From the NCBI GenBank assembly GCA_016700135.1, contig CP065004.1, positions 1,230,001 to 1,262,000 of the forward strand: 32,000 bases of DNA, read 5' to 3'. Source of the stretch: Candidatus Saccharimonadota bacterium. GTDB lineage: Bacteria > Patescibacteriota > Microgenomatia > UBA1406 > GWC2-37-13. The position numbers and the translations under genes were made by a program. The notes under the pieces are model-generated. The model was not told where the DNA came from. It ran no database searches and saw only the letters and a program-made list of their open reading frames with translations. Below are positions 1-32,000 of this stretch, piece after piece (within the stretch, counting starts at the first letter, position 1; every line of letters begins with the position of its first letter).

Positions 1-146
1 CCGCCAGCTGGCGGATCGGACATCCACTTCGCTCACAAATTTTGATTACTTCGCTTTAATAAAAGCGAAGATACCGATTTTTTTTGCGACTTGGGAGGTG
101 CGCAGCTTATATATTCCGGCGAGCACGCCCACAGAGCATAAAAAAA
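1..146 (+). repeat. Composite intergenic hairpin element, copy A (left edge cut by window start)
   Basis: nt 1-50 match 2110-2159 at 48/50. nt 86-106 are identical to 2204-2224 and nt 113-145 to 2231-2263; only the 6-nt loop differs (ttatat vs tgacac). A private perfect 9-bp hairpin lies at 49-57/62-70. Module 2 is flanked by a T8 run (78-85) and an A7 run (140-146). Confidence 0.8.
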
Positions 147-173
147 TCGTATCGAGCAATAAAATCATCCCCC

Positions 174-1973
174 TTACCACCACTCATCATCCTCAACGGC
201 CTCATACTCCTCCTCATCCTCTTTTCTGATAAACCGTGACTTCATCGCCTCATTCCGGCGCCCGAAAATCATCCGCCTCCTGGCATGGGTGATGTACAGT
301 TTGTCTTTTGCCCGCGTTATCCCCACATAAAACAATCGCCGTTCCTCTTCAAGCTGATGCAGATCATCAATTGACCGTGAATGGGGAAGTATCCCCTCTT
401 CAAGTCCCGTGATAAATACATAATCAAACTCCAACCCCTTTGCCTGGTGAAGAGTCATCAGACGTACACCGTCTTTACTTTTTCCTCCCTTTTCCCCTTC
501 AAAATACTCAGATTCGACCAGTGCCACCTGCTCGAGAAACTCGACGATATTCGGGAAACTGAGAGCAACGGATTTCAGCTCCTTGATGTTTTCAAGTCTG
601 GCATAGTCTTCGGGAATATCAGGATCATACAGGCCGAGATACTCCGTCGATTCGAACACCTGATCCATAAGTTCGATTGTCGGAATTTCCTCAACGTTTT
701 CTTTGATATTCAGATACAGATCTTTGAACGCACTGAATCTTCTTTTCCCGATTTTTTTGACCCTTTCCAATGCTACCGTATCTTCAGGATGCAGGAACAA
801 CCGTAAATACGAAAGTATGTCTTTAATTTCTTTTCGTTCATAAAACCTTGTCCCGCCAATCAATGTATACGGGATCCCGTAATGAAGAAATACCTCTTCG
901 ATCGCACGTGACTGTGCGTTCGTCCGATACAGGACGGCAATGTCTGAGTATTGCGCTTTATTTGCGAGCTGCTGTATCACGTTTGCGATATAAATCGCCT
1001 CATCTTCTTCATTGTCAGCCGTATAGTACGTGATTTCTTCTCCGCCGTCGGCCTCGGTAAAAAGCTGCAGGATCGGATGGGTCTGATTTTCGGATATGAC
1101 TTCATACGCAAAATCGAGAATGTTTTGGGTAGAGCGATAATTTTGTTCCAGATTGATGACAACTGCTTCCGGAAAATCTTCACTGAATTTTTCAAGGTTC
1201 CTGATATCGGCACCGCGCCATGAATAAATACTCTGAGAGAAGTCACCGACAACCGTAATATTTTTGTGCTTTTCAGCAAGTTTTTGTGTCAGGACATACT
1301 GAGCGACGTTTGTGTCCTGGAACTCATCCACCAGAAGAAATTGATACCTGTCCTGATATTTTTCCAAAACGGGAGGATGTTTGCTGAAAAGCTCAACCAC
1401 CTTCATGATAAGATCGTCAAAATCCAGTGCATGATTTTTCTTCAATTCTTTCTGATACTGGTGATAAACCTCGGCTACTTCAGCGGCTTTGTAATATGAA
1501 AACAGTTCGAGATAATGACCCGGTGTGATAAGCTGATTTTTCGCTTCGGAGATTTTTGAAGAAAAGAAGCGCGGCGAGTATTTTGTGTTTATATTTTTCA
1601 AAATCTGCTTCAATACCTGCTGCTGATCGTCATCATCATAAATGACAAAATCACGCGGAATACCGATATGCTCTCCGTCGCGTCTGAGAAGCATACAGCA
1701 AAATGAATGAAAGGTCCCGACATAGCCGAGTGTTGCTTCATTTCCCGTCGATTTTGCGATCCTCTCTTTCATCTCACGTGCAGCTTTATTGGTGAAAGTG
1801 ATCATCACGATTTGATGAGGGTCAACCTGATGATTTTCAATAAGATTCAGGACTTTATGAATAAGGACTCTCGTCTTGCCCGATCCCGCCCCGGCAAGCA
1901 CCACCGACGGGCCTTCCACAATTTTGACTGCCTGCTGTTGCTGGGTATTTAAGCCTTTGAGTACATCGACCAT
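174..1973 (-). CDS. pcrA: UvrD/PcrA-family ATP-dependent DNA helicase (compact form)
   Basis: Long ORF with Walker A AGAGSGKT, motif II DEFQDT and motif VI VGITRAK. The track start at 1991 is TTG; the first ATG is at 1973 (MVDVLKGLN...). The protein ends in an acidic tail, EDDEWW. Confidence 0.85.
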   Translation of the reverse strand: MVDVLKGLNTQQQQAVKIVEGPSVVLAGAGSGKTRVLIHKVLNLIENHQVDPHQIVMITFTNKAAREMKERIAKSTGNEATLGYVGTFHSFCCMLLRRDGEHIGIPRDFVIYDDDDQQQVLKQILKNINTKYSPRFFSSKISEAKNQLITPGHYLELFSYYKAAEVAEVYHQYQKELKKNHALDFDDLIMKVVELFSKHPPVLEKYQDRYQFLLVDEFQDTNVAQYVLTQKLAEKHKNITVVGDFSQSIYSWRGADIRNLEKFSEDFPEAVVINLEQNYRSTQNILDFAYEVISENQTHPILQLFTEADGGEEITYYTADNEEDEAIYIANVIQQLANKAQYSDIAVLYRTNAQSRAIEEVFLHYGIPYTLIGGTRFYERKEIKDILSYLRLFLHPEDTVALERVKKIGKRRFSAFKDLYLNIKENVEEIPTIELMDQVFESTEYLGLYDPDIPEDYARLENIKELKSVALSFPNIVEFLEQVALVESEYFEGEKGGKSKDGVRLMTLHQAKGLEFDYVFITGLEEGILPHSRSIDDLHQLEEERRLFYVGITRAKDKLYITHARRRMIFGRRNEAMKSRFIRKEDEEEYEAVEDDEWW

Positions 1974-2021
1974 AGAGTATAATGATACCAAATCATTAGT
2001 TAGTCATGAAGAACGAGATTT

Positions 2022-2043
2022 ATAACATTATGTTTAATGTTAT
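2022..2043. promoter_or_regulatory. Perfect 9-bp inverted repeat (ataacatta-tgtt-taatgttat) about 50 nt upstream of the pcrA ATG; possible operator
   Basis: Arms 2022-2030 and 2035-2043 are exact reverse complements. It sits in the pcrA/tpiA divergent region. Confidence 0.25.
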
Positions 2044-2085
2044 GATGAACTTGTTTTAAGATCTGTGTTTAGAAGCTTGTAACCG

Positions 2086-2263
2086 AAAATTTGTTCGGAA
2101 GTGAACTCTCCGCCAGCTGGCGGATCTGACATCCACTTCACTCACAAATTTTGATTACTAGGCTTAACAAATAGCTTTTCTGTGTGCTCGATGCAATTTT
2201 TTTGCGACTTGGGAGGTGCGCAGCTGACACATTCCGGCGAGCACGCCCACAGAGCATAAAAAA
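2086..2263 (+). repeat. Composite intergenic hairpin element, copy B (complete)
   Basis: Module 1 is a ~67-nt imperfect palindrome (2086-2152) centred on ccgccag|ctggcgg (2110-2123), with aaaatttgt...acaaatttt ends. Module 2 (2197-2263) is T7-gcgacttgggaggtgcgcagc-loop-attccggcgagcacgcccacagagcat-A6. Same orientation as copy A. Confidence 0.85.
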
Positions 2264-2304
2264 TTACAGCGAGATTAAACAGTTAGTACATTATTATTCA
2301 AAGT

Positions 2305-2979
2305 ATGAAATACCTTATCGCAAACTGGAAAGCACAAACGACCCTTTTTGAAATAGACAAATGGATTGAAACATTTAAAGATCAGCTTGCAGGCGACATA
2401 AAACTTACGGAAAAACTGGCAGACAACACGGTCAAAATCATTATCTGTCCCCCGTTCCCCTTCATACTCTATGTCAAAAATCATTTTGAGAATATTTCCG
2501 GAATAGAAGTCGGCGCTCAGGATGTTTCTGCTTTCAAGGAAGGCAAATACACGGGTGAAGTTACTGCAAAAGCGCTTAAAGATATTACAAACTACAGCAT
2601 TGTCGCACACAGTGAACGCCGTGAACATTTTCAGGAAACCGAACAGGAAATCGAACATAAAGTCTCCATGTGTGATCAGTACAACATCTCCCCCATTCTT
2701 TGCATCAGGAATGCGACTGACACCGTGTATTCGTCGGTAAAAATTGTTGCATTCGAGCCCGTAGAAGCAATCGGCACCGGTGAAAATGCCGATGTCGAGT
2801 ATGTCCTTGAAATGAAGAAAAAAGTACAGTTACCTGAGGGCGCAGCATATCTTTATGGCGGCAGTGCCGATTCGAAGAATATCAATGACTACCTCAAGAC
2901 AGGAGAAATTGACGGATTTCTCGTAGGGACTGCATCGCTTGACCCGCAAGAATTCTACGCCATGGCGCGGGAAATGTGA
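2305..2979 (+). CDS. tpiA: Triosephosphate isomerase (short 224-aa form)
   Basis: Motifs ANWK, AHSERR, AFEPVEAIGTG and YGGS appear in canonical order. ATG start. Confidence 0.9.
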   Translation: MKYLIANWKAQTTLFEIDKWIETFKDQLAGDIKLTEKLADNTVKIIICPPFPFILYVKNHFENISGIEVGAQDVSAFKEGKYTGEVTAKALKDITNYSIVAHSERREHFQETEQEIEHKVSMCDQYNISPILCIRNATDTVYSSVKIVAFEPVEAIGTGENADVEYVLEMKKKVQLPEGAAYLYGGSADSKNINDYLKTGEIDGFLVGTASLDPQEFYAMAREM

Positions 2980-3228
2980 GTCTTCTTGATTGCACTCTCC
3001 TTCACACAATATTCATTTTAGACCGTTGTAATAATGCAATATGTACTTGTTATGATATAACACATATCCTATAAGAATAGTACAATTCCTCAATACATGG
3101 AGAAGTATTCCTTATAGTTACTACAAATTAGTTATTGTTCTGGATAAGTAAAGCATCTTACCTGAACGACTATTTGTATAAGCACTTTGACAACCGGATG
3201 CAAACAATACAGTGATTAAGAGAATAAA

Positions 3229-3279
3229 TCCTGACGGAGTATGAGGTTTGGAATATCCAGACTTGATAATCCGTCAGGA
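3229..3279 (+). promoter_or_regulatory. Extended stem-loop in the leader of the repeat-protein gene
   Basis: A 10-bp outer stem tcctgacgga/tccgtcagga (3229-3238 / 3270-3279) encloses an inner stem gtttgga/tccagac. It lies 60 nt upstream of the ATG at 3340, with no U-tract after it. Confidence 0.35.
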
Positions 3280-3339
3280 GGACGGAAGAAAAGAACAACT
3301 TCAGATTGAACACTCTCTACATGAAAGGACAGGTGTAAG

Positions 3340-6300
3340 ATGCGTTTCGTTCGAAGGATTCGTCAGGTTGTAACAATTGTCTGTATCGTTGTATATCTGC
3401 TGGCAAACGGGATTCCTCACGCTGATCCATCAAAGGTTGCACAAGCAGCCGGAACATTCACTATCAGTGGTATGGTCACCGTCAATGGACAAACAGTTTG
3501 GGACGGTTTTGGCGTGAAAATAACCGGAAGCCGTGGCACGACTATGTGGGCAGAGACTCGTGGAGGATGGTATCAGTTCACGGGGTTTTCCTCAGGAACA
3601 TATACCATCGGACACAACAGTAGTTGTACCCCTAATGCTCAGCTAATCTCCATTACAGGCAGCACTCGCTATGACATTCACTTGACATGCCAGACGTACA
3701 CTCTGGGCGGTTATGTGGCTATCAACGGCAAACCAGCCTGGAAAGGATTCGGAGTAAAGGCAACATTGGGTGATTGGAGTACCAAGTGGGGAGAAGTTGT
3801 GACGGATGACGGCTGGTATGAGTTTAAAGGCAGCAATGCTCTTATTGCCGGCAACTATGTCATACATCATAACCACAATTGCCCCTCGACAACCCCTGTC
3901 CCTATCTCGATTCCCGCGACCAACAACCGAGGACCTGATATAAACCTTGACTGCCCGACATACACTCTCAATGGGTATGTCAAGATAAACGGAGTCCCGG
4001 CATGGAAGGGTTTTGGAGTAAAGGCAACATTCGGAGACGGAACAACATTGTGGGCAAAAGTTGAGACTGATGATGGCTGGTATGAATTTCGTGATGCCAG
4101 TCGACTGATCCAAGGGAATTATGTGATCAGTCATAATCATAGCTGTCCTTCCAATGCCCCAATCCCTATCGGTATTCCTGCCACAAACAATCGCGGTCCT
4201 GATCTCTACCTGGATTGCCCGACTTTTCCGCTCCATGGCAAAGTCTATGTTAATGGAGAGCCTGCATGGAAAGGATTTGGTGTCAAGGTAACGATTAACG
4301 GCTGGATGACTAAATGGATTCAAACACAGGGTGATGATGGATATTACGAGTTTTCCGGAGGTAATGCGCTTCTCGAAGCCGACTATGTAATACATCACAA
4401 TCATCCGTGTGAATCAAACACCCCCGCCGGTATTCATGTCCCAGCAGCAAACAATCAAGGTCCGAATATTTACATTACCTGTCCTGATACAAAACATCCG
4501 CTCTATGGATACGTAACTGTAAATGGAAGACCTGCATGGAAAGGTTTCGGAGTAGCTGCAGCTCGCAAGAACGGCAGTACGAAGTGGGTTCTGACGGATA
4601 CAAGCGGCAGATATGAATTCAGTGGAGATGATATCCTCACTGAAGGCGAATACACAATTCGTCACAATCATAACTGCCCATCAAACAACGATGTCACGGT
4701 ATGGATTCCCAGCAATGGAAACCGGGGACCCGATTTTGACATCAGATGTCCTGCATACACTCTCTACGGCTATATCACAATTGACGGCACGCCCGCCTGG
4801 AAGGATTTTGGTGTAAAAGCCTCTCTCAAAGACGGTACGACTGTCTGGGCATTGACTGATGAGAACGGACGCTATGAGTTCAAAGGAGATGTCAGTCTGA
4901 TCGAAGCCGATTACACCATCCATCACAATCACCCGTGTCCATCTGATTCACCGACCAATGTTCACGTCCCATCAACAGGCAACCGAGGACCGGATATCCA
5001 TCTGACGTGCGGAAGTTTCAACCTGACCGGAAGAGTAACTGTTGATGGCAGCCCTGCTTGGAAGACTTTTGGAGTCAAGGCTGTGGGTAGCAATGGTAAA
5101 TCGTACTGGGCACTTGTTCATGACAATGACGGTCACTTTGCTTTTTCGAATCTGCCACGGGATACCTACTATGTGGGGCATGTTCACAACTGCGCTACTG
5201 AAGAGGGAAATCCCGTCACGATCGATCTGACAACTGACCGCTCAGCAGATTTCAACATCAAGTGTCAACCATCACCGGTACCTACACCTACACCGATCCC
5301 TATTGATCCTCCGGGAGGCTGCGTGGGATTAGAGACACGCGAGCGGCCAATGCAGCAATATAGCATCAAGCAAGATTTCGTTGCCTACTATATTGTTTCC
5401 AAAGCTACTTCTACTCTCAAATCAAACGCTTGTCCCGGTGCGATCTTTACGATTGGAGACATCACGACCGGTAAGCTTCTGTCGTTCGGATCCCATGGAA
5501 GCTACATTGATGTCTACAACGACGGTCGCATCAAAACCAACATAGAGAGCATCACCGCCAATCCTAAGTTTGAGTGCGGATTGGTCTGGGAAGTGATCAC
5601 GAACAAAAAGTATGCCTATTCATGTGAGACGTCCTACGGGGCATCGGCCAATTTGCCCAACCTCAACGGCAATATCACGCTGAACACGAAGATTGAGCAT
5701 GAAGTACATGTCCGAGGTGATCAACTTGCTTTGTCACTCGCATGGTCCATCTCAGAGATGACGAGGAAAGTTGAATCAATTAACATACAACTAACCGATC
5801 CCAATACGGTAGTAGGAATTTTTGGGTTAGGTATGATTGGTATGATACTCTACAACATGTCTCTCAAGTTCTTTGTATTTCCAATATTTTGGGGTGAGCC
5901 CAGTCCTGAACCGGCAGCAGTAGCGAGTAGCCTGAGTGATGAGCTTCCTGAAGAAATCCTCAGCGATCTCAAGGCAGCAATAGGTGAAGGTGCTGCTACT
6001 AAGGGTGTATGGTCAGAAATGGAAGTTTCCAGAGAAGGACCATCAACGCTGAAGCTTCAAGCTGACGGATTCAGCCCCACGGGTGGTGTCTATGTCCTTG
6101 TGACGGAAGATGAGTTGAGTTTCCCGAACGAAGCACCACTTCACGAAGGGAGCTATTCCGCTGATACTGATGGCCATGTCTATCTACAGATTCCATTGTC
6201 TGCATTGTCAGAGAAGCCTCTCGTAGTAATAGCCGTTGATCTTGAAGACTTCCGGTCACAGTACGCTCGGTATCTGAAAGGAGACATCGACGAGATTCAT

Positions 6301-6375
6301 TATCGAGGAACAGCAGCAGTTTTGCATTCGGACAATGTCACAAGCAGCCTTTACCTGCCTCTAGTCGAGCGGTAA
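3340..6375 (+). CDS. Large envelope protein: signal/anchor, 7 tandem ~85-88-aa domains, Pro/Thr linker, Cys-containing domain, one TM helix, acidic C-terminal tail
   Basis: 1011-codon ORF with an ATG start and an SD-like aaaggacaggtg upstream. The N-terminus is Arg-rich then hydrophobic, ending AQAAG. A TM segment VVGIFGLGMIGMILYNMSLKFFVFPIFW is encoded at nt 5809-5892. No enzyme motif recognised. Confidence 0.85.
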   Translation: MRFVRRIRQVVTIVCIVVYLLANGIPHADPSKVAQAAGTFTISGMVTVNGQTVWDGFGVKITGSRGTTMWAETRGGWYQFTGFSSGTYTIGHNSSCTPNAQLISITGSTRYDIHLTCQTYTLGGYVAINGKPAWKGFGVKATLGDWSTKWGEVVTDDGWYEFKGSNALIAGNYVIHHNHNCPSTTPVPISIPATNNRGPDINLDCPTYTLNGYVKINGVPAWKGFGVKATFGDGTTLWAKVETDDGWYEFRDASRLIQGNYVISHNHSCPSNAPIPIGIPATNNRGPDLYLDCPTFPLHGKVYVNGEPAWKGFGVKVTINGWMTKWIQTQGDDGYYEFSGGNALLEADYVIHHNHPCESNTPAGIHVPAANNQGPNIYITCPDTKHPLYGYVTVNGRPAWKGFGVAAARKNGSTKWVLTDTSGRYEFSGDDILTEGEYTIRHNHNCPSNNDVTVWIPSNGNRGPDFDIRCPAYTLYGYITIDGTPAWKDFGVKASLKDGTTVWALTDENGRYEFKGDVSLIEADYTIHHNHPCPSDSPTNVHVPSTGNRGPDIHLTCGSFNLTGRVTVDGSPAWKTFGVKAVGSNGKSYWALVHDNDGHFAFSNLPRDTYYVGHVHNCATEEGNPVTIDLTTDRSADFNIKCQPSPVPTPTPIPIDPPGGCVGLETRERPMQQYSIKQDFVAYYIVSKATSTLKSNACPGAIFTIGDITTGKLLSFGSHGSYIDVYNDGRIKTNIESITANPKFECGLVWEVITNKKYAYSCETSYGASANLPNLNGNITLNTKIEHEVHVRGDQLALSLAWSISEMTRKVESINIQLTDPNTVVGIFGLGMIGMILYNMSLKFFVFPIFWGEPSPEPAAVASSLSDELPEEILSDLKAAIGEGAATKGVWSEMEVSREGPSTLKLQADGFSPTGGVYVLVTEDELSFPNEAPLHEGSYSADTDGHVYLQIPLSALSEKPLVVIAVDLEDFRSQYARYLKGDIDEIHYRGTAAVLHSDNVTSSLYLPLVER
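3454..5268 (+). repeat. In-frame tandem coding repeat, seven units of about 255-276 nt
   Basis: Unit starts are at nt 3454, 3694, 3958, 4222, 4498, 4753 and 5014. Shared protein pattern: GYVxxNGxPAWKGFGVK...DDGWYEF...YxIxHNHxCPS...NxGPD...CP. Adjacent units R2 and R3 differ at many synonymous sites. Confidence 0.9.
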
Positions 6376-6382
6376 ATGGCAA

Positions 6383-6415
6383 TGTGGAGCACCTGGTAAC
6401 ACCAGGTGCTCCACA
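6383..6415 (+). terminator. Perfect 15-bp hairpin directly after the repeat-protein stop codon
   Basis: tgtggagcacctggt-aac-accaggtgctccaca starts 8 nt after the TAA at 6373-6375. No U-tract follows, so intrinsic termination is uncertain. Confidence 0.45.
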
Positions 6416-6445
6416 ATAGATTCTATTCCAATAATTGATACATAT

Positions 6446-6454
6446 TGATATAAT
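6446..6454 (+). promoter_or_regulatory. Extended -10 element TGATATAAT
   Basis: Matches the TGnTATAAT consensus exactly. It ends 7 nt before the ATG at 6462, which predicts a leaderless or near-leaderless transcript. Confidence 0.4.
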
Positions 6455-6461
6455 AAGCACT

Positions 6462-7187
6462 ATGAGTAACAACCAAAAAAAGCAAATAACTATATTTGAT
6501 TTTATATTTGAAATAATGCGGGGAACTTACCTTGCATTTCTTTTTTGCACGGGATTCGCAGGTTTGTTAATGGTTCTAGCATACAAATATACTTATGTTC
6601 CTTCTAATGTATTTTTGTATCTCATTGCTCATCCTTTTTTTGGATTAATAACTCTTGCAGTTTTAGTAATTCTTTTTTTTAGATACTTGCCTAGAGCTTT
6701 TTTTATAGCTAACAGGCTTCAATTCTCACAATCTAAGACGGCACGTGTTTATAATCATAATAAAAATGTATTAAAATCTAGCTTTTTTCAAAACAGCAAT
6801 ATAATTGTTAGCTTTTTAACGTTTAATATTATTTTAATTCTGTCGCTTCTTCAAACGATCGATGGTTTATTTTGGGGAAGACGATTAACCTCACTTAATG
6901 ATTTATTTAATGGTAAATATACTTCCTTCACCGATCCGGGTATGTGGATATGGTCATTGGTTTACTTTATTCAAATCTTGATCATATTCTTCTACCTAAA
7001 ATACAAATACGAATCCCCGAAACAGAAACCTCTCATTGATAAAACGATGGAGATATACAACAGTCCGGAAGCGGCACAATATCGGGAATCTAAATACGGA
7101 AGATATATCACCGTTTTTCTCCTCTCAGGATTCTGGATATTTCTCCACCAAATCGCACTTGTACTTATTCGTATTTTTAATCAATAA
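6462..7187 (+). CDS. Polytopic membrane protein, unknown family
   Basis: About five hydrophobic helices (e.g. YLAFLFCTGFAGLLMVLAY, MWIWSLVYFIQILIIFFYL). Sampled lines are ~30% GC. The track start at 6435 is TTG; the first ATG is at 6462. Confidence 0.6.
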   Translation: MSNNQKKQITIFDFIFEIMRGTYLAFLFCTGFAGLLMVLAYKYTYVPSNVFLYLIAHPFFGLITLAVLVILFFRYLPRAFFIANRLQFSQSKTARVYNHNKNVLKSSFFQNSNIIVSFLTFNIILILSLLQTIDGLFWGRRLTSLNDLFNGKYTSFTDPGMWIWSLVYFIQILIIFFYLKYKYESPKQKPLIDKTMEIYNSPEAAQYRESKYGRYITVFLLSGFWIFLHQIALVLIRIFNQ

Positions 7188-8066
7188 ATGAAAAACAAAG
7201 GAATCGTATTTATTATCGCTGCAATATGTATTGCACTTTTATATTTTGGTGCTACAAATCTCTCCCTTTTGCAAAATTCTTTACAAAAAGTGGGATTAGC
7301 AGAAGAACTGCATAAAGACTGGAACAGTCTCTATAGTAAACCATGTGGCATATATATAAAATACCCTGAAGACTGGGAAGCAATCTTACAGGAGAAGAAT
7401 GATCCGTTCTTAATGTGCCAAATTACTTTAGATGCACCGGGTAAAGGAGGAAGTATATTTATTAGTGGTAACGATAAAAACCATAACGATCAATACAATG
7501 ATGAAAAAAGGTATCCGACAGTTCGAAAAATCGGGAGATATAGCGGGCGGTACAATGAAACTTCCATTGATTGGTACTATGCTGAATCATATTATTTAGC
7601 TATTAATGATATAGCTTATGCAATCTCGTTCGAAACATCCAATAAAAACGATAAAGAAATTTTCTACGAGATTTTTGATACACTAACACTTCAAGAGTCC
7701 AATATTGATAAGTCATATGCAGATAATCCATACATTCCCAAAGAAGAAGACAGACCTTTATATTTTGACGGCCAGGAAATGAGCAAAGAGACATATTTAC
7801 TTATAAAAAATAATGAATCAAAACTGGATCAGTACGTAACGTCTACTGACACACAAAAGACTTTTAATGTAGAAGCTGCCAAAGCTGCAGGTTTTGATCC
7901 TATTGTTATCGAATATAAAACGGCATTTATCGAGTATCAAAACGCCTTTACCCAACAAATTCTTTCCCCTCCATCCACTGATCTTAAATTCATGAAAGTG
8001 ATGGATAAATATCCCATACTTAAACAATATATACTAGCTGAAAATAAATATAAAACTGTGAATTAA
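7188..8066 (+). CDS. Membrane-anchored or secreted protein, unknown family
   Basis: The ATG follows the upstream TAA with a 0-nt gap. An N-terminal hydrophobic segment GIVFIIAAICIALLYFGA precedes ~260 hydrophilic residues rich in Lys, Asn and Tyr. Confidence 0.6.
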   Translation: MKNKGIVFIIAAICIALLYFGATNLSLLQNSLQKVGLAEELHKDWNSLYSKPCGIYIKYPEDWEAILQEKNDPFLMCQITLDAPGKGGSIFISGNDKNHNDQYNDEKRYPTVRKIGRYSGRYNETSIDWYYAESYYLAINDIAYAISFETSNKNDKEIFYEIFDTLTLQESNIDKSYADNPYIPKEEDRPLYFDGQEMSKETYLLIKNNESKLDQYVTSTDTQKTFNVEAAKAAGFDPIVIEYKTAFIEYQNAFTQQILSPPSTDLKFMKVMDKYPILKQYILAENKYKTVN

Positions 8067-8081
8067 TTGGAAAATAAAATA

Positions 8082-8930
8082 ATGTCCCCATCCAATCTCA
8101 AACATGCCGTCACAGAAGGGTTGAAACTGGCAAAAGGAAGTTTTGTCATATTCCTCATATACTATTTCTTCAATGTCCTTATTTATGTTCATAGTACAGA
8201 ATTCCCCGAATACCTGAAGTATGCGTTATTTTATCTTCCCGTCTATATCGGTTTCGTGTGTTCCGTTCCGTCACTGCTTGATGCAATAAGAAAAAGCAAA
8301 CTGACCGCCGGACGATTACTCAAAGATACTCTGACTTCCTTGTGGAGACTTATTATACCGATGAGCGTTTTTGTATTTCTCATTGTCGCACCGATTGTGT
8401 ATCTCTACGAAAATAATCCGGCAATGCTGCGGAACTTTTTACTTGATGTACAGAAACAGCAGTCAGATTTTGCAATAACTGATTATCTAAGCTCTGCAAT
8501 CATCCTTTCCCTTTTTAGTTTCACGACCTGTTTCTTTTCTTTGGAAAAACGGAATGTTATTTCCGCTGTCTTTAGGAGTATCGGAGTAACAATACAAAAT
8601 CCTTTTTACCTTTTAATTTTAGTATTTGTTTCGTTTATCGAGATAATCATACGAAATGAACTCGAATTTGACACGCTCATCGGTAATATCCTTTTTGCAA
8701 TTCCGACAACATATCTTGTTGTAGTCATTGCATCTTCGAATGTTGTATATTTCCGTGAAGTGATACAAAAACCGTCTGAATCCGAAGCTCCTTCGCAAAT
8801 CCCTATCATTCGATGGCTTCAGACATCTTCACCTTCGCGGAATATGGCTTTGGTCCTTTTTGTACTGGTACTGTTTTACTTCCTTTCTGTTAACGCAACG
8901 GGCACGGTACCCCCAGGTATCGGAGAATGA
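8082..8930 (+). CDS. Polytopic membrane protein, unknown family
   Basis: About six hydrophobic segments. The ORF opens with TTG at 8067, directly after the upstream stop. The first in-frame ATG is at 8082, so the start is ambiguous. Confidence 0.55.
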   Translation: MSPSNLKHAVTEGLKLAKGSFVIFLIYYFFNVLIYVHSTEFPEYLKYALFYLPVYIGFVCSVPSLLDAIRKSKLTAGRLLKDTLTSLWRLIIPMSVFVFLIVAPIVYLYENNPAMLRNFLLDVQKQQSDFAITDYLSSAIILSLFSFTTCFFSLEKRNVISAVFRSIGVTIQNPFYLLILVFVSFIEIIIRNELEFDTLIGNILFAIPTTYLVVVIASSNVVYFREVIQKPSESEAPSQIPIIRWLQTSSPSRNMALVLFVLVLFYFLSVNATGTVPPGIGE

Positions 8931-8937
8931 TGAAGAT

Positions 8938-9402
8938 TTAAAGCAGCATCGCGACGACTACAAGAAGGATTCCTCCAGCCACAGCAGGAACATAATCAAA
9001 AACACCAGCCACGGGGAGATTCGTGACGGGTGTCGGTGTAGCTGTGACACCAGTTTCAGGAAGCTCAGTCGGTCCGGCAGTTGGGCTCATCAGTAAATCA
9101 ATAGTCGGAGTCGCACTCACAGCAGCACCTGTCGGTGTCACGGTCGGACTGGTACTTTGATACGGAATAGTCGGAGACGGTGAAGGAGAAGGACTCGACC
9201 CTGCCTGAGCCAGGAGGGGGTCTTCGTCAAGCGGATCATCCAGCAAAGGGTCATCTTCAGAAGCCTGACTATTGAGGAGTACCAAAGGATTGCTTCCATC
9301 CTGAATGAGATATACCAGATATCCGCCCGCAGCAACCAGTACCACTATTACAATAATCAAAATAGCAGATTTTGCATCCATTTGTTTCCCCATAGATTTC
9401 AT
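8938..9402 (-). CDS. Small Pro/Ser/Thr-rich envelope protein with an N-terminal TM and C-terminal LPETG / LPVAG sortase-like signals
   Basis: Features in order: N-terminal anchor AILIIVIVVLVAAGGYLVYLI, an acidic DDPLLDDPLDEDPLL stretch, SPSPSPSP and TPT low complexity, then ELPETG...NLPVAG followed by the hydrophobic end GGILLVVVAMLL. The track start at 9468 is TTG and overlaps mraY; the first ATG is at 9402. Confidence 0.55.
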   Translation of the reverse strand: MKSMGKQMDAKSAILIIVIVVLVAAGGYLVYLIQDGSNPLVLLNSQASEDDPLLDDPLDEDPLLAQAGSSPSPSPSPTIPYQSTSPTVTPTGAAVSATPTIDLLMSPTAGPTELPETGVTATPTPVTNLPVAGVFDYVPAVAGGILLVVVAMLL

Positions 9403-9451
9403 TGTAGTATGGATCGTTCGGAGTTGCAACGTGATCGGATATACCCGTATA

Positions 9452-10489
9452 TCACTTGAGGAAGGCAAGCATCAATCCGACAAGGGCAAACACGATGGAA
9501 AAAAGCCAGAATCGGAGAACGATTTTGGGCTCTTCCCATCCCAAGTATTGCAGAAGCAGATGAAGAGGTGCCGCGGGAAATACTTTCTTTTTGCGATACC
9601 GTTTACTCAGAAGCTGCACGAGCGAACTGAGGATTTCGAAGAAAAATACTCCTCCGATTATCGGAAGGGCAAATGCTTTCCCGAGAAGCAAACCGATCAC
9701 GGCAAACATAGCTCCGAACGATAATGCTCCCGTATCTCCCAAAAAAATACGTGCCGGATATATGTTGAAGTACAGGAACGCAATTAGTCCTCCCACCCAC
9801 ACGGCAATAAAGACGGAAAGAGGTACGTCAATAATAGTCCGTGCAACGGCCCAGAAGCTAAACAGTGCTATCATCAGTACTCCCGAAGCCAGACCGTCAA
9901 GCCCATCTGTGATATTGACTGCATTGGCAAAAGCGACAATTACGAAGGTTGAGAACAAGATATAGAAATAAGAAAAATCAAATACCCCGAAAAAAGGAAT
10001 ATGAATAATGCTAATACCGAGCATATTGTGAAGTGCTACGGAGATAATCAGTGCAAGGATGATCTCAATAATGAGTTTCAATCTCAATCTCATTCCGAAA
10101 AAATGTTTTTTCTCCCAGAAAAAGATTTTATTTAAGTCGTCATATATCCCCAACAGCCCGAAACTCACAAACGTAAACAGGATAATTGCCATTTCCCAAA
10201 CAATCGAAGGATAGTTCGAGTGCGTGTATATTCCGAAAAATTTGAAACTGCCCAGAAAAAATAACGTGAGAATTGTCGTAACGGCGATAACAAGGATCCC
10301 TCCACCCACCGGCGTACCGCTTTTATGCTGGTGAAATTTGTCAAAAATCGGAGTCGGCTTATTAAAAGCATCCAATGTCTGCTGCTTCGCCCGCTGAAAT
10401 TTTTTTACATACAGAAAATTAATAAACGGAATTATCAGGACAAAATGGATGATAAGGGAGATAATCGTAATGTAGAGATACAGCGCCAT
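9452..10489 (-). CDS. mraY: Phospho-N-acetylmuramoyl-pentapeptide transferase
   Basis: Polytopic membrane protein with the NAVNITDGLDGLA signature and a DDLNK motif. 345 aa. Confidence 0.9.
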   Translation of the reverse strand: MALYLYITIISLIIHFVLIIPFINFLYVKKFQRAKQQTLDAFNKPTPIFDKFHQHKSGTPVGGGILVIAVTTILTLFFLGSFKFFGIYTHSNYPSIVWEMAIILFTFVSFGLLGIYDDLNKIFFWEKKHFFGMRLRLKLIIEIILALIISVALHNMLGISIIHIPFFGVFDFSYFYILFSTFVIVAFANAVNITDGLDGLASGVLMIALFSFWAVARTIIDVPLSVFIAVWVGGLIAFLYFNIYPARIFLGDTGALSFGAMFAVIGLLLGKAFALPIIGGVFFFEILSSLVQLLSKRYRKKKVFPAAPLHLLLQYLGWEEPKIVLRFWLFSIVFALVGLMLAFLK

Positions 10490-10492
10490 AAA

Positions 10493-10864
10493 TCAGATAA
10501 GAGTGTTTAATAACAATAACAGCTTCGGTACAAATATCATAGACGCCCCGACCGCCGCTCCGATTGAATAAATGAGCATCGCTGCTGCCGATACATCTTT
10601 TGCGATCTTAATATTTTCATTGTAATTGAGATCGACGGCATCACCTACTTTTTCTATCGCAGTATTGAAGGTCTCAATGATAAGTCCGAGCATTGAAAGC
10701 GAAAGTATGATCAGCCATTCATGATACTTTATGTCCAGAAAGAATCCTACTGCAACCGACAAAAAAATGAAGAAAAAATGTGCACGATAATTGTGTTGTG
10801 TCCGGACAGCCCAGATAAGTCCGTCCAGGGCATGTCCGATTGAGTCTGCGTGTTTCCTTATCAT
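10493..10864 (-). CDS. dgkA: DgkA-family lipid kinase (diacylglycerol/undecaprenol kinase)
   Basis: 123 aa with three TM segments. ETFNTAIEKVGD and KDVSAAAML align with the prokaryotic DAGK signature E-x-x-N-[ST]-A-I-E. Its ATG overlaps the yvcK stop by 4 nt (ATGA). Confidence 0.8.
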   Translation of the reverse strand: MIRKHADSIGHALDGLIWAVRTQHNYRAHFFFIFLSVAVGFFLDIKYHEWLIILSLSMLGLIIETFNTAIEKVGDAVDLNYNENIKIAKDVSAAAMLIYSIGAAVGASMIFVPKLLLLLNTLI

Positions 10865-11847
10865 GCTGCTTGTTGTGGTTTGATAATATCCATTATGATC
10901 GGAGTCAGTTTTTTGGTGTCATGTCGCAAAATGCTTCGCGTCAGTTCATCCGATGTGCTTTTTGTAATATGACTCCTGCTAATGATATCTTCTTCAATTA
11001 TAGTACCTTGAAATCCGTTTTCGTTGAGATTATTCAAAACAGGAGATTCTTCATGGGATTCATACCATGAAAGGATGGGTGCGGGAATCTCTCCGTTGTT
11101 TGCAACGACATAATCCGGTTGTCGGCCGATATACTGTTCGAAATCATGAATGAAGTCGTTTGCAGTGTATCCCGTGGTTTGACCCGCTTTGGTCATCAAA
11201 TTCAGGTTGTAAATAATTTTCGCTTTTGATTTCTTCATCTCTTCACGAAGATTATCTACGAGAAGCACCGGAATAATACTGGTATACAAATCCCCGGGTC
11301 CGATAATGATGTAGTCAGATTCACGTATGCGCGACACGGCATCGGGATTTACGGCTGCTTCCGGCTCAAGATACGCACGTTTGATGCGAGACCGTTCCGG
11401 GTTGTCTTCATCGATATTCCCCTCCCCCTTTATAACGGTGCCGTTTTCGTATTCGACACAAAGATGAGTTTTTTCAAAGGTAACGGGAATGACTTTCCCT
11501 TTGGTATTCAGTACATAGCTCGCAGTCTCGATCACCGTGTTGTAGTCATCGCATACTTTTTCTAAAGCTGACAGGAAAATATTGCCGAAATTGTGGCCTT
11601 TCAGGTCACCGTTCTCAAACCGGTATAAAAACAGCTTTCTCCAAAGATCAGTGGAATCAGAAAGGGCAACCATACACTGCCTCAGATCTCCGGGAGGAAG
11701 TACTCCCAACTGGTCGCGCAGCCGTCCGGTCGAACCGCCCGAATCCATCATGGTGACAATAGCGGCAAGATCAAGTTCATGCTTTTTCAATCCGGAAAGA
11801 ACGACAAATGTTCCCGTGCCGCCTCCGATTACAGTTACTTTTTTCAT
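10861..11847 (-). CDS. yvcK: YvcK/CofD-family (UPF0052) protein
   Basis: N-terminal VIGGGTGTFVVLSGLK followed by MMDSGGSTGRLRD, which is typical of the YvcK gluconeogenesis-factor / 2-phospho-L-lactate transferase family. Confidence 0.75.
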   Translation of the reverse strand: MKKVTVIGGGTGTFVVLSGLKKHELDLAAIVTMMDSGGSTGRLRDQLGVLPPGDLRQCMVALSDSTDLWRKLFLYRFENGDLKGHNFGNIFLSALEKVCDDYNTVIETASYVLNTKGKVIPVTFEKTHLCVEYENGTVIKGEGNIDEDNPERSRIKRAYLEPEAAVNPDAVSRIRESDYIIIGPGDLYTSIIPVLLVDNLREEMKKSKAKIIYNLNLMTKAGQTTGYTANDFIHDFEQYIGRQPDYVVANNGEIPAPILSWYESHEESPVLNNLNENGFQGTIIEEDIISRSHITKSTSDELTRSILRHDTKKLTPIIMDIIKPQQAA

Positions 11848-12026
11848 TTTTTACTATATTGAATAATAATGCGAATAAGTTTTGAGGACTCATTACGCTT
11901 TTATAGGCTGTTTTGCTTTTGGTTTACCTGCTGATATACTACTATAGGAACCGAAAAGTGAGCTAAAAAAAAAGAGGATTAATTCCTCTCTTTACTCCTG
12001 TTATAATAAATTGTAACCTATTAACT

Positions 12027-13250
12027 ATGAAAAAACCACTTGTTGTTATCCTTGCAGGAGGGATAGGAACCTCTTTTAAACCACTTACTATAAACAAAAC
12101 TCTCATTCCGATTGCCGGTAAGCCTATGCTCCAGCATGTCATCGAGATGGTTGAGTCTGCGGGCTTCCACGAAGCTCTCATTATAACAAACCCCGAAAAT
12201 GAGGAGTGGCTTGCATCGTACCAGCCTTTTAACATTACGCTTCAAACAAACATCGTCAAACCGACCGGCATGGGAGATGCTCTTTTGCAGTCCGAACATG
12301 TCATCGGCAATCAGCCGGTTTTGATCATCAATGCATGTGACATTATAGACGGCATGTTCCTGAAAACGTTACTTCAGAAAACATACAATTCCTATGCATT
12401 CATCACCGGTCTTGAACTTGACACCTACTTTCCCGGCGGATACATCAAAATGGAAGGCACCCGGGCGACAGGACTGGTTGAAAAACCGGGAAAAGGGAAT
12501 GAACCGAGCAATCTTCTCAATCTTGTATTCCACTACTTTTCAGAGCCGCAGGACTTTTTCGGTTTTCTGAAAAAAACACCGACTTCAGATGATCAATACG
12601 AAAAAGCACTTCATGAACTTATGCAGCAGCGTCATATTGATGTCGTCCCTTATCACGGACCGTGGACAAAGCTGAAGTATTCCCATCACGTACTTGATAT
12701 GATGCAGGCACTTCTCGAACTCCGAACGAAAAACCATGTTGCAAGATCAGCTCATGTTTCCCCTCAGGCCGTCATTGAAGGAACAGTATATATTGATGAA
12801 GGAGCTCATATTGATGCCTACGCCGTCATCAAAGGTCCGGCATACATCGGACGTAATGCAAAAGTCGGGAATCATGCACTTGTCAGGCAATCCAGCATTG
12901 AAGAAGGTGCCATCGTGGGTTTCGGAAGTGAAGTAGCCAGAAGCTATATCGGCCCCAATTGCATGCTTCACCAGAATTTTGTCGGTGACTCCGTACTCGA
13001 ATCGGATATAAACCCGAGCTGGGGCACCACACTTGCCAACTGGAGGCTTGACCAGGGAGCAATCAAATTGAGATTGTCGGAGGAGACTATCGAGACTGAG
13101 AAAACCAAACTCGGTGCAGTGATTGCAAAAGGAGCTTTCATCGGCGTCAACTGTTCGGTCATGCCGGGCATCACAATCGGACGAAATGCAAAAATCTACC
13201 CCGGAACGGTAATAAAAGATCCTGTGAAAGACGATGAGACTTTGAAATGA
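12027..13250 (+). CDS. Bifunctional-type sugar-1-phosphate nucleotidyltransferase with a left-handed beta-helix acyltransferase domain (ST0452-like GlmU analogue)
   Basis: N-terminal LAGGIGTSFKPLT...IAGKPML nucleotidyltransferase signature. The C-terminal ~170 aa are hexapeptide repeats (VIEGTVYIDEGAHIDAYAVIKGPAYIGRNAKVGNHALV...FVGDSVL...GAVIAKGAFIGVNCSVMPGITIGRNAKIYPG). Length and layout resemble the archaeal ST0452 type as I recall it. Confidence 0.7.
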   Translation: MKKPLVVILAGGIGTSFKPLTINKTLIPIAGKPMLQHVIEMVESAGFHEALIITNPENEEWLASYQPFNITLQTNIVKPTGMGDALLQSEHVIGNQPVLIINACDIIDGMFLKTLLQKTYNSYAFITGLELDTYFPGGYIKMEGTRATGLVEKPGKGNEPSNLLNLVFHYFSEPQDFFGFLKKTPTSDDQYEKALHELMQQRHIDVVPYHGPWTKLKYSHHVLDMMQALLELRTKNHVARSAHVSPQAVIEGTVYIDEGAHIDAYAVIKGPAYIGRNAKVGNHALVRQSSIEEGAIVGFGSEVARSYIGPNCMLHQNFVGDSVLESDINPSWGTTLANWRLDQGAIKLRLSEETIETEKTKLGAVIAKGAFIGVNCSVMPGITIGRNAKIYPGTVIKDPVKDDETLK

Positions 13251-14570
13251 TTACAGTTTCTTGATATTGCCTCCCAAGCCGGAGATCTTTTCTACAAAAT
13301 CCTCATATCCCCTTTCAAGGTGATGGATTCCTTTGATATACGATTCTCCCTGTGCCATAAGAGCTGCAATTGCGAGTGTCGCACCGGCCCGAAGATCCGA
13401 GACTGTCATCACACCGCCGTGCAGTTTTTGCGGTCCCGTGATCTGAATTGTCTGCTGATACTCTTTTTCCGGGTCGTAGTTGAAGTGATAATGCGAACGA
13501 GGATCGTCAATTTCATAATCAATATATTCGATATGAGCTCCCAGTCTTCTCAGTTCTTCAACATAACTGAATCTGTTTTCAAAAATCCGTTCATGAATGA
13601 CTGATTTCCCTTGAGCCTGCGTCATCAGGATTGCCATGAGAGGCTGCCAGTCAGTGAGAAAACCCGGATGCGGTTCCGTCTCGACGGACATGGCATGAAC
13701 AGGTTTGTAATAAAATTTCCAGGTTCCGTCAGCGACCTTCTCCGCTCCTGCTCCCGCTTTTTGGATCGTATCAATGAATGTTTGGATGTAATGGTCTTCA
13801 ATTGAGGAAATCGTTACTTCTCCTTTGGTCACGATTCCGGCGACTGCATAGGTGATTGCCTCAACTCGGTCGGATGCAATAGTATACGGTTTTCCCTGAA
13901 CTAAGCGTTCCACACCTTCAATTTCGATATCAGCTGCTTTTCTCGCAATCTTCGCACCGCCTTCATTGAGAAGATGTATCAAATCATCAATCTCAGGTTC
14001 CTGTGCCGCATTTTTAATTGTTATTACCCCTTTACAGAACACGGACATCAGGATCATAAGCTCCGTACCTGTATGTGACGGCTTCGGGAAGGTATACTCT
14101 CCGTGAGGTTTTTCCGGCATGGCGGAATCATAATACCCGGTCGAAGAATCATACGAGACTGAGATACCCAGAGCTTTCAGCCCTTCAATCACCCGGTCGA
14201 TCGAACGGGCACCGAGACGGCAGCCTCCTGGATTGGGAATCTGTGCTTTTTGAAAACGATAGAGAAGCGGTGCAAAAAGCAAAAAGGAGACTCGGATTTT
14301 GGAAGCATGCAAAAGGTCAACTCTATTCTCGGTAATCTTTGAAGGATCTATCGTCACGGTATTGCCTTCAAAGGTCACATCCGCCCCGAGAAGCTTCAAC
14401 AGATGGATAAGCTCCTGAATATCATCAATTCGGGGAATATTGTGCAAAACGACTTTCCCCTCAAAAAGAAGCGCCGCAATAAGCACTTTCAATGCAATAT
14501 TTTTTGCTCCCGATAACTGTACTGTTCCCTGTAACGGTTGTCCTCCTTTGATGATATACGCATCTTCCAT
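13251..14570 (-). CDS. murA: UDP-N-acetylglucosamine 1-carboxyvinyltransferase
   Basis: MEDAYIIKGGQPLQGTVQLSGAKN N-terminus and catalytic-loop Cys in NPGGCRLGARSID. The track start at 14582 is TTG; an ATG at 14570 is used here. Confidence 0.9.
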   Translation of the reverse strand: MEDAYIIKGGQPLQGTVQLSGAKNIALKVLIAALLFEGKVVLHNIPRIDDIQELIHLLKLLGADVTFEGNTVTIDPSKITENRVDLLHASKIRVSFLLFAPLLYRFQKAQIPNPGGCRLGARSIDRVIEGLKALGISVSYDSSTGYYDSAMPEKPHGEYTFPKPSHTGTELMILMSVFCKGVITIKNAAQEPEIDDLIHLLNEGGAKIARKAADIEIEGVERLVQGKPYTIASDRVEAITYAVAGIVTKGEVTISSIEDHYIQTFIDTIQKAGAGAEKVADGTWKFYYKPVHAMSVETEPHPGFLTDWQPLMAILMTQAQGKSVIHERIFENRFSYVEELRRLGAHIEYIDYEIDDPRSHYHFNYDPEKEYQQTIQITGPQKLHGGVMTVSDLRAGATLAIAALMAQGESYIKGIHHLERGYEDFVEKISGLGGNIKKL

Positions 14571-14593
14571 AATAGTGTTCAATATATTAATTT

Positions 14594-14658
14594 GTCATCT
14601 CGACCGAAGTGGAGAGATCTCTTCCTGGAAGGGATTCCTCGACGTTGCTCGGAATGAC
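14594..14658. repeat. 65-nt imperfect palindrome between murB and murA (hairpin family member E)
   Basis: Arms gtcatctcgaccgaagtggagagatctcttcc / ggaagggattcctcgacgttgctcggaatgac. It shares the aatttgt lead-in and the gaagtgga core with modules in copies A, B and D. Confidence 0.6.
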
Positions 14659-14666
14659 TGAATATG

Positions 14667-15599
14667 TTAAATAATCTGTACTTCCTCCTTCAATTCGACA
14701 CCGAACTTTTCTTTTACCGTTTCTTTGATAAGCTGAAGAATTGAATTCAAATCTTCCGGTGTCCCGTCTCCTGTATTGATGACAAAATTTGCATGTTTGT
14801 CCGATACCACAAAGCCGCCGATACGTTTTCCTTTCAGACCGGCATGATCAATCAGATACCCTGCAGAGGTCGTCTGCAGATTATGTGATTCTTTCTCCTC
14901 CTGAGAAATATTCTGGAAAAAACAACCGCCCGTCGCAACACCGAACGGCTGGGTTTCCTTCCGGTATGCAAGCGCTTCCTGAGCTCTCATTTTCAAAACC
15001 GAAGAATCTTCTTTTCTTAATCTGAAAACACCTTCCAGAAAAATCTCCTTTGTATCCTGCAGCTTGCTGTAGTCATATGCAAATGAAAAATACTCTTTTT
15101 GTTCAGTACGGACATTTCCCTGCTTATTCATGATCGTCCCGGTGAGGAGCGTATCCCCGACATATGTCACCGGTTTTGTCCATTTAGAATTCATATATAT
15201 AGCTCCTCCTAATGTCCCGGGTAATCCTAAGTGATATTCAAACCCTGACCATCCGGATTCGGTTGTTTCTTTCACAACCAGACTCATGGGATAGCCTGAT
15301 GAAAAAAGGACATCGATATATTCATCAGTCTCGGAAATGACTTCCTTTCGCATATATCTGTTCCTCACAACCAGTCCCGGGATAACGTTCTTCAAAACGG
15401 CAATATTTGACCCGCCTCCGAGAATAAAAAGTGGAATATCATTCTCTAAAGTTACACGAGCGATTTCCCGCCATTCATCAATTGATGACGCCTCGATATA
15501 AAACTCAGCCCTAGTCTTCATTTTAAGGGTAAAGTACGGCGACAAATCAAAATCTTTTTTCAACCTGTCTCCGAATTGTTTTGTGAGTAGTTCTTCCAT
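14667..15599 (-). CDS. murB: UDP-N-acetylenolpyruvoylglucosamine reductase
   Basis: FAD-binding ILGGGSNIAV motif, 310 aa, positioned between murC and murA. Confidence 0.85.
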   Translation of the reverse strand: MEELLTKQFGDRLKKDFDLSPYFTLKMKTRAEFYIEASSIDEWREIARVTLENDIPLFILGGGSNIAVLKNVIPGLVVRNRYMRKEVISETDEYIDVLFSSGYPMSLVVKETTESGWSGFEYHLGLPGTLGGAIYMNSKWTKPVTYVGDTLLTGTIMNKQGNVRTEQKEYFSFAYDYSKLQDTKEIFLEGVFRLRKEDSSVLKMRAQEALAYRKETQPFGVATGGCFFQNISQEEKESHNLQTTSAGYLIDHAGLKGKRIGGFVVSDKHANFVINTGDGTPEDLNSILQLIKETVKEKFGVELKEEVQII

Positions 15600-15646
15600 T
15601 ATCTGCTGGATTAAAATAATTAATTTCTGGTATGAGCGCAGTAATT

Positions 15647-15711
15647 AAAATTTGTGCAGAGGTGGATGTTCGAGCTGACAAATTCAGGCGAGTTCACCTC
15701 TAACAAATTTT
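15647..15711. repeat. 65-nt imperfect palindrome between murC and murB (hairpin family member D)
   Basis: aaaatttgtgcagaggtggatgttcgagc-tgacaaattca-ggcgagttcacctctaacaaatttt. The ends and the trailing (c)gattac match module 1 of copies A and B. The loop-proximal attcaggcgag resembles attccggcgag of module 2. Confidence 0.65.
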
Positions 15712-15741
15712 CGATTACAAGCGAATAATTTTGAAAAACGA

Positions 15742-17205
15742 TTACATGCGGTCAATAATCTTCTTAATCTCGACATCCAATTTATATACATCCCCCGCTC
15801 CCATCGTAAAAATAATATCACCTTGGGACATATGTCCCGATAAGTATTCCGTAAGATCTTCCTTTGAACCGAAAGCCTTAATAGTCGTAATACCTTTCTT
15901 CATTGCCAAATCAACCAAATCCTCTGATGTAATGTGCTGACCTTCTGCGTTTTCGCGGGCAGAGGAAAAAATCGGCAGCAATAATGCTTCATCAGCACGG
16001 CTTAAAACTTCCGCAAAAGCATCTGCAAACTGTTTCGTCCGCGTAAAGGTGTGCGGCTGAAAAATAACGATCATCCGCCGGTTCGGAAAACGGTTCTGAC
16101 AAGCCGTAATTGTCGCATCAATTTCGGCAGGGTGATGAGCATAATCATCAAACACATAGATGTCATTTTTAAAAAACTTTTCTTCAAAACGGCGTTTCGG
16201 ACCCTGATAATCCCTGATAACGGCTTTAATATCCTGTATCGGAAAGCCCAGATGAAGAAGAATCGCAATCACACCGGTGGTATTTGATACGTTTTTCTCT
16301 CCGAAAAGCGAAATAGATATTTCCGTATGTTTGATGTCGTATTGTTCGCTGTTCAGGACAAATATCGTTTCTTTTTCATCATTTGTGATATCAGAGTATG
16401 TCACGTCACACATTTCACTCGCTCCGTAAAAAATGTATGCACTCGGAGGCAGGTGAAAAGAAATATCTCTCAGACCTTCATCATCTCCGTTTAGAAACAA
16501 AACCGGAGGAATCGTATCTTTTTGAATGATTTTCTGCATGAACGCAGAAAATGCATCCTTTACTTCAGTAAATGATTTATAAATATCCGGGTGGTCGAAA
16601 TCAAGATTGGTCACAAGTGCGTAATCGGGATTCACCTTGTGGAATTTCGGTGTGATATCTTCAGGAGGATCAATTCCGTATTCATCAGCTTCAAACACAA
16701 AATAGTCTTTCCCTTTGAATTCTCCTCCGTAGGTAACGCCGAAAGATGAGACTCCGATCATATGACTCGAACTATGACTAAGTTTAGACAGTGCATATGC
16801 GAGCATTCCGGAAGTTGTCGTTTTACCGTGACATCCTGCAACGGCTATCGATTTCCGAAACTCTTTTATAAGCATCCCCAATAAATCTGCCTGATGCAGA
16901 ACAGTGATCCCGCGCTTGACTCCTTCCGCGACTTGAGGATTATTTTTTCCTCCGTGAGAGGCGGAATAAATGACATACTGCGTGTCGGCCGGCAACTGAG
17001 AAGCTTCAAATGAGGTTGTAACAGAAACTTCAGCTTGTTTGAGAGAAACGTCCGTAATAAACTCTTCGGCAACATCAGATCCTGAGACTGTCTTACCCAT
17101 CTGTTTCAGAATGCGGGCTAAGTTTGCCATCGCTACGCCTTTTATACCTACGAAGAAAATATGGTCGATTGTAGATAGCATAGGTATATTATAAGCGAAA
17201 AACAT
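15742..17205 (-). CDS. murC: UDP-N-acetylmuramate--L-alanine ligase
   Basis: N-terminal FFVGIKGVAMANLA dinucleotide-fold motif and the Mur ligase P-loop AVAGCHGKTTT. An alternative ATG lies at 17181. Confidence 0.85.
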   Translation of the reverse strand: MFFAYNIPMLSTIDHIFFVGIKGVAMANLARILKQMGKTVSGSDVAEEFITDVSLKQAEVSVTTSFEASQLPADTQYVIYSASHGGKNNPQVAEGVKRGITVLHQADLLGMLIKEFRKSIAVAGCHGKTTTSGMLAYALSKLSHSSSHMIGVSSFGVTYGGEFKGKDYFVFEADEYGIDPPEDITPKFHKVNPDYALVTNLDFDHPDIYKSFTEVKDAFSAFMQKIIQKDTIPPVLFLNGDDEGLRDISFHLPPSAYIFYGASEMCDVTYSDITNDEKETIFVLNSEQYDIKHTEISISLFGEKNVSNTTGVIAILLHLGFPIQDIKAVIRDYQGPKRRFEEKFFKNDIYVFDDYAHHPAEIDATITACQNRFPNRRMIVIFQPHTFTRTKQFADAFAEVLSRADEALLLPIFSSARENAEGQHITSEDLVDLAMKKGITTIKAFGSKEDLTEYLSGHMSQGDIIFTMGAGDVYKLDVEIKKIIDRM

Positions 17206-17216
17206 AAATAAACCAT

Positions 17217-17250
17217 GAAAAAGGGCTGCGTTCCCGAAAGAACGCAGCCC
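17217..17250 (-). terminator. Rho-independent terminator downstream of kup
   Basis: Perfect 11-bp GC-rich stem gggctgcgttc/gaacgcagccc (17223-17233 / 17240-17250) with a 6-nt loop, followed on the minus strand by TTTTT. A second 7-bp hairpin tcctcac/gtgagga lies at 17257-17276. Confidence 0.75.
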
Positions 17251-17293
17251 GCTTGATCCTCACGCCATTGTGAGGACGATGACTAGACATATT

Positions 17294-19144
17294 CTATTGT
17301 CCCATGCCTATCTGTAGGGCATGTTGACCGTTGCCGTTCAGACTGATCACAGGTTGGGTCTCGACAACCCAGGGGACCCGCGTGATTACGACGCCCTTGA
17401 GCGTCTGCAGCCGTTCCATCAGCGCTGCACCGTTCGGGTGAAGAAGCGGTGTATCTCCGTGGACAACTGACTGTCCGAGAAAAATCCACACCATTCCTTC
17501 GCTGTTCTCCTGGATTGACCTGACATACTCAACTGCAGGATGCAGAAGGTCTCCGCTTGGTGAGTCGATGATCTCGACAGACTCGCCGATCTCGGCCAGG
17601 TAGTGCTCAAGTAACTCTACCCGTTCAGGACGAGTTGCAATATGGACAAGCTTGTACGGAGCATTGAGAGCTTTTGCAGCTCCGATCAAAAGCTTTGTAC
17701 CACAGTGCGCATACTCGTCTATGAAGACGATGACCGACGATACATCCGTGTTGAACGTCTGAGTGACGGTAAACGGAACCTTCTTCGCGCGAAGTAACTC
17801 TCTGTTGTGGAAGTAGTACCATTCCATTCCGGCGGTGCCGAGAAAGGCAATGGTGAGCGGAATCCAGCCGCCGTGTGCAAACTTGACCAGATTCGCTCCG
17901 AAGAACGTCAGATCAATCAACACAAAGACGACAAGAAACACGCGTGCATGCCACAACTGCCAACCTTTGACCTGCACCAAAGTGTGGTACCACAGCCATG
18001 TAGTGATGGCCATGGTGCCGGTGACGGCGATGCCATAAGCGGCAGCAAGTCCGGAACTGGACTGGAAAAAAAGAACCAAAGCAATGCACCCCATCAGCAG
18101 AATCTTGTTGACGGTAGGCACATAAATCTGCCCGTGGTTCTTTACTGAGGTGCTCACGATCTCGATCGCGGGAAGCGCATGAAGATCAATGAGCTGACGG
18201 GTGAGTGAATACGCACCCGTGATCAAAGCCTGGGAGGCAATGATCGTGGCCAGTGTTGCGAGGAGGACAAGAGGCAGCTGGAACCAAGAAGGTGCCAGGC
18301 TGTAAAAAGGGTGCTCTGCCATCTCCGGGTTGGTGATGACAAGTGCGGCCTGCCTAAAGTAGTTCAAAACAAGCGAAGGAAGCGCGAAGCTTAGCCATCC
18401 GAGACGCACAGGTAGTGCTCCGAAGTGGCCCATGTCGGCATATAGTGCTTCACCGCCGGTAACTACAAGGACGACTGCCCCAAGGGTCAGAAATCCGATG
18501 ACCCCGTTGTGAACAAAGAACTGTACGGCATACACCGGATTTACCGCTGCAAGTACTTGCGGATACAGGAGAATTCCGAAAAATCCCAGAATTCCCATTG
18601 TCAGGAACCAGCAGATCATGACCGGACCGAAGGTATTCCCAACAAGCTGCGTCCCATACCGCTGGACACTGAACAACCCAACAAGGATCAGAACCGTGAT
18701 CGGTATGACTAAGCGGTCAGCAGCAGGCGCAACTACTTTCAGACCTTCAACCGCTGAGAGCACGCTTATTGCCGGAGTTATCATGCCGTCTCCGTACAGG
18801 AGAGCGACACCGAAAACTCCGAGAACAATGTGTATGGGATGGACCTGTTTTTTCACGAGACCGATAAGGGCGGTGATACCTCCCTCACCGTGATGGTCAG
18901 TGTTTAGCAGGAAAATCACATACTTGATTGTTACAACTACGATCAGGCTCCAGAACATGAGACTTACAATCCCCATCACATTCTCCCGCGTGGGAGCGAT
19001 GTAATGGAACGCCTCCTTAAGGGCGTACAGGGGGCTCGTACCGATATCCCCATACACCACACCGAGTGCTGCCAGTGTCAACAATAAAGTTGAACTGATA
19101 GTAGGGGCGGCGTCACGGGACTTCGTTACGTGTGAGTACGGCAT
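17294..19144 (-). CDS. kup: KUP/HAK/KT-family potassium uptake protein
   Basis: 616 aa. GDIGTSPLY signature near the N-terminus, about 12 hydrophobic segments, then a soluble C-terminal domain. Strong SD gagaggag lies 4 nt upstream of the ATG. Confidence 0.9.
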   Translation of the reverse strand: MPYSHVTKSRDAAPTISSTLLLTLAALGVVYGDIGTSPLYALKEAFHYIAPTRENVMGIVSLMFWSLIVVVTIKYVIFLLNTDHHGEGGITALIGLVKKQVHPIHIVLGVFGVALLYGDGMITPAISVLSAVEGLKVVAPAADRLVIPITVLILVGLFSVQRYGTQLVGNTFGPVMICWFLTMGILGFFGILLYPQVLAAVNPVYAVQFFVHNGVIGFLTLGAVVLVVTGGEALYADMGHFGALPVRLGWLSFALPSLVLNYFRQAALVITNPEMAEHPFYSLAPSWFQLPLVLLATLATIIASQALITGAYSLTRQLIDLHALPAIEIVSTSVKNHGQIYVPTVNKILLMGCIALVLFFQSSSGLAAAYGIAVTGTMAITTWLWYHTLVQVKGWQLWHARVFLVVFVLIDLTFFGANLVKFAHGGWIPLTIAFLGTAGMEWYYFHNRELLRAKKVPFTVTQTFNTDVSSVIVFIDEYAHCGTKLLIGAAKALNAPYKLVHIATRPERVELLEHYLAEIGESVEIIDSPSGDLLHPAVEYVRSIQENSEGMVWIFLGQSVVHGDTPLLHPNGAALMERLQTLKGVVITRVPWVVETQPVISLNGNGQHALQIGMGQ

Positions 19145-19667
19145 CCGACTCCTCTCTTTCTAGGAACGAGAACAAAATCACGAATTGATACACTCCAATG
19201 TAAGCTTTAGATGAGAATTATGTAAGAACAAATTACCGAATAAAAAGGAGAGTCTCATCTATATAGGTTTTTGCATTAAAGCACAGGGAGAAAAACAGAA
19301 ATTGTTCAATTCCTCTCTCTATGTTTTATCAGTTCTGAAAAACACTAAAACCCACATCGGAGTTTACCAAATAGTATCTAGTCATTTCGGCTGTGGATAA
19401 CAGTCCGAGTGTAAAAGTGCCAAACCCGATTATCCGTTTCGGGAACTTTACAACAGGACTTAGCCTTTAAATCCCTGTAAAGAATGCACTGACTTACTTC
19501 AGAAAATGCTTATATTTCTGATAGTTGTGCCAACATCATTTAATCACTATATATTATACTATAAGATAGAATATTATCCTATCAATTGAGTTGAGAATAA
19601 AATTCTACCAGATAGCGTTTTGAAAAGCGAAAAAACTTAACAATATAAATGAAATGTACGCAGACAG

Positions 19668-20381
19668 CTACTGAAGTTCTATGAAGGAGACCATTTCACC
19701 TATAATGCCCTGATCACGCTTATTGGAAAAAAACTCGGTGTCATCGCAGGAAGTGCATAAATCAGATACGTCAATATTGTTACGGCTTAGACCGGCATTC
19801 AGTAATGTCAGGACGTTTGCTTTTTTCAAGTCAAGATACACGGCGCTCTTCTGCTTTTTGAACACTGTGTCACCGAATAATGACTGAAACAAACGTAGCC
19901 GTTCACCGTATATATCGTAGCAACAGGAATCTATAGCAGGACCGATTACTGCCACTATATCTTTCTGTTTTGACCCCATTTTGATCATATCGTCAATAAC
20001 TCTTTGACCGATTTTTTCCAACGTCCCTTTCCACCCTCCGTGAGATATACCAATGATGTTACCAACAGGATCAAAATACACAATCGGTACACAGTCCGCA
20101 GTAACAACTGTTAGAACAATGCCTTGTTGATTCGTTACCACGGCATCAATATTTTCTGGTTTGTAAATCACTTCACTAACAGGGCTTGTAATAACAGAGA
20201 CATTGTTCGAGTGAGTTTGGGACGGGATAACTATAGACGAATAATCAGTATCTTCGTTGTTTAACAACGTTTGAATAACATCGATGTCCCGACCGTCCCC
20301 TGTTTTCTTTGTTCCAAAACCATGCGGAGTTTGTAATAGTGAAGATTTATATACGGAAATGCTTTGGTCAAGAAGAAACAT
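19668..20381 (-). CDS. pgeF: YfiH/PgeF (DUF152, laccase-domain) family protein
   Basis: 237 aa with PSQTHSNNV, ADCVPI and SHGGWKG motifs in the order typical of YfiH/PgeF. Confidence 0.8.
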   Translation of the reverse strand: MFLLDQSISVYKSSLLQTPHGFGTKKTGDGRDIDVIQTLLNNEDTDYSSIVIPSQTHSNNVSVITSPVSEVIYKPENIDAVVTNQQGIVLTVVTADCVPIVYFDPVGNIIGISHGGWKGTLEKIGQRVIDDMIKMGSKQKDIVAVIGPAIDSCCYDIYGERLRLFQSLFGDTVFKKQKSAVYLDLKKANVLTLLNAGLSRNNIDVSDLCTSCDDTEFFSNKRDQGIIGEMVSFIELQ

Positions 20382-20407
20382 AGTTCTTAAATAAGCGAAA
20401 ATAGAAA

Positions 20408-20475
20408 TTTTTTTGCGACTTGGGAGGTGCGCAGTCTAATGCTTTCGGACGAGCACGCCCACTGAGCATAGTAAA
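20408..20475 (+). repeat. Module-2-only hairpin element, copy C, between murE and pgeF
   Basis: T7-gcgacttgggaggtgcgcag is identical to copies A and B over 20 nt. The second arm cggacgagcacgcccactgagcata carries two changes and the loop sequence differs. Confidence 0.8.
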
Positions 20476-20504
20476 TTTCTATTGAGCGGATAACAGCTAG
20501 ATTT

Positions 20505-21731
20505 TTATATTTTTTTTACAAGATCCAGCACTGCCTCTTTATCATGCCAGGGATACTCGACTGTACCTCGACAAAGACTTCTCTCATGTCCTTTTCCCGT
20601 CAAAACAATGACATCTCCAGACCTGGCAATATCCAACGCTCTTTTTATCGCATCTTTCCTGTTCACGATAGAAGTATATGTCTTAACCTGTTTGCCGAAT
20701 TCCTCCGATTTGACTACGGTGAATCCTTCCTTTTTAAGTCCGACAGCAATTTCGCGTGCAATTTTTTCAGGGTCCTCAGTACGATAATCTTCTTCAGTAA
20801 TAATCGTCAAATCTGCATATTTCCCGCTTTCCTGCCCCATCAAGGGCCTTTTTGCGTCATCTCTGAAAGCCGCAGCTCCGAAAATATGAATAAGTCTCCC
20901 TTTCTTCACACATTCAGCCCGGACACTGGGCAACGCCTCATGAAGTGCATTGGGAGTATGGGCAAAATCGACAATGACTTTGAAATCTCCGTCATACACG
21001 ACTTCCATACGGCCTTCGGGAAGGACATATGATTTCATGGCATTGAAAATAACATCTTCAGCAAGTCCGATACTCGAACAGACGGCATAAGCCGCCAAAA
21101 AGTTGTAGAGATTGAAATGAGCAAGCGGCTTTCCGATTTTCTCCGATATATCAAACTGATAATCGGATTTCTCCAGGAGTCCGTATGTTTTTGTTTTCGA
21201 CTGATCGACAATTCCTGCAAGGATCTCATACGACCTGTCGTCACGGTTGATAAAAGCATGTTTCGCCCACTTCAAGAGTTTTGCTTTCGCATGCACATAA
21301 TTTTCATAGGTTTTGTGATACTGGAGATGTTCATGTGTCACATTCGTGATCACGCCGTAGGTAAAATCAACACCGTAAACACGGTACTGATCAAGCGCGT
21401 GTGATGTCGTTTCTAATACAAAGTATTCATCTCCTTCTTTCACGGCATCATGAAGAAATTTCTGGACGGTAAACGGTGACGGGGTGGTGGTATGAAAACC
21501 GGTATCATATGATTTTCCTCCGATCACGGCAGAGACCGTCGTAATTACCGAAACTTTCTTCCCGGCGGATTTCAAAATATGATATATCAAAGATGACGTG
21601 GTAGTTTTGCCGTCTGTGCCTGTCACACCGATTACGGTAAGCCTGTTGCTGGGAGCCCCGTAATAAGTATTCGCAAGAATTGCTTTGAGGAGATGAAATT
21701 GGTTTTTGAGTTTTTGAACGTAAAAATCCAT
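20505..21731 (-). CDS. murE: MurE-like Mur ligase, short form lacking most of the N-terminal UDP-binding domain
   Basis: P-loop GVTGTDGKTTT begins at about residue 35. DFAHTPNAL resembles the MurE DYAHTPDAL motif. Located directly downstream of ftsI as in canonical dcw clusters. 408 aa. Confidence 0.7.
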   Translation of the reverse strand: MDFYVQKLKNQFHLLKAILANTYYGAPSNRLTVIGVTGTDGKTTTSSLIYHILKSAGKKVSVITTVSAVIGGKSYDTGFHTTTPSPFTVQKFLHDAVKEGDEYFVLETTSHALDQYRVYGVDFTYGVITNVTHEHLQYHKTYENYVHAKAKLLKWAKHAFINRDDRSYEILAGIVDQSKTKTYGLLEKSDYQFDISEKIGKPLAHFNLYNFLAAYAVCSSIGLAEDVIFNAMKSYVLPEGRMEVVYDGDFKVIVDFAHTPNALHEALPSVRAECVKKGRLIHIFGAAAFRDDAKRPLMGQESGKYADLTIITEEDYRTEDPEKIAREIAVGLKKEGFTVVKSEEFGKQVKTYTSIVNRKDAIKRALDIARSGDVIVLTGKGHERSLCRGTVEYPWHDKEAVLDLVKKI

Positions 21732-21742
21732 AAGTATTTTAA

Positions 21743-23401
21743 TTACTGCGGTGCTACATTGTAATAAATCAGCAAATCTTCGGCAATATCAAAAAAAAGC
21801 GGAGCAGCCGTCTCCGACCCCCAACTTGATGACTCAGGTTCCTGAATCACGACCAGCATCAGAAATGCCGGATCGTCAGCCGGGGCAAAACCGATAAACG
21901 ATGCAATCGTTTTTGAAGCGTCATACGTCCCCTGAACTGCGACTTGAGCCGTACCGGTTTTCCCTCCGAATGTAAATCCTTCCGGAATATTCCATTTCGC
22001 TTCCGCATGGTTGACCGTTGAGACAAGCATCTTCCGCATTGTAGCAGATGTCTTTTCACTTAATACGCGTTTCTGTATCACAGGTTCTCTGGTTTTTGTC
22101 TGCCCGTCTTCGATGACCTCCTTAACAACATACGGACGCATCAGATAACCCCCGTTTATCACTGAGGCAAAAGCCCGGACAAGCTGCATGCCGGTCACGG
22201 AGATTCCCTGCCCGAATGACATAGTTGCAGCATCGATCGGATACCAGCTGTCAAGGGTCTTCACCTGTCCCGTCGCTTCGCCCTGCAAATCAATCTGTGT
22301 GTAGTCTCCGAAACCGTATTTGTCGGTAATGTATTTGTGCAGTAGTTCATTTCCGAGTTGTTTACCGATATAGACCATACCGATATTTGAAGATTTTTCC
22401 AACACATGTGTCATTGTGATTTTGCCTTCATATTTATCGTTCCAGTTTCTTATGGTATATCCTCCTATTGTGACTGCGCTATCTTCATCAAACATCTGAT
22501 CAGGTTTTACTTTCCCCTCTTCTATCGCAGCTGCCATTACCAGCGGTTTAAAGGTCGAGCCGGGTTCGTAGGTACTTGAAATCGTCCAGTTCACAAAATC
22601 CCGCTCGGAAAAATCAAAGTACTCTTCGGGATCAAAATCAGGCAGACAACTCAATCCGAGAACTTCCATTGTTTGCGGCTTTACAGCTATCGCACAACCT
22701 GATTTTGCTTTGTATTTTTCGACACCGTCTTTTAAATGCTGCTTTATGATGTGCTGCACCGATTTATCTATGGTAAGAATGATATCCCGACCGTTATTAG
22801 CCTCTACGCGCTCCTGACTTCCCAAAAATATCGGACGGTTCATCATATCCCGTTCTGATTTCAACACTCCCGGCAATCCGGCAAGATCTTTATCGTAATA
22901 CCCTTCGACACCGAAATACCCGACGGATTCGCCGTCAGAATCTTTTCCCAAAAATCCGGTCAGATGTGCTGCCAGTGATGCTTCGGGATAAAACCGTTCC
23001 TCTTCCTCCTGAAAACCGACCGCTTCAAGACTGAGTCCTTCAATTTTTTGCTTTGTCTCCTTGTCTATACTACCTTTCACTGCAACCCAGTTTTTATCCA
23101 TTTTGATACGGGCCGATATGGTCGCTTCTCCCATTTGCAGGATATCATCAAGAACCTTGACGACATAGTCCTTGTTTGAAACAAGTTTCGGTTCTACATA
23201 TAAGAGATACTTCGTTTGATTCACGGCAAGCGGTTCATGATTGCGGTCAAGGATTCGCCCCCGTTCGGGACTGATTTTTTTCGTTGTTGTGTAATCAGCC
23301 GAATAGTAAGTAGGTGCAATTATTTGAAGAAAGAAAAGTCTGACAATGATAGTAAGAAGAACAAGACTGAAAAAACCAAAAATGATGCGGAGCCTATTCA
23401 T
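21743..23401 (-). CDS. ftsI: Class B penicillin-binding protein / transpeptidase
   Basis: N-terminal TM followed by STFK (SxxK), SSN (SxN) and KTGT motifs in order. Confidence 0.85.
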   Translation of the reverse strand: MNRLRIIFGFFSLVLLTIIVRLFFLQIIAPTYYSADYTTTKKISPERGRILDRNHEPLAVNQTKYLLYVEPKLVSNKDYVVKVLDDILQMGEATISARIKMDKNWVAVKGSIDKETKQKIEGLSLEAVGFQEEEERFYPEASLAAHLTGFLGKDSDGESVGYFGVEGYYDKDLAGLPGVLKSERDMMNRPIFLGSQERVEANNGRDIILTIDKSVQHIIKQHLKDGVEKYKAKSGCAIAVKPQTMEVLGLSCLPDFDPEEYFDFSERDFVNWTISSTYEPGSTFKPLVMAAAIEEGKVKPDQMFDEDSAVTIGGYTIRNWNDKYEGKITMTHVLEKSSNIGMVYIGKQLGNELLHKYITDKYGFGDYTQIDLQGEATGQVKTLDSWYPIDAATMSFGQGISVTGMQLVRAFASVINGGYLMRPYVVKEVIEDGQTKTREPVIQKRVLSEKTSATMRKMLVSTVNHAEAKWNIPEGFTFGGKTGTAQVAVQGTYDASKTIASFIGFAPADDPAFLMLVVIQEPESSSWGSETAAPLFFDIAEDLLIYYNVAPQ

Positions 23402-23403
23402 AT

Positions 23404-23679
23404 TTACTTGTTGAGAGCATACTGAGGCAGCTCACTGTATATGGGATCATTATACTTCCCATAATCTAGTTCTGCAGCAAGTGATGCAGTCAAAGTGTAG
23501 GATTCCATTTTGTAAATCTTTTGTTCGTAGTCTACATTCTGCTGTCTGAGAGAGGACAACTCCTTTTCATAATAGTGAATTTCGTTACTGAGTGAAATTC
23601 CCTTCACGAAAATCGCAATATTAATCCCGACAAGAAGAATGATTAAACCAAGAATAAAAGAATTAAAAGACAATTTCAT
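23404..23679 (-). CDS. ftsL: FtsL-like small bitopic division protein
   Basis: 91 aa with one TM (FILGLIILLVGINIAIFV) followed by a coiled-coil-like segment. It sits between rsmH and ftsI, and its ATG overlaps the rsmH stop by 4 nt. Confidence 0.6.
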   Translation of the reverse strand: MKLSFNSFILGLIILLVGINIAIFVKGISLSNEIHYYEKELSSLRQQNVDYEQKIYKMESYTLTASLAAELDYGKYNDPIYSELPQYALNK

Positions 23680-24497
23680 ATTTTTTCAATAACCCTGAGA
23701 GTTGCTGATCTCTCAAATGTTTGTAACTTCCTGTTCTTCTGAACAGGTATCCTCTGTTGTTTGAATCCTTTTGATCTCACAAACGCTTTTACAACCCGGT
23801 CTTCTATTGAGTGAAAAGAGATAATCACGATCCTTCCGCCATCTTCCAAAATCTCGTATGCACCTTCCAGCCCTCGTCTGATCTGTGTCAGTTCATCATT
23901 GACGATTATCCGGACTGCCTGAAAAATCCGAGCATATGTTTTTTCGAGTGCCCTTCCGTGCAGACCCGTCGCATCATCAATGATTTTTTTCAGATCTCCT
24001 ACCGTTTCAATTTGTTTTTCCGACCGATACCGCACAATTCTGTGTGCAATCCGGTTTGATATCAGGTCTTCAGAGTACTTTGTTATATCTTCTACAAGCT
24101 GCTCGGGTAAAGCTGAATTCAGGTATTCCGCGGCCGTTTGACCGTTTTCACCCAGTCTCATATCAAGCGGCTCATCATTATTCTTATATGACAAACCTTT
24201 TCCTCCCGTTTTGAGCTGCACCATAGAAAGACCGAAATCAAAAAGGATCCCTGCAACGGGTATAAAACCATGTTCTTCAGCTATTTGACGGATATCTCCG
24301 TAATTTCCGTTAACGACCTTAATCTCTTTTTCCTTTGTTGCCTGGACTTTATCCGCATCAATACCGAGCACGATTCCCCCTTTTGATTGAATCTGTCGGG
24401 CATGACCTCCTTCTCCGAATGTGGCATCGATATACTTTTTTCCTTTCTCGACATTTAGAGCTTCAACTGCTTCTTCTAGAAAAACACTGGTATGCAT
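23676..24497 (-). CDS. rsmH: 16S rRNA (cytosine1402-N4)-methyltransferase
   Basis: DATFGEGGHA SAM-binding motif, 273 aa, immediately downstream of mraZ. Confidence 0.9.
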   Translation of the reverse strand: MHTSVFLEEAVEALNVEKGKKYIDATFGEGGHARQIQSKGGIVLGIDADKVQATKEKEIKVVNGNYGDIRQIAEEHGFIPVAGILFDFGLSMVQLKTGGKGLSYKNNDEPLDMRLGENGQTAAEYLNSALPEQLVEDITKYSEDLISNRIAHRIVRYRSEKQIETVGDLKKIIDDATGLHGRALEKTYARIFQAVRIIVNDELTQIRRGLEGAYEILEDGGRIVIISFHSIEDRVVKAFVRSKGFKQQRIPVQKNRKLQTFERSATLRVIEKI

Positions 24498-24499
24498 AA

Positions 24500-24895
24500 T
24501 TAGTCCTGAACTTTAACTACATATTCCTGCCACTTTTCTTTGGCCCAGATCTCAAAGTGATCTCCTACTCCTGCGATTGTGACGATCTTTGAAAGTGCCG
24601 CAAACTGCTGTAGCTGCTTCGGCAAAACGATTCTGCCCTGATCATCCAGTTCGATGTACACCGTGGATGAGAAAAGCAATCTGCGTTTGTCGATGTGTTC
24701 CTTATCTAAAAGTGAAACATCGAGTAAATTCTCCGCCCTTGCTTCCCAGTCTGCTTTGTCGTATCCCGCTAAGCAATTGCCGAACCCTTTGGTGATCACA
24801 ACTGTGTTGTTGTGAAGAAATTCCCGTATCTTTTTCGGGAGTGCGATACGCCCTCCTGCCGTGATCGAAATTTCATATTCACCATAAAACACCAT
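24500..24895 (-). CDS. mraZ: Transcriptional regulator MraZ
   Basis: 131 aa with two copies of the GRIxLPK motif (GGRIALPKK, QGRIVLPKQ). First gene of the cluster. Confidence 0.9.
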   Translation of the reverse strand: MVFYGEYEISITAGGRIALPKKIREFLHNNTVVITKGFGNCLAGYDKADWEARAENLLDVSLLDKEHIDKRRLLFSSTVYIELDDQGRIVLPKQLQQFAALSKIVTIAGVGDHFEIWAKEKWQEYVVKVQD

Positions 24896-24903
24896 ATAGA
24901 ACC

Positions 24904-24932
24904 ATTATTCACCTTTTGAACCCAAATGTCAA
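24904..24932 (-). promoter_or_regulatory. Sigma70-like promoter of the mraZ operon (TTGACA-17 nt-AATAAT)
   Basis: The minus strand reads ttgaca tttgggttcaaaaggtg aataat ggttctat ATG. The -10 ends 8 nt before the start codon and there is no SD. Confidence 0.45.
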
Positions 24933-25021
24933 GTAAATGTTGTGTAAAATGAGGTAAGTAGTAGTTGATTAACATCAATTAACATTTCCCCTTTTACGCA
25001 GACATTAGAAGACTCATAATC

Positions 25022-25027
25022 TATAAT
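25022..25027 (+). promoter_or_regulatory. Candidate -10 hexamer TATAAT for murJ
   Basis: An exact TATAAT lies 12 nt upstream of the murJ ATG. A weak -35-like cagaca sits 18 nt upstream of it. Confidence 0.3.
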
Positions 25028-25039
25028 GAACATACGTCT

Positions 25040-26668
25040 ATGAACAAGATTTTGAAGAAAACGAAGGATTTTATTTTCGCCCAGCAGACCAGCATATTGT
25101 CTTCAACGATGATCCTTTCCGGAATGATGATCCTTTCGCGCATTGCGGGATTTATACGGTATCGTATTCTTGCCGGATTTTTTACGAAAGAAGAGCTCGA
25201 TATCTTTTTTGCAGCTTTCCGTATCCCTGATCTTGTATTTGAGATACTGATAAACGGAGCACTTAGCACAACATTTATTCCTTTTTTTGTCGAGTATCAA
25301 AAAAGATCGAAGGAACAAAGTACGATTATTTCTTCCGTGATAAATGTTGTGACTCTGGTGCTTTCGGCTTTTATCGTCATATTGGTTATTACCATGCCTC
25401 TTCTTATGCCGATCATTGCTCCGGGTTTTTCGCAGGAGATGACTGAGCAGCTGATTTTTTATTCACGAGTGCTCCTGCTCGGACAGCTTCCGTTTTTGGT
25501 ATTGGGGAACTTTCTGACCGGTATCAGTCAGGCAAAAAAATCTTTTTTGATTCCCGCCCTTGCGCCTATTATTTACAACCTGGCAATTATTATTTTTATT
25601 TATTTCTTTGCGGACAAGCTTCATCTGATGGCGCCGATCCTCGGAGTCGTGATAGGGGCAATGCTTTTCTTTGTCATTCAGCTTCCGGTTTTTTATATCG
25701 CACAGTTCAAATATCAGCTTGTACTGTCTCATCTTGATGAATCTGTACGGTTTTTCCGAACGGCAACCCCCCGGATTTTAACCATAATCGTCGGTCAAAT
25801 CGATGCAACAGTGGATTTGACACTTGCGACGCTTCTCGGACCGGGAGCATACACAATTTTTTATCTGGCTCAGAGGCTCCAGCTTTTGCCGGTATCGGTT
25901 GTCGGAATGGCATTCGGGCAGGCATCACTCCCATACCTGACCGAAGTATTTCAGGAAAAGAAATTTAATGAATTCCGTGATATTGTCGTGGAATCAATTT
26001 TGAATATTTTCTTTTTTACCATTCCCGCGGCTGCTTTTCTGATAGTCACAAGGACTCCTACCGTCAGATTGTTTTTCGGCGGTGACAAATTCGATTGGGA
26101 AGCAACCGTCCTTACGGCAAGTACTCTTTCCTATTTTGCTCTTTCATTGCCGCTTCATTCAATTTATTATTTTTTGACCCGCTGTTTTTATGCAATTTTT
26201 GATACCAGGACACCGTTTTATATCACTGGAGTCACCATTGCACTGAGTGCGGGATTAAGTATTTTCTTTACCCTTGTCCTCGGCCTTCCGGTCTGGGCAC
26301 TGGCACTTTCATTTTCGATTACAATGAGTGTCCGAACAGTGATTTTAATGGTTTTGCTTTACAAAAAAATTGACGGCTATAATGTCAGTTTTTTCTACAA
26401 AGAAGCAACGAAAATCGTCCTTGCTACATTTAACACATCTTTACTGACCTACTTTCTTCTCAGACTGCTTGACGGGCTCATTTTTGACACAAGCCGTACT
26501 ATAAACGTGTTTGCGTTGCTTTCCGTGGGCTTTATCTTTTTCTCTGTAGTATATTTGTTTTTAAGCTGGCTGTTTGGTGTCCGCGAAATGTATCTTATTA
26601 CAAAGATGGTCGTCAAGATGAAGCACTACAGGCGGCGCATGGTTGAAATTTACAAAGGAGTAGAATAA
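25040..26668 (+). CDS. murJ: Lipid II flippase MurJ (MviN family)
   Basis: 542 aa with about 14 TM segments. N-terminal SRIAGFIRYRILAGFF...FRIPDLVFEILINGALSTTFIPFF is typical of MurJ. Confidence 0.85.
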   Translation: MNKILKKTKDFIFAQQTSILSSTMILSGMMILSRIAGFIRYRILAGFFTKEELDIFFAAFRIPDLVFEILINGALSTTFIPFFVEYQKRSKEQSTIISSVINVVTLVLSAFIVILVITMPLLMPIIAPGFSQEMTEQLIFYSRVLLLGQLPFLVLGNFLTGISQAKKSFLIPALAPIIYNLAIIIFIYFFADKLHLMAPILGVVIGAMLFFVIQLPVFYIAQFKYQLVLSHLDESVRFFRTATPRILTIIVGQIDATVDLTLATLLGPGAYTIFYLAQRLQLLPVSVVGMAFGQASLPYLTEVFQEKKFNEFRDIVVESILNIFFFTIPAAAFLIVTRTPTVRLFFGGDKFDWEATVLTASTLSYFALSLPLHSIYYFLTRCFYAIFDTRTPFYITGVTIALSAGLSIFFTLVLGLPVWALALSFSITMSVRTVILMVLLYKKIDGYNVSFFYKEATKIVLATFNTSLLTYFLLRLLDGLIFDTSRTINVFALLSVGFIFFSVVYLFLSWLFGVREMYLITKMVVKMKHYRRRMVEIYKGVE

Positions 26669-26672
26669 ATAT

Positions 26673-27929
26673 ATGGCAGAACAAACAAATCTATTGTTGG
26701 CAAAAGAAGCAATACGAAAAAAACTGCGGGGTCGACAGCTCACATACAAAGAAATTTATGCATTGATGGATGAGATATCTTCTGACAGGCTGGGAGATGT
26801 ACTGACTACTTATTTTGCAGCGGCAGGATTTAAGGAGGGTTTTACTGAAGAAGAACTTTATTACATGACCAAAGCAATGGTCGAGACCGGAACACAACTT
26901 CGCTTTAAAGGAGTCGTGGCAGATAAGCATTCAATCGGCGGGATTGCAGGGGCAAGGACAACTATGATCGTGGTCCCGATTGTGGTGGCAGCCGGATTTA
27001 CAATGCCCAAAACTTCATCCCGTGCGATCACAAGTCCTGCAGGAACGGCCGATGTCATGGAAGTGCTTGCAAAAGTGAATTTTACTCCCGAACATGTCGA
27101 AAAAATCGTCAGGGATGTCGGAGGCTGTATCATTTGGGGCGGTCATCTGGGTATTGCTCCTGCAGATGACATCATTATCAAGGTTGAGGAACCGTTGTCG
27201 TTTGAATCATTCGATAAAATTATCGTGTCAATCATGGCCAAAAAAGTGGCAGTTTCCACCAATCACCTCGTAATCGATATTCCGATCGGAAGGACTATGA
27301 AAGTCAAATATGAAAAAGATGCCGATCTTGTGAAAAAGAAATTTGAGGGAATAGCCAAACGCTTCGGCATCAAAATCGACGTTGACGTCAACTCGACAAC
27401 TGAGCCTGAAGGACACGGTATCGGTCCCACACTTGAAGCAATAGACGTTTTAAAAGTCCTTCAGCAGGATGAGACCCGTCCGCTTCCTTTGGAAAATCGG
27501 GCCATCAGACTGGCAGGAAAGCTTCTTGATCTGTGTTATAAAACAACCGGACAGAAAAAGAGAGGTACTGATGAAGCAAAAGAACTTCTCAAAAACGGAA
27601 AAGCACTTGAAGTATTCAGAAAGATACTTAAAGCACAGTACGGTGATCCTGATGTGACCTGGAAAAAACTGAAAACTGCGCGCTTTAAGCAGGAAATTAA
27701 GGCTAAGAAATCTGGTACAATTAATCACATCAACAACTTTAATCTGAATGCAATAGCAAAAATACTCGGAGCTCCTTCTGATCAGAAAGCCGGTATAGAG
27801 CTTCACAAAAGGAGCAAAGATGAAGTTCGGGATAATGATGTGTTGCTGACTTTACATTCATCAAAAGAAAGCAATATACGTGAAGCAGTTGAGACATTGC
27901 ATTCATTCCCAATTTATAACATTGTCTAA
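26673..27929 (+). CDS. Thymidine phosphorylase family protein, closest by eye to archaeal-type AMP phosphorylase
   Basis: DKHSIGGIAGARTTMIVVPIVVAAGFTMPKTSSRAITSPAGTADVMEV, WGGHLGIAPADD and LVIDIPIGRTMKV closely parallel the Thermococcus AMP phosphorylase sequence as I recall it. They fit less well to the bacterial DeoA motif (HSTGGVGD). It lacks the ~85-aa N-terminal extension. Confidence 0.65.
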   Translation: MAEQTNLLLAKEAIRKKLRGRQLTYKEIYALMDEISSDRLGDVLTTYFAAAGFKEGFTEEELYYMTKAMVETGTQLRFKGVVADKHSIGGIAGARTTMIVVPIVVAAGFTMPKTSSRAITSPAGTADVMEVLAKVNFTPEHVEKIVRDVGGCIIWGGHLGIAPADDIIIKVEEPLSFESFDKIIVSIMAKKVAVSTNHLVIDIPIGRTMKVKYEKDADLVKKKFEGIAKRFGIKIDVDVNSTTEPEGHGIGPTLEAIDVLKVLQQDETRPLPLENRAIRLAGKLLDLCYKTTGQKKRGTDEAKELLKNGKALEVFRKILKAQYGDPDVTWKKLKTARFKQEIKAKKSGTINHINNFNLNAIAKILGAPSDQKAGIELHKRSKDEVRDNDVLLTLHSSKESNIREAVETLHSFPIYNIV

Positions 27930-27930
27930 T

Positions 27931-28890
27931 ATGAAAAAAATAGCAATATTTCTCATCATAATCGGTATCATCGCCGTATCAGGTTATTTCTTCTATCAGG
28001 AAGGAAAACTTCCCGTCAATAAAAGCGCTGAAGAAACAACAATGTTTGTCATTGATCCGGGAGAAGACCTGGATTCCATAATTAACAATTTGTCTAAAGA
28101 AGATCTTATCCGAAATAGGCTTGTCTTTTATCTTCTTGTCAAGCAAAAAGGAATTGAACGTAAAATTCAAGCCGGAGATTTCAGACTTTCTCAATCCATG
28201 ACCGCAGAAGAAATTGCTGATGAACTCACACACGGTACGGTAGATATCTGGGTAACCGTTCCCGAAGGACTACGCAAAGAAGAAATTGCAGAGATTATGT
28301 CAAAAACATTTGATATCTCGGAAACCGAATTTAATGAACTTGCCGAAGAGGGGTATCTGTTCCCGGACACCTATCTTGTACCGAAGAATCCCTCCGAGCA
28401 GCAGATCATAGATATCATGACTGCCAATTTTGACAGACAGTTTGATGAAGAAATCCAAACTGCAGCCCGTGATAAAGGTATGACTGATGAAGAACTTCTC
28501 ACCTTTGCATCCATTATCGAGAAGGAAGCAAATGCAAATGATAAACAGCAAATTGCAAATATCATGTATCGGCGTCTTGAGGAGGATTACCCTCTTCAGG
28601 TTGATGCAACAGTCCAGTATGCACTCGGCTATCAGGCCGGTGAGAAACGTTGGTGGAAGAAACAAACGACATTTGAAGATCTCAAATATGATTCCCCGTA
28701 CAATACTTATAAATATACGGGACTTCCTCCTGCACCGATCAGCAATCCCGGACGGGCTTCCATAGAGGCTGCTGCAAATGCCGATGCCGATACACCGTAT
28801 ATGTTTTATCTGCATGACGGAAACGGCCGTACGTACTATGCACGTACCTACGAAGAACATCAGCAAAACATCGAGAAATATTTGCGGTAA
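27931..28890 (+). CDS. mltG: Endolytic murein transglycosylase MltG (YceG-like)
   Basis: N-terminal TM, then ASIIEKEA, LQVDATVQY, SPYNTYKYTGLPPAPISNPG. The track start at 27880 is GTG inside the upstream gene; the ATG at 27931 is 1 nt after the upstream TAA. Confidence 0.85.
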   Translation: MKKIAIFLIIIGIIAVSGYFFYQEGKLPVNKSAEETTMFVIDPGEDLDSIINNLSKEDLIRNRLVFYLLVKQKGIERKIQAGDFRLSQSMTAEEIADELTHGTVDIWVTVPEGLRKEEIAEIMSKTFDISETEFNELAEEGYLFPDTYLVPKNPSEQQIIDIMTANFDRQFDEEIQTAARDKGMTDEELLTFASIIEKEANANDKQQIANIMYRRLEEDYPLQVDATVQYALGYQAGEKRWWKKQTTFEDLKYDSPYNTYKYTGLPPAPISNPGRASIEAAANADADTPYMFYLHDGNGRTYYARTYEEHQQNIEKYLR

Positions 28891-28899
28891 ACTGAATAT

Positions 28900-29415
28900 A
28901 TGAACAGCAAAAAAGGTTTTACTCTTCTTGAGCTGATGATTGTCATAAGTATCATCGGTGTTCTGGCGACTATCGGTACTCTTTCGTACGGAAAAACAAT
29001 ACAGCGCTCACAGGAAGCAAAAGCTCTGGCTGATATGGCAGAAATCAAGAAAGCTATGCTTCAGCTCGAAGTGGATACTGACCAGCTTCCCGGTCATTCT
29101 GACCCTCAAACATGTATACATAATACTGAAGCCTTTGTAAATAACTGTAACGCAGGCCTGACATGTACCGACGGCAGTTTTCTCAATTGGAACGGCCCGT
29201 ACTTGGACAATATTTACCTTATGGATCAATGGAACCGCCCGTATTACTTTGATCCTGATTATCATTGCCATTCAAACGTAAAAGGCTGTGAAAAGGTGGC
29301 AAACCACACCACGGTACGGGTAATTCACTCATTGGGAAAAGACGGAATACAGGGATACGCAGACGGAGACGGACGTGACCGAGATAATATTGTGATGGTA
29401 CTGTGTCCGCTGTAA
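28900..29415 (+). CDS. Type IV pilin / GspG-like pseudopilin
   Basis: Prepilin leader MNSKKG|FTLLELMIVISIIGVLA, then a GspG-like core (WNRPYYF...SLGKDGIQG...DNIV) with a Cys-rich insertion. Confidence 0.8.
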   Translation: MNSKKGFTLLELMIVISIIGVLATIGTLSYGKTIQRSQEAKALADMAEIKKAMLQLEVDTDQLPGHSDPQTCIHNTEAFVNNCNAGLTCTDGSFLNWNGPYLDNIYLMDQWNRPYYFDPDYHCHSNVKGCEKVANHTTVRVIHSLGKDGIQGYADGDGRDRDNIVMVLCPL

Positions 29416-29419
29416 ACAG

Positions 29420-31555
29420 TTACTGCTGCTGGAATGCTTCTTTTATCACCTCTCGCGGTTTTGAACCCTGCGCCGGGCCCACATATCCTGCTTCATGAAG
29501 TTCGTCAAGTATTCGGGCAGCCCGTGCATATCCTACTTTTAGTTTCCTCTGAAGAAGAGACGCGGAAGCCTTGTCGGCTTGACCTACAAGCTGTACGGCG
29601 GCATTGAAGTATTCATCACGGTCTGATGATCCTCCTCCCGGCATGACTGCTCCTCCGGGAATCCCTGGTGCATTGTCAGAAGATTCGGTGATCTCATCAG
29701 TGTAATGGACCTCAGGTACCTGTGATTTAAGAAATTTGACAACATCGCTGACTTCCTGATCCGTCAGATATGGTCCTTGTATACGACGCGGCTTTGCCTG
29801 ATCAGGCGGCAGATAAAACATATCTCCTCGGCCGAGCAATTTCTCCGCTCCCGGCATGTCAATAATGACACGGGAATCAACCATGGAGGATACGTTGAAG
29901 GCTATACGGCTCGGAATATTTGCTTTCATAAGTCCTGTAATAACATCCACAGACGGTCTCTGGGTAGCAAGAACCAGGTGGATACCGACCGCACGGGCTT
30001 TCTGTGCGATTCGGGTAATCATGTCCTCAACATCATTTGCGGCGTACATCATCAGATCTGCAAGCTCATCAATGACAAATACAATGTAGGGTTTTGGTGT
30101 TATTCCTTCCAGTTTATTGTACCCTTCGAGATTCCGGACTCCTTTTGAAGCAAGTTCTTTGTAGCGTGCCTCCATCTCCCCGACCGACCAACGCAGAGCG
30201 GAAACAACCTTCGCATTGTCATTGATGACGTCAGTCAGCAAGTGAGGAGAACCGTTGTATTGCACCATCTCTACCTGCTTAGGATCAACAAGGATCATGC
30301 GCAGTTCGTCCGGCCGGGTACGCATCATCAAAGTCGTAATCCAGGCATTAAGCATCACTGATTTACCCGATCCGGTCGTACCTGCGACCAAAACGTGCGG
30401 CATCTTGGAAATACTGGCTGCTTGCGGGACACCTGCCACATCAAATCCAAGCGGGACAAGAAGAGGATCTCCTCCCCGTTTTGAGAGAGCTTCAGTCTTC
30501 ATAAGCTGTCTCAGTGTGACAATTTGAGGAGTAATATTCGGGATTTCAATACCGACCAGAGACCGGCCGGGAATAGGGGCTTCGATACGTACCTGTCCGG
30601 TCGGAGCGGCCAGCGCAAGAGCCAAGTCGTTGGCTAGTGCCGTAATCTTTGACAGCTTTGTCCCCATGGTGATTTCAATAGCATACTGTGTGACCGTCGG
30701 ACCGAAGTTGATTTCAACAACACGCGTTCGGATTCCGAAACTGTCAAGAGTTTTTTCGATAATATGTGCATTTGATTTCACATCTCCGCGGTCAGCCTCC
30801 GACTGTTTCACATCGTTCAAAAGGGTTGTCGGCGGATACACCCAGGTAGAAGAATCGCTCTGCATGACAGGCTTTATTGATAAATTGTTTTGATTGTGCT
30901 CACCGTGATGCTGATCTGCAGCTTTCGGAGCAATCGCAGCAGGCGCAATAGGCTTGTTTATCACAACCTGATCTCTGATAAAATTGTCTCCTTCCTTTCC
31001 TTCTTTCCCGAGAGACGGAAGCTTCATATCTTTTGCTTTCGACAGGCTCGAGAAAACGGCACCGATCGGAGAAAAGATCTTCATTACATTGATCATGATC
31101 ACGTCAACTGATGTATCCAAAAATAAAATAAGTCCGATAATAAAAAATACGATAAGAATGGAGAGTGATCCGAGCGGAGTAAAATCAATAGAGAGATTGT
31201 TATAAATGGACTTTCCCCACGCACCCGATCGAAAAAGCCCCATCAGAGAGACGAGCAGCAAAAAGGAGCCTGCGGTGAGATTCAGCCTGACGAACTTCAG
31301 TTTTTTCGAATTAAAAAAGTGTCCTGACAACAGAATGATTGTGAACGGAACAAATATTGCCAGTCCGCCAAAAAGCTCCAAAAGCTGAACATTGATTTCC
31401 TTCAGTACTCTGCCCTCTTCCGATGGAGCAAACAGCTGAGAAAATGATGCCAGCGAGATAATCCCGATAAGCAGTAGAACAAATCCGAAAATATTGAAAA
31501 TAGTTTTACCGTTGATTTTAAGCCGTGGAAACTTAGATTTTTTTCTTCTTCCCAT
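29420..31555 (-). CDS. ftsK: DNA translocase FtsK/SpoIIIE
   Basis: Four N-terminal TM segments and a linker, then a motor domain with Walker A AGTTGSGKS and Walker B VIDELADLM. The C-terminal gamma winged-helix reads LLQRKLKVGYARAARILDELHEAGYVGP. Confidence 0.9.
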   Translation of the reverse strand: MGRRKKSKFPRLKINGKTIFNIFGFVLLLIGIISLASFSQLFAPSEEGRVLKEINVQLLELFGGLAIFVPFTIILLSGHFFNSKKLKFVRLNLTAGSFLLLVSLMGLFRSGAWGKSIYNNLSIDFTPLGSLSILIVFFIIGLILFLDTSVDVIMINVMKIFSPIGAVFSSLSKAKDMKLPSLGKEGKEGDNFIRDQVVINKPIAPAAIAPKAADQHHGEHNQNNLSIKPVMQSDSSTWVYPPTTLLNDVKQSEADRGDVKSNAHIIEKTLDSFGIRTRVVEINFGPTVTQYAIEITMGTKLSKITALANDLALALAAPTGQVRIEAPIPGRSLVGIEIPNITPQIVTLRQLMKTEALSKRGGDPLLVPLGFDVAGVPQAASISKMPHVLVAGTTGSGKSVMLNAWITTLMMRTRPDELRMILVDPKQVEMVQYNGSPHLLTDVINDNAKVVSALRWSVGEMEARYKELASKGVRNLEGYNKLEGITPKPYIVFVIDELADLMMYAANDVEDMITRIAQKARAVGIHLVLATQRPSVDVITGLMKANIPSRIAFNVSSMVDSRVIIDMPGAEKLLGRGDMFYLPPDQAKPRRIQGPYLTDQEVSDVVKFLKSQVPEVHYTDEITESSDNAPGIPGGAVMPGGGSSDRDEYFNAAVQLVGQADKASASLLQRKLKVGYARAARILDELHEAGYVGPAQGSKPREVIKEAFQQQ

Positions 31556-31600
31556 AGATTAAGTATATACCACTAAGTAACGTTTGTGCGTAGTTTTTGC

Positions 31601-31637
31601 AACAAAAAAGAGCTCCCGGGTTAGGCCGGGAGCTCTT
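31601..31637 (-). terminator. Rho-independent terminator downstream of the S1-domain gene
   Basis: Perfect 12-bp stem aagagctcccgg/ccgggagctctt (31608-31619 / 31626-31637) with a 6-nt loop. The minus strand continues with a T-run (ctcttttttgtt). Confidence 0.75.
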
Positions 31638-31659
31638 AAGGTTTCTTGTCTGAAAAAGA

Positions 31660-32000
31660 TCAATATCTTCTGCGGTCATCACGTCGAGGTCCGCGATGAT
31701 CCCGTCGGTCTCCTCCGCGACGATCATCATATCGTCTTCCGCCTCCTCCACCGCGTCTGTCCATGCGGCGCTGATCATGTCGATCAGGAGCTGCACTCAT
31801 ATCAATCTCGACCGGTGTCCCGTCGGGGAGCTGAGTCATCACAAGGTTGATTCTTCCCTGAGAATCAATCTCATGGACTTTTACTTTGACTTTGTCACCG
31901 ACCTGTACGACATCTTCAGGATTTTTAACAAATCCGTTGCTCATTTTTGAGACATGGACTAATCCTTCTTTGCCGGGAAGCACTTCAACGAATGCTCCGA
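31660..32000 (-). CDS. pnp: 3' end of an S1-domain RNA-binding protein, probably polynucleotide phosphorylase, with an Arg/Gly/Asp-rich tail (partial, continues beyond the window)
   Basis: [52 protein letters not shown] is an S1 fold placed as in PNPase C-termini. It is followed by [36 protein letters not shown]. The reading frame is open to nt 32000. Confidence 0.55.

What the first reader, a model, noticed from the sequence alone, without database searches (positions are those of the whole stretch)
3340..6375. 1011-aa envelope protein with seven tandem domains, each carrying a Cys pair and a His-rich H-N-H-x-C-P motif
Translating 3454-5268 gives seven consecutive units: aa 39-118, 119-206, 207-294, 295-386, 387-471, 472-558 and 559-643. 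They share G-Y-V-x-[IV]-[ND]-G-x-P-A-W-K-x-F-G-V-K ... D-D-G-W-Y-E-F ... Y-x-I-x-H-N-H-x-C-P-S ... N-x-G-P-D ... C-P. The first half of each unit resembles a carboxypeptidase-regulatory / Cna-B-like beta-sandwich; that is my pattern recognition, not a search. I cannot place the second half (HNHxCPS ... RGPD ... CP). H-N-H-x-C is intact in the five internal units and degenerate in the two terminal ones. All seven keep two Cys about 24 residues apart. R2 and R3 differ at many synonymous sites, so the array looks old and selectively maintained rather than recently expanded. The flanking parts are an Arg-rich signal/anchor, a PSPVPTPTPIPIDPP linker, a ~180-aa four-Cys domain, one strong TM (nt 5809-5892) and a 160-aa acidic tail. 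That predicts a type I membrane protein with ~800 aa outside the cell, a candidate adhesin or repeated metal-binding surface array.
Basis: partly seen in the sequence, partly recalled or inferred. Interest (0 to 1): 0.7.

Follow-up and report, generated by a model that had tools for sequence, protein, structure and literature searches.

The report
Disulfide-stapled repeat stalk protein, CPR bacterium
This gene encodes a secreted cell-surface "stalk" protein of a tiny Candidatus Roizmanbacteria bacterium, built from seven ordinary beta-sandwich domains that each carry an unusual conserved cysteine pair and His-Asn-His turn; it has a strain-swappable C-terminal cassette and a little-known "YLP-box" tail, so it is a new variant of a familiar kind of protein rather than a new kind.

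Summary
In detail: ORF 3340-6375(+) encodes 1011 aa with seven tandem 80-92-aa units, an invariant Cys pair and an HNHxC motif.

Each unit is one complete seven-strand prealbumin-like (CarboxypepD_reg / SdrD-B / CnaB-like) beta-sandwich (AlphaFold pLDDT 95). The HNHxC...C part is strands E-G of that same domain.

- **Cys pair:** invariant in 52/52 units of an 11-protein subfamily, most likely an intradomain disulfide.
- **His residues:** less conserved (48/52 and 32/52), so metal binding is neither supported nor excluded.
- **Fold neighbours:** stalk domains of Gram-positive pilins and adhesins.
- **Distribution:** very rare and Roizmanbacteria-restricted. About 2,700 generic relatives lack the Cys/His features.
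- **Locus:** a variable slot between tpiA and a peptidoglycan-synthesis cluster. Related strains carry 5-7 units and a different C-terminal cassette, with the DNA breakpoint at the R6/R7 boundary.
- **C-terminus:** ...YLPLVER aligns with the NCBIfam "YLP-box / ultrashort_CTERM" putative sorting motif, which its orthologues pass.
- **Topology:** only partly settled. The internal hydrophobic segment is TM-competent, but the YLP tail also occurs on fully secreted paralogues.

Verdict: an adhesin-like surface stalk protein, a new variant of a known kind, of moderate interest.

The parts
3340..6375 (+). Complete gene, 1011 aa plus stop codon: a secreted surface stalk protein
   Evidence: ORF list. 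Identical NCBI protein from Ca. Roizmanbacteria, plus full-length orthologues at 42-43% identity.
3340..3447 (+). Sec-type signal peptide (aa 1-36): Arg-rich n-region, hydrophobic core, conserved V-A-[QK]-A cleavage-type site just before the first unit
   Evidence: KD and Wimley-White hydropathy. The V-A-[QK]-A motif is present in 9 of the 10 family proteins that have a signal-type N-terminus. Cleavage is inferred from the -3/-1 rule and was not predicted with SignalP.
3454..3693 (+). Unit R1 (aa 39-118), divergent: GHNSSC, Cys pair 21 residues apart
3694..4221 (+). Units R2-R3 (aa 119-294), each a 7-strand beta-sandwich. HNHxC sits in the E-F turn and the second Cys just after strand G.
   Evidence: AlphaFold2 model, mean pLDDT 95.1, pTM 0.75. 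Foldseek PDB hits to pilin and adhesin stalks.
4222..5013 (+). Units R4, R5, R6 (aa 295-558), HNHxC intact
5014..5268 (+). Unit R7 (aa 559-643), GHVHNC. It is the first element of the strain-variable cassette.
   Evidence: Aligns to Pfam CarboxypepD_reg positions 2-79 of 82. DNA similarity to the sister-strain locus L003 ends at nt 5010.
5269..5313 (+). Pro/Thr-rich linker PSPVPTPTPIPIDPP
   Evidence: Direct reading. Conserved as a P/T-rich stretch in P0004 and P0005.
5314..5808 (+). Beta-rich domain with four invariant Cys (C661, C698, C746, C762), fold unknown
   Evidence: The four Cys are invariant in the 3-orthologue alignment at 28-29% identity. No Pfam or PDB match. AlphaFold confidence is low.
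5809..5892 (+). Hydrophobic, TM-competent segment (aa 824-851) with a polar break (N-M-S-L-K)
   Evidence: KD 1.82, Wimley-White -11.9 kcal/mol. Conserved as a hydrophobic segment in P0004 and P0005, absent from paralogues with other cassettes.
5893..6348 (+). Acidic, Cys-free, mixed beta/alpha tail domain (aa 852-1003)
   Evidence: 28 D/E against 10 K/R. No Cys. AlphaFold pLDDT 60-77, strands plus helices. No family match.
6349..6372 (+). Extreme C-terminal YLP-box-like motif L-Y-L-P-L-V-E-R
   Evidence: Y, L, P, L and R are invariant in orthologues. P0005 and P0004 pass NCBIfam NF053834 (17.0 and 12.6 bits, cut-off 10), and P0005 passes NF050076 (15.8 bits, cut-off 15). The motif is about 100-fold enriched at the C-termini of related repeat proteins.
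5011..6905 (.). Cassette replaced between strains: R7, linker, C-terminal module, intergenic DNA and the 5' part of the next gene
   Evidence: blastn of the window against L003: 82-85% identity up to nt 5010, none until nt 6906. L003 and L006 carry the alternative '...WWHD' module.
2980..8937 (.). Variable island between tpiA and the conserved GT4-DAGK-CofD-GlmU-MurA-MurB cluster
   Evidence: The same flanks occur in L003, L004 and L006, but the contents differ: an 862-aa gene plus 7 ORFs, a 490-aa gene alone, and a 963-aa gene.

Best explanation
The gene encodes an exported cell-surface stalk protein of a Candidatus Roizmanbacteria (CPR/Patescibacteria) cell.

A Sec signal peptide is probably cut at the conserved V-A-Q-A site. 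It is followed by seven tandem, roughly 88-aa prealbumin-like beta-sandwich domains of the CarboxypepD_reg / SdrD-B / CnaB type.

Each domain has an invariant Cys pair. The first Cys lies in the turn after strand E, within the H-N-H-x-C motif. The second lies immediately after the last strand G. By strand topology both sit at the C-terminal pole of the domain, next to the junction with the following domain.

I infer that the pair forms an intradomain disulfide that pins the last strand to the body of the sandwich. This would be a covalent staple playing the mechanical role that isopeptide bonds play in CnaB pilin domains and Ca2+ sites play in SdrD B-repeats. I also infer that the His-Asn-His turn caps or rigidifies that pole. 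The array then works as a stiff, protease- and force-resistant spacer.

The spacer carries an exchangeable C-terminal cassette. Here it consists of a PT linker, a four-Cys beta-rich domain, a hydrophobic membrane-competent segment and an acidic 150-aa domain. The protein ends in a YLP-box, a putative ultrashort C-terminal sorting motif shared with Chloroflexota.

The C-terminal end is the cell-proximal end. It is most likely held by the hydrophobic segment acting as a stop-transfer helix. The repeats project outward.

The gene sits in a hypervariable slot where strains differ in repeat number and cassette, as expected for a host- or surface-interaction (adhesin-like) protein under diversifying pressure.

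Shown: the repeats, the fold, conservation, rarity, cassette swapping and the presence of the YLP motif. Inferred: the disulfide, the mechanical role, signal-peptide cleavage, the orientation and the adhesin function.
For: - **Domain identity:** Pfam SdrD_B 2.6e-13 and CarboxypepD_reg 8.8e-9, both above gathering cut-offs. R7 aligns to CarboxypepD_reg positions 2-79 of 82. The best PDB sequence-profile hit is NOMO2, a chain of such sandwiches (3e-7). The AlphaFold R2-R3 model has pLDDT 95.1 and strands A-G per unit.
- **Fold neighbours:** pilin and adhesin stalks 4oq1, SpaA 5hts, TIE 6fwv, Bap 7dm0, UafA 3is0, SiiE.
- **Conservation:** C63 and C87 in 52/52 units, H59 in 48/52, N60 in 34/52, H61 in 32/52. 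All 18 Cys outside the signal peptide lie N-terminal of the hydrophobic segment and come as an even number.
- **Subfamily break:** 11 proteins at 50 bits or more per unit, against 22 bits or less and no conserved Cys pair in the rest of the 153 retrieved hits (2,764 representatives at E<=1e-3).
- **Purifying selection:** pN 0.18 against pS 0.78 for R2/R3.
- **Modularity:** the same stalk is joined to four different C-terminal modules, including a DUF1287/CHAP-like one.
- **Syntenic slot:** strains carry 5, 6 or 7 units, including an exact one-unit R2/R3 hybrid deletion, and the cassette breakpoint lies at nt 5010.
- **YLP-box:**
- **Background:** all cultivated CPR are episymbionts whose host-binding mechanisms are largely unknown (PMC11623550 abstract).
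Against: - The disulfide rests on invariance, pairing, export and strand topology.
- No binding partner, expression data or localisation exists.
- The hydrophobic segment has no basic flank on its C-terminal side apart from one internal Lys.
- The YLP tail also ends paralogues that lack any second hydrophobic segment (P0006, P0007, P0008, P0027). A cytoplasmic tail therefore puts the same motif on opposite sides of the membrane in different family members.
- The C-terminal cassette has no recognisable fold (pLDDT 49).
- Single units score below Pfam domain thresholds on their own.
Confidence: 0.62

Rival explanations
1. Repeated metal-binding surface array. Each unit binds a transition metal through the H-x-H pair, with or without Cys or an acidic C-D loop residue, at the domain pole. 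This would serve metal capture or storage, or metal-dependent rigidity analogous to Ca2+ in SdrD, SiiE and cadherin rods.
For: H59 is present in 48/52 units and H61 in 32/52. Positions i and i+2 at the end of strand E point the same way (geometric inference). By topology the acidic C-D loop (D38/D39, often D/E/N) lies at the same pole. The repeats hold 24 His in 605 aa, against 7 in the remaining 368 aa.
Against: The second His is S, Y, V, Q, R, K or F in 20 of 52 units, and the acidic loop is not conserved. The two invariant Cys in an exported domain are better explained as a disulfide than as ligands. No metal-binding family matches in Pfam, NCBIfam or PDB. No Ca2+-type Dx[DN]x[DN]G loops are present. 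The generic superfamily folds without these residues.
Confidence: 0.15
2. Fully extracytoplasmic protein sorted by its YLP-box. The acidic tail is outside the cell. The hydrophobic segment is a re-entrant or interfacial anchor, or a buried or partner- or host-membrane-inserting element, not a stop-transfer helix. Surface retention depends on an unidentified machinery that recognises the ultrashort C-terminal motif.
For: The YLP-type ending is the only element besides the signal peptide and the stalk that is shared by family members with unrelated cassettes. It includes P0008, which is just signal peptide, 5 units and ...LFVPLLRSD and lacks any other anchor. Y, L, P, L and R are invariant across orthologues that are only 28-29% identical in this region. 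The segment is interrupted by polar or Pro residues, is 42 aa long in P0005, and has acidic Pro-rich downstream flanks.
Against: Wimley-White -9.3 to -11.9 kcal/mol predicts membrane integration by the translocon. The query's segment (about 29 aa) is too short for a two-span hairpin. The tail has no Cys while every exported domain has paired Cys. No function of the YLP-box has been published.
Confidence: 0.3
3. S-layer or S-layer-associated lattice protein rather than an adhesin-like stalk.
For: Weak NCBIfam hit to the Kustd1514 S-layer glycoprotein family (E 3.4e-4). A Foldseek hit to Sulfolobus SlaA/SlaB (8qox, E 0.011). From my own knowledge, CPR cells are known to carry S-layers.
Against: The score is 18.1 bits against a family cut-off of 1400. 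The hits reflect only the shared beta-sandwich. The gene is strain-variable in length and cassette and is very rare, unlike a core lattice protein.
Confidence: 0.07
4. Sortase-assembled pilin or MSCRAMM-type wall-anchored protein.
For: The top structural neighbours are Gram-positive pilins. A neighbouring small ORF carries LPETG-like motifs.
Against: The query has no LPXTG, no YPKN pilin motif and no conserved Lys/Asn isopeptide positions.
Confidence: 0.03

Closest known systems
Tandem CarboxypepD_reg-like / prealbumin-like beta-sandwich arrays (Pfam PF13620; e.g. NOMO in PDB 9c7v; giant bacterial surface proteins)
   Same: Same domain length (about 85 aa), the same 7-strand sandwich, a head-to-tail array, and the consensus G-x-V...G-x-Y-x-F...G-x-Y-x-[IV]. 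The whole-protein Pfam score is above threshold and the best PDB sequence hit is NOMO2.
   Different: Generic members have no Cys pair and no HNH turn (e.g. YTITPSKSGYxFSP in place of YVIHHNHNCPSTTP). They score 22 bits or less per unit against the query's unit profile, compared with 50 bits or more within the subfamily.
SdrD B-repeats and related adhesin stalks (PF17210; UafA 3is0, Bap 7dm0, SiiE 2yn3)
   Same: Best Pfam hit (50.6 bits). Fold-level similarity. The role is a rigid spacer between the anchor and the functional module.
   Different: SdrD-type repeats are rigidified by Ca2+ in Dx[DN]x[DN]G loops. The query has none, whereas generic relatives have 5-22. It has a Cys pair instead.
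CnaB-type domains of Gram-positive pilins (SpaA 5hts, BcpA 3kpt, ancillary pilin 4oq1)
   Same: Top Foldseek matches (E 8e-6 to 3e-3). Both have a covalent intradomain cross-link that stabilises a stalk domain (functional analogy, inferred).
   Different: There is no Lys-Asn isopeptide triad, no LPXTG and no pilin motif. The cross-link would be a disulfide, and there is no sortase polymerisation signature.
YLP-box putative sorting motif proteins (NCBIfam NF053834 'ultrashort_CTERM', NF050076 'sort_motif_YLP')
   Same: The extreme C-terminal ...[YF]-L-P-[LIVM]-[LIVM]-x-[RKQ]. Orthologues P0004 and P0005 exceed the curated cut-offs. The motif also ends distant repeat proteins, including one from Ardenticatenaceae (Chloroflexota).
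   Different: The query's own tail was not reported by hmmscan. Here the motif follows a TM-competent segment and a 150-aa domain. In the WWH-type paralogues a similar element is internal. No mechanism is published.

Membership tests
CarboxypepD_reg-like domain (PF13620) | Sequence match at or above Pfam's gathering score | tested here: met
   Whole protein 36.0 bits against GA 32.3. Single units are sub-threshold (14-18 bits), but R7 aligns to positions 2-79 of 82.
CarboxypepD_reg-like domain (PF13620) | A single 7-strand prealbumin-like beta-sandwich of about 80-90 aa | tested here: met
   AlphaFold2 R2-R3 model, pLDDT 95.1, seven strands per unit.
SdrD B-like domain (PF17210) | Sequence match at or above the gathering score | tested here: met
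   50.6 bits against GA 29.7, summed over units.
SdrD B-like domain (PF17210) | EF-hand-like Ca2+-binding loops (Dx[DN]x[DN]G) | tested here: not met
   0 occurrences in the query against 5, 11 and 22 in generic relatives P0094, P0010 and P0014. That these loops define the family is from my own knowledge.
CnaB-type pilin domain / sortase-assembled pilin | Conserved Lys (first strand) to Asn (last strand) isopeptide pair | tested here: not met
   Strand-A end and strand-G positions are variable (K in 13/52, N in 13/52).
CnaB-type pilin domain / sortase-assembled pilin | LPXTG sorting signal and YPKN pilin motif | tested here: not met
   Regular-expression search finds none.
YLP-box putative sorting motif (NF053834 / NF050076) | Score at or above the curated cut-off, at the extreme C-terminus | tested here: inconclusive
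   The query tail LYLPLVER was not reported. Orthologues pass: P0005 17.0 and 15.8 bits, P0004 12.6 bits (cut-offs 10 and 15). The query differs from P0004 by I to V only, and the columns are invariant in the alignment.
YLP-box putative sorting motif (NF053834 / NF050076) | Actual sorting or processing at the motif | not testable with these tools
   No literature. This needs proteomics or genetics.
Type I (bitopic) membrane protein | Cleavable signal peptide plus one hydrophobic stop-transfer segment | tested here: met
   Hydropathy only: KD 1.97 and 1.82, Wimley-White -4.7 and -11.9 kcal/mol. A conserved AxA-type site is present. SignalP and TMHMM were not available.
Type I (bitopic) membrane protein | Positive-inside charge bias after the TM segment | tested here: not met
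   The downstream flank is EPSPEPAAVASSL (net negative). P0004 is likewise net negative; P0005 is neutral (one D, one R).
Kustd1514-family S-layer glycoprotein (NF052345) | Score at or above the curated cut-off | tested here: not met
   18.1 bits against a cut-off of 1400.
Metal-binding repeat protein (generic) | Invariant ligand set and bound metal | tested here: inconclusive
   H59 in 48/52 units but H61 in only 32/52. Geometry was not measurable because no coordinates were available, and metal content is not testable here.

The most novel reading that the evidence does not exclude
This family is the variable host- or surface-attachment fibre of an episymbiotic CPR lineage. It would be a disulfide-stapled stalk, possibly His/metal-rigidified, whose tip cassettes are swapped between strains. 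It would be placed on the cell by an uncharacterised 'ultrashort' C-terminal YLP-box sorting system shared by Chloroflexota and Patescibacteria. In the window's allele, the hydrophobic segment plus acidic domain would be an effector that inserts into a partner membrane rather than the cell's own anchor.
Probability: 0.1. Interest if true: 0.8.

Novelty: new variant of a known kind. Interest (0 to 1): 0.4.

Why it matters
Host recognition and binding by CPR/Patescibacteria are largely unexplained beyond type IV pili (PMC11623550). This protein offers three things:

- **A tractable candidate surface fibre.** It is a compact, confidently modelled domain with a testable covalent staple and a testable His cluster.
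- **A natural experiment in cassette swapping.** This happens at a fixed chromosomal slot.
- **A clean entry point to the YLP-box.** NCBI curators have flagged this C-terminal motif as a putative sorting signal, but no published mechanism exists. The minimal paralogue (signal peptide, five repeats, YLP tail) and the paradoxical TM-plus-tail allele in this window together define simple experiments on what the motif does.

If none of that holds, it is still just another tandem beta-sandwich surface protein, which is a common class.

Tried and rejected
1. A homology search with the C-terminal 368 aa alone found nothing, not even the identical P0001. I treat this as a tool limitation, not as evidence of absence.
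2. The AlphaFold model of aa 644-1011, built from a 3-sequence alignment, reached pLDDT 49.4. That is too poor for a fold search, so the folds of the four-Cys and tail domains remain unknown. Pfam, NCBIfam and PDB profile searches also gave nothing.
A tighter alignment found one locus among 185,579 species. A metagenome scan with the C-terminal module found none. The PAWKGFGVKA DNA pattern found one contig.
5. I considered the downstream 250-aa polytopic membrane protein (6435-7187) as a dedicated partner or sorting enzyme. It is weakly conserved next to P0004's gene (E 1e-7), but I rejected it as obligatory because the P0008 locus has the YLP-tailed gene without it.
6. Literature searches for the motif (YLPLV and similar, 'YLP-box', 'ultrashort CTERM') found nothing relevant.
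7. S-layer and pilin memberships were rejected on cut-offs and motifs.
8. The antisense ORFs inside the repeats (e.g. 3643-4404, minus strand) are mechanical by-products, and no evidence supports them.


Full report

Yes. ORF 3340..6375 (+) encodes 1011 aa. It is identical to an NCBI protein annotated only as 'hypothetical protein IPM65_06525 [Candidatus Roizmanbacteria bacterium]' on a 1.45-Mb contig.

The seven units at the coordinates given align as described. Even the most divergent pairs score 19-26 standard deviations above shuffled controls.

HNHxC is intact in R2-R6 and degenerate in R1 and R7. Each unit has two Cys 24 residues apart, 21 in R1. The signal-like N-terminus, PT linker, four-Cys region, hydrophobic segment (aa 824-851) and acidic tail (28 D/E against 10 K/R) are all there.

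Synonymous sites between units are saturated (pS 0.71-0.91). R2 and R3 are 73% identical in protein, but 37 of their 64 identical-residue codons differ and pN is only 0.18. Tandem Repeats Finder sees nothing at the DNA level.

**2. What is a unit?**

The data show that one unit is one complete domain.

- Pfam gives SdrD_B (50.6 bits) and CarboxypepD_reg (36.0 bits) for the protein, both above gathering thresholds.
- R7 on its own aligns to CarboxypepD_reg positions 2-79 of 82, at a weak score.
- A profile of two-unit windows hits NOMO2, a chain of such sandwiches, as its best solved relative, with matches running across whole units.
- An AlphaFold2 model of R2-R3, built on 21 two-unit windows from the family, is very confident (mean pLDDT 95.1). 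It shows seven strands per unit: A 4-10, B 20-25, C 30-35, D 41-44, E 53-59, F 69-73, G 83-85.

So 'Y-x-I-x-H' is strand E, 'N-H-x-C-P-S' is the E-F turn, 'P-I-x-I-P' is strand F, 'N-R-G-P-D' is the F-G loop, and the second Cys follows strand G.

Foldseek against the PDB returns stalk domains of Gram-positive pilins and adhesins: 4oq1, SpaA 5hts, B. anthracis TIE 6fwv, Bap 7dm0, UafA 3is0, SiiE.

**3. The Cys pair and the His residues**

Over 52 units from the 11 proteins of the subfamily, conservation is as follows:

| Position | Conserved in |
|---|---|
| C63 | 52/52 |
| C87 | 52/52 |
| H59 | 48/52 |
| N60 | 34/52 |
| H61 | 32/52 |
| H58 | 14/52 |

By strand direction (E up, F down, G up), the E-F turn and the end of G lie at the same C-terminal pole of the sandwich. 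That pole abuts the next domain.

An invariant pair in an exported domain at one pole is most simply a disulfide pinning the last strand. This is an inference.

The defining cross-links of the closest families are absent. There are no Dx[DN]x[DN]G Ca2+ loops, whereas generic relatives have 5-22. There is no conserved Lys/Asn isopeptide pair, no LPXTG and no pilin motif.

I therefore propose that the disulfide is this lineage's way of stapling a stalk domain. The H-x-H pair at the strand end could cap the pole or bind a metal. The substitutions of H61 in 20 of 52 units, and the lack of any metal-family signal, make a universal metal site unlikely but do not exclude it.

**4. How wide is the family?**

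An exhaustive profile search of 1.84 billion representatives found 2,764 proteins at E<=1e-3. Many are giant proteins with up to 40 repeats.

There is a sharp break. Eleven proteins have units scoring 50 bits or more, all with the Cys pair. Every other retrieved hit scores 22 bits or less per unit and has no conserved Cys pair or HNH turn.

Among 185,579 species-representative genomes only one locus carries the subfamily. Among 241 million JGI metagenome records only one contig carries the PAWKGFGVKA signature. The variant is thus a rare, Roizmanbacteria-centred elaboration of a very common domain.

**5. Modular architecture and a variable chromosomal slot**

The same signal peptide and stalk are joined to different C-terminal modules:

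| Proteins | C-terminal module |
|---|---|
| Query, P0004, P0005 | four-Cys domain, hydrophobic segment, acidic tail |
| P0002, P0003, P0012, P0017 | unrelated module of about 300 aa ending in a Trp/His-rich tail (...WWHDNF, ...WHRKY) |
| P0006 | DUF1287/CHAP-like (NlpC/P60-type) module |
| P0007, P0027 | another unknown module |
| P0008 | none (signal peptide, five units, ...LFVPLLRSD) |

Loci L003, L004 and L006 are syntenic with the window: UvrD, TIM, [this gene]..., GT4, DAGK, CofD, GlmU-like, MurA, MurB. At that slot they carry, respectively, a 6-unit WWH-type gene, the minimal P0008, and a 7-unit WWH-type gene.

Window and L003 DNA are 82-85% identical up to nt 5010, the R6/R7 boundary. 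There is then no similarity until nt 6906. L003 also lacks exactly one unit (264 nt) through an R2/R3 hybrid.

So R7 plus the whole C-terminal module is an exchanged cassette. The array is ancient but still occasionally recombines. This pattern is typical of surface proteins under diversifying pressure.

The rest of the window is a peptidoglycan and cell-division cluster: MurA, MurB, Mur ligases, PBP2, RsmH, MurJ, FtsK.

**6. The C-terminal tag**

The query ends ...LYLPLVER. Endings elsewhere in the family are:

| Protein | Ending |
|---|---|
| P0004 | ...YLPLIER |
| P0005 | ...YLPLIQR |
| P0006 | ...FLPIVRN |
| P0007 and P0027 | ...YLPVIQQ plus 4 more residues |
| P0008 | ...FVPLLRSD |

Among the 153 proteins retrieved, 14 have [FYLIVW][LV]P[LIVM][LIVMT] in the last 16 residues, against about 0.14 expected from the motif's internal frequency. 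Seven of these are distant giant repeat proteins, and one is from Ardenticatenaceae (Chloroflexota).

NCBIfam holds two tiny curated models for this: NF053834 'ultrashort_CTERM' and NF050076 'sort_motif_YLP', both described as 'YLP-box putative sorting motif'. P0005 (17.0 and 15.8 bits) and P0004 (12.6 bits) exceed the cut-offs. The query's tail was not reported, although it differs from P0004's by I to V only and the columns are invariant in the orthologue alignment.

I found no publication on the motif. In each locus fetched that carries the ending, it is unique to this gene.

**7. Topology**

The N-terminus has a basic n-region and a hydrophobic core. A V-A-[QK]-A motif lies immediately before unit 1 in 9 of the 10 family members that have a signal-type N-terminus. 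I infer a cleaved Sec signal peptide.

The internal segment is TM-competent in all three orthologues: KD 1.82, 1.63 and 2.31, and Wimley-White -11.9, -9.9 and -9.3 kcal/mol. Paralogues with other cassettes have nothing comparable.

Against this, there is no positive-inside bias. There is also the YLP-box paradox: the same, strongly conserved terminal motif ends paralogues that must be wholly exported. I cannot resolve this with the tools available.

Both readings agree that the repeats are outside the cell and that the C-terminal end is cell-proximal.

**8. Comparison with the known, and verdict**

It works like the stalk region of MSCRAMM-, SdrD-, Bap- and pilin-type surface proteins. By sequence and fold it is a member of the CarboxypepD_reg-like / SdrD_B-like superfamily. 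It fails the defining features of Ca2+-dependent B-repeats, isopeptide CnaB pilins, sortase substrates and the anammox S-layer family.

What is new:

- the invariant disulfide-type Cys pair with the HNH turn;
- the restriction to a rare CPR lineage;
- the cassette-swapping slot;
- the YLP-box in an unexpected context.

That makes it a new variant of a known kind. Interest is moderate (0.4). Most of the appeal lies in the testable staple-or-metal question and in using this family to crack the YLP-box.

Noticed in passing
window 6349-6372; also the C-termini of P0004, P0005, P0006, P0007, P0008, P0027, P0039, P0058, P0081, P0097, P0127, P0143: The extreme C-terminal YLP-box ([YF]-L-P-[LIVM]-[LIVM]-x-[RKQ]) is about 100-fold enriched at the C-termini of tandem beta-sandwich surface proteins from CPR and at least one Chloroflexota member. 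It is matched by NCBIfam NF053834 and NF050076 ('putative sorting motif'), and I found no publication on it.
   Followed up: partly
P0002 aa 691, P0003 aa 691, P0012 aa 444, P0017 aa 302: In the WWH-type paralogues a YLP-like element (EIQYLPLVIMTD and similar) is internal. It lies about 45 aa after the last repeat and is followed by a domain of about 260 aa. P0012's copy scores 12.4 bits on ultrashort_CTERM although it is not C-terminal. This could be a processing site or a relic; it is unexplained.
   Followed up: partly
L003 3266-5854, compared with window 3694-4221: The sister-strain gene has six units because of an exact 264-nt deletion that creates an R2/R3 hybrid unit, with the crossover in the shared DDGWYEF stretch. 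The ancient array therefore still undergoes unequal recombination.
   Followed up: yes
L003 (contig CAYMVU010000017.1): The contig is labelled 'uncultured Gammaproteobacteria bacterium' but is syntenic with, and 76-90% identical in DNA to, this Roizmanbacteria window. It is probably a binning error, conceivably co-binning of an epibiont with its host.
   Followed up: partly
window 8938-9468 (-): A small PT-rich protein with an N-terminal TM, an LPETG motif, and a C-terminal NLPVAG followed by a hydrophobic tail. It looks like a sortase substrate and is conserved at the same position in L003, with a 149-aa gene at the same position in L004.
   Followed up: no
window 7188-8066 (+), aa 198-288: The C-terminal ~90 aa of this unknown downstream ORF are distantly similar (21% identity, pairwise E 5e-7) to aa 710-804 of the alternative WWH-type cassette of P0003 (shared ...YP[LI]L..Y... 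element). The variable island therefore holds a module related to the other allele's cassette.
   Followed up: partly
window 6435-7187 (+): A 250-aa polytopic membrane protein with no family match. It is weakly conserved directly downstream of the 43%-identical orthologue P0004 (E 1e-7) and present in L003, but absent from the P0008 locus.
   Followed up: partly
P0010 (4688 aa, distant relative): Its repeats carry a different Cys pair at analogous positions (...YKVFTCDEDP...VEPC...). Disulfide stapling of this sandwich may have arisen independently in another branch.
   Followed up: no
window 3643-4404 (-), 4414-4671 (-), 4681-4932 (-): Long antisense ORFs (253, 85 and 83 aa) lie inside the repeat region. 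No homology or other support was sought beyond noting them. They are most likely by-products of the repeat's codon composition.
   Followed up: no
window 5269-6372 (tool behaviour): the search for homologous proteins with the C-terminal 368 aa alone returned no hit, not even the identical database protein P0001. Nulls from that word-indexed search are therefore unreliable for this region.
   Followed up: no

Follow-up and report, generated by a model that had tools for sequence, protein, structure and literature searches.

A putative variable surface-gene island next to an apparently independent membrane protein gene in Roizmanbacteria

Three closely packed genes, here named g1, g2 and g3, in the 32,000-nucleotide stretch of DNA that we analysed (the window) seem to be two things lying side by side: the tail of a variable surface island, formed by g1 and g2, and an independent gene, g3. 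This account, in which the island is a surface module that includes an Ig-repeat protein, is in our judgement somewhat probable. The original prediction had taken the trio for a self-contained operon, but gene neighbourhoods across sister lineages split it into the island genes g1 and g2, on the one hand, and g3, which lineages L002 and L008 carry without the other two, on the other.

The prevailing view is that CPR/Patescibacteria live on the surface of host cells, and their surface proteins are the likely determinants of host range; to our knowledge, almost all of these surface proteins are unannotated. The locus described here is a compact and well-delimited example of variation in CPR surface genes, at a fixed hot spot beside a cell-wall cluster. 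What varies is the C-terminus of the repeat protein, which appears to be swappable, and a two-gene cassette whose alleles seem to move between lineages approximately 20% apart in core DNA. The features of the locus are as follows.

2980..8081, plus strand: accessory island (repeat protein gene, g1 and g2), lying between the stop codon of tpiA and the start codon of g3
3340..6375, plus strand: gene for a 1011-aa surface protein, with Pfam SdrD_B and CarboxypepD_reg matches
6383..6415, plus strand: hairpin with arms 6383-6397 and 6401-6415 (15 bp, 100% complementary, -30 kcal/mol, z = -5.8)
6425..6457, plus strand: candidate promoter block ATTCCAATAATTGATACATATTGATATAATAAG, 33 nt, invariant
6462..7187, plus strand: g1, 241-aa membrane protein with five TM segments (ORF, homologues, TM prediction)
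7188..8066, plus strand: g2, 292-aa signal-anchored exoprotein (ORF, homologues, TM prediction)
8082..8930, plus strand: g3, 282-aa membrane protein with ~7 TM segments (ORF, homologues, TM prediction)
8938..9468, minus strand: LPETG-protein gene, right edge of the variable slot, convergent with g3

The island, its chromosomal slot and g3

The window was compared with its sister lineages (L002, L004, L006, L008, L092 and L094), a set of only 5-6 lineages, all metagenomic; the neighbours of the MraY protein are Roizmanbacteria MAGs. When L002 was aligned to the window by blastn, positions 172-2977 and 8082-13000 matched at 91% identity and the region 2980-8081 was left unaligned. In both L002 and L008, g3 lies directly 3' of tpiA, without the repeat protein gene, g1 or g2. 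The core-gene tree pairs the window with L002 and L004 with L008, with L006 and L094 as further branches, and the tpiA/g3 junctions of the two island-less genomes differ (9 nt and 55 nt). Given this tree and these junctions, the absences point to two independent deletions, and we infer two losses of a 5.1-kb accessory island that spans 2980-8081. The arrangement of the island recurs in independent assemblies (L001, L006, L007 and L090), so that assembly chimeras are an unlikely cause of the 93% identities between lineages described below.

Across 22 loci, the slot between tpiA and the LPETG-protein gene is empty, contains only g3, contains the island or contains other cargo. In 11 more distant Roizmanbacteria the two flanking genes are separated by 14-150 nt. 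Unrelated inserts were found in L039 (ORFs of 372 and 173 aa) and in L030 and L031 (one ORF each, of 129 and 148 aa), and L014 carries a gene which, from a reading of its translated ORF, we take to be PIN-like. The outgroup L012 encodes a short repeat protein of 490 aa, without g1, g2 or g3. The product of the LPETG-protein gene is small, with an N-terminal TM segment, a P/T/S-rich spacer, the LPETG motif and a hydrophobic C-terminus. With fixed core flanks, cargo that is present or absent, and allelic replacement, the locus has the defining traits of a flexible genomic island. The flanking core genes, tpiA and the LPETG-protein gene, are convergent and border a cell-wall synthesis cluster, and the slot that they enclose would be a hot spot of recombination.

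No direct repeats flank the island edges, none of the island proteins has an integrase-like Pfam match and the window contains no tRNA. A classical mobile genomic island or prophage was rejected, as neither integrase, transposase, tRNA target, terminal repeats nor IMG/VR relatives were found; scans of viral and metagenome contigs returned no viral relatives and only two JGI loci, both from lineages already known. An integron or mobile-element origin was discarded on similar grounds (no repeats, RT, integrase or tRNA found), as was a DGR target, since the only direct repeat pairs were the Ig-repeat period and intergenic elements and no RT domain was found in the scanned window genes. A search of the whole window against Rfam returned no family.

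The three ORFs initially proposed exist, but the third starts at ATG 8082 and not at TTG 8067, which was excluded by homologue alignments: all homologues of g3 begin MS, and in L002 an in-frame tpiA stop lies 9 nt upstream of this ATG. The 0-nt gaps reported between the three genes are accordingly found only at the g1/g2 junction, as g2 and g3 are separated by 15 nt. The product types stood for g1 (five TM segments) and g2 (an anchored exoprotein), but g3 has ~7 TM segments rather than ~6. The g3 tree matches the core-gene tree and L094 has a copy of the gene that is 42% identical. No matches were found in 80 other Roizmanbacteria loci, and the four relatives present among 5.8 billion proteins all belong to the same clade. 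The gene has a dN/dS of 0.07-0.20 and a GC3 (0.38) within the normal range. As far as these sequences tell, g3 lies outside the island and is passed on vertically within the closest clade of Roizmanbacteria, whereas relatives further away lack it. We had presumed, as a lead, a similarity to DUF975 / YciC-like polytopic membrane proteins, which was dropped when Pfam hmmscan returned nothing at E <= 1; the AF2 model of g3 (pLDDT 43.3) was too poor for fold comparison.

The spacings of 0 and 15 nt, with no terminator-like sites between g1, g2 and g3, are compatible with a single transcript. In L002 it is tpiA with which g3 would share a transcript, and its co-transcription with g1 and g2 in the window would merely follow from the position of the island upstream.

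Products of the island genes

The 1011-aa protein has an N-terminal signal/anchor, ~7 Ig-like repeats of ~88 aa (period of 261-270 nt), each with an HHNHxCP motif and two Cys, and a C-terminal extension. In Pfam it matched SdrD_B (E = 2.6e-13, 50.6 bits, cut-off 29.7) and CarboxypepD_reg (E = 8.8e-9, 36.0 bits, cut-off 32.3). The protein is conserved up to ~aa 557-642 and is lineage-specific or mosaic beyond that; its DNA similarity to L004, L006 and L092 ends at position 5010. The extension found in the window (aa 643-1011) is lineage-specific, carries a TM segment around aa 823-850 and has no match in the other loci compared or in the PDB. The repeat proteins of L004, L006 and L092 have C-termini related to each other (type B). 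No toxin domain was found in the extensions of the window or L004 proteins using Pfam and the PDB.

Wherever g1 and g2 occur, the repeat protein has its long form (four out of four lineages: window, L004, L006 and L092), and both genes are absent where that form is absent (L002 and L008). The tie to the neighbouring surface protein suggested by the original prediction is thus retained for g1 and g2, and is strengthened by a g2 domain shared in sister lineages, but does not extend to g3, which is independent. Since one contiguous deletion removes the repeat protein gene, g1 and g2 together, their co-loss is weak evidence of functional coupling.

The perfect 15-bp hairpin already noted before g1 lies 7 nt past the repeat-protein stop and lacks a U-run. 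Conservation across lineages starts only 3' of it, and the hairpin is part of the 3' end that the repeat-protein gene has in the window alone; it is likely a transcript-end or stabiliser structure. The 33-nt block that follows occurs once in the window and, despite diverged flanks, does not differ between all four lineages with g1 (the window, L004, L006/L090 and L092). It contains the extended -10 element TGATATAAT (6446-6454), 7 nt 5' of ATG 6462, which had been correctly pointed out from the window alone. These observations support a conserved promoter dedicated to g1, from which its transcription would run, and because the ATG is only 7 nt downstream of the -10 element, the g1 mRNA is probably leaderless. 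A TTG at 6435 was also considered as the start of g1 and rejected, as its frame is broken by a 1-nt indel in L004.

The g1 protein is a mosaic. Its N-terminal 148 aa (6462-6905) are hypervariable, with 32-39% pairwise identity and a GC3 of 0.22, and its C-terminal 93 aa (6906-7187) are near-constant, with 87-92% pairwise identity, a GC3 of 0.415 and a dS of ~0.5, compared with >1.1 for core genes. It may be seen as a variable 3-TM N-terminal module joined to a constant 2-TM C-terminal module. Three relatives were found among 5.8 billion proteins, all in the same clade. The only NCBIfam line, formate dehydrogenase cytochrome b556, was rejected and taken to reflect TM composition (16.6 bits against a cut-off of 341), and paralogy between g1 and g3 was dismissed (hhalign probability 0.1%).

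At the g1/g2 junction, caaTAAATGaaa, the stop and start codons abut (TAAATG), an arrangement that is kept in the window, L004, L006, L092 and L094, and through which (UAAAUG in the mRNA) translation of g2 would be coupled to that of g1. The g2 product is predicted to be a membrane-tethered, extracytoplasmic two-domain protein, with a TM segment (aa 1-29), an N domain (~aa 43-184) containing two invariant Cys, and a C domain (~aa 193-292). Residues 198-292 match a 138-aa protein of L004 (E = 1.6e-14) and aa 568-714 of the L004 repeat protein (E = 4e-7). The C domain is common to the C-terminal extension of repeat proteins and to small anchored proteins of sister lineages, and an HMM of this shared domain matches island genes only. 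The repeat protein of the window has a C-terminal extension of a different type, in which no g2-like domain was found, and the argument from domain sharing therefore rests on the sister lineages.

Two alleles of g2 exist, 27% identical to each other. The gene has one relative among 5.8 billion proteins, in the same clade, and an exhaustive HMMER search of 1.84 billion representatives gave five matches, one of which is a spurious eukaryotic low-complexity protein. The AF2 model of g2 had a pLDDT of 45.7 overall, was confident only for aa 198-257 and fell below 50 for aa 16-195; this low-confidence model had no Foldseek match in the PDB with E < 0.8. From the motif 'I.YPe.W' we presume a PsbP / DcrB / Mog1-like alpha-beta sandwich as a lead for the N domain; a profile of three homologues had as its best PDB match an uncharacterised protein (E = 0.036), and g2 itself had no match in Pfam. 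In the L006 lineage g2 carries a 2-bp frameshift, which indicates that this gene can degenerate without loss of g1 or the repeat protein.

The statement that the trio has no recognisable family was confirmed: g1, g2 and g3 have none in Pfam-A (E <= 1), NCBIfam, PHROGs or PADLOC, and profiles of g1, g3 and both g2 domains found nothing better than E = 0.036 among PDB sequences. Together with the Foldseek search, in which only the g2 model was used, the AF2 models being of low confidence, this left no confident match to a known family. The same four databases were also scanned with the C-terminus of the repeat protein and with the island genes of L004 and L006, and the only real family match was a HIT domain, encoded by an additional L004 gene. 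The locus thus adds three protein families, as well as one shared domain, to those already described. TM predictions, together with the two invariant Cys of the g2 N domain, support the assignment of all three products to the envelope.

Composition, selection and exchange of alleles

No other stretch of equal length in the window is as poor in GC as 6462-8066 (0.326; mean 0.434, sd 0.035). The GC3 values of g1 (0.30) and g2 (0.28) lie ~3 sd below those of 21 other genes (0.38-0.60). In every lineage, GC3 is 0.22-0.34 for the N-terminal part of g1, g2 and the other small island genes, and is normal for the C-terminal part of g1, g3 and the repeat protein. The windowed GC and codon-position statistics confirm the region as an outlier, as had been proposed, but the anomaly covers only the N-terminal part of g1 and g2.

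All three genes show dN/dS values of 0.07-0.32 and are therefore real genes under purifying selection. Between the window and L006, dS is 0.19 for g2, as compared to 1.1-3.2 for core genes. L094 and L004 are 93.5% identical across the C-terminal part of g1, g2' and the start of g3, versus 79% in the core, and each g2 allele is ~93% identical at the DNA level between lineages whose core genes are ~80% identical. Together with the mosaic structure of g1, these identities indicate that cassettes have been exchanged between lineages by recombination. Homologous recombination would use the constant segments as anchors, namely the promoter block, the C-terminal part of g1 and the 5' end of g3.

Possible function and related systems

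In the reading that we favour, g1 and g2 would be the conserved two-gene tail of an island whose head is the 1011-aa Ig-repeat surface protein, and the three products would form a variable cell-surface structure, with the shared domain possibly mediating their association. Such an extracytoplasmic assembly would most likely be an adhesin or receptor complex for interaction with the host or with phages. A bolder version, which we consider rather doubtful, is that of an undescribed, CPR-specific surface recognition system, in which the ~100-aa shared domain docks swappable cassettes on a g1 platform and so sets the host or phage specificity of an episymbiont. If this were true, g1 would combine a constant C-terminal hairpin with a hypervariable N-terminal module, and cassettes would be swapped via natural transformation.

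We weighed these proposals against readings of the trio as a single unit or as ordinary genes. A dedicated operon for an envelope, transport or secretion apparatus, by which the 1011-aa protein is exported or anchored, would agree with the common strand, the short gaps lacking terminator-like sites, the envelope prediction for all three products and the lack of a promoter-like site ahead of g3 in the 3' end of g2 (8000-8081). However, L002 and L008 have g3 next to tpiA but neither g1, g2 nor the repeat protein gene, L012 combines a short repeat protein with the absence of all three genes, and vertical inheritance of g3 contrasts with horizontal exchange of g1 and g2. The transport or secretion role, part of the original prediction, also lost ground in the family searches, as no ATPase, secretin, translocase or other transporter domain, nor any structural match, was found in the three proteins, and we regard this operon as very unlikely. 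It is hardly credible that the AT-richness is a by-product of the amino-acid composition of membrane proteins encoded by ordinary core genes: g1 and g3 do contain many F, I, L, Y, N and K residues, and GC2 is low in many genes, but the deviation of g1 and g2 lies in GC3, g2 is mostly soluble, and the membrane proteins MraY, MurJ and g3 have normal GC3. Codon positions and the absence of g1 and g2 from sister genomes refute this explanation.

Two other readings take the mobility of the cassettes as their starting point. The repeat protein could be the stalk of a polymorphic toxin/immunity-like locus, with a variable C-terminal effector and with downstream genes (g1 and g2 here; genes of 138, 136, 159 and 141 aa in other lineages) as immunity genes or orphan cassettes. 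It would account for a protein that is constant to ~aa 557-642 and lineage-specific or mosaic thereafter, for small, AT-rich, horizontally exchanged downstream genes of varying number, and for the recurrence downstream of the repeat protein's g2-C-like domain, as in orphan toxin cassettes. We nevertheless find it unlikely, given that no toxin, pre-toxin or immunity domain was found in any C-terminal extension or downstream gene, that the type B C-termini, three in number and related, each go with a different g1 N-terminal allele, these alleles being only 32-37% identical, and that g2 allele A occurs with both type A and type B C-termini. The constant C-terminal half of g1 and its invariant promoter are also atypical of immunity genes, and g2 and the 138-aa proteins bear signal anchors of their own. 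Under the other reading, quite unlikely in our view, the AT-rich cassette g1-g2 is selfish or a recent import, for example what is left of a mobile element or prophage, or a pair of exclusion/defence genes, and sits in a permissive hot spot with no functional tie to the repeat protein. The low GC3 of g1 and g2, the transfer of alleles between lineages and the unrelated cargo in the same slot of L014, L039, L030 and L031 all speak for this reading, but integrase, transposase, tRNA, terminal repeats and PHROG, PADLOC or IMG/VR relatives were not found, and the cassette always follows the long repeat protein, with which it shares a domain.

Flexible ('replacement' or 'additive') genomic islands carry the genes for cell-surface structures in prokaryotic populations whose genomes are syntenic elsewhere. 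The locus resembles them in its fixed slot between core genes, strain-specific content, envelope-exposed products and atypical composition, and in having divergent alleles common to several lineages through homologous recombination, with no mobility genes. It differs in its very small size (5 kb), its CPR host and its cargo, a giant Ig-repeat protein and two proteins of new families in place of glycosyltransferase, O-antigen or S-layer genes. On the present comparison it is a narrow-clade island of a familiar evolutionary type, involving no new mechanism, and its function is a prediction only.

Polymorphic toxin loci (CdiA, Rhs, LXG) share with it a conserved N-terminal stalk, a variable C-terminus, variable AT-rich small genes downstream and a piece of the large protein that recurs in those genes; unlike them, the locus has no toxin, pre-toxin or immunity domain or secretion partner (TpsB, T6SS, Esx), and its g1 alleles vary independently of the type of C-terminus. 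The 1011-aa protein is similar to Gram-positive SdrD_B / CarboxypepD_reg adhesins in bearing a signal and tandem repeats and in passing both Pfam thresholds, but lacks a C-terminal LPXTG and has HHNHxCP repeats and a lineage-specific C-terminal extension, and Sdr loci contain no counterpart of g1, g2 or g3.

In cultivated Patescibacteria, Tn-seq of Saccharibacteria identified adhesins and envelope proteins needed for epibiotic growth, and natural competence occurs (PMC10633639). The locus described here belongs to a different phylum-level lineage, the uncultured Roizmanbacteria, and is known from sequence alone; it has in common with the Saccharibacteria adhesins (PMC10633639) a CPR host and predicted envelope proteins whose function is unknown or adhesin-like, and competence would offer a route for the exchange of its alleles.

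Gene models, control elements and composition

The three open reading frames predicted downstream of the 1011-aa Ig-repeat surface protein (here the repeat protein; 3340-6375, + strand) exist as described. Together with their right-hand neighbour they are:

6462-7187, g1, 241 aa counted from the ATG
7188-8066, g2, 292 aa
8082-8930, g3, starting at ATG 8082
8938-9468, - strand, gene of a small LPETG-bearing protein, right edge of the variable slot that begins after tpiA

The 0-nt gaps originally proposed for both junctions were confirmed for g1/g2 (caaTAAATGaaa), where TAAATG is kept in five of five lineages (the window and the homologous loci L004, L006, L092 and L094). The TTG at 8067, directly after the g2 stop, was rejected as the start of g3, as 4/4 homologues begin MS... 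at ATG 8082; in the homologous locus L002 the g3 ATG is preceded, at 9 nt and in the same frame, by the stop codon of tpiA. ATG 8082 is the real start of g3, which leaves a spacer of 15 nt between g2 and g3.

The predicted 15-bp hairpin pairs without mismatch (6383-6397 with 6401-6415; -30 kcal/mol, z = -5.8), and is located 7 nt past the stop of the 1011-aa gene, without a U-run. The extended -10 was likewise found, at 6446-6454 (TGATATAAT), within a 33-nt block (6425-6457) which is identical in all four lineages showing the g1 upstream region, although its flanks have diverged, and which was found nowhere else. Since only 7 nt separate the end of this -10 from the ATG of g1, we infer that the g1 mRNA is leaderless. 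An upstream g1 start at TTG 6435 is excluded by a 1-nt indel in L004. Further upstream, an imperfect hairpin (3229-3279; arms of 24 nt that are 83% complementary) lies ~60 nt before the repeat-protein ATG; its conservation in L004 and L092 makes it a possible 5'-UTR regulatory structure.

Judging from hydropathy, g1 has 5 TM segments and g2 a single signal anchor at its N-terminus, the remaining 263 residues being hydrophilic, both as predicted, and g3 has ~7 TM segments rather than ~6. The expectation that no family would be recognised was borne out, since g1, g2 and g3 had no match in Pfam, NCBIfam, PHROGs or PADLOC, and Foldseek (run on a low-confidence AF2 model of g2) and PDB profile searches returned nothing. 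The AF2 models were poor (pLDDT 45.7 for g2, confident in residues 198-257 only, and 43.3 for g3). Among 5.8 billion proteins, relatives numbered only one for g2, three for g1 and four for g3; a filter-free HMMER pass with g2 over 1.84 billion representatives gave four real relatives. g1 and g3 proved unrelated to each other.

The AT-richness attributed to the whole trio holds for g1 and g2 and not for g3. The segment 6462-8066 has the lowest GC for its length in the 32-kb window (0.326 vs a mean of 0.434, sd 0.035), and GC3 is 0.30 in g1 and 0.28 in g2 vs 0.38-0.60 in 21 other genes, g3 being ordinary at 0.38; the low GC of g1-g2 is no amino-acid artefact. Within g1, GC3 is uneven (0.22 in the first 148 codons, 0.415 in the last 93). 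The pattern recurs in every related lineage: AT-richness extends to all small island genes and spares the g1 C-terminal part, g3 and the repeat protein.

The island and its slot

The closest relatives of the window MraY come from Candidatus Roizmanbacteria MAGs (CPR). The neighbourhood is a cell-wall and division cluster, holding uvrD/pcrA, tpiA, mraY, dagK, a cofD-like gene, murA, murB, murC, kup, a murE/F-like gene, a PBP gene, mraW, mraZ, murJ, yceG and ftsK.

In blastn against L002, whose core DNA is 93% identical to the window, 172-2977 and 8082-13000 align with nothing between, which makes 2980-8081 an accessory island of 5.1 kb, containing the repeat protein, g1 and g2. The trio is thus not one unit, as L002 and L008 carry g3 directly after tpiA (9 nt and 55 nt apart, respectively) and lack the repeat protein, g1 and g2. 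The core-gene tree comprises (window, L002), (L004, L008), L006 and L094, with L012 outside. Each sister pair has one island-bearing member, and the junctions of the two deletions are unlike; the simplest history is two independent losses. g3 is independent of the island: it matches the core tree, is under purifying selection (dN/dS 0.07-0.20) and occurs in every close-clade member, the copy in L094 being 42% identical. It is missing from L012 and from 80 other loci.

The LPETG-protein gene and tpiA are convergent and 14-150 nt apart in 11 Roizmanbacteria of greater distance. Others carry unrelated cargo in this slot: two unannotated ORFs in L039 (372 and 173 aa), one small ORF each in L030 and L031 and, in L014, what we take from the ORF translation to be a PIN-like gene. 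The next-closest relative, L012 (UBA1450), has a 490-aa repeat protein only. The slot is a hot spot. tpiA itself (2305-2979) is 89% identical to that of L002 in amino acids (dS 0.82), vs 99% for uvrD/mraY (dS 0.39-0.62), a higher divergence which is consistent with recombination tracts reaching from the slot into the flanking core gene.

The LPETG-protein gene is kept beside mraY in ~20 Roizmanbacteria loci. Its product has an N-terminal TM segment, a Pro/Thr/Ser-rich spacer, LPETG and a hydrophobic C-terminus, and resembles a sortase substrate, although the basic tail is absent. An intergenic element of 150-200 nt is repeated (1-145, 2068-2270, 20406-20477 and, partial and on the minus strand, 15640-15722) and flanks uvrD on either side. 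At its core a U-run is followed by a long, imperfect hairpin rich in GC (GCGACUUGGGAGGUGCGCAG...CGAGCACGCCCACAGAGC) and then by an A-run. It resembles a bidirectional terminator or REP-like element, matches no Rfam family, has four copies in L002 too and is nearly missing from more distant Roizmanbacteria.

Linkage to the repeat protein and mosaic evolution

g1-g2 are linked to the long repeat protein, as had been suggested for the neighbouring surface protein: in each of the four lineages that show the region (window, L004, L006/L090, L092), a long-form repeat protein is followed by g1 and then g2, and 0 to 4 further small genes for envelope proteins lie before g1. In the fifth lineage, L094, the contig begins inside g1, so upstream genes lie outside the data. 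The g2 N domain (~aa 43-184), with two invariant cysteines, also occurs in the homologous proteins P0012 and P0013 (176 aa). The C domain (~aa 193-292) is homologous to signal-anchored small proteins of L004 (138 aa, E = 1.6e-14) and L092 (129 aa), and to an internal segment of the repeat-protein C-terminal extension in L004, L006 and L092; the extension of the window repeat protein (aa 643-1011) is different and unique, includes a TM segment and lacks this domain.

Each ~88-aa repeat of the 1011-aa protein (3340-5265) carries a His-rich HHNHxCP-type motif and a second Cys, which suggests that the Ig-like fold (SdrD_B / CarboxypepD_reg) binds metal or contains disulfides. In the 'type B' repeat proteins the extreme C-terminus is a ~140-aa Trp/Cys-rich domain (CVCG..., PRGEP..NWPY..W..YV.WWH), mosaic among lineages and without Pfam or PDB match:

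L004, 5400-5854, Trp/Cys-rich C-terminal domain
L006, 1500-1951, the same domain
L092, 2800-3244, the same domain

L004 also encodes, at 6336-6848, a membrane-anchored HIT-family (histidine triad) protein of normal GC3 amid AT-rich small island genes, an unusual place for a nucleotide hydrolase.

Mutual identity among the four g1 alleles is 32-39% in the N-terminal ~150 alignment columns (roughly residues 1-148) and 87-92% in the C-terminal 93 residues, and this constant part has a dS of ~0.5 vs >1.1 in core genes. g2 has two alleles, only 27% identical. Allele A is common to the window, L006 and L092 (protein 93% identical; dS 0.19 vs 1.1-3.2 in flanking core genes), and allele B to L004 and L094, whose DNA identity is 79% in the core and 93.5% from the C-terminal part of g1 through g2 to ~170 nt into g3. 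The repeat protein is kept to ~5010 and is lineage-specific or mosaic beyond. The locus is thus an alternation of constant segments and variable cassettes, and recombination has carried the cassettes from lineage to lineage. dN/dS is <0.32 for all genes. In L006, a 2-bp deletion (3545-3550) just after the signal anchor frameshifts g2, as seen in three independent assemblies (L006, L001, L007); g2 of this lineage may be decaying, or expressed without its anchor.

Interpretation of the locus

The original prediction was largely right in what it observed and half right in its interpretation. The genes are real, and the island limits, the shared domain and the AT-rich composition of the cassettes are established. 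A three-gene machine, as first envisaged, is contradicted by the g3-only genomes, and nothing in the analysis points to a transport module. Were the locus a polymorphic toxin and immunity system, g1 might follow the repeat-protein C-terminus, but the two do not co-vary and no toxin domain was found; against a reading of g1-g2 as a selfish imported cassette, neither mobility genes nor viral relatives were found.

We favour a surface role, in which g1 would act as a membrane platform and g2 as a tethered exoprotein, the Ig-repeat protein completing with them a strain-variable surface structure. Such a structure would be under diversifying or frequency-dependent selection, as determinants of interaction with hosts or phages typically are. 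Patescibacteria in culture need adhesins and envelope proteins for epibiotic growth, and their cells are naturally competent (PMC10633639); this need and this competence could plausibly provide a context and an exchange route for the island. The locus belongs to a familiar evolutionary type, the flexible island of surface genes, here made up of new protein families from a poorly known phylum. It is a moderately interesting lead for the surface biology of CPR bacteria, with no new mechanism.

Follow-up and report, generated by a model that had tools for sequence, protein, structure and literature searches.

Hairpins C and D, which lie in gaps between cell-wall genes of the window (the whole stretch of 32,000 nucleotides analyzed here, from a Roizmanbacteria-like Microgenomates genome), are probably, together with the elements A1, A2, B1 and B2, copies of a superfamily of non-coding palindromic repeats restricted to a Roizmanbacteria-like Microgenomates clade (Patescibacteria/CPR), and are best read as selfish, co-transcribed DNA of the REP/BIME, MITE or RPE kind. 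Hairpin E, from the same gene string, belongs to another type, and all three of C, D and E look like DNA of recent insertion and fast turnover, not like terminators. The elements of the window are as follows; the larger spans given for D and C include the outer stem and the flank motifs.

1-57, plus strand: A1, module 1, cut by the window start, convergent with A2
66-162, minus strand: A2, module 2, sense to uvrD, 23 nt past the uvrD stop codon
2072-2166, plus strand: B1, module 1, in the divergent uvrD-tpiA gap
2184-2278, minus strand: B2, module 2, convergent with B1
14594-14658, minus strand: E, a 65-nt imperfect hairpin (GTCATTCCGAGC...GGTCGAGATGAC) in the murB-murA gap, of a family distinct from modules 1 and 2
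15633-15725 (core hairpin 15647-15711), minus strand: D, module 1 in canonical gene-sense orientation, in the murC-murB gap
20394-20486 (core hairpin 20408-20475), minus strand: C, module 2, in the gap between the gene of a 408-aa Mur ligase (murE) and pgeF

Two modules with one architecture

The earlier note had recognized module 1 ends in D, and D is a true module-1 copy, scoring 99.5 bits (E 1e-17) against the module-1 covariance model R1. B1 scored 95.3 bits and A1, with its 5' end truncated, 35.8 bits; A1 is 96% identical to B1 over 50 nt, and D is inverted relative to B1. C had been called a near-identical module 2. It is indeed a module 2, with 87-90% identity over 63-65 nt to A2, B2 and their L001 copies (E 1e-11 to 1e-13), but "near-identical" was too strong, since its loop differs from that of A2 and B2, which are 96% identical to each other. 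As a composite, B1+B2 duplicates A1+A2, and the two align over about 190 nt. The A2 tail CTTCGCTTT pairs with the A1 tail to form a small hairpin at 50-69, and the apical palindrome CCGCCAGCTGGCGG is common to A1 and B1 of the window and absent from their L001 orthologues, a concerted change.

The scan with a covariance model that the earlier note had proposed recovered 14 full module-1 copies scoring 72-106 bits, seven of them on metagenome contigs whose flanks are unrelated; between L084 and L096 the element alone is shared, at 94.5% identity. Six module-1 or module-2 copies occur in the 32-kb window, plus copies at unrelated loci in other genomes and metagenomes, counts that cover small samples from a few genomes. 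Convergent pairs, in which module 2 and module 1 point at each other, were found at three sites: two in the window and one, in short form and in another gene context, in L068.

Both modules are built alike: 5'-GCTYG is followed by a long imperfect hairpin, A/T-rich at its base, and then by C-TTCGCT-3'. D is flanked by TTCGCTTG on the left and C-TGCGCT on the right and consists of an outer stem GTAAT/ATTAC with a bulged CG, an A/T-rich stem AAAATTTGT/ACAAATTTT and an inner stem AGAGGTG/CACCTCT. Read on the minus strand, C presents GCTCA, the outer stem ATAGAAATTT/AAATTTCTAT and then T-TTCGCT, which is the module 1 frame. The terminal inverted repeats GTAAYC(G)AAAATTTGT and ACAAATTTTRATTAC are near-invariant across the 14 copies, and the GCTYG...C-TKCGCT flanks are common to module 2 and the murC-murB hairpin of L002. 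A scan for flanks plus stem gave 19 matches, against 8 in reversed-sequence controls; C was among those recovered, and L049 and L068 contributed short relatives with a covarying outer stem (TAACC/GATTA, GGACC/GGTCC, ATACC/GGTAT). Among the curated covariance models of Rfam there was no match at gathering score and no relevant match at E<=1, and our literature searches returned no REP- or MITE-like family described for CPR/Patescibacteria.

E could not be placed in this superfamily: the R1 model did not match it at E<=1, BLAST against every other element gave no match, and we rejected it as a relative of modules 1 and 2. The strings "aatttgt" and "gaagtgga", by which it had been tied to the other elements, are short post-hoc matches only, and grouping the five or six elements into a single family was wrong as regards E. 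It belongs instead to a GTCAT...ATGAC hairpin type that is recurrent in Patescibacteria. Hairpins of the same type, orthologous to E but diverged from it, occur in L001 and L002; identity to L001 is 61-67% in E and 86-98% in the flanking genes, so that the E region forms a spike of divergence.

Folding, strand asymmetry and covariation

As RNA, C, D and E all folded better than dinucleotide shuffles (z -2.2 to -6.0), which confirms the imperfect hairpins that had been described in these three gaps. For D, z lay between -4.9 and -6.0 as RNA; with DNA parameters it was about -6 for D and about -3.3 for C. E reached -3.5 on the plus and -2.2 on the minus strand as RNA; with DNA parameters it was no better than shuffles. 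The proposed asymmetry, with G-U pairs on one strand only, is real: the plus strand folds more strongly than the minus strand in D (-32.2 versus -26.2 kcal/mol), C (-29.1 versus -23.5 kcal/mol) and E (-29.2 versus -21.9 kcal/mol). The weaker-folding strand is the sense RNA in all 14 module-1 copies, in three of three module-2 copies, and in E.

The covariation test that had also been proposed was positive for the inner stems. In the module-1 alignment 98% of the cells are paired, and seven inner-stem pairs show compensatory double changes, a number reached by 2 of 500 shuffles; the covariation score was 0.208, whereas shuffles gave 0.077 and slid controls did not exceed 0.083. The 16-nt outer stem is nearly invariant and conserved in sequence but does not covary, a pattern more usual where a protein recognizes DNA.

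Insertion and turnover at gene junctions

The murB-murA gap measures 2-6 nt, or the genes overlap, in most of the more distant relatives (L003-L020), and the murC-murB junction is also tight in those where murC precedes murB. Similarly, the tpiA-uvrD gap is 17 nt in L102, where B1 and B2 are absent, versus 313 nt in the window. Close relatives differ in what occupies these sites. At murB-murA, five relatives carry four different hairpin types, all with z of -3.4 to -6.6. The murE-pgeF gap of the window has module 2, that of L001 has module 1, and L002 combines the two there. D is 98-100% identical in L001 and absent from L099, which has a 45-nt gap with no hairpin; other hairpins take its position in L002 and L101, and L101 holds a decayed copy. 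Since the junctions are tight in distant relatives and carry different hairpins or none in close ones, we regard the elements as insertions with rapid turnover. E, as a separate hairpin type, would likewise have been inserted at a once-tight murB-murA junction and may be undergoing rapid replacement.

One family member lies within a gene. At 16722-16783 of L049 it is in frame within an intact 462-aa MurD, adding about 22 aa at a variable loop, and most of its TTCGCT-like motif falls within the inserted segment. The same loop carries other hairpins in L043, L059 and L029 and none in L065. The window itself contains no in-frame copy.

Multi-copy dispersal, insertion into tight junctions, variation in presence and type, and the convergent BIME-like pairs all support the REP/BIME- or MITE-like reading that the earlier note had offered among others. 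Another of its suggestions, a bidirectional terminator, is not supported. An intrinsic, possibly bidirectional, terminator of lineage-specific shape would fit the A and T runs at the two stem ends and the T-rich tail that directly follows the closing CGC in about half of the copies (A2, C, L049, L068 and L088), but D and the L001_mEpF and L002_mEpF copies have no T tail, and the anatomy of the elements is not that of a terminator. The same genome uses canonical terminators: at 17223-17250, in the murC-kup gap (17206-17293), a 12-bp G+C-rich stem is followed by TTTTT, and there are further perfect G+C-rich hairpins near 6385-6415 and near 31605-31635. None of C, D and E resembles these G+C-rich structures or the T-run terminator, and the terminator scan did not pick them up; moreover, the sites lie between essential genes that fuse or overlap in relatives, and one copy is inside the intact murD reading frame. 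We consider a terminator role very unlikely. The three hairpins do fill the murB-murA, murC-murB and murE-pgeF gaps, but these are not the only sizeable ones, as had been stated: the murC-kup gap and the kup-pgeF gap (19145-19667, a 523-nt structured leader) are sizeable as well.

Orientation and a possible role in the transcript

The copies are biased in orientation, 12 of 14 between co-directional genes being sense; counted as independent sites, this is about 10 of 12 (two-sided binomial estimate, p about 0.04). This bias is what speaks for an mRNA-stabilizing role, as suggested in the earlier note, or a processing role, and, together with the murB-murA hairpin that persists in 5/5 clade members, it could equally reflect a function of the hairpin in the transcript. 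The hairpins would then be functional intercistronic RNA elements, selected as "a hairpin here" whatever the sequence, a view compatible with a mobile origin; candidate roles are processing sites for RNase III, E or Y, protective hairpins at 3' ends, or leaky attenuators uncoupling neighbouring mur genes. The mostly sense orientation, the compensatory changes that keep the inner stems, the strength of the murB-murA hairpin in all five clade members despite different sequences and the stability of E with RNA parameters only speak for such a function, and for transcribed Correia and ERIC elements, effects involving RNase III and RNase E are documented (PMC10969869). On the other hand, more distant relatives have no spacer at these junctions, the murC-murB gap of L099 lacks a hairpin, the L101 copy is decayed and one copy is inside coding sequence. 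In addition, G-U pairs would be expected on the sense strand if a sense hairpin were selected, but it is the sense RNA that folds more weakly, and the conserved outer stem without covariation fits protein-DNA recognition better. Selection for an RNA function, with these candidate roles, is therefore possible but doubtful.

According to the preferred reading as mobile repeats, the elements would be DNA copied to new sites. Their frame is fixed: 5'-(A/T)NGCTYG comes first, then an outer stem of 5 nt whose 5' arm has a bulged (C)G, an A/T-rich stem, an interior that varies but is self-complementary in every case, and the end C-T(T/G)CGCT-3'. In a tightly packed genome they would land, and be retained, at the few sites that tolerate them, namely intercistronic spacers, gene ends and occasionally, in frame, a protein surface loop, where they would be gained, lost and exchanged fast, and the two unlike modules would move together as well, in a convergent BIME-like pair. 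Transcription of the elements would be passive, within the mur and uvrD transcripts. In the orientation that mostly survives, the hairpin carried by the mRNA is the weaker one, with A.C mismatches, a pattern suggestive of selection against the opposite orientation or of insertion into one particular strand.

Probable mobility and candidate mechanisms

The earlier note had proposed looking for a RAYT or IS200/IS605 TnpA-like gene, and none turned up. A transposase, RAYT or recombinase was absent from the window and from about 1.7 Mb of related loci; in particular, no RAYT (Y1 HUH transposase) was present in the window, in the gene tables of L099-L105 or by tblastn over 1.69 Mb, and no autonomous insertion sequence with the same ends was found in the sequences examined. 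For this reason we infer mobility and assign no mechanism to it. The elements have flanking direct repeats (TTCGCT-like) in nearly all copies, with matching variants on the left and right in 10 of 16, and the repeats are largely part of the element; as no clean empty/filled pair was available at single-nucleotide resolution, they do not demonstrate a target-site duplication.

The hairpins might instead be structure-specific recombination sites, attC-like or of the single-strand type used by IS200/IS605/RAYT, between whose fixed flanks a dedicated enzyme exchanges hairpin "cassettes". Indeed, D of the window and the L002 hairpin at the same junction both lie between CTTG and C-TGCGCTCA, a base is bulged on one arm, one strand consistently folds better and the orientation is nearly fixed. 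However, the window and related loci examined contain no integrase, RAYT or TnpA, the attC R-box consensus sequences are missing, E does not fold as DNA, and the flanks are so short that their coincidence could be shared ancestry; we consider this explanation very unlikely. A hitherto undescribed, CPR-specific mobilization system, strand-specific and structure-recognizing, in which a putative enzyme exchanges single-strand hairpin "cassettes" and could also diversify protein loops, is improbable too, if less so; what suggests it is that the asymmetric frame (GCTYG...bulged G...C-TTCGCT) stays constant, that orientation is nearly fixed and one strand folds better, and that unrelated hairpin interiors are swapped between identical short flanks, both at fixed junctions and in a loop of a protein.

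Comparison with known systems

The elements resemble the RAYT-associated REP/BIME sequences of enterobacteria and pseudomonads in being imperfect palindromes outside genes that have a conserved asymmetric "head" beside the stem, in their density of about one per 5-10 kb, in lying inside operons and at gene ends where they are co-transcribed, and in combining two unlike hairpins inverted with a short linker (BIME Y/Z, compared with the convergent modules 2 and 1). They differ in length (79-95 nt versus 20-40 nt, i.e. two to three times longer), in their conserved flanks (GCTYG/C-TKCGCT versus GTAG in REP), in the absence of a RAYT gene from the sequences searched, in having a variable interior with constant ends and in the one copy in frame in a gene. 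Bacterial long-hairpin MITEs (Correia/NEMIS, ERIC/IRU, RUP and SPRITE; PMC10969869) are likewise small and non-coding, with terminal inverted repeats (here the 16-nt GTAAYC(G)AAAATTTGT), dispersed, strain-variable and transcribed with neighbouring genes, and orientation-dependent effects are known for elements of the MITE type. As differences, a target-site duplication is not demonstrated for the present elements and a parent insertion sequence was not found in the sequences examined; they are also shorter than most MITEs, have strongly conserved non-palindromic flanks and reside in a CPR host.

Rickettsia palindromic elements (RPE) are also palindromic repeats of a reduced genome that are able to sit in frame in essential genes, at permissive loops such as that of MurD here, but our copies are mostly intergenic, about 60-95 nt long versus about 100-150 nt, and unrelated in sequence. 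Integron attC sites share with them a similar size, imperfect palindromes with extrahelical bases, one better-folding strand and a structure conserved more than the sequence; in contrast, our elements lack the R''/R' core (RYYYAAC/GTTRRRY) at their ends, there is no integrase in the window and no attI, and their neighbours are essential housekeeping mur genes, not a cassette array. Rho-independent terminators are intergenic stem-loops too, and some of our copies are followed by T-rich sequence, but the present elements have long stems with mismatches and an A/T-rich base, and no consistent T tract.

The genomes of CPR/Patescibacteria are small and tightly packed, and the Roizmanbacteria-like clade carries several families of palindromic repeats that invade essential operons (murC-murB-murA and the dcw cluster) and even a MurD loop, turning over faster than the surrounding genes. 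Such repeats may serve as markers by which strains of these uncultured organisms can be typed and assemblies checked, and they are a warning for gene callers, as spurious small ORFs and protein insertions may result from them. They could also offer a tractable system for studying the spread and tolerance of hairpin repeats in minimal genomes and, if they also process or stabilize transcripts, would give one of the few ways to approach gene regulation in CPR bacteria.

Genes of the window and its relatives

By its MurB and UvrD relatives, the window falls in Patescibacteria/Microgenomates, near Roizmanbacteria. Its MurB is 95% identical to that of the related locus L001, and MurB or UvrD identity to the window is 77-91% for L002 and L099-L105; an exact look-up of the window MurB returned no record. 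Record titles were unreliable: many TPA_asm MAGs labelled 'uncultured Gammaproteobacteria bacterium', including L001 and L002, are plainly Patescibacteria/Microgenomates, as judged by gene content and similarity to Roizmanbacteria records. L001 lacks a 5.1-kb segment of the window (2978-8081) and has 12 bp at that place. The segment encodes three hypothetical genes and a 1011-aa protein with seven repeats of ~88 aa (weak SdrD_B/CarboxypepD_reg matches), of which L099 has a 490-aa version.

Genes (Pfam scan) and hairpin elements of the window
1-57, element A1, module 1, cut by the window start
79-145, element A2, module 2
174-1991, minus, uvrD
2072-2166, element B1, module 1
2197-2263, element B2, module 2
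2305-2979, plus, tpiA
13251-14582, minus, murA
14594-14658, element E
14667-15599, minus, murB
15633-15725, element D, module 1
15742-17205, minus, murC
17294-19144, minus, kup
19668-20381, minus, pgeF
20394-20486, element C, module 2
20505-21731, minus, Mur ligase, 408 aa
beyond the Mur ligase, ftsI, rsmH and mraZ, continuing the cell-wall string

Hairpins in the gaps between the cell-wall genes

The positions proposed for C, D and E in the earlier note were confirmed in the window sequence. As RNA, both strands of all three fold better than dinucleotide shuffles (z -2.2 to -6.0). When DNA parameters are used, significance holds for D (z about -6) and C (z about -3.3), and E folds no better than shuffles (z about 0). 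The copies of the two palindromic repeat types, modules 1 and 2, that had been reported on either side of uvrD were recovered by a repeat finder and BLAST.

D is indeed a module-1 copy, in the orientation opposite to B1. C had been described as a near-identical module 2; it is a module-2 copy with arms 87-90% identical, and its loop is different. The proposed kinship of E with module 1 did not hold, as neither BLAST nor the module-1 covariance model (at E<=1) gave a match, and BLAST matched E to none of the other window elements. E belongs to a hairpin type bounded by GTCAT...ATGAC, which had 8 matches in 1.69 Mb of Patescibacteria loci versus 0 in reversed controls; a related short form, GGATTCCCGCC..GCGGGAATGAC, is present in murD of L043 and between murC and murB of L101. 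Composite hairpins of the same type (GTCAT...GGATCC...GGATTC...GAATGAC), in which two small hairpins are inverted, recur across Patescibacteria loci.

Composite hairpins of the GTCAT type
L012, 11371-11476
L024, 6439-6533
L027, 19587-19662
L047, 421-486
L067, 2992-3080
L072, 7842-7945

Common architecture and covariation

When all copies are turned to a common orientation, each has at the 5' side a left flank, (T)TCGCT-Y-G or AAGCT-Y-G, followed by an outer stem of 5 nt, in which a (C)G is bulged on the 5' side, and then AAAATTT.... After a variable imperfect hairpin in the centre come ...AAATTTT, the complementary outer stem, C and T(T/G)CGCT. On the minus strand, the frame of module 2 (C, A2 and B2) is that of module 1, and an otherwise unrelated hairpin between murC and murB of L002 has it too. 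The outer stem (16 nt) is invariant within module 1 and covaries in short relatives (TAACC/GATTA, GGACC/GGTCC, ATACC/GGTAT). In the inner stem the sequence varies among subfamilies and pairing is kept, with 98% of cells pairing. Compensatory double changes occur in seven pairs; 2 of 500 shuffles had as many. The covariation score was 0.208, with shuffles scoring 0.077 and slid controls no more than 0.083.

In A1/A2 and B1/B2 the two elements are convergent and base-pair through their CTTCGCTTT tails, and L068 has a short-form pair, module 2 facing module 1, in another gene context. With its two unlike modules inverted relative to each other, such a pair resembles a BIME. An apical palindrome, CCGCCAGCTGGCGG, is common to A1 and B1 and lacking in their L001 orthologues, which points to conversion between copies. 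The two pairs form direct module 1/module 2 composites of ~190 nt that bracket uvrD (1-162 and 2072-2278, 78-96% identical); if the composites recombined, uvrD could be deleted or relocated.

Copies of module 1 beyond the window

With the module-1 ends as the pattern, a metagenome scan gave 18 stretches, of which seven were true copies with the characteristic flanks, all in short intergenic gaps; the other 11 were discarded by inspection as chance A/T-rich matches. The element is all that is common to L084 and L096 (94.5% identity, surrounding DNA unrelated), and likewise to L097 when compared with L089 and L093. The alignment of 14 module-1 copies gave a covariance model, R1. Scanning 1.5 Mb of related loci with R1 recovered all 14 (72-106 bits) and also picked up a short relative in each of L049 and L068. 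Viral contigs contained no module-1 match. Rfam had no match at gathering score and nothing relevant at E<=1. In the CPR/Patescibacteria/Microgenomates literature we found no MITE-, REP- or palindromic-repeat family described, and searching the literature by sequence string returned only primers.

Insertion and turnover at gene junctions

In most of the more distant relatives, murB and murA are separated by 2-6 nt or overlap, and murC abuts murB where it precedes it. The murB-murA hairpins of the window and its close relatives all fold with z of -3.4 to -6.6. Around E, coding DNA of the window and L001 is 86-98% identical versus 61-67% for the E region; for D the identity is 98-100%. L101 retains a decayed module-1 copy after uvrD. 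Such comparisons are evidence that the window hairpins are insertions with rapid turnover.

Hairpins at orthologous gene junctions
murB-murA: window, E; L001 and L002, diverged E-type hairpin; L099, AACGT-rich hairpin; L101, GGAATT-rich hairpin
murC-murB: window and L001, D; L099, no hairpin, 45-nt gap; L002 and L101, other hairpins
Mur ligase-pgeF: window, module 2 (C); L001, module 1; L002, modules 1 and 2
tpiA-uvrD: window, B1+B2, 313-nt gap; L105, one module-1-like element; L099, 178 nt, no family member; L101, 57 nt; L102, 17 nt, empty

Repeats of the AACGT/ACGTTAC type constitute a further hairpin family.

Hairpins of the AACGT/ACGTTAC type
L099, 1530-1640, between murB and murA
L008, 1132-1200, after murB
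L102, 11800-11860, after uvrD

One of the short relatives, in L049 (16722-16783), lies inside an intact 462-aa MurD, adding ~22 residues at a variable loop. The same loop carries other hairpins in L043 (about 16700), L059 and L029, and none in L065; counting L049, four related genomes each have a different in-frame hairpin there, which makes this protein loop a hot spot of palindrome insertion. In-frame insertion into protein genes has been described for Rickettsia palindromic elements (PMC10969869), and the L049 copy behaves like these.

Orientation and strand asymmetry

Of the copies located between co-directional genes, 12 have the gene-sense and two the antisense orientation, or about 10 to 2 when orthologous sites are counted once (estimated two-sided binomial p about 0.04). 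The antisense strand has the more stable fold, by 1-14 kcal/mol, and more G.U pairs in 14 of 14 module-1 copies, three of three module-2 copies and E; therefore, the earlier claim of G-U pairing on one strand was correct, the G.U-rich strand being the complement of the mur mRNAs. Hairpins of other types (L099, L101) showed no such asymmetry. Mutational bias was considered as the cause and rejected by reasoning: if cytosines of the non-template or leading strand were deaminated, G.T pairs would be expected on the sense strand, contrary to the observed pattern. From GC skew, a leading-strand position of the mur genes is suggested and not established. Since the usual deamination biases predict the opposite, we read the asymmetry either as selection that disfavours the strongly folding orientation in transcripts or as strand-specific insertion.

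Terminators, promoters and the kup leader

The terminator reading was not upheld: a consensus scan finds the canonical terminator downstream of kup (17223-17250, GGGCTGCGTTC...GAACGCAGCCC followed by TTTTT), not C, D or E. Two perfect G+C-rich hairpins, at 6383-6415 (after the 1011-aa gene) and about 31605-31635 (beside ftsK), look like ordinary terminators, unlike the repeat elements; one has a 15-bp stem, GTGGAGCACCTGGTG..., and the other is GAGCTCCCGG...CCGGGAGCTC with A and T runs on either side. An element-borne promoter was dismissed, as promoter-like matches across the region were at chance level (27 found versus 22.7 expected) and that of E overlaps the murA start.

A 523-nt leader (19145-19667, minus) with a promoter-like site (19585-19558) precedes kup. 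It had no Rfam match, and blocks of its sequence are conserved in L001, L002, L003 and L004. In its core fold (19300-19470), 8 of 31 predicted pairs have compensatory changes, among only four sequences. The leader is a candidate for an unclassified cis-regulatory RNA of the K+ transporter. The kup unit looks like an insertion into the mur string, because L101 is without kup, its long leader and its terminator (window 17206-19667) and has pgeF directly adjoining murC. Kup identity to L001 is only 81% versus 95% for MurB.

Mobility and nature of the repeats

Neither the window nor the related loci examined encode a transposase, RAYT or recombinase. From dispersal and polymorphism, we infer that the repeats are mobile. 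A tblastn search with an IS608 TnpA query found nothing, which is a weak negative only. TTCGCT direct repeats were dropped as an unproven target-site duplication because the motif hardly differs from site to site and, in L049, lies mostly inside the inserted segment.

That the hairpins act in transcript processing or stability is a live alternative, compatible with an origin as selfish repeats. The best-supported account, bearing out the suggested REP/BIME/MITE-like resemblance, is that the repeats are a selfish, co-transcribed palindromic superfamily, new for this phylum and of the REP/BIME/MITE/RPE type.
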